A stretch of 60,809 nucleotides of DNA, filler included, from Sluysia triapertura (lineage: Eukaryota), in assembly GCA_046118255.1 (NCBI GenBank). It is 5 parts of 5 records of this genome, joined end to end, with 100 filler letters (N's around TTAATTAATTAA, not from the genome) between each part and the next. Parts side by side here need not be neighbours in the genome. Positions count along the whole stretch, not along the records: positions 23,935 to 35,561 come from JBJNIA010182701.1; 4 more parts are not named here. The stretch is one strand, 5' to 3'. The position numbers and the translations under genes are program-made. The notes beneath the pieces are model-generated. The model was not told where the DNA came from and ran no database searches. It was given only the letters and a program-made list of their open reading frames with translations. Positions 1-60,809 of the stretch are shown here, in pieces; position 1 is the first letter of the stretch, and every line of letters begins with the position of its first letter.

Positions 1-189
1 TCTTAGCTTACAGCAAAATAAATTTTAGAAGGATTCGGTTATAGAATACGACTTACAACGTGAAATTGGTGTAACCATTCTGCTGTTTTATTATATGATA
101 GATTTTAAATTACTTTAAAATCCTATGATTTTTCTTATTAATTTCAATGATAAACTTTCTATAGATTTGTGAAAAAAAATGAAATACTT

Positions 190-1200
190 ATTACTAAGTG
201 AGTCCACCTTCAATCCTAGACTTACGAGTTATTGCTAGTCCGTAAAATTTTTAGAAAAACAATTTATAACTAATGGTGGTCTATCTAATATACTATCTTA
301 ACTCTTAAATCAGCAGGTAATTACTTATTGTTTGATGCATAGAAGCTTTTCCTAAATAATCTTAACAATCAATGTTTAAATCTTTAGCTTATTGTAAACT
401 GAGTTTAGTCTGATTCCTTATTAAATAGAACCAAAAATTCTAAATCAAATGAATTTTTGTTTAGGTTTTTAGAAAAGAGAACCTATTTATATTTAATATT
501 TTACTTTGGTTTTTTAATTAAATAGACCCAGAATCTTTAGAATTTTAATGATTTAAAGTACAATTTTTTATATTTACTTTACTTAGGTCCTGCGCTAAAT
601 AGAACCGATAATGTCTTATTAAAGTTTTACTCTGATTCCATATTAAATGGAATCAATAAAATGAATAATTTAAGAGTTTCTTTAATTAAACAGAAACGTG
701 AAAACCTTTTTTAAAACCTTTTAATAAAGTTTAGTTTCTCAAAACGTTAAAAAACAATTAATTAAATGAAGCTTTATTAATAAATTCTAAATCGGTTATT
801 ACAAAAAAATAAAAATAATATGAAATATAAATATACAATATGAAACTTTATCATATTTTCTTTGAACTAGAAAATCTTTTGTAATTTAAAATTTAAAAAT
901 AAAATTTTATTCCTGATATCAATTTAAACGATAGCGAATCTATTACAAAATAAGTTTAAGTCGATTTAATAGAAAATCCTTTAAATTTTTGCTTAGAAAC
1001 TTATAAAAAAGGAAACTAACGATACAATAAATATTTTTGCTAGAAGTTCCAATAAAAGATTGTCTGAAAATGTGCACTGAAATTTGTCTTCTTGTATTAA
1101 AGCAGAATAACGAAATACTGACAGCAAATCAGTAATTTTTTCTATTGTGTTTTTGTAATTAAAGTAGTGCATATTTTATGTGACCTTGAGCCATTTTTAG
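190..1200. repeat. Unclassified interspersed repeat family A, copy 1
   Basis: Colinear similarity to 33420-34110, e.g. taagtgagtccacc...cttacga; atagc...gaaatcc; gaaactta...aaactaacga. Confidence 0.55.
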
Positions 1201-3206
1201 ATAAAGTTGTTATTTATTTTAAACAAAATTATTTTTTTAATAATTTGCAAAAATTAATTCATAAAGTATTATAAAATAAATTTACACACATTTTTCAATA
1301 TTTATAGATATTTACACATTTGGTAAACAATATTTATTTAACAGATGATATTTGATAAAATCAATGGATTTGGTAACACTTAATCGGATCACACTATACT
1401 ATTTACCATGAAATATGAGAATAATTTTTAGTAAGTAATTTATTACTTTTACTAATAATTTAAGTTATTATTATTGATGTTATTATTATTATATTTCTCA
1501 AACGGCCTATAATGTCAACCATGCATCTTTATATTTCTAAATTTTCGAAAATTATTTATTATAATTATACCTGCTATTTTATAATCATAACAATACTATA
1601 AACTGTAATGTAAATTATAATAAAATATGCACTAATAAACTATTTATTTATTTTTATTCAAGCAATATTTCTTTAGAAATATTCTCTTAAATTTAAAGTC
1701 AATTAAAAATTCTTTCAAATATTTAAAAGCTTACCTTTTAGTTTGTTATTTTCTAGTGACATTTTCATGTTAATAAACAAAATTATATTTTTGAATAATA
1801 CATTTATGCACATAGACATAAAGATTCACAAACAAAATTCATTTTCTCAAATCATTCTTCCTTGTTTCAACTTGTAACCTTCAAATATCTCTTATGCTTA
1901 AGTTAAACTCCAAAAAAAATCATTTGTCATATTTTAGTTAAAAATAAAACTAATTCATTGTCAAAGTTTTGCAGTTTATAATATCTAAACTACTTGAATT
2001 TTAATTTTGCACTAAATAGAGTACATAGATTGATCCTTTTTTTGCTAATAATGCATTTATTTTTCATCTCTAGTCTAAAATACAATTCTACAAAAACAGC
2101 TAGTGTAGTAATTATCAACATGCCATTTGTCCGTAGTACATAATTTTGATGAAGATGTGTATGCTCTGATTGTAATAATAAAAACATTTAAACATTTATG
2201 TTTTATATAAAATATTCATGTGTTTACTATTTGTTCACTATTTATTTACTATTTACTATTTTATCATTTTTGTTTATTGCAATATGTCAGTTCTAAAAAT
2301 TGGATTTTAGTAAAAGTATTATATATATCTTATAATATCTTATTATATTATAAACATCTTCTGCTTTACCCTTACATTCGTTGTTACCTTTGTTTTACTT
2401 CTTTGAATCAGTTTTATTTTAATTATATAGCTTTAATTTTTGATTTAATAAATGTATCTCACAAAAGCATTAATTATATTATTAAATATTTTAATTGCAA
2501 TAGTCAATTGAAATTTTTTGATTTAACAAATAATAATAAAATTTAATTCTATTGTATTTTAATTTTTAATGAGAAATTTATTTCATACCATCTGCATTAA
2601 GTTTTGACTAAGAAATTAAAAAATTTGTAAAAAAAATATTTAGAGAAAATTTAGTTAAAAAAGTGTACAAAAAATATTAAATTTATAAACAATAAATATT
2701 TTATCAAAGAATTAATTTTTTGTAAACCTCTATAAACAAACTATATTTGACAAAAAAATAAACAAAATTGTTTATTTTTAAAAATTACAATGATGAAATA
2801 ATAAAAAAATATAAATTATTCAAATAAAACAAATGAATACAGTGAAAAGAAGATGATTTGTTATTTATATGAAATTGTTAGATTTATTTTAACTCAGATT
2901 TAGATTTGATACTAGTTCCTTGACAATGTCGACGAATTTTGAAAACGTTTTCAGTCATTTTATTATTACTTGCTCAGCTTATAAAATTTCACATATATTC
3001 ATTAATTATTTAATTATATGATAAAATTATTATTGTTATTTTGCAAAAAAATAATGTTATTACTTAAAATCATAAAATAATGATCAAATGTATCAGTGTT
3101 GATTTAATTTGTCATTTTCAAATAAAGATGGAATTCTGTCTCACTATAATAATTTAATAATACTTTCTAGCTTACAGTATTGTTTTAATTATATTTAATA
3201 TTATTT

Positions 3207-3342
3207 NNNNNNNNNNNNNNNNNNNNNNNNNNNNNNNNNNNNNNNNNNNNNNNNNNNNNNNNNNNNNNNNNNNNNNNNNNNNNNNNNNNNNNNNNNNNNN
3301 NNNNNNNNNNNNNNNNNNNNNNNNNNNNNNNNNNNNNNNNNN
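3207..3342. other. Scaffold gap
   Basis: Run of N without the linker core. Confidence 0.95.
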
Positions 3343-3367
3343 CTTAATGAACATTAACAAATCAAAT

Positions 3368-3800
3368 ATTAGGCTGGTGTATAAGTACATACTGATCAAG
3401 AATAAAAACTAAGCACAAAAATTCCAGATAATAAAATGAATTTTTCAAATCATTAGAAAAAACAAATATCTCAGTCTCTCAATCGGTGGGATATTCTCCA
3501 CCACAATCGATCTCACTTCCTTCCACCATTCTAACAGTTTGTCAATCCCACGCTTGGTAATTTTTGAAAAACCAATTTTATGCTGTTCTTTCAATGACTG
3601 CCTTTCTCCATAAACACTACAAATCATTCTGGTGACTTCTGCAGCGTTTAAATGTTGATTAAAATAGAAAATAAAAATGTTCATTTTTATCAACCTGACA
3701 CCATTTTAATGAGGGTAATGGAAGTAAAAGTTAGATAACTCAAGTCAGTATGTTTTCTTTGCAACAAATAAAACCGCACGAGTTTATGCACCAACTCAAT
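3368..3800 (-). mobile_element. Internally deleted mariner element (Hsmar1/cecropia-like TIRs)
   Basis: The left end attaggctggtgtataagt and the reverse complement of the right end attgagttggtgcataaactcgtgcggtttt resemble the mariner TIR ttaggttggtgcaaaagtaattgcggtttt. ORF 3445-3693 fuses a mariner N-terminal HTH (FYFNQHLNAAEVTRMICSVYG) to the C-terminus (RGIDKLLEWWKEV), with the DDD core deleted. Confidence 0.85.
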
Positions 3801-4607
3801 TTTAAAAATTGGAAATTAATAAAATTCTTTAAAGGAAAATGAAACTTATCATAATTAATTAGCAGGAAAGAAAAACCATGGATTAAATTGAAGTAGAAAA
3901 AACTTGTAATTTTAATGCTATATGAATAAATACACATACACAAATAAACACAAGCTGACGTAAGGGTTGTGTGATGAAATTATATTATAGAATGAAATTG
4001 ACTGTGTCTAATCACATAAATATTATCGATTGAAATTGTAGAAATGATGTATAATGAAATTTAGAAAATAAACTCAATATTATCACAAAACAATATTTTA
4101 AAGCAACTGAATGGGCATAAATACTTGTAATATTATTGATTGATACAAATCAAAAGAATATTTTTAATATAAATCCAAACTTATTCCAAATTACAGTGTT
4201 CAATAAATCAATAATTCATTCATTGCTAACAAAGTTGATTCGATTTCAAAGAAAAACGATATTTCAGATTCAATGTCTAATGCAAACTAAGAACAATACT
4301 TAAATGAAGTTATTTAAATTCAACTAATGGTCATTTATAACTAATTTTGTTTTCAGTTGTTTTTATGTATTTATTTTTTGAGTTTTCGAATTTAAATATT
4401 TAGAATTAAAGAAGAATAAATTTAAATTTTCTTTAAATAAATTTAATAAAAACAATATTAAAGTAATCAAACCAGAAGTTTTTATTACAATAAAATAAGG
4501 ATAAAATCACAATAATGTTGATGTTAATAATAATGATAATAATAATGTTTAGTGCTTGTTTTTTTAATAAAATGAAACTTTAATCTAGTTTTTCTCACGT
4601 TTCATAT

Positions 4608-4670
<63 letters not shown>

Positions 4671-4955
4671 GTTATTATTGTTATTAATTTCGTGTGAGAT
4701 TATTATCTCGTAATATATGAATATTTATTCATGAGATACTGCTAATTTACATTATTAATGCTTTGAAATATATAATTTTTAAAATATGTCTGAAACCGTT
4801 AACAAAAACTATTGATTGCAGTGGTAGAATTAAATCACAATTTTTTGTTTGTTTGAATAAAAGAAATAATAAATTTTCCGTTGAACTTCGGGTGGGATAT
4901 AAGACCGTAAGGAAAAGTTATAGAAAAATTAGAACAATAACCATTGGTTAAAAAA

Positions 4956-5658
4956 CACTGTCGGATCCAGAGTTCTTGAGCGCTCCGGGTAAAACAAAAT
5001 TTGGCGCCATTTAATACAAGAATATACAAATTTACTGCCAATTAACAAGATTGTAAAAAAAGGCAGAAAATCAAAGAACTGTGTAAAAGTTTATTTAGAA
5101 AATAATACAATAGTTATTTACTTATAAGTGATACATCATATGGAATAACATAACGAGTGCATTTGAGCCACGAAGAAGCGAGCACTTTGAAAAGTTATTC
5201 TATTCCTGTTATATGCGTGGGGCATACAAGATTTTTTGTAATGCTATTTGTCAAAACTTCAATAACATAGTTAATTAAATTATTTTTTTTGAAAATCAGT
5301 TTGTAAACAATTTATAATATTAAAATAATTAGTGTTGTGACCTTTATTTGGTATTATTAAAGAAAAAAAATTATTGCTTGATGTCTGAAAAATGATCGAT
5401 TTTATTTTTATATCGGCGCCGGGCTTGCCCGCCCTTTTGTCTTTGAGTATTCATCATTTTTTAAGTACTGCTAGTTTCACATTTTTTCTTCAAGAAATAA
5501 GTTTATTATTATTAATTTTGTTTAACGTGAAGTATTCTTTGATAAAAGTAAGCAGACTTCCCGGATTTTATTCATTCTCTCGATATATTTTTTTTAGAAT
5601 ATTGCAATTAATAATAATAAAATCCACTTTTAAAATCTCGCCCCATTTTTCGACGCTG
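4956..5658. mobile_element. Probable non-autonomous hAT-like element
   Basis: Imperfect TIR cactgtcgga / ttcgacgctg, GC-rich subterminal ggcgcc/gcgccggg motifs, and near-matching 8-bp flanks ttaaaaaa/taaaaaaa. Confidence 0.4.
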
Positions 5659-6095
5659 TAAAAAAATAATATTTTCCACTTTTAATTTAACGCTACTCCA
5701 ATAATGACTCAGAGTTGCAGAGTGAACTACAAAAATAACTGGAGTGCAAATAGTTTTGTTTTCACATGACAAGAAAGTAATGCGTAAAAGTAATGAAAAG
5801 TTTTCAAAAATTTTGGATAAATCAATATTTTGTTTGTCTTCATTACTCTCTATTGTGATGATTTAACTAAATTAACCAAGGTTGTTGGTGTAATAAAGTG
5901 ACAGATTCGTTATTCTAAGTGACAGCACTATTAAATAAACATGAATTTTTGAAGATGTTTCAAAGAAAGTAGCATCGTGAAGAAATTATTTGAAACTCGG
6001 AATTTCTCTTATCATAAACAACATTACAGTGATAATGTGCCAAAAGGTGCTTTAATAATGGTAATTATCATTCTATTGAATATTATTATATATTA

Positions 6096-6528
6096 CAGGG
6101 TGTCTCAGAAGTAATCGAACCACAAAGTTTAATAAAAATTAGATATCAAACACGACAAATTTAATAGGTATATTTAGTATTTACAAATGTTCAAAATGTC
6201 CATCTTAAACGACATCTTTTGACAACACTGTGACATACTTGCTGGCAATTTGGTTACATTGGTGCTGAATCCTTTGTTTTAGTTGATCAATTGTCCTAGG
6301 CTAATTAGCATAAACTCTGCCTTCTTTATTAAGTCATTCTCTTCATTTTTAAGAATGAGGGTCCAAAAGAACACACTAAACAAAAATGAGAACAAAATCA
6401 ATAAAATCAAGCAAAAGGAAGGAGTAGCAGTGAAGATGACATAAAATGACATAAAAGAAGACATTACATTTGTTTTCGATATCTATTTTTATTTAAGTTC
6501 GCAGTTTGGTTACTTTTGTGACACCTTG
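6096..6528 (-). mobile_element. Deleted Tc1/mariner-superfamily element (rosa/DD41D- or maT-like)
   Basis: TIRs cagggtgtctcagaagtaatcgaac / rc caaggtgtcacaaaagtaaccaaac. Minus-strand remnants RVYAN*PRTIDQLK, KVCHSVVKRCR and GHFEHL* are typical of this transposase C-terminus. Confidence 0.8.
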
Positions 6529-6593
6529 TCCTATTATGTATTATGGTGTAAAAGTACAATTTTAAACACCTATTTAATTTATATTTTAATTAA

Positions 6594-6650
<57 letters not shown>

Positions 6651-7233
6651 CAATTATAGAATTATTTGTCATACCAACAATAATTATATATAATTAATCT
6701 TATAACATAATCACGTTTTATTGTAATAAATTAACCACACACATACAAAGTAAGAATAAGAAATAAATGGTTTATTGTTATAAAAATAGCTAAATATTGT
6801 GTTATATATTCTAACCATTAAAGGTTTTTAAAATAAGTTATTTTATATTATTATTATTATTATTATTAATATTTATTTAAATTTGTAAAGCGTCCTATTA
6901 AGCTCACAGAAAGCTCAATCAAACAATCTGTTTACAAATTTAGAATCAATATGTAAGGGTGCTAAGTCTTTTCACTTGTTATAAACTTTCACAATTTAGT
7001 ACATTAATTTTACAATAAAAGTGAATGAAATTTTGAAAATCATAATAATTGATTTTGTTTAAACGTGAATGTTTAATCTATTCTTCATTTTCTGGTTCTA
7101 TGTTTGTAATCAAGCATAATGCTATAAGTATTTTTAGTTGCACTACGAATACAGGGTAGGTAAATTGGAAATTTCTCAGGAAAGGATTAACTGTGATTCC
7201 ATTTAAATCTTATCGATGTTACTTATTTTCTAG

Positions 7234-7941
7234 GTACAAAGTCGCAGTGCTAATATAAATGATGCAATAAAAAGAATCGAAAAAGAACTACTTGGACTTC
7301 AGGGTTTGTATCAGACTTACGAAAAAGATCCGAAAATGGGTGACAAGAAATCCTTAGAAGTGGATATTGATGTTACTAGTAGGCAGTTGAATTCTCTTAG
7401 AGAAATGCAAAAAGAAGTTAACGCAAGACGAGATACAATGTCTGCAGAAAAACTTAATACTGATGTTAATGACTATGGATATTTAAGTAAGATTGATTGT
7501 GATTGGCTGTAATTAAAATTCGATTTTTATTTGATAATTTTCTATGCAGTTGTGAAATAAAATATCAAAATTTAATCTTAAGAAAATATAACTTATGTCT
7601 TCAATTTGTAACTATTCCAAAAGTCCCATAATTAGTTTACTAGACTATAAATCAATGTGTGTGCATATAAACCTTCAACCTTTTAATAAGTGACTTAACA
7701 AATAAAAGTAGTATTTTCTTAGTTAAAATAATAAAAATATTTAGAATATTATTGTTATGTAATACAGATACTGCAATTAGTGGTGGTGGTGGTGGTGAAG
7801 TTAAAGCTGGAGATGGTGATTATTATTCAGAAGAGGGTGATGATGAATTCGATGATGATGATCCTGCTTCCCCGGATAATACAAATGGATCACTTGTAGA
7901 TTCATCAAATTTCAAAAAAGCTAGTGTTTTATATATATTCG
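7234..7941 (+). CDS. FNBP1/CIP4/Toca-1 family protein, partial (exons 7234-7486 and 7768-7941: HR1 domain, acidic linker, first SH3 strand)
   Basis: ELLGLQGLYQTYEKDPKMGDKKSL matches the CIP4/FNBP1 HR1 motif YEKNPQMGDP. DDEFDDDDP...KASVLYIF matches DDEFDDEEP...CKALYTF. GT-AG junctions are phase-compatible (phase 1). Confidence 0.8.
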
Positions 7942-8040
7942 GTTAGTATTAGTATTAGTATTTACAAATTTCTTAATTTTCTAAATAAGGTATATAAAAA
8001 GGGTACCTATCACATTTTAAAATCTTCTAAACAACCACAT

Positions 8041-8224
8041 TTAACTCTTTCGCTGCTCTATATCATACATTTGTAAAAATAATGTCTCATACGCTTCAAG
8101 AAAGTATTTTCGCATCATGTTTTAAAATGGTTTCCTGATCAACACAAATAAACTCGCAACCACTGAAATATATGCGCAAAGAAGTCGCAAAATGTGAAAA
8201 CGTGTTGCGCAGGGAAATGGTTAA
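8041..8224. mobile_element. piggyBac-like MITE
   Basis: TTAA at both ends; imperfect TIR ctctttcgctgc / rc ccatttccctgc. Confidence 0.55.
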
Positions 8225-8369
8225 ATAAACATTCATATATATTTACTTTATTAATATTGTTATTTCATTTTACCAAAACACGCCTATCGACGTTACCATA
8301 TAATTTGTAATTTTTTGCTAAGGTAATGTGGCATTTTCAGATCTATGTTCATTAATTTGTGATTTTATA

Positions 8370-8449
8370 TTAACACATTATGAGAGGGGCGGGTATTATT
8401 ACCCGTTTTATGTACTGTCACTTAAGAATACCCGCTCATAATGTGTTAA
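8370..8449. mobile_element. 80-bp palindromic piggyBac-like MITE
   Basis: TTAA-cacattatgag...cgggtatt / aatacccg-ctcataatgtg-TTAA. Confidence 0.7.
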
Positions 8450-10069
8450 CATATTTTCCACAAGTGAAGCCAATTTAATTAGATTAACAAATGTGTTCGA
8501 GAAAATTCAAAATTATGCATTAATATTTGAAGAAAAATGTCAATTTATTCTTATTGAAGTTAAACATTTTTCGATCATATTATATTAATAAAAGTGGTAT
8601 CAAAACTGACAAAAGTAAAATTATGACTAGTGAAAATTTTAATCAACCACCCTGTACGAAACATCTAACAATTTTTCTTGGGCTAATATACTTTCTTATC
8701 GTAAATTTATTAGACTATGCGAAATACTTCAAAATATTAAAAATCTCTTTCTTAAAAATAAGAAAATCAAAATGCATTCGAAAGTCTGAAAAATAGCTTC
8801 AATACTAGCTTAGCCAAATTTTAGTAAATCATATATTTCACACACTGCTGTAAATTTAGATGCTATTTCATTTAGATGATCAAAATAATGAGTGTATGAT
8901 AGCATACCATTGTCGCAAAATGAATAAATACGTGTTGAGATATTGTATCAAAGAATTTATATCTATTTTTTATTTTATTTAAGTACTGGTCATAAAAAAT
9001 AACCTTTACAATGAACATAAAAAGAAATTAATTAGACCTCAATTCCATACATGAATAAATTATGAATAAATATGAAAATTGATATATGAAAATGTTCTGA
9101 TCACAATAATGAAGACAAACAAAATATGAAATATGCATACTATGATTCACAAAAAAGAAAAGTTATAACAAAAATTGATATTGGATAGTAAAACAAATCC
9201 AAAATAAAAATGGAACTTTAAAATAAAAGCATAATAATAATAAATTAGAAGATAAAATGGGAAAAATATTTATTTCAAATGAAAAGAAGAATATTTTCAT
9301 TACATATATGTTCAGGAGATGTTATGTCCTGTAGATTCTAAAAAAGACGATTTTACAATTGTAGACTTGATAAATGCAATAAAATGTCAGAAAAGCAAAA
9401 TAAATAATAATTCTTTCTACAGATAATGTACCTCAACATTGATCATTACTACCTTTATCAAAACATCAAGACTAGAAAAATGAAATTTTAAATGTGGAGT
9501 ACTTATGTGGAAATACACGTAGACAAAGGTAAAGTATTTGAGGCAATGCTAGAATTTCAATAAATTCTAAATAAATTTATATTTAAATGCATGTTTTCAA
9601 CTCCATATCATCACAATACTAAGGGAATAATAGAACGATAGTTTAGGACAATTCAAACAACTTCACAGACACATAAAAGGTTAAATGCACTAAAATTATT
9701 CCTTGAATTGAATTTATAATAAATGGCACATTTCATCAAATACTGTTTAAAGGGTAATCCGAAAGCAAAAATTATGAAATAAAAATATATGAGAAATAAC
9801 AAACACAAAAATTTTACTAACAATCAGATCTTTTATTATAGATGGATAGGTGGTAAAATATTAATAAAAAAGGAAAACCAAAATAAAAAGGAAAGTTATT
9901 ATTCACATATAGCAAAAATTATATCAAATTTCATGATCGTATTTTTAAAATTAAGCTCGCTGGTGGAAAAATATTAGTCATTAATAAAGCCATTTTATTG
10001 GAGGAGCTTACAAATGATTAATGATTAATACATCTAATCTATGAAGAATGAATGTTTGGATCAATCTAA

Positions 10070-10420
10070 TTTCTGATTTGCTGGGGTTTTTTCTTAATAC
10101 AAGAACCTAACTTCCAGCAAAATAATTTATTATTATGAGTCCGTTTACAGTATACGACTTACTGATGGCGTACCTGTAAAATCACGTGAAAACAATTATT
10201 AAGATTAATCGTATAAAAATACTCTGCCTTAACTTAACAATAGTTGGCAAAATCGCTTGATATTAAATGACTTTACAAATGATTACGACCAACATTGGCT
10301 TATATAATATTTGAGTTAATGTAAAAATCAAGTGAATAATATTCGTATAAAAACGTATCGTTCTTTACATATCCTTAACTCTTAGTTAGATCTTAATATA
10401 ATGATCGTAATATGAAGAAT
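10070..10420. repeat. Unclassified repeat family B, copy
   Basis: Colinear with 23440-23790, with an identical 29-bp core tatgagtccgtttacagtatacgacttac. A more diverged copy lies at 1-75. Confidence 0.75.
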
Positions 10421-11629
10421 ATAAGCTCGACTTATATTACAATATTCCCGTAAAAAGAATTATAATAAAATAAGACTTAAAAGGACCAACCGTGAAAATG
10501 AGTATTTTGCGTTTAGATTTTAACTCAATATGAATTTACAAACTATGTAAAACAAACTTACGAATTAATCAATAATATTGTTAATCGGCCTCTAGCAATA
10601 TTGTTCAATTTTTAACTTTATAGATTCGAGCTGCTAATATTTGGAGCGTGCTATCCATCTAATCTAATATGCGGAATTTATAGGATAACTTGGAAGATGA
10701 AAATGCGTAATCTGATTAATGAATTTGATGGTGACAAGCCGGATAATGTCGATGATTTGTTTATAGAAATTTTGTTTTCCTTGCGATACCAAAATGGCGT
10801 ATTCTAATTTCTTTGTGTGATTAATTATGGCTTCTTTATTTTTATGTCTTTATATGTACATAAAGACATCTTTTAAAATTTAATTTAGTCAAACAAATTT
10901 CTTTCTAGAAATTTCTTTTGAGTTATTTTTTAGAGTAATTTAATAATAATTTTAATATAATTAGAATAATAATTTTTTTAAATAATACTAATTTAAGTAA
11001 TTTTTTACAATTTTTTGTAAATACATGAAACATAAAAAATAAAACTAAAATTTTTTTACACCTTTACAGATTGAATGAAATATTACTTAAGCTAAAAATA
11101 AAAATTGCTCTAGAAAACGCTTGAATTCATTATAAATTCATCTAAATAAATTAGATTTATAAAGTTACTGTTTTAAAGTATGAAATAATTTTTTACGCAT
11201 GAAAAGAAATCAATCGTCAAATAAGAATACAGTTATAATTTAAAAATTATTATTATAATAATATCAAATAATAGTAAATTTGACAAAAAATACAAATGAT
11301 ATACTATATTTGATAGATTTTAATTATTTAATATAATGATAATTAGCATAAAGTATTTGATAAAATAAATTGAACAAATAATGATTCATAATTCATCATT
11401 AGGCATTAAATCAATATTTGAAAATAGTTTGATTTCTTTTTAAAAATTGTCTTCATTGATTACTTTTGCTTATCACACTGAATAAAGTTTAGAATATGTT
11501 ACTTTCATTTTTTTTATTTGAAATAAGGCTTTTAAAATCTAAGACACAAAAGACTAATGTAAAAAAGTTGGCTTTGTCACTGAACAATTCTTATGTTTAA
11601 GCACAACTATTTAATCTAAAAATTATAAA

Positions 11630-11913
11630 CTAACTTCCTGAACTGTCACGGTCGTACCTATCTCGACGCAATTTCGCCGGTAATCCCACTATTTCACCAT
11701 CTATCATTTTTCGTTTTCTTTTACGTCCATATGAAGATGTGTTAAATGGCATGGATGTTCTATATCCATTATTATGACGAGATTCATGATTATGATGGTC
11801 TTGTTGATGATGCAGTGCCTCTTTCTTTTTTGTAATTGAATTATTATTATTGTTATTATTAATATTACTACTACTACTATTATTATTATTATTGTTATTG
11901 GTTGTTACTGTTC
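11630..11913 (-). CDS. Probable terminal exon of an unknown nuclear protein (Asn/Ser/His-rich, basic NLS-like tract)
   Basis: A tttag acceptor is followed by an open frame TVTTNNNN...HHQQDHHNHESRH...GRKRKRKMIDGEIVGLPAKLRRDRYDRDSSGS*. There is no ATG near the start, so the ORF track missed it. Confidence 0.6.
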
Positions 11914-12793
11914 CTAAAAATAAAAAGATACAATGTATAAATACTTTACTTTTAACTTTTAATATAAATTTGTATTAAAATAAGATTATATCACAACTTC
12001 ATCACATAATATAGTCTCAACAATCAACGATAATAATGATGATAATAATAACATTCTAGAAGGAACTCCTTGTGCACATGTGCCTTCTGACAACATTTCT
12101 GGTTAAGTTTTTATCATTCCATTTAAAACTCACTTAAACAAGCACAAGTCATTTGATATGAGTTACATGGAGTAAAACTAAAGCTTAAGAATAAAAGAAT
12201 TTAAAATAAACTAATTTAATTAAATCATTCTTAAACAGGCCTAAATTAATGTTTTCTCAAGTAAATTTAACTGCATGTTCATATACTTTGTTTGACATTT
12301 ATTTATTAATACAATTTGATCATATAACATTTAAATTTCGAAACATTTATTTTTATAAAGCAGATGATCTTCAAGAGACTTATTTTATACATGAAATATT
12401 TACATTATATTAAGGAAAATCTAAATACACAACATTTCTAAAATTTAAAAACAAATTTATCAATAAAATAATGAATTATTTTAAATGAATTATTACAATT
12501 ATCAGCTTTAATATCTCAATTGATTGAGAGACAATGTAAATAAAGTAAATTAACATTTTATTCATACTCTGATTACATTATTTGTTTAATCATTTAAATA
12601 CAGAACCGACTCTTTTTCTAACATTCAAAATTATTTAATTATTTAATTATTTTAATTTTTTAGAACAGATACTACAAGATACTTGATATTTAAGATATAC
12701 TAGTGTTATAAATTAATATAAGTTTTGCTGCCAATTAAAGTCACATATATTTTTTATATTTGAAGTATAATTTTTACAATCTTAAACTAACGA

Positions 12794-12796
<3 letters not shown>

Positions 12797-12866
<70 letters not shown>
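12797..12866. repeat. (AAT)n microsatellite at contig end
   Basis: Pure AAT run. Similar runs occur at about 4610-4685, 6594-6648, 27895-27985, 35662-35736, 36655-36712 and 52441-52535. Confidence 0.95.
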
Positions 12867-12966
12867 NNNNNNNNNNNNNNNNNNNNNNNNNNNNNNNNNN
12901 NNNNNNNNNNTTAATTAATTAANNNNNNNNNNNNNNNNNNNNNNNNNNNNNNNNNNNNNNNNNNNN
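12867..12966. other. Artificial contig linker (44N-TTAATTAATTAA-44N)
   Basis: 100-bp spacer with a stop-in-all-six-frames core; identical at four positions. Confidence 0.97.
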
Positions 12967-13684
12967 CTTGCATGAACTCGGTCAAACCATACCTTCATCG
13001 AAAGGTCTTTTCAAAACAAATGCATACACAGTTTCAAATTTAACATATCATTCCGCATTCAAAAGTTATTCACAAAAATGTACTTTTTCTTAATTAATTT
13101 TTTAAGATTTATATTAATCTATTTTTAGACTTTATGTTTATATTATGTTTAAAGGTTTTATTGAGGTTTTAAAGTTATTTAGTAGTTTATAATGCATTCA
13201 GGAGGCTGTCGATGTTTTCAACTTCACCTCTCTGATTCCTTTTTCTACTTATTCATATTGATTATGACTATATTAAACATATCTTTATTATTTAAACAAT
13301 GATTTTATTTCTCAAATATTCTAAAGGTTTTATATACTTTATAAAATTACTCAAAGATCTTAGATGCTTATCAAGGTTTCAATACTTAGAGGTTAATAAG
13401 GTCTCAGGTAATCTCAAAATTAACAATCTCAAAAATATTCCAATGCCTCCAAAGTTTTTCCAGGTCCTTTTCAAGGCCCACAAGGTCTCAAACCCTAATA
13501 AAGGTCTTTAGAACCTTATGATATTCTTTAGCTGTTAAGATCATTACAATTATTTCCTTTTTCATGTTTCTTATTTCAACAATGTTTATGATGTCAATCC
13601 ATCACTTGTATAAGTCCTTCCTTGATTTTATAATTATATATGATTGTTACTGATCTCCTGATCTACAGGTGGGCAATCCCAACA
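12967..13684 (-). repeat. Long repeat family C, copy 1 (TGTTGGGAT terminus at 13684)
   Basis: Reverse complement of 24793-25490. Track ORFs 13299-13511 and 24929-25183 give near-identical translations. Confidence 0.9.
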
Positions 13685-14040
13685 CACGTAAAATATAAAA
13701 ATTAATATTATTATGCAACTGCAAGAATAAAATTAAAGTAGTTAATCGGCCTCTATTAAGCTAGATTCTTTACAAATCCTACGAACCATAGGCGAATTCG
13801 CAGCATTAAATTCATTTATTGGTCAATGTAAGTTTAAGTATTTATTCATAGAAACCTGCCAAAATATTCCATTAAAATAAAATGGATTTTGAGTGACATG
13901 CTTTTGAAAAACCAATCTAAAAAGCTATTGATGTAATTATATATACATTAAAGTGCCTTTTATAATCGTTTGTTGGGATAAAAAGGCCTAAGGTGCCATT
14001 TGGTAAAATTGAATATAATAAAATTAAATTGTTAGATGTG

Positions 14041-14084
14041 CTAATAGCTCACGAGAGGTCCCGGGTTCGATCCCTGGTCAGTTC
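14041..14084 (+). pseudogene. tRNA-derived fragment (variable loop and T-arm/B-box); possible SINE head
   Basis: gaggtcccgggttcgatccctgg gives a T stem ccggg/cctgg with a TTCGATC loop. No intact D-arm or acceptor stem is visible. Confidence 0.6.
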
Positions 14085-14848
14085 TTTTATGAAATCTAAT
14101 ACGTTTAATAATTAAATTTTATTTATGATCAAATTTTGTTTGTCTTTATTTCAGAATTTTAAATTAAATAATTTTAAAGGATATTAGCAACGTTTATTAT
14201 ACAAATCAAGGTTACTTAAAAACTTGTAATTGGAATTATATTGCAAGAATTAAATTAAATTACTGACAATGTAAATCAAAAAATTATTTCAAAATTCCTG
14301 ACAAGTTTTCTCCGTAATAATTACAAACAAGATTGTTTACATAAAGCCGAGTTCATGCGAATATATTTTAATCGCAATAAATTTTGGAAAGAAACTTGCA
14401 TTAAGGTTATTCATTCTTTTTTTCTAAAAAAGTATAATTCTTTTATGAGCATTCACAGAAATTGTGTTTTGTAAGTGATTTGAAATGACTTTCCTCAATG
14501 TAACGGATTCATGTCAAAGTCTTATCTCAATTTAGAATCTTCAAAAGATAATAATCTCACCTTAAATTTAAAATTATACTTAGTATCATACATAATTCTC
14601 ATTATTTAAGTGAAACGAACTCATTCAATGTAATTTTTATTTCTTTGGTCATTCATAATGTAATTTTAATAACATAGCTTTAAATTCTTTTGTTTATATA
14701 ATCTTTTACAAAATAACAATCTTTATTATTTATAGTATCATATAAAGTATTGATGTTCTTTAAATTTCAATTTTAAATTCAAATAAAAATATATTTTAAT
14801 ACATTTTTTATAAAATTGTTAATTAATTACAATTCATTTTGTGTTACA

Positions 14849-15343
14849 ATGTCTCAAATGGTTCCCACAGGTTATATTATATCAGATATTTTTAGTGAAG
14901 CTTCAAATGCTTTTGCTCAATTGGCTAAGTTAACAACATCTTTAAAAGAGAGTAATTGTAATAATTCTGTAAGAAAATGGGACGAAGAAGATATAAACTT
15001 ATTTTATAATAATATCAAACGTTTTTCAGCCGATTTGAATAATCTTACTACTCGAATTGAAAATAAATTAAAAAATCAAATGAATTCAGAAATTGAACGT
15101 AAAATTTTAAATGTGAGCATAGTCTTATAATTGTGAAATTGATAAAAATTTTACACAACTCTATGAATAAATTATTTAGGAAAACGGATTTGGAAAAGAA
15201 GATTACCTTACTTCATCATCAAAACAATATTTTACAAATCCTGCAGCTACAGCAACATTAAGTGAACAAGTAATACAATTTTATTTACATTAATATTCTT
15301 TTGTAAGGACGATTATAATGATTCAGATGATGGGATGGACTGA
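14849..15343 (+). CDS. BAP18: Chromatin complexes subunit BAP18 (C17orf49) homolog; exons 14849-15112, 15180-15269, 15308-15343
   Basis: ISDIFSEASNAFAQLAKLTTSL...KWDEEDINLFYNNIKRFSADLNNL aligns with the recalled BAP18 VGEIFSAAGAAFTKLGELTMQL...KWTETEIEMLRAAVKRFGDDLNHI. Two phase-0 GT-AG introns (67 and 38 nt); TGA stop. Confidence 0.88.
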
Positions 15344-16101
15344 AGGCATTTTATTTAATCACTTTCTAATTCATCGTCATTGTCAGGAACATATTGTGTA
15401 TCATCGTCATATTCCTATGTAAAGATATAAATAATTAATTAATGTTGTATTTATTAAAATGAATATAATTTAAAGTTATTATTGCATACTAAAATTCGGA
15501 TTAAATGAGGTTGAATTTGGGAAGCTTTTCGCTAGTTCAATTAGGTGCTAGATTATTTTACGATGTTTTGTTATTTGTTAAAATGTTATTATGACATGTT
15601 TAACCATGAATATTAAATACTCAAAAAATTTACTTAAATTACTTATCTAATTCATAATATCGCAATTACATTTGGAGTTCATTTGATTCTGTTAAATTTA
15701 AATCAGCTCTTTAAATGCGTTGTATTAATTTTCATAAAGACCAAAATGTTATGCCTTTGTGTTTTATATTTTTGAAAAGATGCCTTCAAAATACAGTACA
15801 TTATGATAAAAATCTTCCAAAAATTGTGATGATCCAACTGCACACAAATTCTAAAAATATGTTCCTTGGTATAATTCTAAAATTTAAATTCACTAGATTA
15901 TAAACAAAATTAAACTCTGGTATCTTTCCACCAAATTTAGCACTGTTTTCGGTTGATATTATAGAGTATGATGTTATTTCTTAGTACCGTCTGCAAAAGA
16001 TACAAATGATTTGTTCTAGATCATCTTGATAATGTGGACATGCCATTCTTTTAGTCATTCAGTTCAAACCTTCATTTGTCATTATATGCATATATATAGA
16101 A

Positions 16102-16572
16102 CACGAGTGGCCAAACTGCGGCTCTCGATAAATGTACCCTTTTCATTTTTGTATGATTATATTTTAAAAAATTATTATCGTTCCGTATGTGTTTCAAAAT
16201 TTCTTAAATTTGAAAGTTTAAGTGGAACAAATTTTATTTGTTGCCAAAAAAAGCAGTAATAGAATTTAAAGTATACAACCAGTACTATCAGAGAATGCCA
16301 AATTACTGGAAGAATATGAAATATATAAGAAAAAGGTAAAGTTGTTTCTGTTTCAAAAATATTATAGTGAATGATTTATTTTAAGCGCTTTTGAGTACTT
16401 ACTTTGTAGTAGATATGATCGCAATATAAATTAATATATTATTATTATATTTCCGTCCAAGTTAAGAATGATATGCCTCATCGAAAAAAAATTTTAAGGC
16501 CTTTTTGCGGCTCGCGAAAAATTTCAAATTTTGAAAAATGCTTCAGACTGTGAAGGAGCTTGGCCACCCTTG
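16102..16572. mobile_element. Non-autonomous hAT (Charlie-like) element with perfect 8-bp TSD
   Basis: Ends cacgagtggccaaac / gcttggccacccttg; TSD atatagaa at 16094-16101 and 16573-16580; subterminal gcggctc motifs. Confidence 0.9.
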
Positions 16573-19239
16573 ATATAGAACTAATAAATGAATGATTTTA
16601 TTGGTATATTTCAGTTTTAGATCCACATTATTTAGTATAACGTTCATGAATAACGCAATTGTTTTAATTTTTAATGCTACATAATGACTGGTCTTCTACA
16701 CTCGTGTTAAAGTTTATCTCTTTAACTGGAAAATGAAACTGATACAATCGTTTTAAATAAACGAAATTAAAATAAAATTTATTATACTTATAATTGAATT
16801 TTTATTAAAATTATTTTTCAATGTCACAAAAATAGCAGCAAAAATGTTTTAAATGTCACTACAATGTTATAATTTTAGTAGATACTTGTGCAAATCATTG
16901 TGCTGCGAAGATACCTTTTTGAAATACACCTGTTTATCTAAAAGATAATATTATTGTTTTGAAATTATAAACGGTTTACCTTTGAAGGTTAACGTTCAAG
17001 ATAATGAATCTAAGTCAATGTTATAGAAAATTTAGAACCTACTGAAAGTGATTTAAACAATTATTGTCAGATGTCATATAGTTCTACATACAAAAGTAAA
17101 CGCTTAGGTGATCTTTATTTTGATCCTTTTATGTAAATAACTGTTTGTTTTTAACAGGAATGCGCAGTGTGGAAATTATTGTTAATTTGCGGAGATTATA
17201 ATTAAATATTTTTCTTCTATTTATTTATACTTATCTTACAAAATGAATCAAATATGGGTTCGCCTGTAGAAAAAATAATTTTAATTCTTACTGAAGACGT
17301 TCCTGTAGAATTTTATAAAATGAGGATTGAAATAAGTCAATCTATGACTTATTTATTATTTCAGTGTTATCTAATTAGCTCTTAAAGAATTGGTTTAATG
17401 TTTGATCACTTTCATCAAAAATAAGTTCACATTTTTTATCATTAATGTGAATTACTTTGATTGTTTTAATATTCTTGACAAAATAGACTTATCTCTGTAA
17501 AATTTAAAAATTTTGACTATTTAAAATTCTTAACTTAAACAAAGAAAAAATGAATCCAAACTAAGTTAATTTTTGAATGGATTTTAAAAATGATTTTAAT
17601 CCTAGATTTAAATTAAGAACAAAACTTATAAATAATACAACCTAATCATAAAAAAACTTAATCAGAAAAAAACAGATATTGTTTGATAATTGTATTTGGA
17701 ATATCCTCAGAGGAAAATTTTAATCCGCGTCACACTGTGTTCTTAGAATATAAATCTTGTTGGATGACATTTATATTAGAAAATAAATTCTATTGAATCG
17801 CGCCATTTTCAGAAGCAATAGATCGAAGAAAAATGTTTATGAGTTTAACTGGTAAAATTGTAATTACTATTATTATTTTTATTCTGGTTAAAATTTAAAC
17901 AACCAATTAAACAACCTTTAAAACAATAACAAATAAAGAACAAAAGATTGTCATTAAATAACATCACAGTGATGGAAGAACAATTGCACTGATTGAATGG
18001 AGAAATTTCTTGTAATAGATTATACAAAATCATAAATATACAAATCATTTAATAATGACTTACCAAAGACCAAATAATACAAATTTTTAATAACTTTTAC
18101 ATCACTAAAGGATCATTTGGTGGAATTAGTAATCCAAATAATAATGCTATGTATTTGTGTAAACGATGTTACCAATGCAAATATGAGAAGTTGATGATTG
18201 TGTAGAAACAAAAAACGATTGTGACGCATATTAACCCACGACTGAGAATCTGTACCTACTGCGGAACCTTTCTTATTTATATTATTATTAATTATTTGAC
18301 ATTAATTAATCGACTCCGCGGTTTTTGTCACCATCATCAGTGCCATTATTGTGAACTATTTGTCCAACAGTTTTTGGTGCACTTTCGATTTATTATCATT
18401 TTGACACAGTTAAGGATAATTCTGCTGCTGCAATATCATTTCCTGAAGTTCGGAAAACAAACATTTTCATTTCCGTTTTTTATGGATAAATCCCGTATCA
18501 ATTTGTGTCACTTGGTACACCACTAAAATATATTGAGTTAAATTGCACATAAAGTAAATTTGAACGTCGCATAATCCATTATTACCTATTCGTAGCCATA
18601 TTGGATTTTGTTATTGATGTGAGTTTGATGGCGATGTGATACCTGTTGTTCTGTGGTATATCGAATGTGATGAGTCATGTGTAACATTCATTTTTTATGC
18701 CAACATTTATATCTAATAAAAATGAGTGTGAAGATTATAGTCGTTGATATACACAATAGTTTCATAAAAAACTAATATCTTCCATAGGTTGTTATGTGTT
18801 ATCAAATTTGGATTCATTTAATAATGTAGAATTCTTAGTTAGAATATAAGGAGGATTATCGTCTGTATCTGAAGAACCTTTCTATATTTAGAAATTTGCT
18901 TTCAGAATTCAATACACGATCAATAAAATTCATGTAAATACAGTAAGAATAAAAATAAGTGGCTACGTTAATTAGAACAAGAACTAAAAACGTAGAAATA
19001 GAAAGTTCACAAATACCAATAACATAACAACAATTGTTATAACAATAATTTTAAATTGTATAATATTATAAAAGTAAGTTATGTTTGTTGTTAAGAACAT
19101 ATATTGAATTTGAGTTGTGGTGTAATGTATGTATGTTATGTATGTTGTTTGATGATTTGATAAATGTATTAGATTGCGTTGAAATTTGTTTAAGTTTTTG
19201 TTTATTGTAAAAGTGTTGAATTTTGTTATCATTGTGTTG

Positions 19240-21050
19240 AGCTCACGACAGACACCTTATATAGTACCATATCATCTACAATTAACTTTGTTCCGTGTAT
19301 TTTAGCATTGTGGACTTTTCTTTATTAATTTTCGAATATTTATTCTAACTTTTTATCATTTTAGTTATTAATTCGGTTATTTTACTTGTATTACTGTATT
19401 ATCTCGACACCCACCGTTCATTTTCAAGGCTTTTCACAAGTAACACAAATTAACCTGTAATTTCTGATAATGAGTGGTCGTTTTCCTGTGTTACGGTGAC
19501 AACGTTGTGCAAACGTGTCCAAGAATAAGTTGTAAAGAACGGAATGTTTATATTTAAAAGCTTCTAAGAAATAAAAATTATTTCACCAGAACTCTCAAAA
19601 GGTTTCGTTGTATGTTTGAGAATTTTAAATTAAATGATTTAAATTCGAATTTTTAAGATTAACGTTTGCTGCAAAACTCATGTTACAAAAAAATAGCACG
19701 AATTAATGCTTATTGTATAACAAATAGAGCAAACATCGTACTTCTACATATTACTTTTATTCGAATTTCGTTCTGGAATCGTTAATATAAACTTTAAGAG
19801 AACTGAAGTCAGATTTTGCTTTTACTGAGTTCAGTTCAAGTCATTTCATTTCGAAAATCGAATATTGATCAAAGTACATTAATTTTTAAACTTTTTCTAA
19901 AATACTAGCAGCACCGCGAATTGATGCATTTTCAAATTTAGCAAACATTTTGAAATTCTTTATTAATTGTTCTTCACAATTCCTATCATGAATGCAATTA
20001 GAATTTTCTTTAATAACACATGTAACCTTTGTCTTGGAAAAAAGTAACAAATTTACACTTTTTTTCATCCTTTATCGTAACATGATTTCATCATTATTGT
20101 ATAATATCCGCTGTAATATTCGCTAAACACGTTCTCTACATCGATGTCTTCTATAGTTGACAAGTATCGACATATATTTCTATTATCTTATCACTTTGGA
20201 AAATTTTCTTGATGAGAATAACACAATTTTAGCTTTATACTAAGACCAGCTTCAAAATTAGAACTTGAAACATATATCCCAAACTCTTGCTATTCCAAAC
20301 TTCAATATTCTATCTTCCACAGTTATCGAATCTTTTAGCCATGTATTCTTACTAAATTTGATATTACGTAATATAAGAGTCTTTAATAACATATATAACT
20401 AATCGTTTTATTTTTTCCAGTGGGATCAAACTAAATTTATTTATAAGGTATTATAGCAAAATCATCACATTCTGACGTTGTCCAATGAAACTGAAATTTT
20501 TTACAGATTATCTGTAACTATGTTAACTCTCTATCAAGAACATGTTTAATCTGAAATGAATAATCATGCAATCTAATAACTATCTTTGCATTCTAGCTTT
20601 AACTTTATTAAAAATTTATACAAAAATTATATATACAAAAAAATATACGCCAGTATTGACCTAAAATATCCAATCTAAACACATACATTAACATTCCTTC
20701 TCTATTAGGGCATACCTAATTAGTTCTTCATATGGCAGTAACATTGTTTCTAATCCATATACATTAGTACTTGTTGCAATTAATCATTTGCAAAATAACC
20801 CATCAAACTGTGAGAATATCTTAGCAATCACCAAATTTTTTTCAAATATGACACTTGGAAAGCAATATATCTAAAACCGATTCATAATATTCTACTTATT
20901 CAATATACAGTTACAGTTCAGCAAACGACATTTTAATCTTAAAATCCATAGTCTTAATAAAGTTTTTCAGCTAAGACATCATCATTTATGAACAAATAAC
21001 ACGAAATCCAGCAAATAACAACTGTCCGCGCACGAATACCGGAACTTTCT
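19240..21050 (-). mobile_element. Heavily decayed non-LTR retrotransposon debris
   Basis: Short minus-strand remnants only: AKIHGTKLIVD (ORF1-like), LMYGLETMLL (like LLYGxETW) and DDVLA. Confidence 0.3.
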
Positions 21051-21934
21051 TAATATTCAATCTCGAAACTTTAAATTATCTTTATTACAGATTTTTACCT
21101 TTAAATCCAGCTGTTTCCATCTAATTTCAGAGAATGTAATTTCCAGCATTATAATCATTATGGAACCAGTAAAACATTAACTTTAAATGTAAATCCATAT
21201 AAGTGTTGTATTCGTAATATGCAAATTCAAATTTTTAATTGGCAAAATTTACAATTAACACGTTGAATACCATGCTAATTTTACATTGCTTGCCCGCCTG
21301 GCCAAAATGAATTTCTCAGTATGTGTGCTTCTAATAATCTTGGCTTCGCCGGTCACCGGTGACTTCCATGGCATTCAACGTGTTTTTATTTTTATTATTA
21401 ACCTGATACATTTAACATTAAGTTTACCAGTTAAAACTTGTCACTGATATATTTCTAATTGTCACTTTTCTGATTACCCAGATCAAAATAACTACACATA
21501 TTTCCGAATCGATTTCAACATCAATATGTAAATTGTCTCCCTTATCACACGGTATTATACGTTGAAGTTCGGCTTTTTAAAAGGATCACTTTTTATCAGC
21601 TCTCTTCAAAAGTACGATCACAAAGTGAAACCTCAATTATTGTTCCGAAATATGATCACATTCGACCCCAAATGCAAAATGTAAATTCTTTTATACAATT
21701 GAGCTTATTTTTCTTTGCTTGATAAAATAATGATGATCCAAAATATTTATCAAATTTGACCTGTATAAAGTAATTTTTGATTTTCATTTGAAGAATTAAT
21801 ATATAAATGATCTCTTGCAAGGGAACTTATCTGATAGAACCTATCCTTGTATATAATGACCAAATGCTTACCCCAGCCGCCACCAAACATTGATTCCTCC
21901 ATACTTCATGACTCATTTGACTTCACATTATTTT

Positions 21935-22185
21935 CTTTCTTTAAAATATTAAATAGATCATGATCTAGTGTATCAAAAACAACAGACACATCTAAGAATG
22001 ATTAAGGCTAAAACTACATCATAATTTATTCTTAAAATAGCTGATTCTGTGGAATGATAGGCTACTTAAGCAGATTGATTCATCGTTATCGATTTATTTT
22101 AGTCTAAAAATTGTGACAATTTTATGAGACATCTTTTTCAAGCTATTTTCATAGAAATGTCATATTTTACATAGGTGTATATAAT
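21935..22185 (-). mobile_element. L2/CR1-clade LINE reverse transcriptase fragment
   Basis: YTPM*NMTFL*K*LEK (like YRPVSNLxFLSKILEK), NQSA*VAYHSTESAILRINYD (like QSAYRxxHSTETALLRVxND), FLDVSVVFDTLDH (like LLDLSAAFDTVDH). Confidence 0.85.
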
Positions 22186-22253
22186 TATAGAATATATTTT
22201 TTCGGATATTTGATATGAAATAAGGCAAAAAACTTTAAAAAAGCAGCACTAAC

Positions 22254-22400
22254 GGGTTCATAGGCGATTTCTTTTTTAACTATATTTGCTTTTTTGATTG
22301 GTTTTAATTTAGGCATTATAGACACGGGTTTGATCACCTTCATTTTCGGTGGGATGTTTGTTGAAGAACTTCGTTGAACTTTCATCAGAGCTGTTGTTGC
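22254..22400 (-). CDS. Orphan internal exon, Lys/Pro-rich, unknown protein
   Basis: ccag acceptor and gttag donor; 147 nt, phase 0-0; ATTALMKVQRSSSTNIPPKMKVIKPVSIMPKLKPIKKANIVKKEIAYEP. Confidence 0.45.
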
Positions 22401-23439
22401 CTGGTAAATATTAAACAAACGTTTATTTATTATTTAGATATAGATATTTCAAACACAAAATTTATGTGCATTGTGCAATAAATAAATTAACTGATTTTAT
22501 TTTGTAAGTAATCCATATATAGTCTTTATAAGCTTTTTGAATAAATTACTATGACGAATTTCAATGAGATAAATTGGTAGTTACAAAACATGGGGTTTTC
22601 CAAAATTTAATTATCCAACATGAAACTAAATTTAAGTTTAGGTAGTAAAAAATAACACTTTTATTGGAATTTTCACTTGGAACAAGAATAACCAACTGAC
22701 AGGTATTATTCTTAACCCATTCTCATTTGGGACACTGTTGCTTTTTTCAAAATGGTGATAAAAATGCATTTCAAAAGAAATCTATGTAATACCCATTAGG
22801 GAACACATTAATTTTCAATACAATTACTATCTAATTAACCCTTTACTACAGGTATATATTTAATAGACAAGTCGTTCATATGCGAAAAAAAACAAAAAAT
22901 AAAAATTATTTATTTTGTTTTAGAACAATATTTTAACAACAAATAAAATTTAAAACATTATTATCCTTGTGTAAGTTGATCTCCTTGCAATTTGAAGCTG
23001 TTTCTGTGTCTATTTTTGGTGTAAGATGAAAATTTCGGTTACCAAATTTAAAATTTCAACTGGAGTTTTGCGTATGTTTCAGTTTAACCTCCTAGTAGAA
23101 ATTCCACAAAAAGAAACTCCTAAAATGTATTATTATTTTTTGGTACGGAATAGAAATTCGACTTATGTAGATATGTATATTTCTGTAACTCATATTTTTG
23201 CCTCTAAAATAAAATACAGTGTCTATCTTCTTCCATAAGTTGAACTTCTTCAAATTTGAAATTTTCTCAATACTTATTTTAGATATTAAATGGAAATAAT
23301 TCTTTATAATTAGACCACATAGTAATAAATTATGTGAGTTCCTGCGCGTCTAAATGAAGTCAGATATTCATAATATAATTAAGCGACACCACAGCAATTT
23401 ATCAGATCGCCGTACCTCACATTTATTTCTAATCGAAAT

Positions 23440-23790
23440 ATAGTTAATATTGCTGAGTGTTTTGCTAACCTACAGCAAAATAGTTAATTACTATGAGTCC
23501 GTTTACAGTATACGACTTACCCATGGTGTGACTGTAAAAATTACGTGAAAGCAATTATCAAAATTAACTCGTGCAAGAGTAATCTTCGCCGTAACCTAAC
23601 AATAATGGATAAAATCGTCCAGAATTAACAACTAATAACTTAAAAAACTAATTAACTAATTAAAACCAACGTTAACTCAACAGGTATTTGAATTAAAATT
23701 AAGTAAATAACTATGATATATGAATGCGCTCTTATCTCCAAGCTCTATTACTATGATCGTTAAAATTTTTATGAAATTAATATCAAATTG
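23440..23790. repeat. Unclassified repeat family B, copy
   Basis: Colinear with 10070-10420. Confidence 0.75.
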
Positions 23791-23834
23791 AACGTAATTC
23801 TTATTTCTTAATAATAACAAACAAAATAAAATAT

Positions 23835-23934
23835 NNNNNNNNNNNNNNNNNNNNNNNNNNNNNNNNNNNNNNNNNNNNTTAATTAATTAANNNNNNNNNN
23901 NNNNNNNNNNNNNNNNNNNNNNNNNNNNNNNNNN
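23835..23934. other. Artificial contig linker
   Basis: Same 44N-TTAATTAATTAA-44N structure. Confidence 0.97.
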
Positions 23935-24792
23935 ATATATAATTTATAATTAATATATAAAATTTAAAAGTAATATATCTAATATTTTACAAAATAAATT
24001 ATGCAACTATTTTACTAGAGTTAGTTAAAATTATATTTGATTTTATAGATAGTTAAAACTATATTTGTTTAAATTAGTACTAATTTAAATTTGTTTAATA
24101 ACCTAGACCTTTAAGGTCAAAGTTATTGAAAATACTATATAGCTACAAACTTTATACAATAATTTTAACACAAAAATTTGTATAAATCACCGTACGTTGT
24201 CTTTACAATAAAAATTTGATTGTATTTTCTAAAGCCATTATTTAAATCATATATCAAACCTTTTGTATCTGACACGAATACTTCTAAATCGCTAATTTTA
24301 TTTGATAAGATTTTTTTGCATGTATATAATAAATTGTTGAGGAAAGTATTACTTAAAATTAAAATTTATTACCTTTAGTGTTATTATTTAATAAAGATAG
24401 CCAATAATAAAGATAAATAATTGCTAAATTATAATTCGAAAAGATTGTTGAATCAAAATAATTTTAATAAAATATTTTATCTATAATTATAATTTTTATT
24501 ATCTGTTACGATTTATTTTCGAGTATTTATTAATAAATTTATCCAATTATTTAATTAATTTTGAAGAAATCGGACTAAAACCATATGCATAATATAGAAC
24601 TATAAAAGAATAAATTAATAAATTTTCATCAGATTTGATTTAACAAAAAACCAAGATAAACTATTAAATTGAGAAATGTTCTGTTAACGTGAATTGATTA
24701 GATTCTCTCAAACTCCTCACTACAATTTTTACTTAGAATAGAATTGTACTGTTGGGGTATAGGCCTAAGGTGCCATTTGGTGTAAATGAATA

Positions 24793-26600
24793 TGTTGGGA
24801 TTCACAAGTATGTGTCAGGAAATGAGGGAAAAACCTATGGAGTTATAAAATGAAGAGATCACTGGTAAAAATTAATGGATTTCACATTGTGAACATTGTC
24901 GAAATTAGAATCATGAAAATAAAAACATCTATAGTAATTTTAAGAGCTCAAGAATATTTTGACATTCCAAAGACCTACATAACTTGCCGAGACTTAGTGG
25001 AGGCTTGAAGAGGACTTGAAAAACCGTTGAAGGTTTTAGAACATCTTTGATTTTGTTAATTTTGAAATCATCTAAGACTCTATTAACCTTTAAGTATTCT
25101 GGAAACCTTGATAAGCATCTAAGATCGTTGAGTAATATTATAAAGTGTATAAAACCTTTAAAATATTTGAGAAATAAAATCATTGTTCAAGATAATAAAG
25201 ATAAGTTTAACATAGTAATAATTAACATGAAGAAGTAGAAAAAGGAATCAGGTGAAAAATCTAGAGCCTCCTGAGTGCCTTAGGACCTTAATAAAACCTT
25301 TAAACGTAGAATAAGATTAAGTCTAAAAATAGAATTAATTAATTAAAAATCGTAATTAACTTAATTAAGAAAAAGTACGTTTTTGTGAATAATGTTTGAT
25401 TGCAGAATGCTATGTTACATTTGAAACTGTGTATGTATTTGTTTGAAAAGACCTTTCGATGAAGGCACGGTCGACCGAGTTCATGCAAGAAAAGTCACAT
25501 TTTAATTAAATTTTAATTATGGAATGTTGAATCTGTTATACTTAGAGTGATGCAAATGTGATGAATGGAATATGAGATGATTACTATGGAAGATGAGAAT
25601 CTGTAGGTGAGTTCGAAGTGTTTGTAAAATGGTTCGTTAGAAAAATGGGTGTGGAAAATAGAAAATTAATTAAATAATAGAAAGCGAAATTAAATTCATT
25701 ATTTTTATGTATGTTAACAGTATTGCTGATTGTTATTTTAATGTGAGAAATAATTCAAGTAAAAATAGATTGAGTAGAGTAAAAGGAAATGATGATTAAT
25801 AATAAATCTGATTTCTATGTTTGTACCTAATAGAGTTTGACAGACCGTACCATGTAGTTGTCAAAGTTGTTATTGTAGGTTTGATTCTCAAAGCGGTTTG
25901 GATTATTTGTGTGAGAGTGTTTGGTTGTGAGATTGGATTGATTGGATGATGAGAGAGTATAAAATAAAGATTTCTAAATTTTTACAACACAATAGTAGTA
26001 GTGATCCACTAGTAGTGATACGAAGATCCATGTATGCGGTAAATTTTTTGTATCGTTAATTTTATTTTATTTAAATTCAGGGATAAATTTTATTTGAATT
26101 TGATTTTTTTAAATAATTTTGTGGGAAACGGCCCGGTAATTTTCATAAATTTTTAATACTAATCGAATAATTTATTGCTAAATATTTTGTGAGATTTTTT
26201 CTAGGAAACACCTTTTTAAATTCTCTTTCTATTCAGTTATTTTAAGGAGATTTTACAGACAATTCCCTATGCAATTTTTGTTAGCGATAATATTTAATTA
26301 TTAGACATTTTTTAAGATATTTTTAGAAGAAAATCCCTACGTAATTTAATTTATCAAAATACAAAGTGTTTTATCTTTAAAAATTATTGTTAAGTTATTT
26401 CATTAATTTCTTTAAAGTTATTGTTACCAAAAAATTTTATTGTAATCGTGTTCACTTTTTGTTACATTGGCCTAAAATATTTAAATAACATAATTACCAT
26501 TAATTTTCTAGATATTATTAGTGTCTGTTGCGTCACTTCTGGTTGTTTTTATTGAAAAGAAATTGTAATATTTTTCGTTATTATTGTAATCGCTATTTTA
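24793..26600 (+). repeat. Long repeat family C, copy 2 (possibly LTR-type; CCAAT- and TATA-like motifs at about 25930-25965)
   Basis: Homologous to 12967-13684 and inverted relative to about 29050-30260; begins tgttgggat. The right boundary is approximate. Confidence 0.8.
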
Positions 26601-27892
26601 CGTTTGCTATTTCAGTTTCATATTGTGAAGACTCATATTAATAATAATAAATTCTATTTTGGTTTTTATTTAATAGTATATTATTGTTTTAGTTCTGATT
26701 TGATTGTCAAGAAATTTAAATTTGGTATAATAGTTATTAAATTTTATAATAGTTATAAAAGAAGATTACGGTAAAATTTTACTGGATATACTAATTATTG
26801 AAATTATTAAGGTTTAAACTGATAATTAAAAATATGCTAAAAAATTAAAATATTTAAAAACACCTATGTTAATTTAACATTATCATTTATATTAACTTTT
26901 AATTATTGATTGCAACGATTTTAATTAATTTTATTTCATTTTATACAATTATTTTTACGGATATCTTTTTGTAAATGCATAAATTAAAGTTTCATTTTAA
27001 TTTGTTTTTTGTTGATATTTAATATTTAAACCAATAGAAATAATAATAATATGCACTATTAATAACAATAACAATAACCTAATGTTACTGAAGATGGAAA
27101 TGAACCTGTCAATCCAACAGACGATAAATCAAGTTGTTCCAAACATTTGGAAAACCTGGTAATATAATTATTCAGCTGAAATGAATATAAAGATTGAGTA
27201 GTTATATTTGAAATGTGGATTTTTCTAGCACATATATAAGAAAGGAAAGACCAAGAGGATATGTGAAGTGATTGAATCTTGAATACACCAAGTCTTAATT
27301 CGGAAAAAATGATTTTCGACGATTTAGAATCGAAATTAAGATAATTTGGTGAATTGGACCAACTAAAATTAAAATAATAAAATTACATATATAATATTAT
27401 AATATAATACACGCTTAATATTGTAAATATTATTAAAGAATTTATTTACTGTTACATTTGATTTTTATTAACATTGTAAAAATATTTTAATAAGTTTAAT
27501 TTAATTGAAATTTTATTTATTAATGTTTTATTTTACTTTGTTTGCTGATGAATTCTTTATATCAGTTGAAAAACAATTTCTTTTATGGTTTATCCTGGAG
27601 GCCGAGTTCGTACTCGTCTCTTCTGTTAAAGATGGAAGTGCTACTTCTAACTTCTAACTACTGAATCTTATTTTTCAATTTTCCGAATCTAGAAAAAATT
27701 TTAATATATTTTTGATAACATTGATATTTGTCAAAGTTTTAAAGGTTTTAATTACAGTCAAATAGTAAACTTTGCATCAATAGATAAGAATAAAGTTATG
27801 CTTGGTAAATTTTGGGAAGTAATTATTGTTTTTATAATTTTAAATAAATAAAGATATAAATACATGCGAGATTTTTGGAAATTGTAAGTAAT

Positions 27893-27936
<44 letters not shown>

Positions 27937-29049
27937 GATAATAATAATAATGATGATGAAGATGATTAAGATGATGATGATGATAAATTTATATTTACAA
28001 TGACTGAAACGCGCTTAAAATATTATTTCTAAAATAACTCATCACGTATCTTATTATCACTGTGTTTTTTGCATAAATTCCTACATCTTAAAAACATTCA
28101 TTTTATTTATTTTTGATTATCTCCAAGAAATATTTAAAATATACATAACATAAACATTTATAAATGTTTGTCATGACTTTGAATTTAATTCTTACTTTTA
28201 TTGGTAACCAGCGTAATTCATGAGATAAGGTATTATAAGATCTCTTTTTTAATTTAAAAAGAGGTCTTGACGATTAATTGGTATTTATAATTTATAAGTG
28301 TTAATTGTATGTATATTTATTATTAATTAAATATTAATAAATTATGTGAATGAAAAATTATTTTCAAAATACTTTACAAAATATTTTCAGACTTATTTAT
28401 GTTAGATTATTCTTTAAGAAAATTATTTTTTGTAATTATAATTTAAAATTGATTTAACATGAAAACTATTCAACCCATAACATTATTTTGGAGATGGCGT
28501 TATATATTTTTGTTTTCACGCTTAAATTGATTATTTAAAATTTCTACAAAATAGAGATCAAAAAAAGAATAGTAGATAAATGCAAAATGGTGTGCGAAAT
28601 ATAAGATTTTGCTATAAAAATGGTGCAACGGTAGTGTAAAAAGTTTAAAATAAAATATAGATTTAATCACCCAAATATTAAGTGCTACAAAGATATCCAT
28701 TGTTCGAATATTATCAAGTGAGTTTCATATTTATCAATCCAGTGTATTTCAAAGTTTGAAAATGCTAGGAATGACTAATAAGTGTCGCTTAGAAATAAAA
28801 TTTGACTTTACTGAAAATTAAAGAAACCAAATATAAATTTGCGTCATTTAAATTAACTTTATATTAACTTTATATTCAAAAATTCAGTAAATCAAAATAT
28901 TATGCATAATGCAAATAATTTAATCAAACAATTATGGTAAATGAATCTAACAAATCTTTTGACTATTCGACATTGCTAATAATAATTTATTAACAATACA
29001 ACTATGATATGTTAATATTATAAATCATTATTAAATAATGAACAATCAA

Positions 29050-30260
29050 CTTTCACATAATACTAATAACAAGAAAACCACTCGATGAACCAAGGGTAGC
29101 GCAACCAAAAATTTAGAAATAAATATCAATAAAAATTAAAAGCGTATTTCCCACAAATATTTACAATTCAAAATTACAAAGTAAAAATTAAAATAGTAAA
29201 TCGTCATTACCAATAAATTTTGATCAAATAATGCTTAATATTGTCATTATTATTGTGCTAAAATTTTTAACTATTTTCTTTAAAATTTTCTCAATAACCA
29301 ATCACTCTTCAGTTTTACAATCAAACATTCGCCCAAACAAATCAATAGAACATCCTTTGAGGATTACACCGAAAATATAGCTTTGACAATTACATGGTAC
29401 AGCCTGTCAGACTTTATTAGGTACGTAACATAAAAATTTGATTATTGATCAACAATTATTTTATTTTACTCTACTTTTACTTAAATTACTTCTCGTTAAA
29501 ATAACGATCATTAATATTGTCAACACATATTAAAAAATAATGAATTTAAATTTAATTTTTTGGATTCAATTGATTTTCAGTTTTTCTACCCAAATTTTCC
29601 AATGGAAAATGTTTAAGGTTCTTATTGAAAAGCAGTTCGTTCTTCACACATATCAAATTAATTACTTGATTTTCCTCTTTCATAGTAATTCATCTCTTCA
29701 ATTCATTGTTTTTCAACATTCTATAATTGAGAATTAATTAAATTTTGACTTTGCTCAACATTAAGGCTTTCATTACATGAATTCGACCAAACCATATCTT
29801 CATCGAAAGATATTTTTAAAAAATGGTATAAAGTTACAACTTTGACATAGCAGTCCGCAGTTAAACATTATTCATAAAAAGCACTTTTTCTTAATTAAGT
29901 TAATTTAACATTTTAATTAATTAATCTATTTTTAGACTTGATCTTATTTTATACTTAAAGGTTTTATTAAGGTTCTAAAGTTGTTTAATAAGGAATTCAG
30001 GGTATTCTAAATACTTTTACTTTCACCACTTTGAATCGGTTTTCTCAAGATTCACAAGTTCAAAGGTACTTTAAAGCTTCAAAATGTTTTCCAAAACTTT
30101 CTGAAGCTTCCTAAAGGATCTCAAAACTATGTAAGGTCTGTGGGATTCCAAAATAAATGCAAATATTTTCAACTTCATCATTTATTATGATTTATTATGC
30201 TTTATCCATCATTTTATTTCAATTTTCCAATTCCACTTCTTTCCTACACATTTCTTACTC
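29050..30260 (-). repeat. Long repeat family C, copy 3 (more diverged)
   Basis: ctttgacaattacatggtacagcctgtcagac corresponds to rc of 25836-25866; catgaattcgaccaaaccatatcttcatcgaaag resembles 12971-13004. Confidence 0.8.
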
Positions 30261-30969
30261 CACAGATGAGTAATAGCAGTTATTTGATTAAATACAATTT
30301 TTTAAAAGGTTTATTACTAGATACAAAAAGTGAAAATTAATGTTTAGATAAATAAGATATTGGTGACTCGGTCACTAAAAGGTAACAATTTATGCTTTGA
30401 TAGAATTTTGAGGGTATATTTAACTTTGAATTTATTCTTGTATGCATTGTGATGTATAATGTAATCACATAATATAATTAAATTTTCTCAACGTAATAGG
30501 TCAACATAAACAAAATTGTACTTCAACAAAATAATAACAAACCTCACACTTCGTCACAAACATATTATTAGAAAGTCCTGATGAGTTAATTATACATCCA
30601 GTTTCTTCAGACTATTACTTGTTTCGGTCAGTGACTCATATTTTTTACTAAACAGCTACATTGTTGTTGGCAAGACTGTTTAAGATTTATTTCGTTTAAT
30701 ATTTTGAATCAAAGTATTATACTTTTTATTTTTTCCAAAATAGTACATTATTTTTGAGTCATCTTAACGTATGATAAATCATTTTATTATATTTCGAATT
30801 TATTAATTCTTTAAAATGCGTATTTTGTATTTTAAAATGATTTTTTTAATTATAGTTTTTTTTAAGAACTATAAAAATAAATATTTATTTAAAACGTGTA
30901 TTAATATGTTTGAATTATTTAATACACTATTGTTGTGATTTTCCTTTTTTAGTTTTTAAAAAAATAATA

Positions 30970-33200
30970 TTAGAAAAACCTGATCACTTTCAATGATTTC
31001 AAAACTGGTTTTATTAAAGTTTCTAATTGATTAGCTGTAATAGTCACTCGATCAAGTTTTAAATCACTGAATCTAGGCTGATTTTTTAGCAATCCATTAC
31101 TTATATGCTCCAGATGTTTCAAATGAATAAGTTCCAAATTTATTATGTTTGTTATTGAATAAAATATTTGTCTAATACGAATAATTGGCATATTTTCTGG
31201 AAAAGTAAACTAAATCAATATTATCATTTCATATAGTTTGATTAAAATTATTTGAGAAGAGTTTATAAGTTATTCTCTTTATAACTAACTAGTTTCGTTA
31301 AATCAATACTAAATTATTTCAAAATTTAATAAAAAGCACCATTATAGATTAAATATTTATTTTTGGCTAAAAAATATTTCAATAAAAATAGTGATAATTT
31401 TTATATATATCTAAAATTTCAAAATTCGTTTATAAACTACTTCTAACTTTCTCAAAACATTTCTCGTAAATCTATTTATTGATTTAAGTGAATAAATATT
31501 AACTATTGACATAATTAAAATAATTTAAAAGAATCATAATTATAATAAATATTTGCTGCTTAACATTGCATTTTGTAAATAATTATTTATGAACATAAAG
31601 GCATTTGTTTGTTTGTTATTTGTTTCACTTACTGTGGCTTGAAATCATCATAATTAAAATCAAAAAACAAAAATAAAAACATATTAACCTGAAACACAAG
31701 TATTTGCTTTTTTTGATAAAAGTATCAAAATTAATTTACAATTAATTTATAAATTTAACATAAAATCTTGACTGTAAGCCTTATCATAAAGCAGCAATAT
31801 TCGTCTTATTTTATCATTTATAGGATATTTAACAGATATTTTCGATGCATTAGATTTATTAACTAGAATAATTTCGTAATGTCTTATATCATCATAGTTT
31901 CACCAAATTATTGTAATAAACTTTTTATCGAAGTTTTTCATCTTTATTGCTGATTTGTAAGTATCATTTTCGTCTAACCAATACTAAGACTTGCTAGGAT
32001 TGTTAAAGAAAACTTTTGTATTATCATAGAATACAATTTACTTGAAAAATAATCTGTGTAGAACACGTTCTAACGAAGTTTTTCTATTTTTAATTCTTTG
32101 ATTTTTTAGGAATCGGCTAAATTATGGTTTATTTATTTAAGCTTATTTATTAAATGAAAGCACAAGATCGAATACTTGGAAGTTCGTAATGACTTCACAT
32201 TATACGACTTAGGATTTCATTTTGAATTCGCATAAATGATAGGTTTTGTCAAGTTAGCAGAAATGATATGTAAGTTTATACAGTATATTGGAAGGTAATG
32301 ACAAATATTCACAAATTCATTCTTTAGTTTTATTTCAGTGTACGAATATTCCAGGTTAATAATTCTGATTTGAGTGCTGATAGTAGATCTTCAATACTAT
32401 TTATTTTTGTCTTCTATATTTTTAATATGCTCTCACCAAGTTCATGTCTTTGATCGATTATGCATCTAGTGCTGATTATACTTCATCCTCAGATTTAAGA
32501 CAAATTTTGTCATTGCCAATGTAGGATTAGTTGAAAATGAACAACTAATATACTTTAACATATAAATGGTCTTCTTATGCTTCATTTCTGCATTAGAACA
32601 CATAACTGATATTTCTCAAATTTAGTGTTACTGTACATTCTCATTATAGCCAACTTGTTGTGGTTTAATACTTGATTATTGTGATTTCGAACATTAATAT
32701 TCAAATTTAATAATATTTAAATATTTAATATTTATATTCTGGCTATTATTCAAGGATTAGTACTTATTAGGTCGAAAATTCAAGTTAACATATCCAACAT
32801 AATTTGTGTGACATATTTATCGATGCTACATCATCTAGATATAGCGAATTTTATGGAAACCCATAACCCCTGATTTTAAAATTAGTTCTAAGATTATGAA
32901 ACACATAAACAATGTTTAAAATTAGTCATTAATAATGGACAATCCTAATTAAATTCGTATTTTATATTTACAGCTTTTGTAAGTAAACTACTATATATGC
33001 ATCTAGTTTAGAAAATTTTTGCTAGTGTTCAGTTATTAACGACATCATAAGGAATCAAGCCAAATTCATTCATCTGTCGAAGTATTATTAACAGGCATTA
33101 ACCAATGATATCTGATATTAATTATCCAATAAATATGTTCGAGTATTGTTAACTTTGACAAAGGAAAGTTGAATGGAGCATGTTCATCACCAATAATTGA
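30970..33200 (-). pseudogene. Decayed leucine-rich-repeat-like gene
   Basis: Exon-like segment 30976-31196 (ttccag acceptor) encodes NIINLELIHLKHLEHISNGLLKNQPRFSDLKLDRVTI with LRR-like spacing. Upstream frames carry stops and fragments such as ELPSIRSCAF. Confidence 0.35.
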
Positions 33201-33419
33201 AAAGTTGAGCAAATAAATTTAAAATAAATTTAAATTTTAAAATATGCGAAACATTAAATCAATCAATAACCGTTTATAATTGTTATTTTTGTATTTTTAA
33301 AAGAATTTAATATTATTTGCTCTAGTCAAACATTGTATTATTTAATTAACTTATAATAAACTCAAAAAGAGCATACTTTTGCAAGAAATGTGTGTGTAGA
33401 ATAAAGCGACTTAAATAAT

Positions 33420-34110
33420 AATAAGTGAGTCCACCAACGTATTGGGCTTACGAACTTAATGGCCAACCGTTGGATTTTAAAATCAATTATCAAAAATCTA
33501 ATTTAATATGATTAAATAGTTTATTTAATATTTTAGGTCTTTTATTGGATTTTAAGTGATTTCAATAATTTAAAAATAAAATAAGCAAAAGATTTTAATG
33601 AGATTCGATTATACGAACCTTTTTAGTGTTAAGAGTTTAATAAGGTTCAATGAAAGTGAACCTGTTGATTATTTTAATGTGATTCTCAAAGGAACCAGTG
33701 TTTAATTTTAAATATTGTAATAAGTAATTAGGAAAATTTTATTAAATACAAAAATGTATGATACAAGATTCAATAATAATACAAAATTAAATATAATATT
33801 TATAATCGATTACAATAGACTATTTTATAAATAATCTGAAATGATAATTTTAATAAATATTTTAATATGCTATCGATAAATCATAGCAAAAATTTAAATG
33901 AATTTTACGTAATATTTTGGAAATCCAATATTATAAATTGCGAAAGAACTTAAAATAAAAACTAACGAATATAACAATTATTAAAACGATCCTTGAATCC
34001 TTCCAAGTGAAAGTCAAAGCTGAACTGCGAAAACGTTTAAAAATATTGCAAAACTTGTATGAAAAATTGTGTGAACTATCTTAAATGGTCAGTGCTTTTA
34101 TATTTATTTG
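33420..34110. repeat. Unclassified interspersed repeat family A, copy 2
   Basis: Colinear similarity to 190-1200. Confidence 0.55.
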
Positions 34111-34583
34111 AATGTCCTTGAAACAATAAAATCTTTAAATAATTAAAACAATAAATAATGATTTTAGTAATAATGATTTTAGTAAAATAATATTAATAAT
34201 TTTTAAAATAATATTAATAATTTTTTATCAATAATAATAATAAAATAATATCAACAATAACAATAAAATAATAAATAATTTTCAAAACAATAAAATAATA
34301 TCAACCTGAATGACATGACGATTCCAAATAATTGAATATTAAAATTATAAATAAATTCCAAATAATTTTAAAATTACAATTAATACGTTCCAACTTATAT
34401 AATTATATATTTAATTTAACTGATTATTAAATCTATATTAAATCTAGTTTACAATTAGAATTAGACCTTGATATTTTACGTTTACTACGCTTACATTAGA
34501 CCTTGATCTTTTACATTATTATTATTATTATTATTATTATCATTATTATTATTATTAAATAAATGTCGATTAAACTGGTCGCT

Positions 34584-34753
34584 ACCACCACCAGTTTTGA
34601 CACAAATGTTACATTTTTCATTAAAGTGCCAACACTGATGATGGTCAATCATAAGATCAATAATTTCAGTGTCAAAATACCACTTACATTATACGTCATC
34701 CAATCAGTACTTATCATTCGCTTTAATCATTATTAAAGACCTGATTGGATGAC
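34584..34753. other. Twin-hairpin element, copy 1
   Basis: IR1 34584-34603/34626-34645 (16/20); IR2 34695-34707/34741-34753 (13/13 perfect). Confidence 0.85.
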
Positions 34754-34818
34754 CAATAATAACGTCGTTGTTAAAAAATAGTAAAAATAGAAACAAGTTT
34801 TGCCAGAAAATAATTAAA

Positions 34819-35561
34819 ATGATTACTCTCAAAAATTTCTCTCAAAGATTAATCTCAAGTTAGCGTTTTTCGTTAAGCAAATTAAATATCGAGAGATTGC
34901 TCTCAAATCTTATTTTTATACGGGATAATATTTTCAAAAATTTACAATTAATAATGATGCAACAAGATTTAGATATCATACGAAGTGATGTACATCGAAT
35001 TGAAAATTCATCGATTAAACTAGAACGAAGAAAGTTAACAGATGAACAAGTTCATCAAAAAATTCATCAAACTTATAAAATCTTAACCAACCAATCGGAT
35101 AACATAAAACTAATTAAAGATGAAGTAGAAACCTCTAATAATAAAGACTTTGATAATAGTCTATGTATCGTCTGCAACCAATATTATGCATATCGAAGTT
35201 ATAAAGTTTCACTTACTCCTCATGATGAATTACAACAAGCACATGCCGAAACATTGACACGAATGAGCATAAATGATTTAATTATAGATTGGTTAATACA
35301 AGACGCTATTAGAAGTAACCTTTTTCGTTTTATTAGAAAGTTTATAATCCTTTTATTGAATTACTTTGATGATTCTGGCGAAAATTTGTATAAAGACAAT
35401 TGTTCTTCGGAAATACTTCGTAAATTCCATTAACTTAAACAGAAACTTCTGAACGTGTTAAAAGATCTTCTGTCAACTATGCATAGATCATCATTTCACA
35501 AAGAAAAAGTTAATTTAGTCGTAATGTTAGAAAAGAAATTATTTGTAGCCATGAAATCAAT
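34819..35561 (+). pseudogene. Intronless ORF of unknown family (coiled-coil, CxxC, helical) with two premature stops; runs off the contig
   Basis: ATG 34819 is in frame with track ORF 34897-35433. TAG at 34861 and TAA at 35431 interrupt an otherwise open frame to the contig end. Contains LCIVCNQ. Confidence 0.6.
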
Positions 35562-35661
35562 NNNNNNNNNNNNNNNNNNNNNNNNNNNNNNNNNNNNNNN
35601 NNNNNTTAATTAATTAANNNNNNNNNNNNNNNNNNNNNNNNNNNNNNNNNNNNNNNNNNNN
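35562..35661. other. Artificial contig linker
   Basis: Same structure. Confidence 0.97.
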
Positions 35662-35736
<75 letters not shown>

Positions 35737-36655
35737 ATGACTATTATGCACCATATCAATGCTGTTGGTTATGTACGAAAATTACATATACTCATATGAT
35801 CATTAAATTATTTTTTCATTTTATTTTCATAAATTTTAATGCTATATTTTAACGTTATATTTAATTAAATAAATATCAGATTCGGAATAAATTCTTTCAT
35901 TCTATATTTGCTACTAGTTTATCCGATTATATATGGCAAGAAAATCCTTCTTAACTCTTTAGGTTTAATTAAATAAAATTTTTTGTCATCTACATAATTT
36001 TAATAAATAAATTTGGATGATAACTTCCGTCGAATTTCTGTCAACGAAGAATCATTTTATCTTATTAAGGTAACAAAATCGAAATTTACCATGATTATTA
36101 TAATAATGATTATTGTTTAAACGATGTATTAACTTAAACATAAAATCAATTAAATATAAAATTTCTTTTCCTTAATAATTTTCAATAATCTGCGTGATTT
36201 GGTATTTTAGTGAGGATTAATGCAGATATATACTTTGATTGTACTTGAGCATTACAACTTATTTAAATTTAGCTTTACATTACAGAAAATTAATTAAGCG
36301 ATAATTTTTTGCGTTATTTTCGTCGACGTGTTTCTTATCACTTCAATATTACATCTTACATAAAATCATTAAATCAAAACAATTTTTAATTAAATTAATT
36401 AATAAAAGTACTTTTATATTTTTAAGAATAGGTTTTCTTTTCGCATCTCTTTTTATTCTTTCTTTTTAATTAACACATTTAAAAATAAATCCCATAACAT
36501 ACACAATCAATTATGGTATTTTATTTTATTCTTTCAATAATAATCGTTTTATTCTTATATTACAAATTATAAAGCTAATGCCTACTTTCACCTTTGAAAA
36601 AACCAAACATTATTTTACTAATATTATTATATAATTTGCACTATTATTATTACCA

Positions 36656-36712
<57 letters not shown>

Positions 36713-36971
36713 GTATTTTATTCATTAGTTTTTAGTTCTAACCATAGCACTTAAAGCATATTTTTAGTTTCCACATACGATTAAATGTACTATCCAAAAA
36801 TATTAAATTTAGACGACATTGTCTCATTACTAAAGCATATAATGCATCTCATTTAATAATTGTTGAATAATTAAAAAAATATAATTTATTAATGATTATA
36901 GCCTTTAATTGGATTATGACAAAAAGATTTAATTATCAAATAAACAACATTTAATTAAAAAAAAGTAATTT

Positions 36972-37545
36972 TAGGGTATGACAGAAATATGACAACACTT
37001 AGTTTAATTATTAATTAACATTAACATTAAAATTTTTTAATAGCCAATAAAGTCACCATTCTTCTTTTAGATTTCAATAAGTCTTTTAGGCATTGAGCTA
37101 ACTAGACTTTTCATCTCCTCAAGGCCGGTGTCTTCCCAAGCAGAAAGAATGACTGCTTTCAAATCTTTTACATTGTCAAATTGGCGTCCATTCAGATAAA
37201 CCTTCCGAACGAGTGGTTTAAGCCAGGGCTACAATATGACCAACTCAAAATCCGAATTTAGTTATTTTCAAACCATTTAGTTGTCTCAGCTGAGCAATGG
37301 ACTTGTTGCAAGATTCAGTTTCGGCCTCCAGTTTGACCTCCAACGGGGATGAGAAAGTCATTGAGTGTTTCAATATACTTCTATGAGTTTTGTTTGCTGT
37401 CTAAGAACACAATTTCTGTTTTCCCATTCAAACTAAAGGCTGCCCAAACCATCACCGAACCACCTCCGAATTCACGTTTTTTGAAGTACTCCAAACTCTT
37501 CCTCAGGTCATGTCAGTAAAACTGGAATCCATCGGATCATCAAGA
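36972..37545 (-). mobile_element. Tc3-like (Tc1/mariner) transposase remnant
   Basis: DGFQFY*HDLRK...KREFGGGSVMVWAAFS...ILSWSYCSPGLN...LVRKVYLNGRQFDNVKDLKAVILSAWE...LVSSMPKRLIEI*KKNG. Confidence 0.92.
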
Positions 37546-37559
37546 TAAACAATATAAAC

Positions 37560-38160
37560 ATTGTCTTTGAAAAACCACTAACGTATTTTAAAATTACAAG
37601 CAACACAAACATTATATTTGAAGAACCACCAACGCCCCTCAAAACTAAAGACAACATAAACGTTCTCTTGACATTATCAAGAGCAACTTTTAAAATATCA
37701 AACTCATTACAATATAATTTCCATTGATTCAAAGAAGACTTCTTAGCATTTAAAAATCCATAAATATTGTAAACTAAACGGCCATAGTATCAAGACCAGT
37801 CTTTTGTATCATTAAGACTTGATTAACCATATTATAAAAGCTGTGTATTTGACAAAATGCGTGTACAACTTTAATATCATGTGCATGTAAATATGAACGA
37901 ATAGGTTCATTATAAAATTTAATGTAAGGATGAGAATGTTGATCTTTTTGGAAATTCGGATTATTTAATTCAGTATGCCACGAAAATGCAATAATCTGTT
38001 ATTATATCTTTATCAGCTAATTGCATAAATTCACGTAATAAACATTTGATATACTCATTTTTTGAATTACTAACGCGAAACCGTATTGAAATATTCGTCA
38101 AATCTGAATGTGTGATTAATAGAATTTCTAATAGAATTCTCATTCCGAATATATTCATTA
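37560..38160 (-). mobile_element. Decayed rolling-circle Rep-like sequence (HUH endonuclease plus degenerate P-loop)
   Basis: Ordered motifs across frameshifts: ILLITHSDL (motif I-like), YCIFVAY/ELNNPNFQKDQHSHPYIKF (motif II-like), WKLYCNE (motif III-like), SLVLRGVGGSSNIMF (degenerate Walker A). Confidence 0.45.
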
Positions 38161-38424
38161 AATTGTTGAAATTTTGGAAAATATTCCATGTAAAATGAAT
38201 AAACCTCAAAACGACAATTCAAACTCATATCATAAATAGATTTTTTAAAAAGTAATAATTTTAAAACAAATTAGATTAATAATTTTTTAATTTTAATTCT
38301 GTTCTTAATCATTTAATTTTATATTTTAGATTGTTCCAGAAGGTTTTTTATATAATAATTAATTATACAATCAAGCATAATATAAATGATAATAAAGTGG
38401 CACAGATTATTATTATTATTTCTA

Positions 38425-38559
38425 CTATAATCCTTCTTTAAAGCTTTAATTTCGTTTGTTTCTAACTTTTTAGCTTTATAAACGGTTCCGTATGTGCCAG
38501 CACCAATTTTTTTGAATATTAGTATAATTTAAGCAAGACTTGTTAAAGCGGTCATCCAT
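38425..38559 (-). pseudogene. CDK-like protein kinase N-terminal fragment
   Basis: MDDRFNKSCLNYTNIQK / IGAGTYGTVYKAKKLETNEIKALK: Gly-loop plus ALK, with a +1 frameshift in an A7 run; no downstream kinase exons found. Confidence 0.75.
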
Positions 38560-39422
38560 TTTTTAAAATTAAATCACATCACGAATCAATATGTATTATA
38601 ATTGCCAATAATTGTTCTAAATAAAATTGTTCTAGGCTTCTGTTATTTCTGTAATATATTGAATAAAGATGGTAAAAATAATTCCTGTCAATTTCATACG
38701 TCATACTTTGTGTAGCAATAAAACAGTTAATTTTTATATGCATGACTAGAGGTATTGTACTATATTATTTACTATCACGAGTAATATGCCGAATAATATA
38801 GCAATGATTGTACAAAATTATATAGAAATCATTAATTGAGGATAAAATATGACTTAGGAGTATTGAATGTACTGTCATACTTTCAAATTCTACAGTTTTG
38901 AAAGATTAATCGCATTAAAACAAAATTGACGTGAGACGTATCGGTATTGCGTACAAAACATATTGTTTTCCTCTGAGCACTGCCTGATATTAGGAGTAGC
39001 GTGCCTTTTGTTCTTATCATTTCTCAAAATTAACTTCTTTAATTTTCGTTTGAAGTAGTTTCATGCAATGTAGAAATTTTCATGATGTATTTCAAAATAA
39101 TAGGTGGACATGTTGGGAATGGCTCTTTCGACCGAAAGTCTATTAGATTCAAAAAATTAAATATTCTACATAAAGGAATAGTTTTATATGACTATGTATA
39201 AAACGCTACAATTATAAAACTGAAAAAGCATTTTGGCAAAATTGAAACTGAATTTGATTTATTAAGGTTTTCCGTTTCAAAAGGTGATAACTGTAAATTT
39301 TTATCTCCTAGTTGATCATTCATATTTTCTTGTAATTTTGCATCTGACATAGATTGATGCTCTTCGATGTTCGAAATACTTACTGGCAGTACGGTTGTTT
39401 TCTTTTATTATTGTCCAAATAG

Positions 39423-39867
39423 ATAATTTTATAATATTGGAAATATACACTGAAGGTGATATGAATCTAATTGGTGGAATACAATATGCAAGCCGACATT
39501 TAAATTATGCTCACTTATGTGAACAATCTATTGATCGGCAAGTAAGTAATTGACCAGATAAGTTTCACAAACTAAGAATTTTCATTAGCTATTGAAACAA
39601 TTCAAAATATATTTACAACAAGCCATGCGTATGTTCTGTATGCAATTACTTGAAGAAAATGTAAAACCAAATTTAAATATTTGTTATGTCGATCAGTCAA
39701 AAATTAATGATACATCAATCAAAATTAAATATTTCGTCAAAGATGTAAATTCTATTTCAAACAATACAACTTTTAATAAACTCCATCCAAATACCCATAT
39801 CGGAAAGATGAAAATGATTCAAATAGGCGCGAAACAAGGTCACATACAATTCCTTTCTATTTTATGA
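39423..39867 (+). CDS. Two-exon fragment of an unknown protein (exons 39423-39541 and 39589-39867)
   Basis: A gtaag...ttag 47-nt phase-0 intron joins FIILEIYTEGDMNLIGGIQYASRHLNYAHLCEQSIDRQ to LLKQFKIYLQQAMRMF...; upstream frames carry stops. Confidence 0.35.
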
Positions 39868-41904
39868 TTTTAAATATTTGTGTAATTTTGAAAAATTATT
39901 CATTTTAAAACAGTTAACATTTATTAATACAAATTGAATTATGTTATGGGATATTACAATATTATAATTTTAAATTTCATAATTAAATAATTTATCAACT
40001 GAAAAATAATATTGTGTTAATATTACCTATTAATAAATATATAAATTAAAAATTACTTAATAATCAAATATCAAGTGGTTGATTAAAGCCGATATAGATG
40101 ATTTTAAGAAGAAAATGTAATTCTCAATCAGGGGTCAAATAAGTAAATAGTATTTTTTAAATTGAGTTTATATTTAAGAGGATATGTAACCGGAAGTGGA
40201 TCATTTCAGCATGCACAAAAATTGATTAAATAAATCATGATGTAGCAAGTAATAAAATTACGAACCTTTTTACTTTCTCGGGTTTCTAAATTTTTATATT
40301 TTAGTTTTGTTTTATTTAGTAAGAATTTAACTTAGAATAATTTTGATGGAGAAAAGTATTAACGAATATTAGCACAAAAACATAATGACTGATTCTCTTG
40401 CAGATCTGAGTGGCATCGTACACATTAACGTTGATGCAACACAAAATAATACCACAAATTCTTATTTAAGTGATATAATGAATACACTAATTTTATCAAG
40501 TAAAGTAGATCATATGGTAAAATTTCGTTCATACACACTTACCAATGTCAATTTTGCTATAAAACCGACCAAGATAAGTTTCACGCCTAGTAAAGCTTCT
40601 GCAAAAAATCGTGTGAATTGGAGTTCATATAGAAATTCATTAAGAACCACGTCATCAATATCAAATGTCGCTCCTCAATATCAATCATTTTCAAACAATA
40701 TATTTCTTATTTCATTTATGAGCACTGCTTGCAGCAACACTGTGTGATGAATTAATGACTGTTTTTCATTGCTGATGACATTGAGATGTCAAAATAAAAC
40801 TATTAGCCTATTGACGCAGCTTACTTGATTATCAGCTTTCAGAGACACCAAGATTATGAAAATTTATTAGGATTATATTAAAATTCATGGATCTGGAGCT
40901 ATGTAATTCCACACATTACCGTTTCCATAAAGCAGATTATGATTTATAAATTAAGTTATGATGCGTGGAAGAAATTCGGGCAAGATTAAAATTCAAAGTT
41001 TAAACTATTGTTGAAAAAGCTTTAGAATTTATTCAGTCGATGACCTATGAAAATCCATGATAGGTTTGAATAATAGCAATTGAAGAATCAAGTATTCGAG
41101 AAGTCTACAGCGAAAGGTACTGATGTATCACTATTGAGATGTCTAAACAAAACTATTAGCCTACTGATGCAGGGTACTTGATTATCAGCTTTCAGAGGCA
41201 CCAAGATTATGATTGTATCTTACGATTTGCACCAAACATTTCTTCATTTCTACCTATCATTTTCCCAAAACTCAGTCTGATTCGTAACCTTTGGTACTTT
41301 TTCATTAAGTGTGGTCGAACTCACAATTTGCTTTTATTTTCTTTCAGTTACATACCGTTTGCTAAAGAAAAATAGCAAGAAAGTAATCTTACGCGCTAAT
41401 GTGTTTCGCAACAAATAGAATCATTATGAATTTATTACGTCGATTGAAAATTGTCGAAGAACAAGGTACGACAACTGTTGAAAGTGAAATCAATTATAGT
41501 CACGATTACTCGGAGCCGGCAAAATTCAAATTGAATTTAAGCAGATATACTTATATAAATCGATTATTGATTATAAATCGATTATAAATCTACACCAATA
41601 CCAATTTTTCCAAATGAAGCCAGATTTTGACTTAAAATTAAAAGCTTAAACTATTGTGTAATTTTAAAATATAAATGATCTGACTCAATCATTATTATCT
41701 GTCTACCTGTTACAATCAAACATTAATTTTCTTACTAACTTGGAATCAATTAATTAAAATAAAATATGACAATCATCCTGATGCACTCCACACATGACAA
41801 TCACAAACACATTAGGATAATGACTCTTCGGATGTAGATTTAGATGATGTAATTTTCATAATTAGGAAGTGAAAATTTAACATGATCATAATAATTTTTA
41901 CTAG

Positions 41905-41975
41905 TTACTCAAATTGGTAAGTTACTACTTTTTATATTTTAACTTTTCTTAGGTGTGTGCTCAAGAGAGAGTATA
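41905..41975 (+). pseudogene. RPS13: RPS13 pseudogene fragment retaining an intron
   Basis: ctcaaattg|gtaag...ttttcttag|gtgtgtgctcaagaga spans the SQIG|VxLRD junction; the intron is near-identical to that at 46764-46800. Confidence 0.7.
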
Positions 41976-44900
41976 TAATGTAGGATTAGTTTCGTTATTT
42001 TATATTTGTGAATTTTCTATCGATTGTTGCAAAGTAATTACAAAGAAATTGAAAATATAGAATAAAAGATTTCAACCGTTTTATAGATTCATTAACATTT
42101 CATATTCAATGGATTAGCAATTATTAAAAGCATTAGATTAGTCAAATGCTTCTTTATTTAAGAAACTGGAAAATTTTCAAAAATTTATAAATCGTATAAA
42201 ATCATTCAATGAAGAAAGACAATTTAACCAGGATACTGAACAAAAGACAAGTAAAGGTCAATAGAATTATACCAACTATAACTATAATGACAAATATAAT
42301 AATACTACAACGTGGATGATTACTATTTCGATAATAGATCTATAATCCATACTTCCTGTACCACACCTACGCTATTCAAATTATTATTATTAATTATTAC
42401 AAGTGCAACACCTCAGAATGGATGTATTTTAATTTAAGTTTTGTTTTAGTTTGATAAGTTTTGATAGATTTTGTTTGTTTTAGTAGTATTAAATATATTC
42501 AAATCATTGGTATTATTTAAGATTTAATTTTATTTAATTTAGGTATATTTAAAATTTGAAAATAATTCATACGAAATAATATTAAGTAATAATATTATTG
42601 AGTAATTATTCATAAAATAATTACAATTTAATGCGAAATATTTAATTATTTAACAAATCGAACCTCTATTCTATCCGAATTAAGTTTACGAGTACAATCT
42701 TTTATTTTCATGTTTATGAAAATTTATTAGGATTATATTAAAGTTAATGGACTTGGAACTACGTAATTATATACAGTGCACGTAGATATCAAGCAAAACG
42801 ATTCTATAGAGAAAATTATCCAACAGGGCATCCATTTAAAAATTAAATTATGATGTGTGACAGAGATTTGGGCAAAAATTAAATTAAAAGCTTAAAACTT
42901 GTTGAAAAGCGTTAGAATTAATTCAATTAATAACCTGTGAAACTTTATGACAAGTTTTACTAAAAGAAATTGAAGAATCATATATTTGAGAAGGTTCTAC
43001 AAAAAAGGAAAATGTGTTGATGCATCACCTTTGAGACGTGTAAATAAATCTATTAACTAATGATGCAGGGTACTGATTATCAGCTTTCAGAGACACCAAG
43101 ATTATGATTGTAAGTCTGATTAAATGACTTACGAATTATACTAAACAAAATTGAATTTTTAAAAAGTAGATTAGCAACTGGAGAGCGAAGAAAAATTTTA
43201 GCGAGCCACAGCTCATTCAAGGCTGTTTCCAACATCATCTACAGATAGATAGATATATACAATCAAACAAGAAATTAAACAATTCAATGGTGTTAGTAAA
43301 TTGCAATCTTAAGTCGAATGTGCGCACAGAGATGTCTTATACAAACTAATATAATGAAATTTGGCACAAATTTTTTTTCATTGCTCATGACCGAATATCT
43401 ACAATTAATTAATTTACACATTAATTAAATCTGTCACATATTATACAAATTTATTTTATTTTTTGCCTTACACTAAATATTAGTGATGTAATGTAATAGA
43501 ACTGAATTTCTATTAATGGAGCATTAAATATAGTGACAGAAAGTTCATAGAACTCGCAAACCAAAAATTATCATTATAAAAATTGGGATCGTCTCACACA
43601 GATTGTAGAAAATAAATAATTCTAAAATGAGTAAAAGAAAAATATTTGCAGTAAGAATTTTAATTATTGATAATCACTTATTTTTATTTTAACATTATAT
43701 TTTATTTTTATTTTAACATTATATTTTAGTTTTATTTTATTTCATTTAGTTAAACTTTGATTTAGAATGTTTTTCATCATTTGTGATGCATTAGCGAATG
43801 TATTAGCGAATATTAACAGATCGTACACATTTTTTAAATACTTGAAGTAAATTTAATGAAGTATACTTCATTCGATGTTACAAAATTATATATTATAAAT
43901 TAACAAACATTTACATAGTGAAATTTATTTTTCTTCGTTATCTGTCGCATTTTATTGCGATGCTTTTTTCTTAATTTTAATTTTACATTAAATATTAATT
44001 TTATATAAACATGGAAAAATCCAAATATTTGATTTAATTAATGGTGCAGTCTTGAAAACCGTTGAAGTTACTAACAAACATTTTTCGTGTACTTTTCAAT
44101 GTGCGAATTATATTACGATTTCTATTCGATGTGAAGATTTTGTAATCTTCAGTTACATGTTCATAGTAGTTTATAAATCTAACAAACCAATAAAAGTGCA
44201 AATCGATGTACTTTTTAATTGTAATAAAAATATAATAACAGAAAATTTGTTGGATCTAATGAGCTAGTATTCTAAATGTGCGTATTAAAATCACATTATT
44301 TTATTGTTTGTAACTATCATTATCTATGTAATTTATTCATTATTCCAAAATATCAGTTTACTGTTATTCTTTTAAACAATCTTTCGAGGATATTTTAGAA
44401 AAATTGGTTCAAGATTGTAATATTAATAATACGGAATTACATTAAATTGTTTTCGAAATTTAGAAATCTCTTGTGAAGATGCGCAAATATATTTGAACCC
44501 TAATATTTACAAATCAATGACAATATTTTTAGATAAAGTTATTATATATATTTGCTGGATCACTTAATGCGCATAAAAATGACCAAAGAAATCGCATTGA
44601 GTAATAAAACTACGAACCTTTTTAAATTCTCGGGTTTGTAATATTTATTACGGTGCTTTTCTCTTAATTTAAGTTTTACATATATATTATACTTGAAACA
44701 TAATATTCACAAACTAATGAAACAATTAAGTTTACAAGTACTACTTTTCATTTTGTTTATGAAAATTTATTAAGATTATATTAAAGTTAATGGATCTCTT
44801 GAATTTTGTAATTCCATTTTTTTGAATTTTGCCAATTATCCAGATTTTAATTGGCTGACTAGAATCTTAATACGCAATTACGTTCGCTGATTTGATGATT

Positions 44901-46685
44901 ATTTTTAATAGTAATTCTACTACTATTTCTACTGTAAATGGATTAAATACATTTCTGAGATTATGTTTTGGGCCAATAGTTACTGGTTTAGTAGTAATGT
45001 TCATTGACCAATGAAGTATCATTAATGTTGGTCATTGGCTTACAAATGTTAACGATAAACTTTGTCAAGTTACGTTCATTTGTGTTTAGTTTCAACCTGA
45101 TTGGCTGTTGGCTGAATAATATTTCCATATTTTACAGCTTATTGGTTAAAATTACGTGGCTTAAAAAATACTTTAGCTTTTACTAGGTGCAATATTATTA
45201 AATATTGTGCCGCTCGGTTTCTTTTTGTGGAAACGAGAAACAAAATATTATAGATGAAAAATAAGCTGTTACTGCTATGGTAACAGGATAATTTAAGAAT
45301 AATTTTGTTCGAAATAATTAATACTTAAATAATATTCTTTAATGTGATTTGGTTTGTAAATTTCCATTTTTTGAAATAAAAATTTATAAGTGAAAAAATA
45401 AACATTTTAATATTATTTGGTAGAGTATGATTTTTTAAATGTTAAAATTAGTATGAAGCTCAATATTATGAAGAAATTGATGTATTAAAAGAGATTAATC
45501 AAGGTGTTCAATTTGCCGTTAAATTTAACAAATTTTATAAAACTATAATTATAATGACAATCAGAATAATACTACAACTTGGGTGATTATTATTTCGATA
45601 ATAGTTCTATAGTCCATGCTTCATGTACCAAATTTCAAATATGACATCACCAGTTTTTCCTGCCAACCAAATCAATAATAAATACATGGTAAATAATAAT
45701 AATAATAACAATACAAACATTACAATAATAATAATTTCAATAAGTATTATAAATATGCGTAGTATAATCAGTATTAATTTATTGTTTGTAACTATAATTA
45801 TCTATGTAATTGTTTTAAGCAATCTTTCGAGGATATTTTAGAAAAATTGGTTCGTGAATGCAATATTAACAATGCGGAATTGCATCAAATTGTTTTCGAA
45901 ATTTGAAAATCTTTTGTCAATAAATGTATTCATTTTTACAAATCAATGACAATATTTTCAGATAAAGTTCACAAATTAATGGCACAATGTGTTATTTGTT
46001 TGAGTTTAGAACGTTCCGTTTTGTTTTTTGCAGAGAAAATCGGAAAGAATGTGTCAAATTATCCGATTTTGAAAAACATAATAATTTAGAGAAAACGTAC
46101 AAAGATATATTTTTATTTTAATTAATTGATTAAATTAGAGAATTCCAAGTTAGTAAGGAAAGTAATGTTGACTTCTGTTTTGATGTTCGTAAAATAACTC
46201 ATTATATTAAACAATAAAATTTTGATTGGCTTGAATCTTATCGTTATAGGGTAAAACGATATTAAATGAAAATGTGGTAAAATACTACTTGTGCAGATAA
46301 AATAGAAAGGATGGAATCTTGAGAAAATTGTGCAAGCATCACAGAACTGAAACAAGAGATAAGATTTGATGTTTGGAAATGCAACACATATTAAATATTC
46401 TTTCAGACAATCAAAGGTTTCGCATTGGTAAACTTCCTTGCAAACTAATTACAAAGAAATTGAAAACATGGGATATAGAAGATTCATTTCAATAAACAGT
46501 TTTACATTTGTACTCAATTATTTAATATTTGTCACTACTTTCATAATACGCACAAAATTGATTACAAAAATCGCGATTTATCAAGTAATAAAACTAGGAA
46601 CCTTTTTAAATTCTCGGGTTTGTTAATTTTTATTACGATTCTTATTAAATATTACTTTTATATAAACATGGAACATTATTTGATT

Positions 46686-47083
46686 TGGTTAACACTACGA
46701 AGTGAAGAAGCTGTTGATGTTATTGTTAAGTTAGCAAAAAAGGACTCAGGCCATCTCAAATTGGTAAGTTGCTACGTTTTATATTTTAACTTTTCTTAAG
46801 TATGAGAGTTGCCAGAACTAAATGGGTGACAGGATGTAAAATATTAAGAATTTTGAAAAGCACAGGAATGGCATCGAAAATATTAGATTTGTATAATTTG
46901 ATAAAGAAATCAGTTTCTATTTGTAAACACTTGGAACGAAGCAGAAAAGATATGGATAGTAAATATGGTTTAATTTTGGTTGAATCTAAAATTAATTGTC
47001 TTGCTAGATATTATAGAAGAACTAAAATATTGCAACCAACCTGGAAATATGGATCACCAACTGCATCAACCTTAGTTTCATAA
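46686..47083 (+). pseudogene. RPS13: Unprocessed 40S ribosomal protein S13 pseudogene
   Basis: WLTLRSEEAVDVIVKLAKK/GLRPSQI|intron|...[12 protein letters not shown]...[42 protein letters not shown]...[13 protein letters not shown]. It has a frameshift at about 46741, loss of the GVILRDSH segment, no N-terminus, and substitutions at invariant Arg residues. Confidence 0.92.
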
Positions 47084-47759
47084 TTTAATATAATGTTGGA
47101 TTAGTTTCATGTTTGTATATTTTTCAAAGTAGCTGTATTTTAATTGTTGCGAATTTCTATCTACTGTTACAAACTAAATATCTTATATAAAAAGTCTTCT
47201 TCTCTTATTACTGCTTCTACTGCTCTCAAACCTTCAACATCATCAAAGACATTTATTACCCCATCCACACCAACACCATCTGCGTTCCTAAGTCGACTAT
47301 TCGATCATCCAATCATATCAAATTATTGGAGTCATTACCACGACCCTCAGATCTCGGTGGACAAAAGACAATCACCCAAAACCCGATTGGTCTCATCTAG
47401 ATTCACCTCTACCCGTCCCAGTTCGAGAAAGGAAACCTCTGTTCCGCACGGTCATGCGATCCCTTAGGATACTCATCACCTCCATACGACCGTTTTCTGA
47501 GAAAATGGCTAACCCTTCTTCCAACACCTTCGTCTTCAAAGAATAACCATCTAGTGATATCGTCGATCTCGACAATTCCGAGTGACTTATAATCCATTAA
47601 ACAATAAACATTTCCATTATTCGTATGAACATTACATATGCTTTATCATGATTTACATTATCATCGAGTTTTGTTATTTATTTCCTTTTGATTTGTGGAC
47701 ATATATTTCCCGATGGGAAAGTATGGTTGAGTTGTAGCAAAATATGTACAATATATATA

Positions 47760-47859
47760 NNNNNNNNNNNNNNNNNNNNNNNNNNNNNNNNNNNNNNNNN
47801 NNNTTAATTAATTAANNNNNNNNNNNNNNNNNNNNNNNNNNNNNNNNNNNNNNNNNNNN
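47760..47859. other. Artificial contig linker
   Basis: Same structure. Confidence 0.97.
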
Positions 47860-48448
47860 TGCAGAAGATAATGTATTGAATACAAAAATGATTAAACTTT
47901 TCGAGATTCTAGCAATAAACGTAAGCTTAAACTTATAGATAAAGTTCGACGAATTAACTCATTTCGCTTAAACAAAGATGATGAAGCTGAATGTAAGAAG
48001 AGCTTGAACAAATACCCAGTACATCATTATGTTGATTTTTGCGAGAAACTACTCAGTTGCGACGTATCCGAAAATCTAAGTTCTTTACGATCGTCCGCTG
48101 TAAATTCGAAATTGTTTCAAAAGTTTTCTTAATATTTCTTTCTATTATATTAACAATAATTTTACTGTTGATTATTTTTTAGATAGCGAAATATAGCCAC
48201 AAACAAACCGCATATACGGAACAAAAGTCTTAAATATTAAATTTTTATGTTTTGATATGTCAAATAAAATTTTATATATGTATGTTTATTCATTTATTAT
48301 TTACGAATCACAAATGTTACCAATTTTGTTAACTTTAATAAAAATTAACTTGGAAGTAAAAATTTTCATAAATCAGACAAAATCTTTTGAAAGAACTCGG
48401 CTAATATTCATATTAAAGTTTATTTCAAAAAACCCTTACAAATACCTA

Positions 48449-48815
48449 AATGGTGGTTAGAAGTTTTAAGTAACGAAATTTGTTGAAGTTAAGAAATCTA
48501 CACGGTGAATCACGTACCATGTCAACCAAATAGCCTGAAGATTTTTATATCAACTTAAATCTAAAATTGAAAAATATGGAACTGAAACTGTTTATAATGC
48601 TGATGAAACAGGAATCTTTTACAAATGTATTCCGTCTAAATCAGTATGTAAAAATGTAAGGAATGGTTATAAAATATTGAAAGATAGAATCTCTGTTTTA
48701 TTTTGCGTAAATGTGACAGGAAGTCATAAATTAAAACCTGTTGTTATAAGTAAATTTTCTAAATCAAGGTGTTTCAAAGGTTGCTCATATTCTTCTTTGG
48801 TTAAGTATTATAGTT
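48449..48815 (+). mobile_element. Tigger/pogo (CENP-B/Jerky-like) transposase fragment
   Basis: LHGES...YNADETGIFYKCIPSKS...GYKILKDRISVLFCVNVTGSHKLKPVVISKFSKSRCFKG. Confidence 0.92.
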
Positions 48816-48859
48816 CTTATTTTATTGGATTGGGATTTCAAACTGATTAAAATGCAAAA

Positions 48860-49025
48860 AATCGCCTATCACCCTCGTAAGAACGGAATGATGAATCGAC
48901 TCCGCAAAACACTTATGCCTTCTCTTCGTTCCTTGTCATTAATTCTATTAGGATGAAGAAATAAATCACACAATTAAACAGAATATTCTCCGGCACAGGT
49001 TGTCTTTGGAACACAAGAATCCCCT
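48860..49025 (+). mobile_element. Ty3/Gypsy integrase fragment
   Basis: IAYHPRKNGMMNRLRKTL...LSLILLG*RN...YSPAQVVFG (like TAYHPQSNGMVERFHRTL...LPLVLLGLRT...SPAELVFG). Confidence 0.85.
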
Positions 49026-50379
49026 ATGAACTATTCGACGTCACTGTCTCCAGAGGAAAATTATTTTCATCGAATCTTCGAGTGTTTCTCCACCTCGATA
49101 CAATGCCAGCCCATAACGATACTTCGCGAAAATGTTTGGTTACGCTTGAAAATCCAACTTTTTTGCAGCCTCGTTATTCCGGTCCTGATAAGTGCTGAAG
49201 ATAATAAATCCGGACATCCAAACGATGATTATTTCCGTAGCAGGGCAATCAAGGACAATAAGCCGGTGCAAAATAAAACCAGCAACGATTCTGATAAATA
49301 ACCAAGTCAACCATTCAAGTCCGTCTATTAAATCGGCCTTTTAATGTCGTTTCAATAATAATGAAATTTAACAGTCGGGAACCACCTAAATCCGTAGCGA
49401 ACTCCCAATGTACATTTTCCCTACCTATTCCTCTCCATGTCTCAAAGGCGAGCTTATGTGGTGAATCAAGACCTAAAACAACGCACCTTCAAACACCTAT
49501 TATACATTAATATTCATACGCTTAAGCATAAAAAAATTACATTCTATGTTAACAAACTTGTTAATCAACTTTTGATTAAAGGCCTTAGACTTAAACAATT
49601 AATTTGGAATTTAATAACTACCTGTAATATTAAAATTCACAAACTCCCAAAGTTATATAGTTGTTTTTGTGATAATCTTAGCTGACATCTCCGTTTTAAA
49701 ATAATTTGTATCTAACTAAAGTCTTTGGAAAATAATTGTGTTAAACAGAGACAATAACATAAAGCTTAATATCAACAAACTCACGTATACTATATAAGAT
49801 TACTTAAACGAATAAGTTCAGAAATATGACCCTCAGTAATAATGATTAAAATAAAATCAGTATCAAAATACATATGTGGTGAGTCAAAACCCATGACAAT
49901 GCATCTTTAAAATTTAACATATTCAAGTATCATTACATCCTAAATTTCTTCATGTCCACATCACAATAACTTCTATAACAGAATTTACTCGCTTAATAAT
50001 TCAGATAAAATCAGGTTTTACAGCAATTATTATGCAGTAATCTCCATATTTTCTACAACCTTAATATGCGTCAATCCAATCGAAAATTATAATCTATAGT
50101 TGTTATTGACGTTACGCCTATGCTGTCGTGTCTTTTATAACACGACATTAAGCGCATCTCATACTATTCTGTACCTAAAAGCATAAATTGTATACAAACT
50201 TGACAATTTATGAATTATCACTAAAATTCTTATCATTTAAATCTACTTAATAGTATTGAAGGTTATCAATTGAAGCACAATACAGTTATACTAACTGTTA
50301 TCTTTAAAATGATCGAATTATATGAAGTAATTAATGTTGATATTGATTCACAGCATTCAAGAATAATTTATGCTTTTTA

Positions 50380-50694
50380 TATACAATTTTACGATATTGT
50401 GATACAAAATCTAGAAGTATATCGCTACCAAATATTGTCAATAAATTAAATACTGTTCATTATGAGTTGAGTCCTCTAACATCAACTTACTTCCAGCACT
50501 ATTTTAAACTTGGAATTAATTTAAATTCTAAACGCCCTACGTGCATTTACAAGTTATTTCTCACAAACTATGATCACACAAAAGAATTCCTTAAGCATAC
50601 TAAACTTTCGAACGTTTTCATAAACGATTTAAGAGGCCTTAAGCCTGATCATAAAAATGGAAAATGCAGTATACTACCCATGAAAACATATTAG
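50380..50694 (+). mobile_element. Possible LINE (CR1/L2-type) ORF1 remnant
   Basis: DIVIQNLE...KLG...KRPTCIYKLFLTNYDHTKEFLKHTKLSNVFINDL resembles the ORF1 RRM/CTD pattern. Confidence 0.4.
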
Positions 50695-52043
50695 TATCGA
50701 TTTTATGAATCATAGTGTAAAATATTAAAATTATAACACTAAGAATTTAAATATAAAGTGGCCAAATCCCCGACAGTAGTCAATAAAATTTATTAGCAAA
50801 TCAAAATTGAATAGGTTAAAAGACGTTAACTGTAGGTGAACCCATTAAAATTTCATTTTGTGAGTTTTACACTAAAACTCCTCGCACCTAAATTATGAGT
50901 GCCAAACTTGAGGACCAGGGAGTTATGAACAGAGGCGAGAAAATATGTTATACAATGATGACTAATGTTAAGTTAAACTCTTGAACTAAGTATAAATTAT
51001 AATTATAATTATTATAAAAGTTCCAAATTAGGCTCTAGTCCTTTTAAGTTTAATATGAACATGCATAGTACGGACACAGAAGAAACAAATAAATAGCGCG
51101 GTAAATGCGCAATATGGACACAATATTTATAAATAGTATTTGTAGAAAAGCTTAATAGTATCAAAATTTTTAAGCAGGAGTAAATGCAAGTGCAATTGAA
51201 TAATTATTGAGTGAACAAAAATAAACAGAAACTAGATTATTTGGTTAGATAATACTCAAGAATATCATCAAAATATTTGAATACACAACAATCAGCTAGG
51301 AACAGAATAATTTTGTGTATTAAATACCTTTTAGTTCAATATTATTTAAGTTTTGTGGCCTTTAAAGTGATATCAAATATGTTTAAAAAAATTATAATCG
51401 TTGTATCATTATTTTAAACAACTGGTTAAAATCCAAACTAAAAAATATTTACATTATTTTAAAAGCATAATATATTTCATATTGCGATACATTTCTCATG
51501 ACATACTTTGACGTCTTTGTGATTAAAAACCTGATTTGTTCTGAATTTTGCATTCATTATTTATTTAGTACAACCTGTGGAATTATTACATGTAAATTCA
51601 ATTTACATAGGGGACGATTTATTACGTTACAAAAGAAACGATAAGAGTAAATTAAACCTCATAGTTTAGGATTAAGTAGTTATTTAAAATCATGTAACAA
51701 GACTAAGACTTTTATTACAGACGAACTTACATATAAAAATATAAATTCATAATTATATCATTTGTGAATAGCAACGCATCACTAACATAATTTCAAAAAA
51801 ATGAAATTTCTTTTGAATTTCACATTAAAATTTTTATGATCCACTCGAATGCATGAACTCAATAAAAGGTAAATAATTTCGGGATAAGCGAATTTAACAT
51901 TTAATTATCAAATAAAATTCCAAAAAGAAATTATTGAAATAATCTAAGGATTTTGATTAAGCTTAGAACAGTATTTTAATAAATTTACATGCAATGTTTG
52001 ATTCATTAAAAAAACCAAACCATTTATTTATTTTAAATCTAAC

Positions 52044-52439
52044 CATCACTAGTATTAGCTACCAATCTATGTACATGTGCATCAGCAGCATAATCCCATA
52101 CTAAATTATTTCCGATTTTCATAGCAAATGTATGACCAGTTTGTTCGAAATGATGCTCGGCATGTTTGTTATCATGACGACCACAAGCAATATTCGCACA
52201 AATTAAACAGAGCCATAAATCTTCTCGATTATCACATGAGCAACATTGATATTTATCGCTCATTACTGGAGGAGTTTGTGGGTAACGACAAACTGGACAG
52301 CTATATTATAAAATGAATTACTAAAACAGTTTTGCAATTATTTTAACTTTTGTAAACAATCCTGATTGTCACCACATTATCGTTATCTCCTATCTACCCT
52401 TCTATTATCTTACATTTGTATTAACTTACGATTGTTGTC

Positions 52440-52488
<49 letters not shown>

Positions 52489-52489
52489 A

Positions 52490-52520
<31 letters not shown>

Positions 52521-55173
52521 CATTAATATTGTTATTAAAAACAGTTACATCAATAAAACATAAGAAGATAGATTTGTAAATCAGCATAATGATACTGATT
52601 TCAAGATATTGTTTACACGAAAAAGATTTAAAACTGGTTTCAAAACCTATATATTATAGGTTTCATCAATATTTTTTGGAAAGATCATGTTACTTCGACG
52701 AAGCCAGATTTATTTAAATTATGTAAAGTAGAGTTTAACCATAATGAAACGTTCAAATATAATACGTTTTCATGGTACGTGGTTTGAAAATCTCGCTAAG
52801 TTTCTGCACTTTAAACTTATGATCGATGCTTAAATGTGTTATGGATATGATAAAGAAGCTGATATTTCAACTATGCTGTAACCATTTGATTTCGGTACTA
52901 TAGAAAGGGTAAAATATAAATTTCTGATATAATCTACTTGATCACAGAGATCGAATTTGGGAAAACGTTTCAAAAGTTGATATTTCCGAAATCAAAATGA
53001 AATGTGTTTTTGAAGGTGATCAAATTCATGAAAGTGCTGCAACACCAAATGAATAAAAGAATGTTTCAAATAATTCAAAACTTCGTTTAGCGAGCAATAT
53101 AGATAATGTAAAAAAAGAAATTGAAACTATGAAATGTCAAGATAGTTCTGTTATGTTCATGATGCCAACAAAATCTCATTGTTACGGTAAATTATCTATG
53201 AAAATGTTTAGATTAATTTATGAACCGATGAATAAACTGTCAGTAAATGTAGATGTACAATATAAGCCAAATTCAAAATTTCTTTTATTCAAACTATTTG
53301 ACTTTTTAGATTTTTATTATGAACTGTTCTTTGAATCGATAGAACTTTTTAAAAGCATTTATGGAAAAGATGCTGTTTAATATTTTCTTTACTACTTGTT
53401 ATCTATTTGATAACGTAATATGTACTCATGATAATATTAATATTTAAAAATTTTTGGTGAAAGGTTTTAATTTCATGTGATACAAATATTGCCTTTGGGT
53501 ATTATTATATATTCTCTGTTCTTATCTCTTTCAATATAATAAGTCGCTTTTCTTATTTAATCTTAATTCACTTTCGACGTAGAGGTTAAGTGCCTTAAGT
53601 ACCATGCAAATCTATGCAAAACTGAGTTAAACATAAGCATAATCTGTAATTATAAACTATGCCCTCAACTAAAGTAGATGTTAATAATAATAATAATAAT
53701 GTATATTGAAATTATTAATTATTTCCACAACGAAAGCATTAATCGTTCGTAATTATTTTTATTTTTCAAATATTGCAGTTTAAAAAAACGAATCAAAATT
53801 TTGAAATGCATTAACTTTTATTACATTCCAAAATTTAAAAAGACTTACTCTAAAAATGAAATTAATAGAATCTTATATAATGTTTTTAATAATATTTTTA
53901 ATATTCTAATGAGATAAAAGTTCGTATATGATTTTTATGAATTCCTTCAGATTTTGCTTAGCATTTACTTGTCATTAATAAGGTATATTGTAAAGATAAA
54001 TATACAATATAAAAATAAGTTCGGAAATTATTATACGAAAATACGCACTAAGCAATATAAAATTTTATGAAATACATTAAACAATTTAAGAGATGTATAA
54101 AAACATCGACAATGACAAAATTATAGATTTAAATATATATATATATATATATATTGTATCATAAAATGCTAACGTAGATTCATTCATTTTTTGTATGCAA
54201 TCACTATGAAAATTGTGATTACAGACAATTGTAAGTACTCCTGATAATGGTTCATCCTAAATAACCGCATTATGATAATTATATAAATTACTAATTTTTC
54301 AAGGCATACTGGACAACAGGGTAATTCAGTTAGATTTGATAATGGAAATCGCATTGACTAATTTTAGTATAAAGTAAATATATAAAAATTACCGTTGACG
54401 AAGAAATAAATTCTACATGAGATACAAAAACCAGTGAACATATATTAGATTCTAGTGTATTAAAATGTACATTATTGAAATTTTTGTAAAATTCAACAGC
54501 ATCTTCCTATTTTACTATAAAATGAAATATAATGAATTACCGGAGTTGACAATTTCAATAAAACTATATATTCATTTACAGGAGAATTTTTAACTACTTT
54601 TAATTCGTTGATTCTATCTTTGAATGGATCAATAAATTGTAACACATCTCTCAGACCCATTTGTCGAGGAACTGAGATCATAGCTAACATATGAGTTTTA
54701 TTTGGTAATTCATTTGATATTATGTTAGATCTGAAAAACATTAAATGAAATAAACATTACACACTCATCCTTATAATAATGAATTATTCCTTCTGTTGTT
54801 TCATTTGCTGGATTACCTGATATAAATTCAATTTGTCCATATGTATCAAGGATTTCATTTTCCAAATTTAATTTATCCATATCTGAACATAAATAATTAT
54901 TAATATATAGATTACCGGAATATGATAATGTTATTATTTCAATTTTAGTGTAAATTCTTTCTCCTCTTTGACTGTCAAAAGAACTACAAAGCTTGTCCAA
55001 ATTCTTGTTAGAATAATATCCGATGCTATTAATTTCACTAGGTTTACCTAAATTAAAATTAATATAACCCTTATGCAATACAAACTGCTGTAATACACTC
55101 CAATATTTAAATCAGTTGATTTTAATTCAAAAATTATTAATAACGGTATAGCAAATTTAAACCTATCATCCAT
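52044..55173 (-). CDS. BRAP: BRCA1-associated protein BRAP/IMP (BRAP2, RING, ZnF-UBP); exons 55173-55086, 55047-54916, 54882-54765, 54730-54541, 54506-54393, 54357-54292, 54256-54174, 52300-52044; 3' end not found
   Basis: [102 protein letters not shown]...VWDYAADAHVHRLVANTSDG. All junctions are GT-AG and phase-consistent. Confidence 0.95.
52600..53380 (+). pseudogene. Decayed intronless ORF nested antisense in BRAP intron 7
   Basis: Long protein-like frames broken by isolated stops, ending in track ORF 53129-53380; no recognised homology. Confidence 0.35.
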
Positions 55174-56427
55174 AAAATATGTAATATCAATATAAATAAT
55201 ATTAAAATTAAACTACAAAATTAGAAAATAAAAAATTAATATATTATAATATAATAAATTACAAAGAAGCTTTATGATAAAAAGGTGTATTAAAATAATT
55301 ATATTGTTTATTAACTAAACCAGTTAATTAAACCGATTATTTCAACAAACCCATTTAATTACTGAACAATGTGAATTTAATACAATTAACATGTTAATTT
55401 TTTATACTTAATGGTTTAAAGATTAAATCAAATTAAAAATACCAGTAATAAATTTTTTGAAATTGAACATGAAAAGTAAATGCATAATAAGTAGATTTAA
55501 TGCCTAATTTTATTTCATTAATACATTCACAGCTAACTTCGAGTTTTGGCGTGAGCTATGGGTTAACTCGTACATTTTTGTTTAACCTACGCTACATTCC
55601 ATCAAACTTATAGTATTTTCATATTCACGACGACAATTTATCTCGTGCAATTAATAAAGCAATTAAAAATAATCTAAAATCAATATTGTTTCGTCTTTGT
55701 AATTATTAGTAACAATTGTGGTGGTCAACCCTTAATACTATTAAAATTTTATAAAAATAACCTTTAATATTCTAATATACAAACATTCTCTTATTCAGTC
55801 TTTTAACTCACACTTCACATTTACATTCAATACCACCAATTTACACCAACAAATCCATCATAAACGCATTACTTGATATTCATAACAATCAAACAAAAAC
55901 TATATTCGAAATTATCTACTCGATACCTTCGAGTCAATTACAACACCTTAAATCCATCATTTATCATTACATAACTACTAACAACACAAAAGACAATAAC
56001 ATTCAAAACAACAAGAAAACAAACCACGTAAAACAGTGCACTATAACCTTTCAAATATACTAAAAGTTATACTATAATTTATTATTTCGCACTTATTAAA
56101 CCACACAATGCATTTTTTGTTCGCAATCTCTCAATGTTTAAATGTCGTTTGCAATCAAAAACATAACAAAAGCATTCTTACCATATAAGATTACAAGTAT
56201 ACGGAAAGATCTTTAGTTTAAATATATGCAAATTTTATTTCTCTGTTAATTTAAGATATGTTAAGAATTCATAGAAAGAATTAGAAAGATCATGCATACT
56301 TATTACAAGGGATTTATGCATTTTTGATATTTTTATATAAAAGTAATATTAGGAATAATAACAGCTTTATTATTATTATTGTCAAAAATTTCATAAATTT
56401 GAATTAATTTGGTAAAAGTTGTTACTA

Positions 56428-56601
56428 CCATCACCAGTGTTGACATTGTTCATTACTGTCCACACATTTATGTCAACACTAATGATGGCTAATCATTCAC
56501 AGCATTCATTTTTGTTGTAATTCTAAATTTTATATCAATGTTACTCGCTATCCAACCAGAATCAAGTTTATAAATTTCCAGACAAACAATTCTGGTTGGA
56601 T
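56428..56601. other. Twin-hairpin element, copy 2
   Basis: IR1 56428-56446/56470-56488 (17/19); IR2 56550-56562/56589-56601 (13/13 perfect); homologous to copy 1. Confidence 0.85.
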
Positions 56602-56659
56602 GACCAATTATCGATCATCTAACACAAAAATAAAATTTATAATAAATAACAATTTAGAC

Positions 56660-57780
56660 ATTAAAAAGTTTAAGAAAAATTTTTAATAATTATCATGGAT
56701 AAGTTGCATTCTCAAATTCTGGATCAGCAAATAACTATTATCAAAATGAAGTTCAAAAGTAACAATGTAACAACTATAAGTTTTATATATAATGCGTCAA
56801 ATGTAATGGAAATTAGTCAATTAGTGATATTATTATCATACAATCTTACAATAAAACATTTCAGCTTAATGATTCAAGATATTCACACATTGTGGCAAAA
56901 CTGATTTCCTTTGTTAAGATTCTATTAGCAACTAACGCGTAAAAATTTATAAATCATTAGCATCATCGAATGATCATAATAATCTCAGCTACTATAATGT
57001 ATCCATTGGGAATCATAATATAATTCAAAAATTAAAATTTGAGTCAAATGTAGAACTAATTAAGTTAATCGTTGTATCGGTTCAAATTTCAAATGTTTTA
57101 TGGCGATTATAATTTCTCAAATGTACCACAAATCTACAAGTGTACTTATTAGGTTGCATTCAGAGATCAATGTGTAGAAAGTCTAAAAGACCCAACAAAT
57201 TAAAGATAATGAAGACAGTGTATTTTTTCAGTCAATTTTGTATCAAGTGGTTCACATGCCCAATTCATTTTATCATTATTCATTTAGGCGTATTAAATTT
57301 AAAGTCGTGTTTACACAAAAAATACAAATGCTTGAACCAAAACCACTCCAAGGTGATACTGATTCTAGAAATATTTAACTTCATTCATATACACCTGAAA
57401 TTGCGTCGTAAGGTTTGCATACAAGTAAATTTAGTGATCAAAGCTGTGTATGAAATGCGTGTAACATCAGAACTTACGCTCATCTCTTCATTTTTTAGAC
57501 CGATATTTTCTATGTTGATTGGACAAAAATAGAGAAATAGACTTGATTGGACGTCCAATCAATTGCTGCACACTTAAATTTACGAAAATTTTTAGAATAG
57601 AAGCTAATTTTATCAGTAGTAAAATCAATTACAAAACTGTTTTTAATAAAATAACGGTAGTAAATTCATTATTAAAATCTTTTCGAGTCAAATATTACCT
57701 TGCAAAGATAACAGCAAATCTAATTGTCAAATAAATTCGGTATAATTTCTTAAAATAGTTTCGATAATTACGTTAATATC
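56660..57780 (+). pseudogene. More decayed homolog of the 34819-35561 ORF
   Basis: Follows the same hairpins. Colinear remnants: QNEVQ (vs KDEVE), CVKCN (vs CIVCN), MIQD (vs LIQD), KNL* (vs ENLY). Confidence 0.45.
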
Positions 57781-58973
57781 GGCCTACAAAAAATATTATA
57801 ATTCATCAGATAGATAATTGATCACTGTTAACCTCCATTAACTATTCTCTGTTTGCTACTTACAACTTTGCCTTTAAGTGCGTAAGACTAAGATTCTAAG
57901 GGACTCACGTGCACAGCATTTCTTAAAGCAACACATCATTCACACAGAAAAATCCTCACAATATAAAACCTTATGAAACCCCTTTCCACTACAACTCATT
58001 CACTCACTTTTTATCAAATCCTAATTACTTTAGATAATTATTCAGCTACATTTGCCACAATAGACTTGTCAATCAAACATAACCACGTAATCACGTTATC
58101 ATGTAAATACTATCTAACTACATACAAATCCCAAAAAAGTTTTTTATACATTAGGAGGGTTTCAATTTAAGGTACTTTGATTATTTGAAGTTAAATGTTT
58201 ATTTTGTCTAGTTTTGTTGCGTGTAAAAATGATTTTTTATTATTCAATGATTTTATTGTACGTTGAAGAAAGATATTAATGTTAAATTTTTTTAAGTGAA
58301 AAGGTATGTTTTTGAACATTTTCATGTTTTGTCAAGAATAAAATTGTAGATTGTGTAGTGAGCCACCGCACATAAAAACATAAAACTTAGAAATACAATT
58401 GCACTTATTTCTTATTGGATATTACCACTGTAATGAAAAAATTTAATGTATCCCCAACTATAAACAAATTAAAAGTACAACCTATCAAGACGAAAACATG
58501 AAAATCAAACCATTTCTTATATTAATTTATAATTAAGCAAAATAATGTCCTATTCAAACAAATAAGAAACATACCATGATATGATAATACATCCAACAGA
58601 AAACAGTCTGGATATTCCTTGTACTTTTGTATAATTTAAATGATATATTTATTAAACAACTTTCAATAAACTCAATATTATGAAATCGTTGTGTTCATAA
58701 AGCAAAAAATTCAACAAAGTCATGCCTTGATAGCTTGTACATAAAACATACATCTACTGGATCAGTAAACGTTTTTATTATAAGGTTTGCATGTGCATAA
58801 ATGGTAAATTAAGATAAGCATTATTTAAAGAATTCCTTTAAGTATTAAAATAAATTTATTCAATATTTCATTTTTTTAGGTGAAAACAATTTAATTTTCG
58901 TTACACAGAAACTTCTAACTTGACATATCCCATTAAATTCATTAAGATTAATTTTAAATAAATTTGAACATAC

Positions 58974-59668
58974 CATCTGAAAATACATCCCTTTGACAAC
59001 TCTCTATTTTACACAAATGTTCTCCAAAAGAGTCTTTCCATGAGTTTTTAAAAAACAAACCACGGGTTTTGTTTGTAAACTGACTCCACCAATAATACTT
59101 ATTTAAGTACCAAAGACCAACTCCAAATTTGATATTTGGATGATTTTCTAATGGTTTTACATAAGAAATAACACTAAATTTAAATTTACAAGTTATTATT
59201 ATTATAACCTCCCACCACAATTTTGAACATCAAGATGACTTTCAAGTTTCAATACTTCAGCATGACCACGGTTGTTTTGCCTTGTGAAATTCAAATGTAA
59301 ACCGATACTATTATCAGATTTACATAATGCTAATAAATTAAAATTATTTTGTGGTTTCTCTTGCACTTTGAATATTAAATCAAGGTTGGCAACGGAATTC
59401 GTATATCCACTTTTGAAATATTTACTTCGATCTATAGTTACTTCAATTGATGACTCAAATACACCAATATTATTCAATCGTTCAATAACTTGTTTGATAT
59501 CACTTTTAAGATCTAATAAAGTATTTTTAGCGAAAATAGTTTCCGGCAATACCTATTATCATATTAAGAGGTCATTAATATATACACAAAATTAAATTGC
59601 ATTTTAATATTGGAATGAAGTTTAAGTTTATTAATTGTAATTTTTCAAGTTAAACAATTTTATTTATA

Positions 59669-59711
<43 letters not shown>

Positions 59712-59799
59712 CCTGTTTCTTCAAAAACTCTGCATTTGTGTTACGAATTCCTGTTATGTGAATTCTATTTATTATTAAGGGTTTCGAAATAAGATCCAT
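58974..59799 (-). CDS. SAMM50: SAM50 (Omp85 family), 5' part; exons 59799-59713, 59552-59209, 59173-58974
   Basis: POTRA-like IINRIHITGIRNTNAEFL...IERLNNIGVFESSIEVTID; NLDLIFKVQEK (like GLDVTFEVTE); NNRGHAEVL (like NLLGRAEKV); ISYVKP; WWSQFTNKTRG (like PWSSLRETDRG). Introns are phase-consistent. Confidence 0.85.
59672..59709. repeat. (TA)n microsatellite in SAM50 intron 1
   Basis: Pure TA run. Confidence 0.95.
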
Positions 59800-60809
59800 C
59801 TGTTCACGATTTTACAATTACTAAACATTAATACTACGAATTGTACAAAACATTGCTTTAAATATATAATATTTATAACTGTTGCTACTAAATGTAAAAC
59901 ATCATACTCTAATGCTATATGAAATAGAATTCATTTAATAATATTTTAAAACAAATACTCCAATAAATTTTATAAAATGAAAAATTCATAATAACATGCA
60001 TAAATTTGTCAACATTTATATCAAATTTTAGAAATGCAAATAATCAATTTTGTTAAATATTTAATAAACGAAATTTTTATTTACAATGTTATTAGTCATA
60101 AAAAATATAGTATAAAATCAATTTTAAAATATAATTTGTCATATTAAGAAATATCTTAAATATCTTGCACCATTTTGTAGGTGTTTATTTTATCATTTTA
60201 TTTATATATTACATTATTGGTTACAAATATATTCTCGGTTATTATTCTTAATTGCTCTAGATTATTCATGGTCAACAGTTTGGAAAAAAATATTAAAATT
60301 AAAAATGGTAATAAGATTTGTTACAATTGTTTATTTAGATTTTACGTGATTCCCTTACGATATTAGGCCTACTCACTTAAGGACTAATACATAATTGGCG
60401 TATAAAATAGCTATTTGGATGTTATATAAAAGAATGTTGTTACTCTAGCTTAAAGAGCTAATGCACTGATGTCACGATTTATTTCCTGTCCTCTTGCAGT
60501 GACATTGTAATTAAATAATTTGCATCAGATCTCCGAAGAGTAATTTGTAATTTTTTGATTTTATTTTTAAAATATTCTTAATCATCGAAGATTTTAGGTA
60601 GATTTCATAGCTATATAAGTTCATAATTGACACAAACGATGTAAAGAATAATTCGTACTAGTTAATAATAATATATTAATTTATATCGCGCTTATATCTA
60701 CCGCGAAAGTACTCAAAAGCGCTTAAGGTAAATCTGTAAGACGTTTTAATTGTATATTTTAGTGTAATGTAAAGTATATTATATTTTAGTGAAATTGTTT
60801 ATTATAATT

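What the first reader, a model, noticed from the sequence alone, without database searches (positions are those of the whole stretch)
34584..34753. Twin-hairpin element with compensatory substitutions, duplicated on another contig (56428-56601)
Seen: two consecutive stem-loops of about 52-62 nt occur in the same order at two unlinked loci. Loops and spacer have diverged but pairing is kept. Hairpin 2 changes ccaaTcag/ctgAttgg to ccaaCcag/ctgGttgg, a double compensatory change that also destroys the CCAAT sequence. Hairpin 1 changes gacaC...Gtg to gacaT...Atg. Five of the six remaining stem mismatches are C-A on the + strand, which would be G-U wobble pairs on a minus-strand RNA. Inference: selection acts on structure, probably in a minus-strand RNA or ssDNA (a pre-miRNA-like pair, a structured ncRNA, or the terminus/origin of an unclassified mobile element).
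Basis: partly seen in the sequence, partly recalled or inferred. Interest (0 to 1): 0.8.

Follow-up and report, generated by a model that had tools for sequence, protein, structure and literature searches.

The report
Twin hairpins upstream of orphan gene
Two unusually strong neighbouring stem-loops really exist here, but one is built from two inverted copies of a classic CCAAT promoter box just upstream of the only clear gene, so a promoter or repeat-borne DNA palindrome is at least as likely as a new structured RNA, and the claimed second copy could not be checked.

Summary
Both hairpins are real and far from chance. Hairpin 1 is 34584-34645 and hairpin 2 is 34686-34765. In a 70-nt sliding fold they are the two most stable windows of the whole 11.6-kb piece, and they lie 40 nt apart. 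Hairpin 1 is strand-asymmetric (z -6.1 on the minus strand, -2.6 on the plus strand) because of three G-U pairs. Hairpin 2 is a strand-neutral palindrome with a perfect 13-bp stem.

All four G-U pairs fall on the minus strand, but that is not significant (p 0.125). The second copy and its compensatory changes lie outside my piece, so I could not check them. No related copy turned up in any collection I could search.

New here: each arm of hairpin 2 is TCATCCAATCAG, an 11/12 match to the NF-Y consensus. These are the only two CCAATCAG in the piece, and a third CCAAT follows. The boxes sit 200-255 bp upstream of the ATG of the only convincing ORF, an orphan of 159 aa. A (TAA)14 run begins 27 nt downstream of hairpin 1 on the minus strand.

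There are no Rfam hits at gathering score, no MITE ends, no H/ACA layout and no canonical pri-miRNA geometry.

Best reading (about 0.4): a promoter-proximal palindromic module, probably duplicated or carried by a repeat. A structured minus-strand RNA remains open (about 0.25).

The parts
34584..34645 (-). Hairpin 1: 62-nt stem-loop, 23 bp on the minus strand (12 bp, a G.A mismatch, 7 bp, a 3/1 bulge, 4 bp, a 10-nt loop), 3 G-U pairs
   Evidence: -26.5 kcal/mol and z -6.07 on minus; -14.3 and z -2.55 on plus
34646..34685 (.). Spacer of 40 nt with no significant structure of its own. It holds GTGTCAAAA (34669-34677), a perfect 9-nt complement of TTTTGACAC (34595-34603) inside hairpin 1, which allows an alternative pairing.
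   Evidence: I10; z -0.94; alternative fold competes once flanks are added
34686..34765 (.). Hairpin 2: strand-neutral palindrome with a lower stem, a perfect 13-bp stem and a 7-bp apical mini-hairpin (34721-34738)
   Evidence: I1; z -5.96 plus, -5.87 minus
34696..34707 (+). Left arm, TCATCCAATCAG: 11/12 match to the NF-Y consensus YYRRCCAATCAG
   Evidence: consensus quoted from PMC3507159
34741..34752 (-). Right arm: the same 12-mer on the minus strand (CTGATTGGATGA on plus), an inverted CCAAT box
34753..34757 (+). Third CCAAT pentamer, abutting the right arm, with non-optimal flanks (CCAATAAT)
34515..34557 (-). (ATT)14 on plus, which is (TAA)/(AAT)14 on minus. It starts 27 nt 3' of hairpin 1 on the minus strand. 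Either a microsatellite or a possible retroposon tail.
   Evidence: period 3, 14.3 copies, 95% matches
34954..35433 (+). The only convincing ORF of the piece: 159 aa from the ATG, within an open frame of 189 codons (34864-35430). It has a coding-like GC1/2/3 of 0.41/0.25/0.20 and is an orphan. The hairpin pair lies 189-370 bp upstream of its ATG.
   Evidence: no relatives
34838..34896 (.). Weaker third inverted repeat, between the hairpin pair and the ATG
   Evidence: I3; z -2.2 plus, -3.1 minus

Best explanation
The twin hairpin is a real, non-random palindromic DNA module of about 180 bp in the 5' flank (-189 to -370) of an orphan protein-coding ORF. Hairpin 2 is best read at the DNA level. 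Its perfect stem is two inverted copies of a near-consensus NF-Y CCAAT box, followed by a third CCAAT. That is the layout of a CCAAT-box promoter that can recruit the NF-Y trimer in either orientation and open chromatin for the downstream ORF, and possibly for a divergent minus-strand transcript that would contain hairpin 1. If so, it is probably a duplicated or repeat-borne promoter/end region rather than a unique host gene. Pairing in such palindromes can be made and kept by DNA-level events that copy one arm onto the other, such as template switching during replication, so no selection on an RNA fold is needed. Shown here: the hairpins, their rarity, the NF-Y match, and the position relative to the ORF. 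Inferred: NF-Y binding, promoter function, repeat status, and the mechanism that keeps the arms paired.
For: The two most stable 70-nt windows of the piece sit side by side. If they were placed at random, the chance of lying within 110 nt of each other is about 0.02 (my arithmetic). Hairpin 2 folds equally well on both strands, as a DNA palindrome does. Its arms match 11 of 12 positions of the NF-Y consensus YYRRCCAATCAG (PMC3507159). Of the 30 CCAAT pentamers in the piece, only these two carry the preferred CAG flank; from base composition the chance of that flank is about 0.005. Three CCAAT fall within 58 bp, against about 2.6 per kb in the piece. The boxes lie 201-254 bp upstream of the ATG of the only ORF that beats chance: 189 open codons at a stop-codon rate of about 9%, with coding-like GC1>GC2>GC3. 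The element has 32% G+C against 19-23% in its flanks. The contig ends inside that ORF. An in-frame TAA is followed by 42 more open codons up to the edge, as expected of a decaying repeat copy. Template switching is documented to create perfect stems and multi-base 'compensatory' changes in a single event (PMC8794818).
Against: NF-Y needs all five bases of CCAAT (PMC3507159), so that copy could not be an NF-Y site, and the kept pairing would point to structure or palindromy as the conserved property. The palindromy of hairpin 2 extends beyond what two binding sites need (lower stem and apical mini-stem). Hairpin 1 has no recognised binding motif and folds well on only one strand. I have no transcription start, no binding data and no knowledge of the organism. 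I found no second copy myself, so the repeat status rests on an unverified statement. I noticed the motif match after looking, so its p-value is optimistic.
Confidence: 0.4

Rival explanations
1. A structured minus-strand RNA. It would be either a host hairpin-RNA locus (a pair of precursors for small RNAs) or the 3' recognition module of a non-LTR retroposon or SINE, whose stem-loops are bound by the reverse transcriptase just upstream of a simple-repeat tail.
For: Hairpin 1 is much better on the minus strand (z -6.07 against -2.55). All 4 wobble pairs are G-U on minus. A (TAA)14 run begins 27 nt 3' of hairpin 1 on the minus strand; stringent-type LINEs need a 3' stem-loop next to their tail for recognition (PMC4176376). 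The element is richer in G+C than its surroundings.
Against: The G-U bias is not significant (p 0.125). No Rfam family reaches its gathering score; the best is MIR827_2 at 26 bits against 67. Hairpin 1 has only about 24 rungs and no basal stem extension, too short for a canonical animal Drosha substrate. With flanks added, an alternative fold competes with hairpin 1. I found no target-site duplication (only 9-mers at chance level). The NF-Y match in hairpin 2 would be a coincidence. (AAT)n runs are common in this piece.
Confidence: 0.25
2. A DNA transposon remnant: one or two tiny foldback or MITE-like elements, or the subterminal hairpins of an ssDNA-type element. The arms would be kept alike because both must be recognised by the transposase, or because they are homogenised.
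For: There are long inverted repeats with short loops. Both stems share a loose CAYC..AYCAG theme (alignment). The piece holds other old repeats.
Against: Neither hairpin nor the whole unit is flanked by a target-site duplication such as TA, TTA/TAA or 8 bp (reading). The unit as a whole has no terminal inverted repeats. No Helitron-type CTRR end follows either hairpin. The similarity between the two hairpins is not significant (p 0.13-0.34). There is no further copy in 11.6 kb.
Confidence: 0.15
3. Neutral by-product: palindromes made by replication template switches in non-functional AT-rich DNA, next to a gene by chance.
For: Template switching makes perfect stems in one step (PMC8794818). 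Several overlapping, mutually exclusive complementarities crowd around hairpin 1 (I10, I12), as expected from repeated local copying.
Against: The two strongest hairpins of the piece lie together. The NF-Y flank match, the position next to the only ORF and the raised G+C would all have to be coincidences. The reported second copy with conserved stems would also be unexplained.
Confidence: 0.1
4. Hairpin 1 lies in a short minus-strand coding exon: ATG at 34652, 53 codons, Cys/His-rich and then poly-Asn, with a possible GTAAAA donor at 34514. That exon would be transcribed divergently from the plus-strand ORF, with hairpin 2 as the shared promoter.
For: There are 65 open codons on minus across hairpin 1. 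GC1/2/3 is 0.41/0.30/0.30, with GC1 highest as in the real ORF. The CCAAT boxes would lie 50-100 bp upstream of that ATG.
Against: Open frames of 45-65 codons are common by chance in this piece (one search lists about 60). There is no Pfam match and no word-search relative. No convincing downstream exon is visible. Coding constraint would not give conserved stems with diverged loops.
Confidence: 0.05

Closest known systems
NF-Y (CBF/HAP) CCAAT-box promoters, including promoters with several or inverted CCAAT boxes
   Same: Each arm of hairpin 2 matches 11/12 of YYRRCCAATCAG. There are three CCAAT within 58 bp, in both orientations, about 200-250 bp upstream of an ATG.
   Different: The two boxes form a perfect 13-bp inverted repeat set inside a longer 80-nt palindrome. 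Binding and the transcription start are untested.
Pre-miRNA / hairpin-RNA clusters
   Same: Two hairpins of 62-80 nt lie 40 nt apart, with 23-28 pairs each and G-U pairs on one strand. Stability per nucleotide is in the range used to call precursors.
   Different: No family match at gathering score. Hairpin 1 has no basal stem. The upper part of hairpin 2 is a 31-nt, poorly paired region. There are no expression data and the organism is unknown.
3' stem-loop plus simple-repeat tail of stringent-type non-LTR retrotransposons and their SINEs (for example the zebrafish L2 elements of PMC4176376)
   Same: On the minus strand, stem-loops are followed after 27 nt by a pure (TAA)14 run. The unit is reportedly dispersed.
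   Different: These stem-loops are much longer than the known recognition hairpins. There is no target-site duplication, no reverse-transcriptase remnant upstream and no defined 5' end.
MITEs / foldback elements
   Same: Short AT-rich units dominated by inverted repeats, lying near a gene.
   Different: No target-site duplications, no terminal repeats for the unit as a whole, and no other copy in the piece.
Template-switch-generated hairpins (Monttinen and Loytynoja 2022, PMC8794818)
   Same: A perfect stem, and reported two-sided changes that keep the pairing.
   Different: This is a mutational mechanism, not a functional class. It cannot be tested without an outgroup or other copies.

Membership tests
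NF-Y CCAAT-box promoter element | Intact CCAAT pentamer with the preferred flanks (YYRRCCAATCAG) | tested here: met
   TCATCCAATCAG occurs on both strands at 34696-34707 and 34741-34752, an 11/12 match. These are the only CCAATCAG in the piece (consensus from PMC3507159).
NF-Y CCAAT-box promoter element | Position about 60-100 bp upstream of a transcription start | not testable with these tools
   Only the distance to the ATG is known (201-254 bp). No transcript data are available.
NF-Y CCAAT-box promoter element | Conservation of the pentamer in related copies | not testable with these tools
The second copy is outside my piece.
Animal pri-/pre-miRNA | Stem of about 33-35 bp including a basal stem of about 11 bp, with an apical loop of 10 nt or more | tested here: not met
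   Hairpin 1 has about 24 rungs and no extension into the flanks. Hairpin 2 has 20 good pairs and then a poorly paired 31-nt top.
Animal pri-/pre-miRNA | Match to a described family | tested here: not met
   Rfam 15: the best matches are MIR827_2 at 26 bits against a gathering score of 67, MIR827 at 21.9 against 65, and mir-785 at 19.1 against 62.
Animal pri-/pre-miRNA | Small RNA reads of about 22 nt from the arms, with 2-nt 3' overhangs | not testable with these tools
   No read data are available.
H/ACA snoRNA (hairpin-hinge-hairpin-tail) | ANANNA box in a short hinge, ACA 3 nt from the 3' end directly after the second hairpin, and internal pseudouridylation pockets | tested here: not met
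   Reading: on both strands the hinge is 40 nt and has no ANANNA, no ACA lies directly after the 3' hairpin, and the stems are near-perfect without pockets. There is no Rfam snoRNA match.
MITE / foldback DNA transposon | Terminal inverted repeats flanked by a target-site duplication | tested here: not met
   The flanks of 34584-34645, of 34686-34765 and of the whole unit show no TA, TTA or 8-bp duplication. The unit has no outer inverted repeat.
MITE / foldback DNA transposon | Many dispersed copies | not testable with these tools
   The genome is not available. There is none in the piece and only chance-level palindromes in the metagenome, genome and viral scans.
Non-LTR retroposon 3' end | Stem-loop close to a 3' simple-repeat or A-rich tail on the transcribed strand | tested here: met
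   On the minus strand, hairpin 1 is followed after 27 nt by (TAA)14.
Non-LTR retroposon 3' end | Target-site duplication flanking the insert | tested here: inconclusive
   Only 9-mers (TTACATTAT, CTTACATTA) are shared, about 0.8 are expected by chance, and they are placed inconsistently with a two-hairpin unit.

The most novel reading that the evidence does not exclude
The two hairpins are a conserved, structure-selected minus-strand RNA module, present in several unlinked copies, in an AT-rich eukaryote. It would be either a new hairpin-RNA or small-RNA precursor family, or a new kind of double-stem-loop recognition signal for a retroelement. The CCAAT resemblance would then be incidental.
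Probability: 0.2. Interest if true: 0.55.

Novelty: new member of a known kind. Interest (0 to 1): 0.33.

Why it matters
If the promoter reading holds, this is an ordinary, though unusually palindromic, CCAAT-box promoter of a lineage-specific gene. It would also be a caution: paired 'compensatory' changes in a DNA palindrome do not by themselves show RNA-level selection. If the RNA reading holds, it would add a multi-copy structured RNA, or a retroelement recognition signal, in a very AT-rich genome where such elements stand out as G+C-richer islands. Either way the question can be settled cheaply once the whole assembly and any RNA data are consulted.

Tried and rejected
- **Rfam.** I scanned the whole piece and then the locus alone. 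Only sub-threshold hairpin look-alikes appeared. The resemblance to plant MIR827 (15 of 21 bases of the mature region, by my reading of the alignment) scores 26 bits against a gathering score of 67. At E 0.75 for the whole piece it counts as chance.
- **tRNA/tmRNA scan.** Nothing found.
- **Pattern scans for the stem of hairpin 2.** Metagenome contigs gave three loci: L001 and L003 are one locus of a G+C-richer eukaryote with a 26-nt-arm palindrome, and L002 is unrelated. Prokaryotic genomes gave two loci. I estimate about 3.5 chance matches for a pattern this size, and the flanks share nothing with the window, so these are not relatives.
- **Pattern scan for hairpin 1 in viral contigs.** Nothing.
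- **The ORF.** No Pfam match, no word-search relative, nothing in a full phmmer against 1.84 billion representatives, no atlas hit, and no exact-sequence record. The AlphaFold model has pLDDT 41 and is unusable, so I ran no fold search.
- **Other frames.** The minus-strand frame over hairpin 1 and a 107-codon frame elsewhere have no relatives and no Pfam matches.
- **Ciliate and other genetic codes.** Uninformative.
- **Hairpin 1 and 2 as tandem duplicates of one unit.** Alignment score not significant.
- **Target-site duplications for a tailed retroposon.** Chance level.
- **Literature search for the arm sequences.** Only unrelated PCR primers.
- **Organism.** Could not be identified.

Full report
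**Setting.** The usable piece is 23935-35561. It has 23% G+C. Under the standard code it holds only one open frame that beats chance: plus strand 34864-35430, ATG at 34954, 159 aa, with GC1/2/3 of 0.41/0.25/0.20. There are no tRNAs. It looks like nuclear DNA of a very AT-rich eukaryote, but I could not identify the organism. The ORF has no Pfam match, no word-search relative, no hit in a full phmmer against 1.84 billion representatives, no atlas hit and no exact record. Its AlphaFold model is unusable at pLDDT 41 (41).

- Hairpin 1 (34584-34645) folds on the minus strand into 23 pairs (9 G-C, 11 A-U, 3 G-U). Its MFE is -26.5 kcal/mol with z -6.07 against dinucleotide shuffles. On the plus strand the three wobble positions become C-A mismatches, and it reaches only -14.3 with z -2.55.
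- Hairpin 2 (34686-34765) has a perfect 13-bp stem (34695-34707 with 34741-34753), a co-centred lower stem and an apical 7-bp mini-hairpin. It is equally good on both strands, with z about -5.9.
- A 70-nt sliding fold over both strands of the piece (4624 windows, mean -6.05, sd 3.4) puts these two places first and second, at -27.6 and -24.2.
- They lie 40 nt apart. For two randomly placed sites in 11.6 kb, lying within 110 nt has a chance of about 0.02 (my arithmetic).
- The 13-bp stem is the only perfect inverted repeat of 10 bp or more with at least 4 G/C in the piece. Only 1 of 100 block shuffles reaches 13 bp.
- The element has 32% G+C against 19% and 23% in its flanks.

**What could not be checked.** The second copy lies outside my piece. 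The duplication, the diverged loops and the two compensatory changes therefore remain unverified. The piece holds no other copy. Pattern scans of metagenome, prokaryote-genome and viral contigs gave only palindromes at chance level, with unrelated flanks.

**Strand bias.** All four wobble pairs are G-U on the minus strand: three in hairpin 1 and one in the lower stem of hairpin 2. Four of four has a two-sided p of 0.125, so it is suggestive and no more. When flanks are added, hairpin 1 competes with alternative pairings (TTTTGACAC with GTGTCAAAA, and AAACTGGT with ACCAGTTT), and the 122-nt MFE fold is no longer hairpin 1.

**New fact 1: the stem of hairpin 2 is a transcription-factor motif.**
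- Each arm reads TCATCCAATCAG. The NF-Y consensus is YYRRCCAATCAG / CTGATTGGYYRR, and NF-Y needs all five bases of CCAAT (PMC3507159). That is an 11/12 match, present twice in inverted orientation.
- A third CCAAT lies at 34753.
- Among the 30 CCAAT pentamers in the piece, only these two carry the CAG flank. From base composition that flank has a chance of about 0.005.
- The boxes lie 201-254 bp upstream of the ATG of the only real ORF. The chance that the element falls within 400 bp upstream of that ATG is about 0.03.
- I noticed the motif after looking, so these numbers are optimistic. Together they still make a DNA-level promoter reading of hairpin 2 serious.

**New fact 2: a possible tail.** On the minus strand a pure (TAA)14 run starts 27 nt 3' of hairpin 1. 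This is the layout of the 3' end of a tailed non-LTR retroposon, where stringent-type elements need a stem-loop next to the tail (PMC4176376). I found no target-site duplication, and (AAT)n runs are common here.

**New fact 3: signs of a repeat copy.** The contig ends inside the ORF's reading frame. An in-frame TAA is followed by 42 further open codons with coding-like GC1. This is what a decaying copy of a repeated gene, or of an element-borne gene, would look like, and assemblies tend to break in repeats. If that is right, it also argues for a multi-copy unit. This is inference and rests on an unverified statement.

**Known kinds tested.**
- H/ACA snoRNA: not met. The hinge is 40 nt without an ANANNA box, no ACA follows the 3' hairpin, and there are no pockets (reading).
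- Canonical animal pri-miRNA geometry: not met.
- Rfam: nothing near gathering score. The best is the plant family MIR827_2, at 26 bits against 67.
- MITE or foldback: no target-site duplication and no outer terminal repeats.
- Helitron-type end: no CTRR after either hairpin.
- The two hairpins are not significantly similar to each other.
- A minus-strand open frame of 65 codons crosses hairpin 1. Frames of that length are common by chance here, and it has no relatives.

**Verdict.**
- Best reading (0.4): a promoter-proximal palindromic module whose second hairpin is an inverted pair of NF-Y boxes. It is probably duplicated or carried by a repeat. Arm pairing would be kept by DNA-level copying such as template switching, which is known to create perfect stems and multi-base 'compensatory' changes in one event (PMC8794818).
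- Main rival (0.25): a structure-selected minus-strand RNA, either a small-RNA precursor pair or a retroposon 3' module.
- Other rivals: DNA transposon remnant (0.15), neutral by-product (0.1) and coding exon (0.05).
- A genome-wide copy search with a covariation test, plus strand-specific RNA and small-RNA mapping, would decide.

Noticed in passing
window 25280-25997 and 29248-29978: A large old inverted repeat: 751 aligned bases at 70% identity, with arms about 3.25 kb apart. Both arms are richer in G+C than their surroundings and each holds a CCAATCA. It may be two old copies of one repeat in opposite orientation, or the arms of a large element.
   Followed up: partly
window 35431-35561: The 159-aa ORF ends at a TAA, but the same frame stays open for 42 more codons up to the contig edge, with coding-like GC1 (0.40). 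It may be a nonsense mutation in a longer, decaying gene.
   Followed up: partly
window 34460-34515: ATTAGACCTTGAT followed by TTTTAC occurs twice, 37 nt apart, directly next to the (ATT)14 run.
   Followed up: no
window 34822-34906: The CTCTCAAA motif is repeated three to four times (period 13), and a weak inverted repeat (34838-34896) lies between the hairpin pair and the ATG. These may be core-promoter or 5' UTR elements.
   Followed up: no
window 27585-27664: The next most stable local fold in the piece (-20.5 kcal/mol, 43% G+C). It contains GAGTTCGTACTC, which resembles a tRNA T-arm. ARAGORN and Rfam report nothing there.
   Followed up: no
window 27062-27382 (minus) and 30973-31209 (minus): Open frames of 107 and 79 codons with leucine-rich-repeat-like spacing. 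Neither has a Pfam match; the 107-codon frame also has no word-search relative.
   Followed up: partly
L001 1416-1476 and L003 544-604 (the same locus in two metagenomes): A 26-nt-arm palindrome holding the same TCATCCAAYCAG 12-mer, with CCAAT in one arm and CCAAC in the other, and a further CCAAT about 20 nt away, in a G+C-richer eukaryote-like contig. I treated it as a chance match of the search pattern, but the layout is reminiscent of hairpin 2.
   Followed up: partly
window 34688-34762: Hairpin 2 resembles the plant MIR827 precursor: by my reading of the alignment, 15 of 21 bases of the mature region match. At 26 bits it is far below the gathering score of 67.
   Followed up: yes
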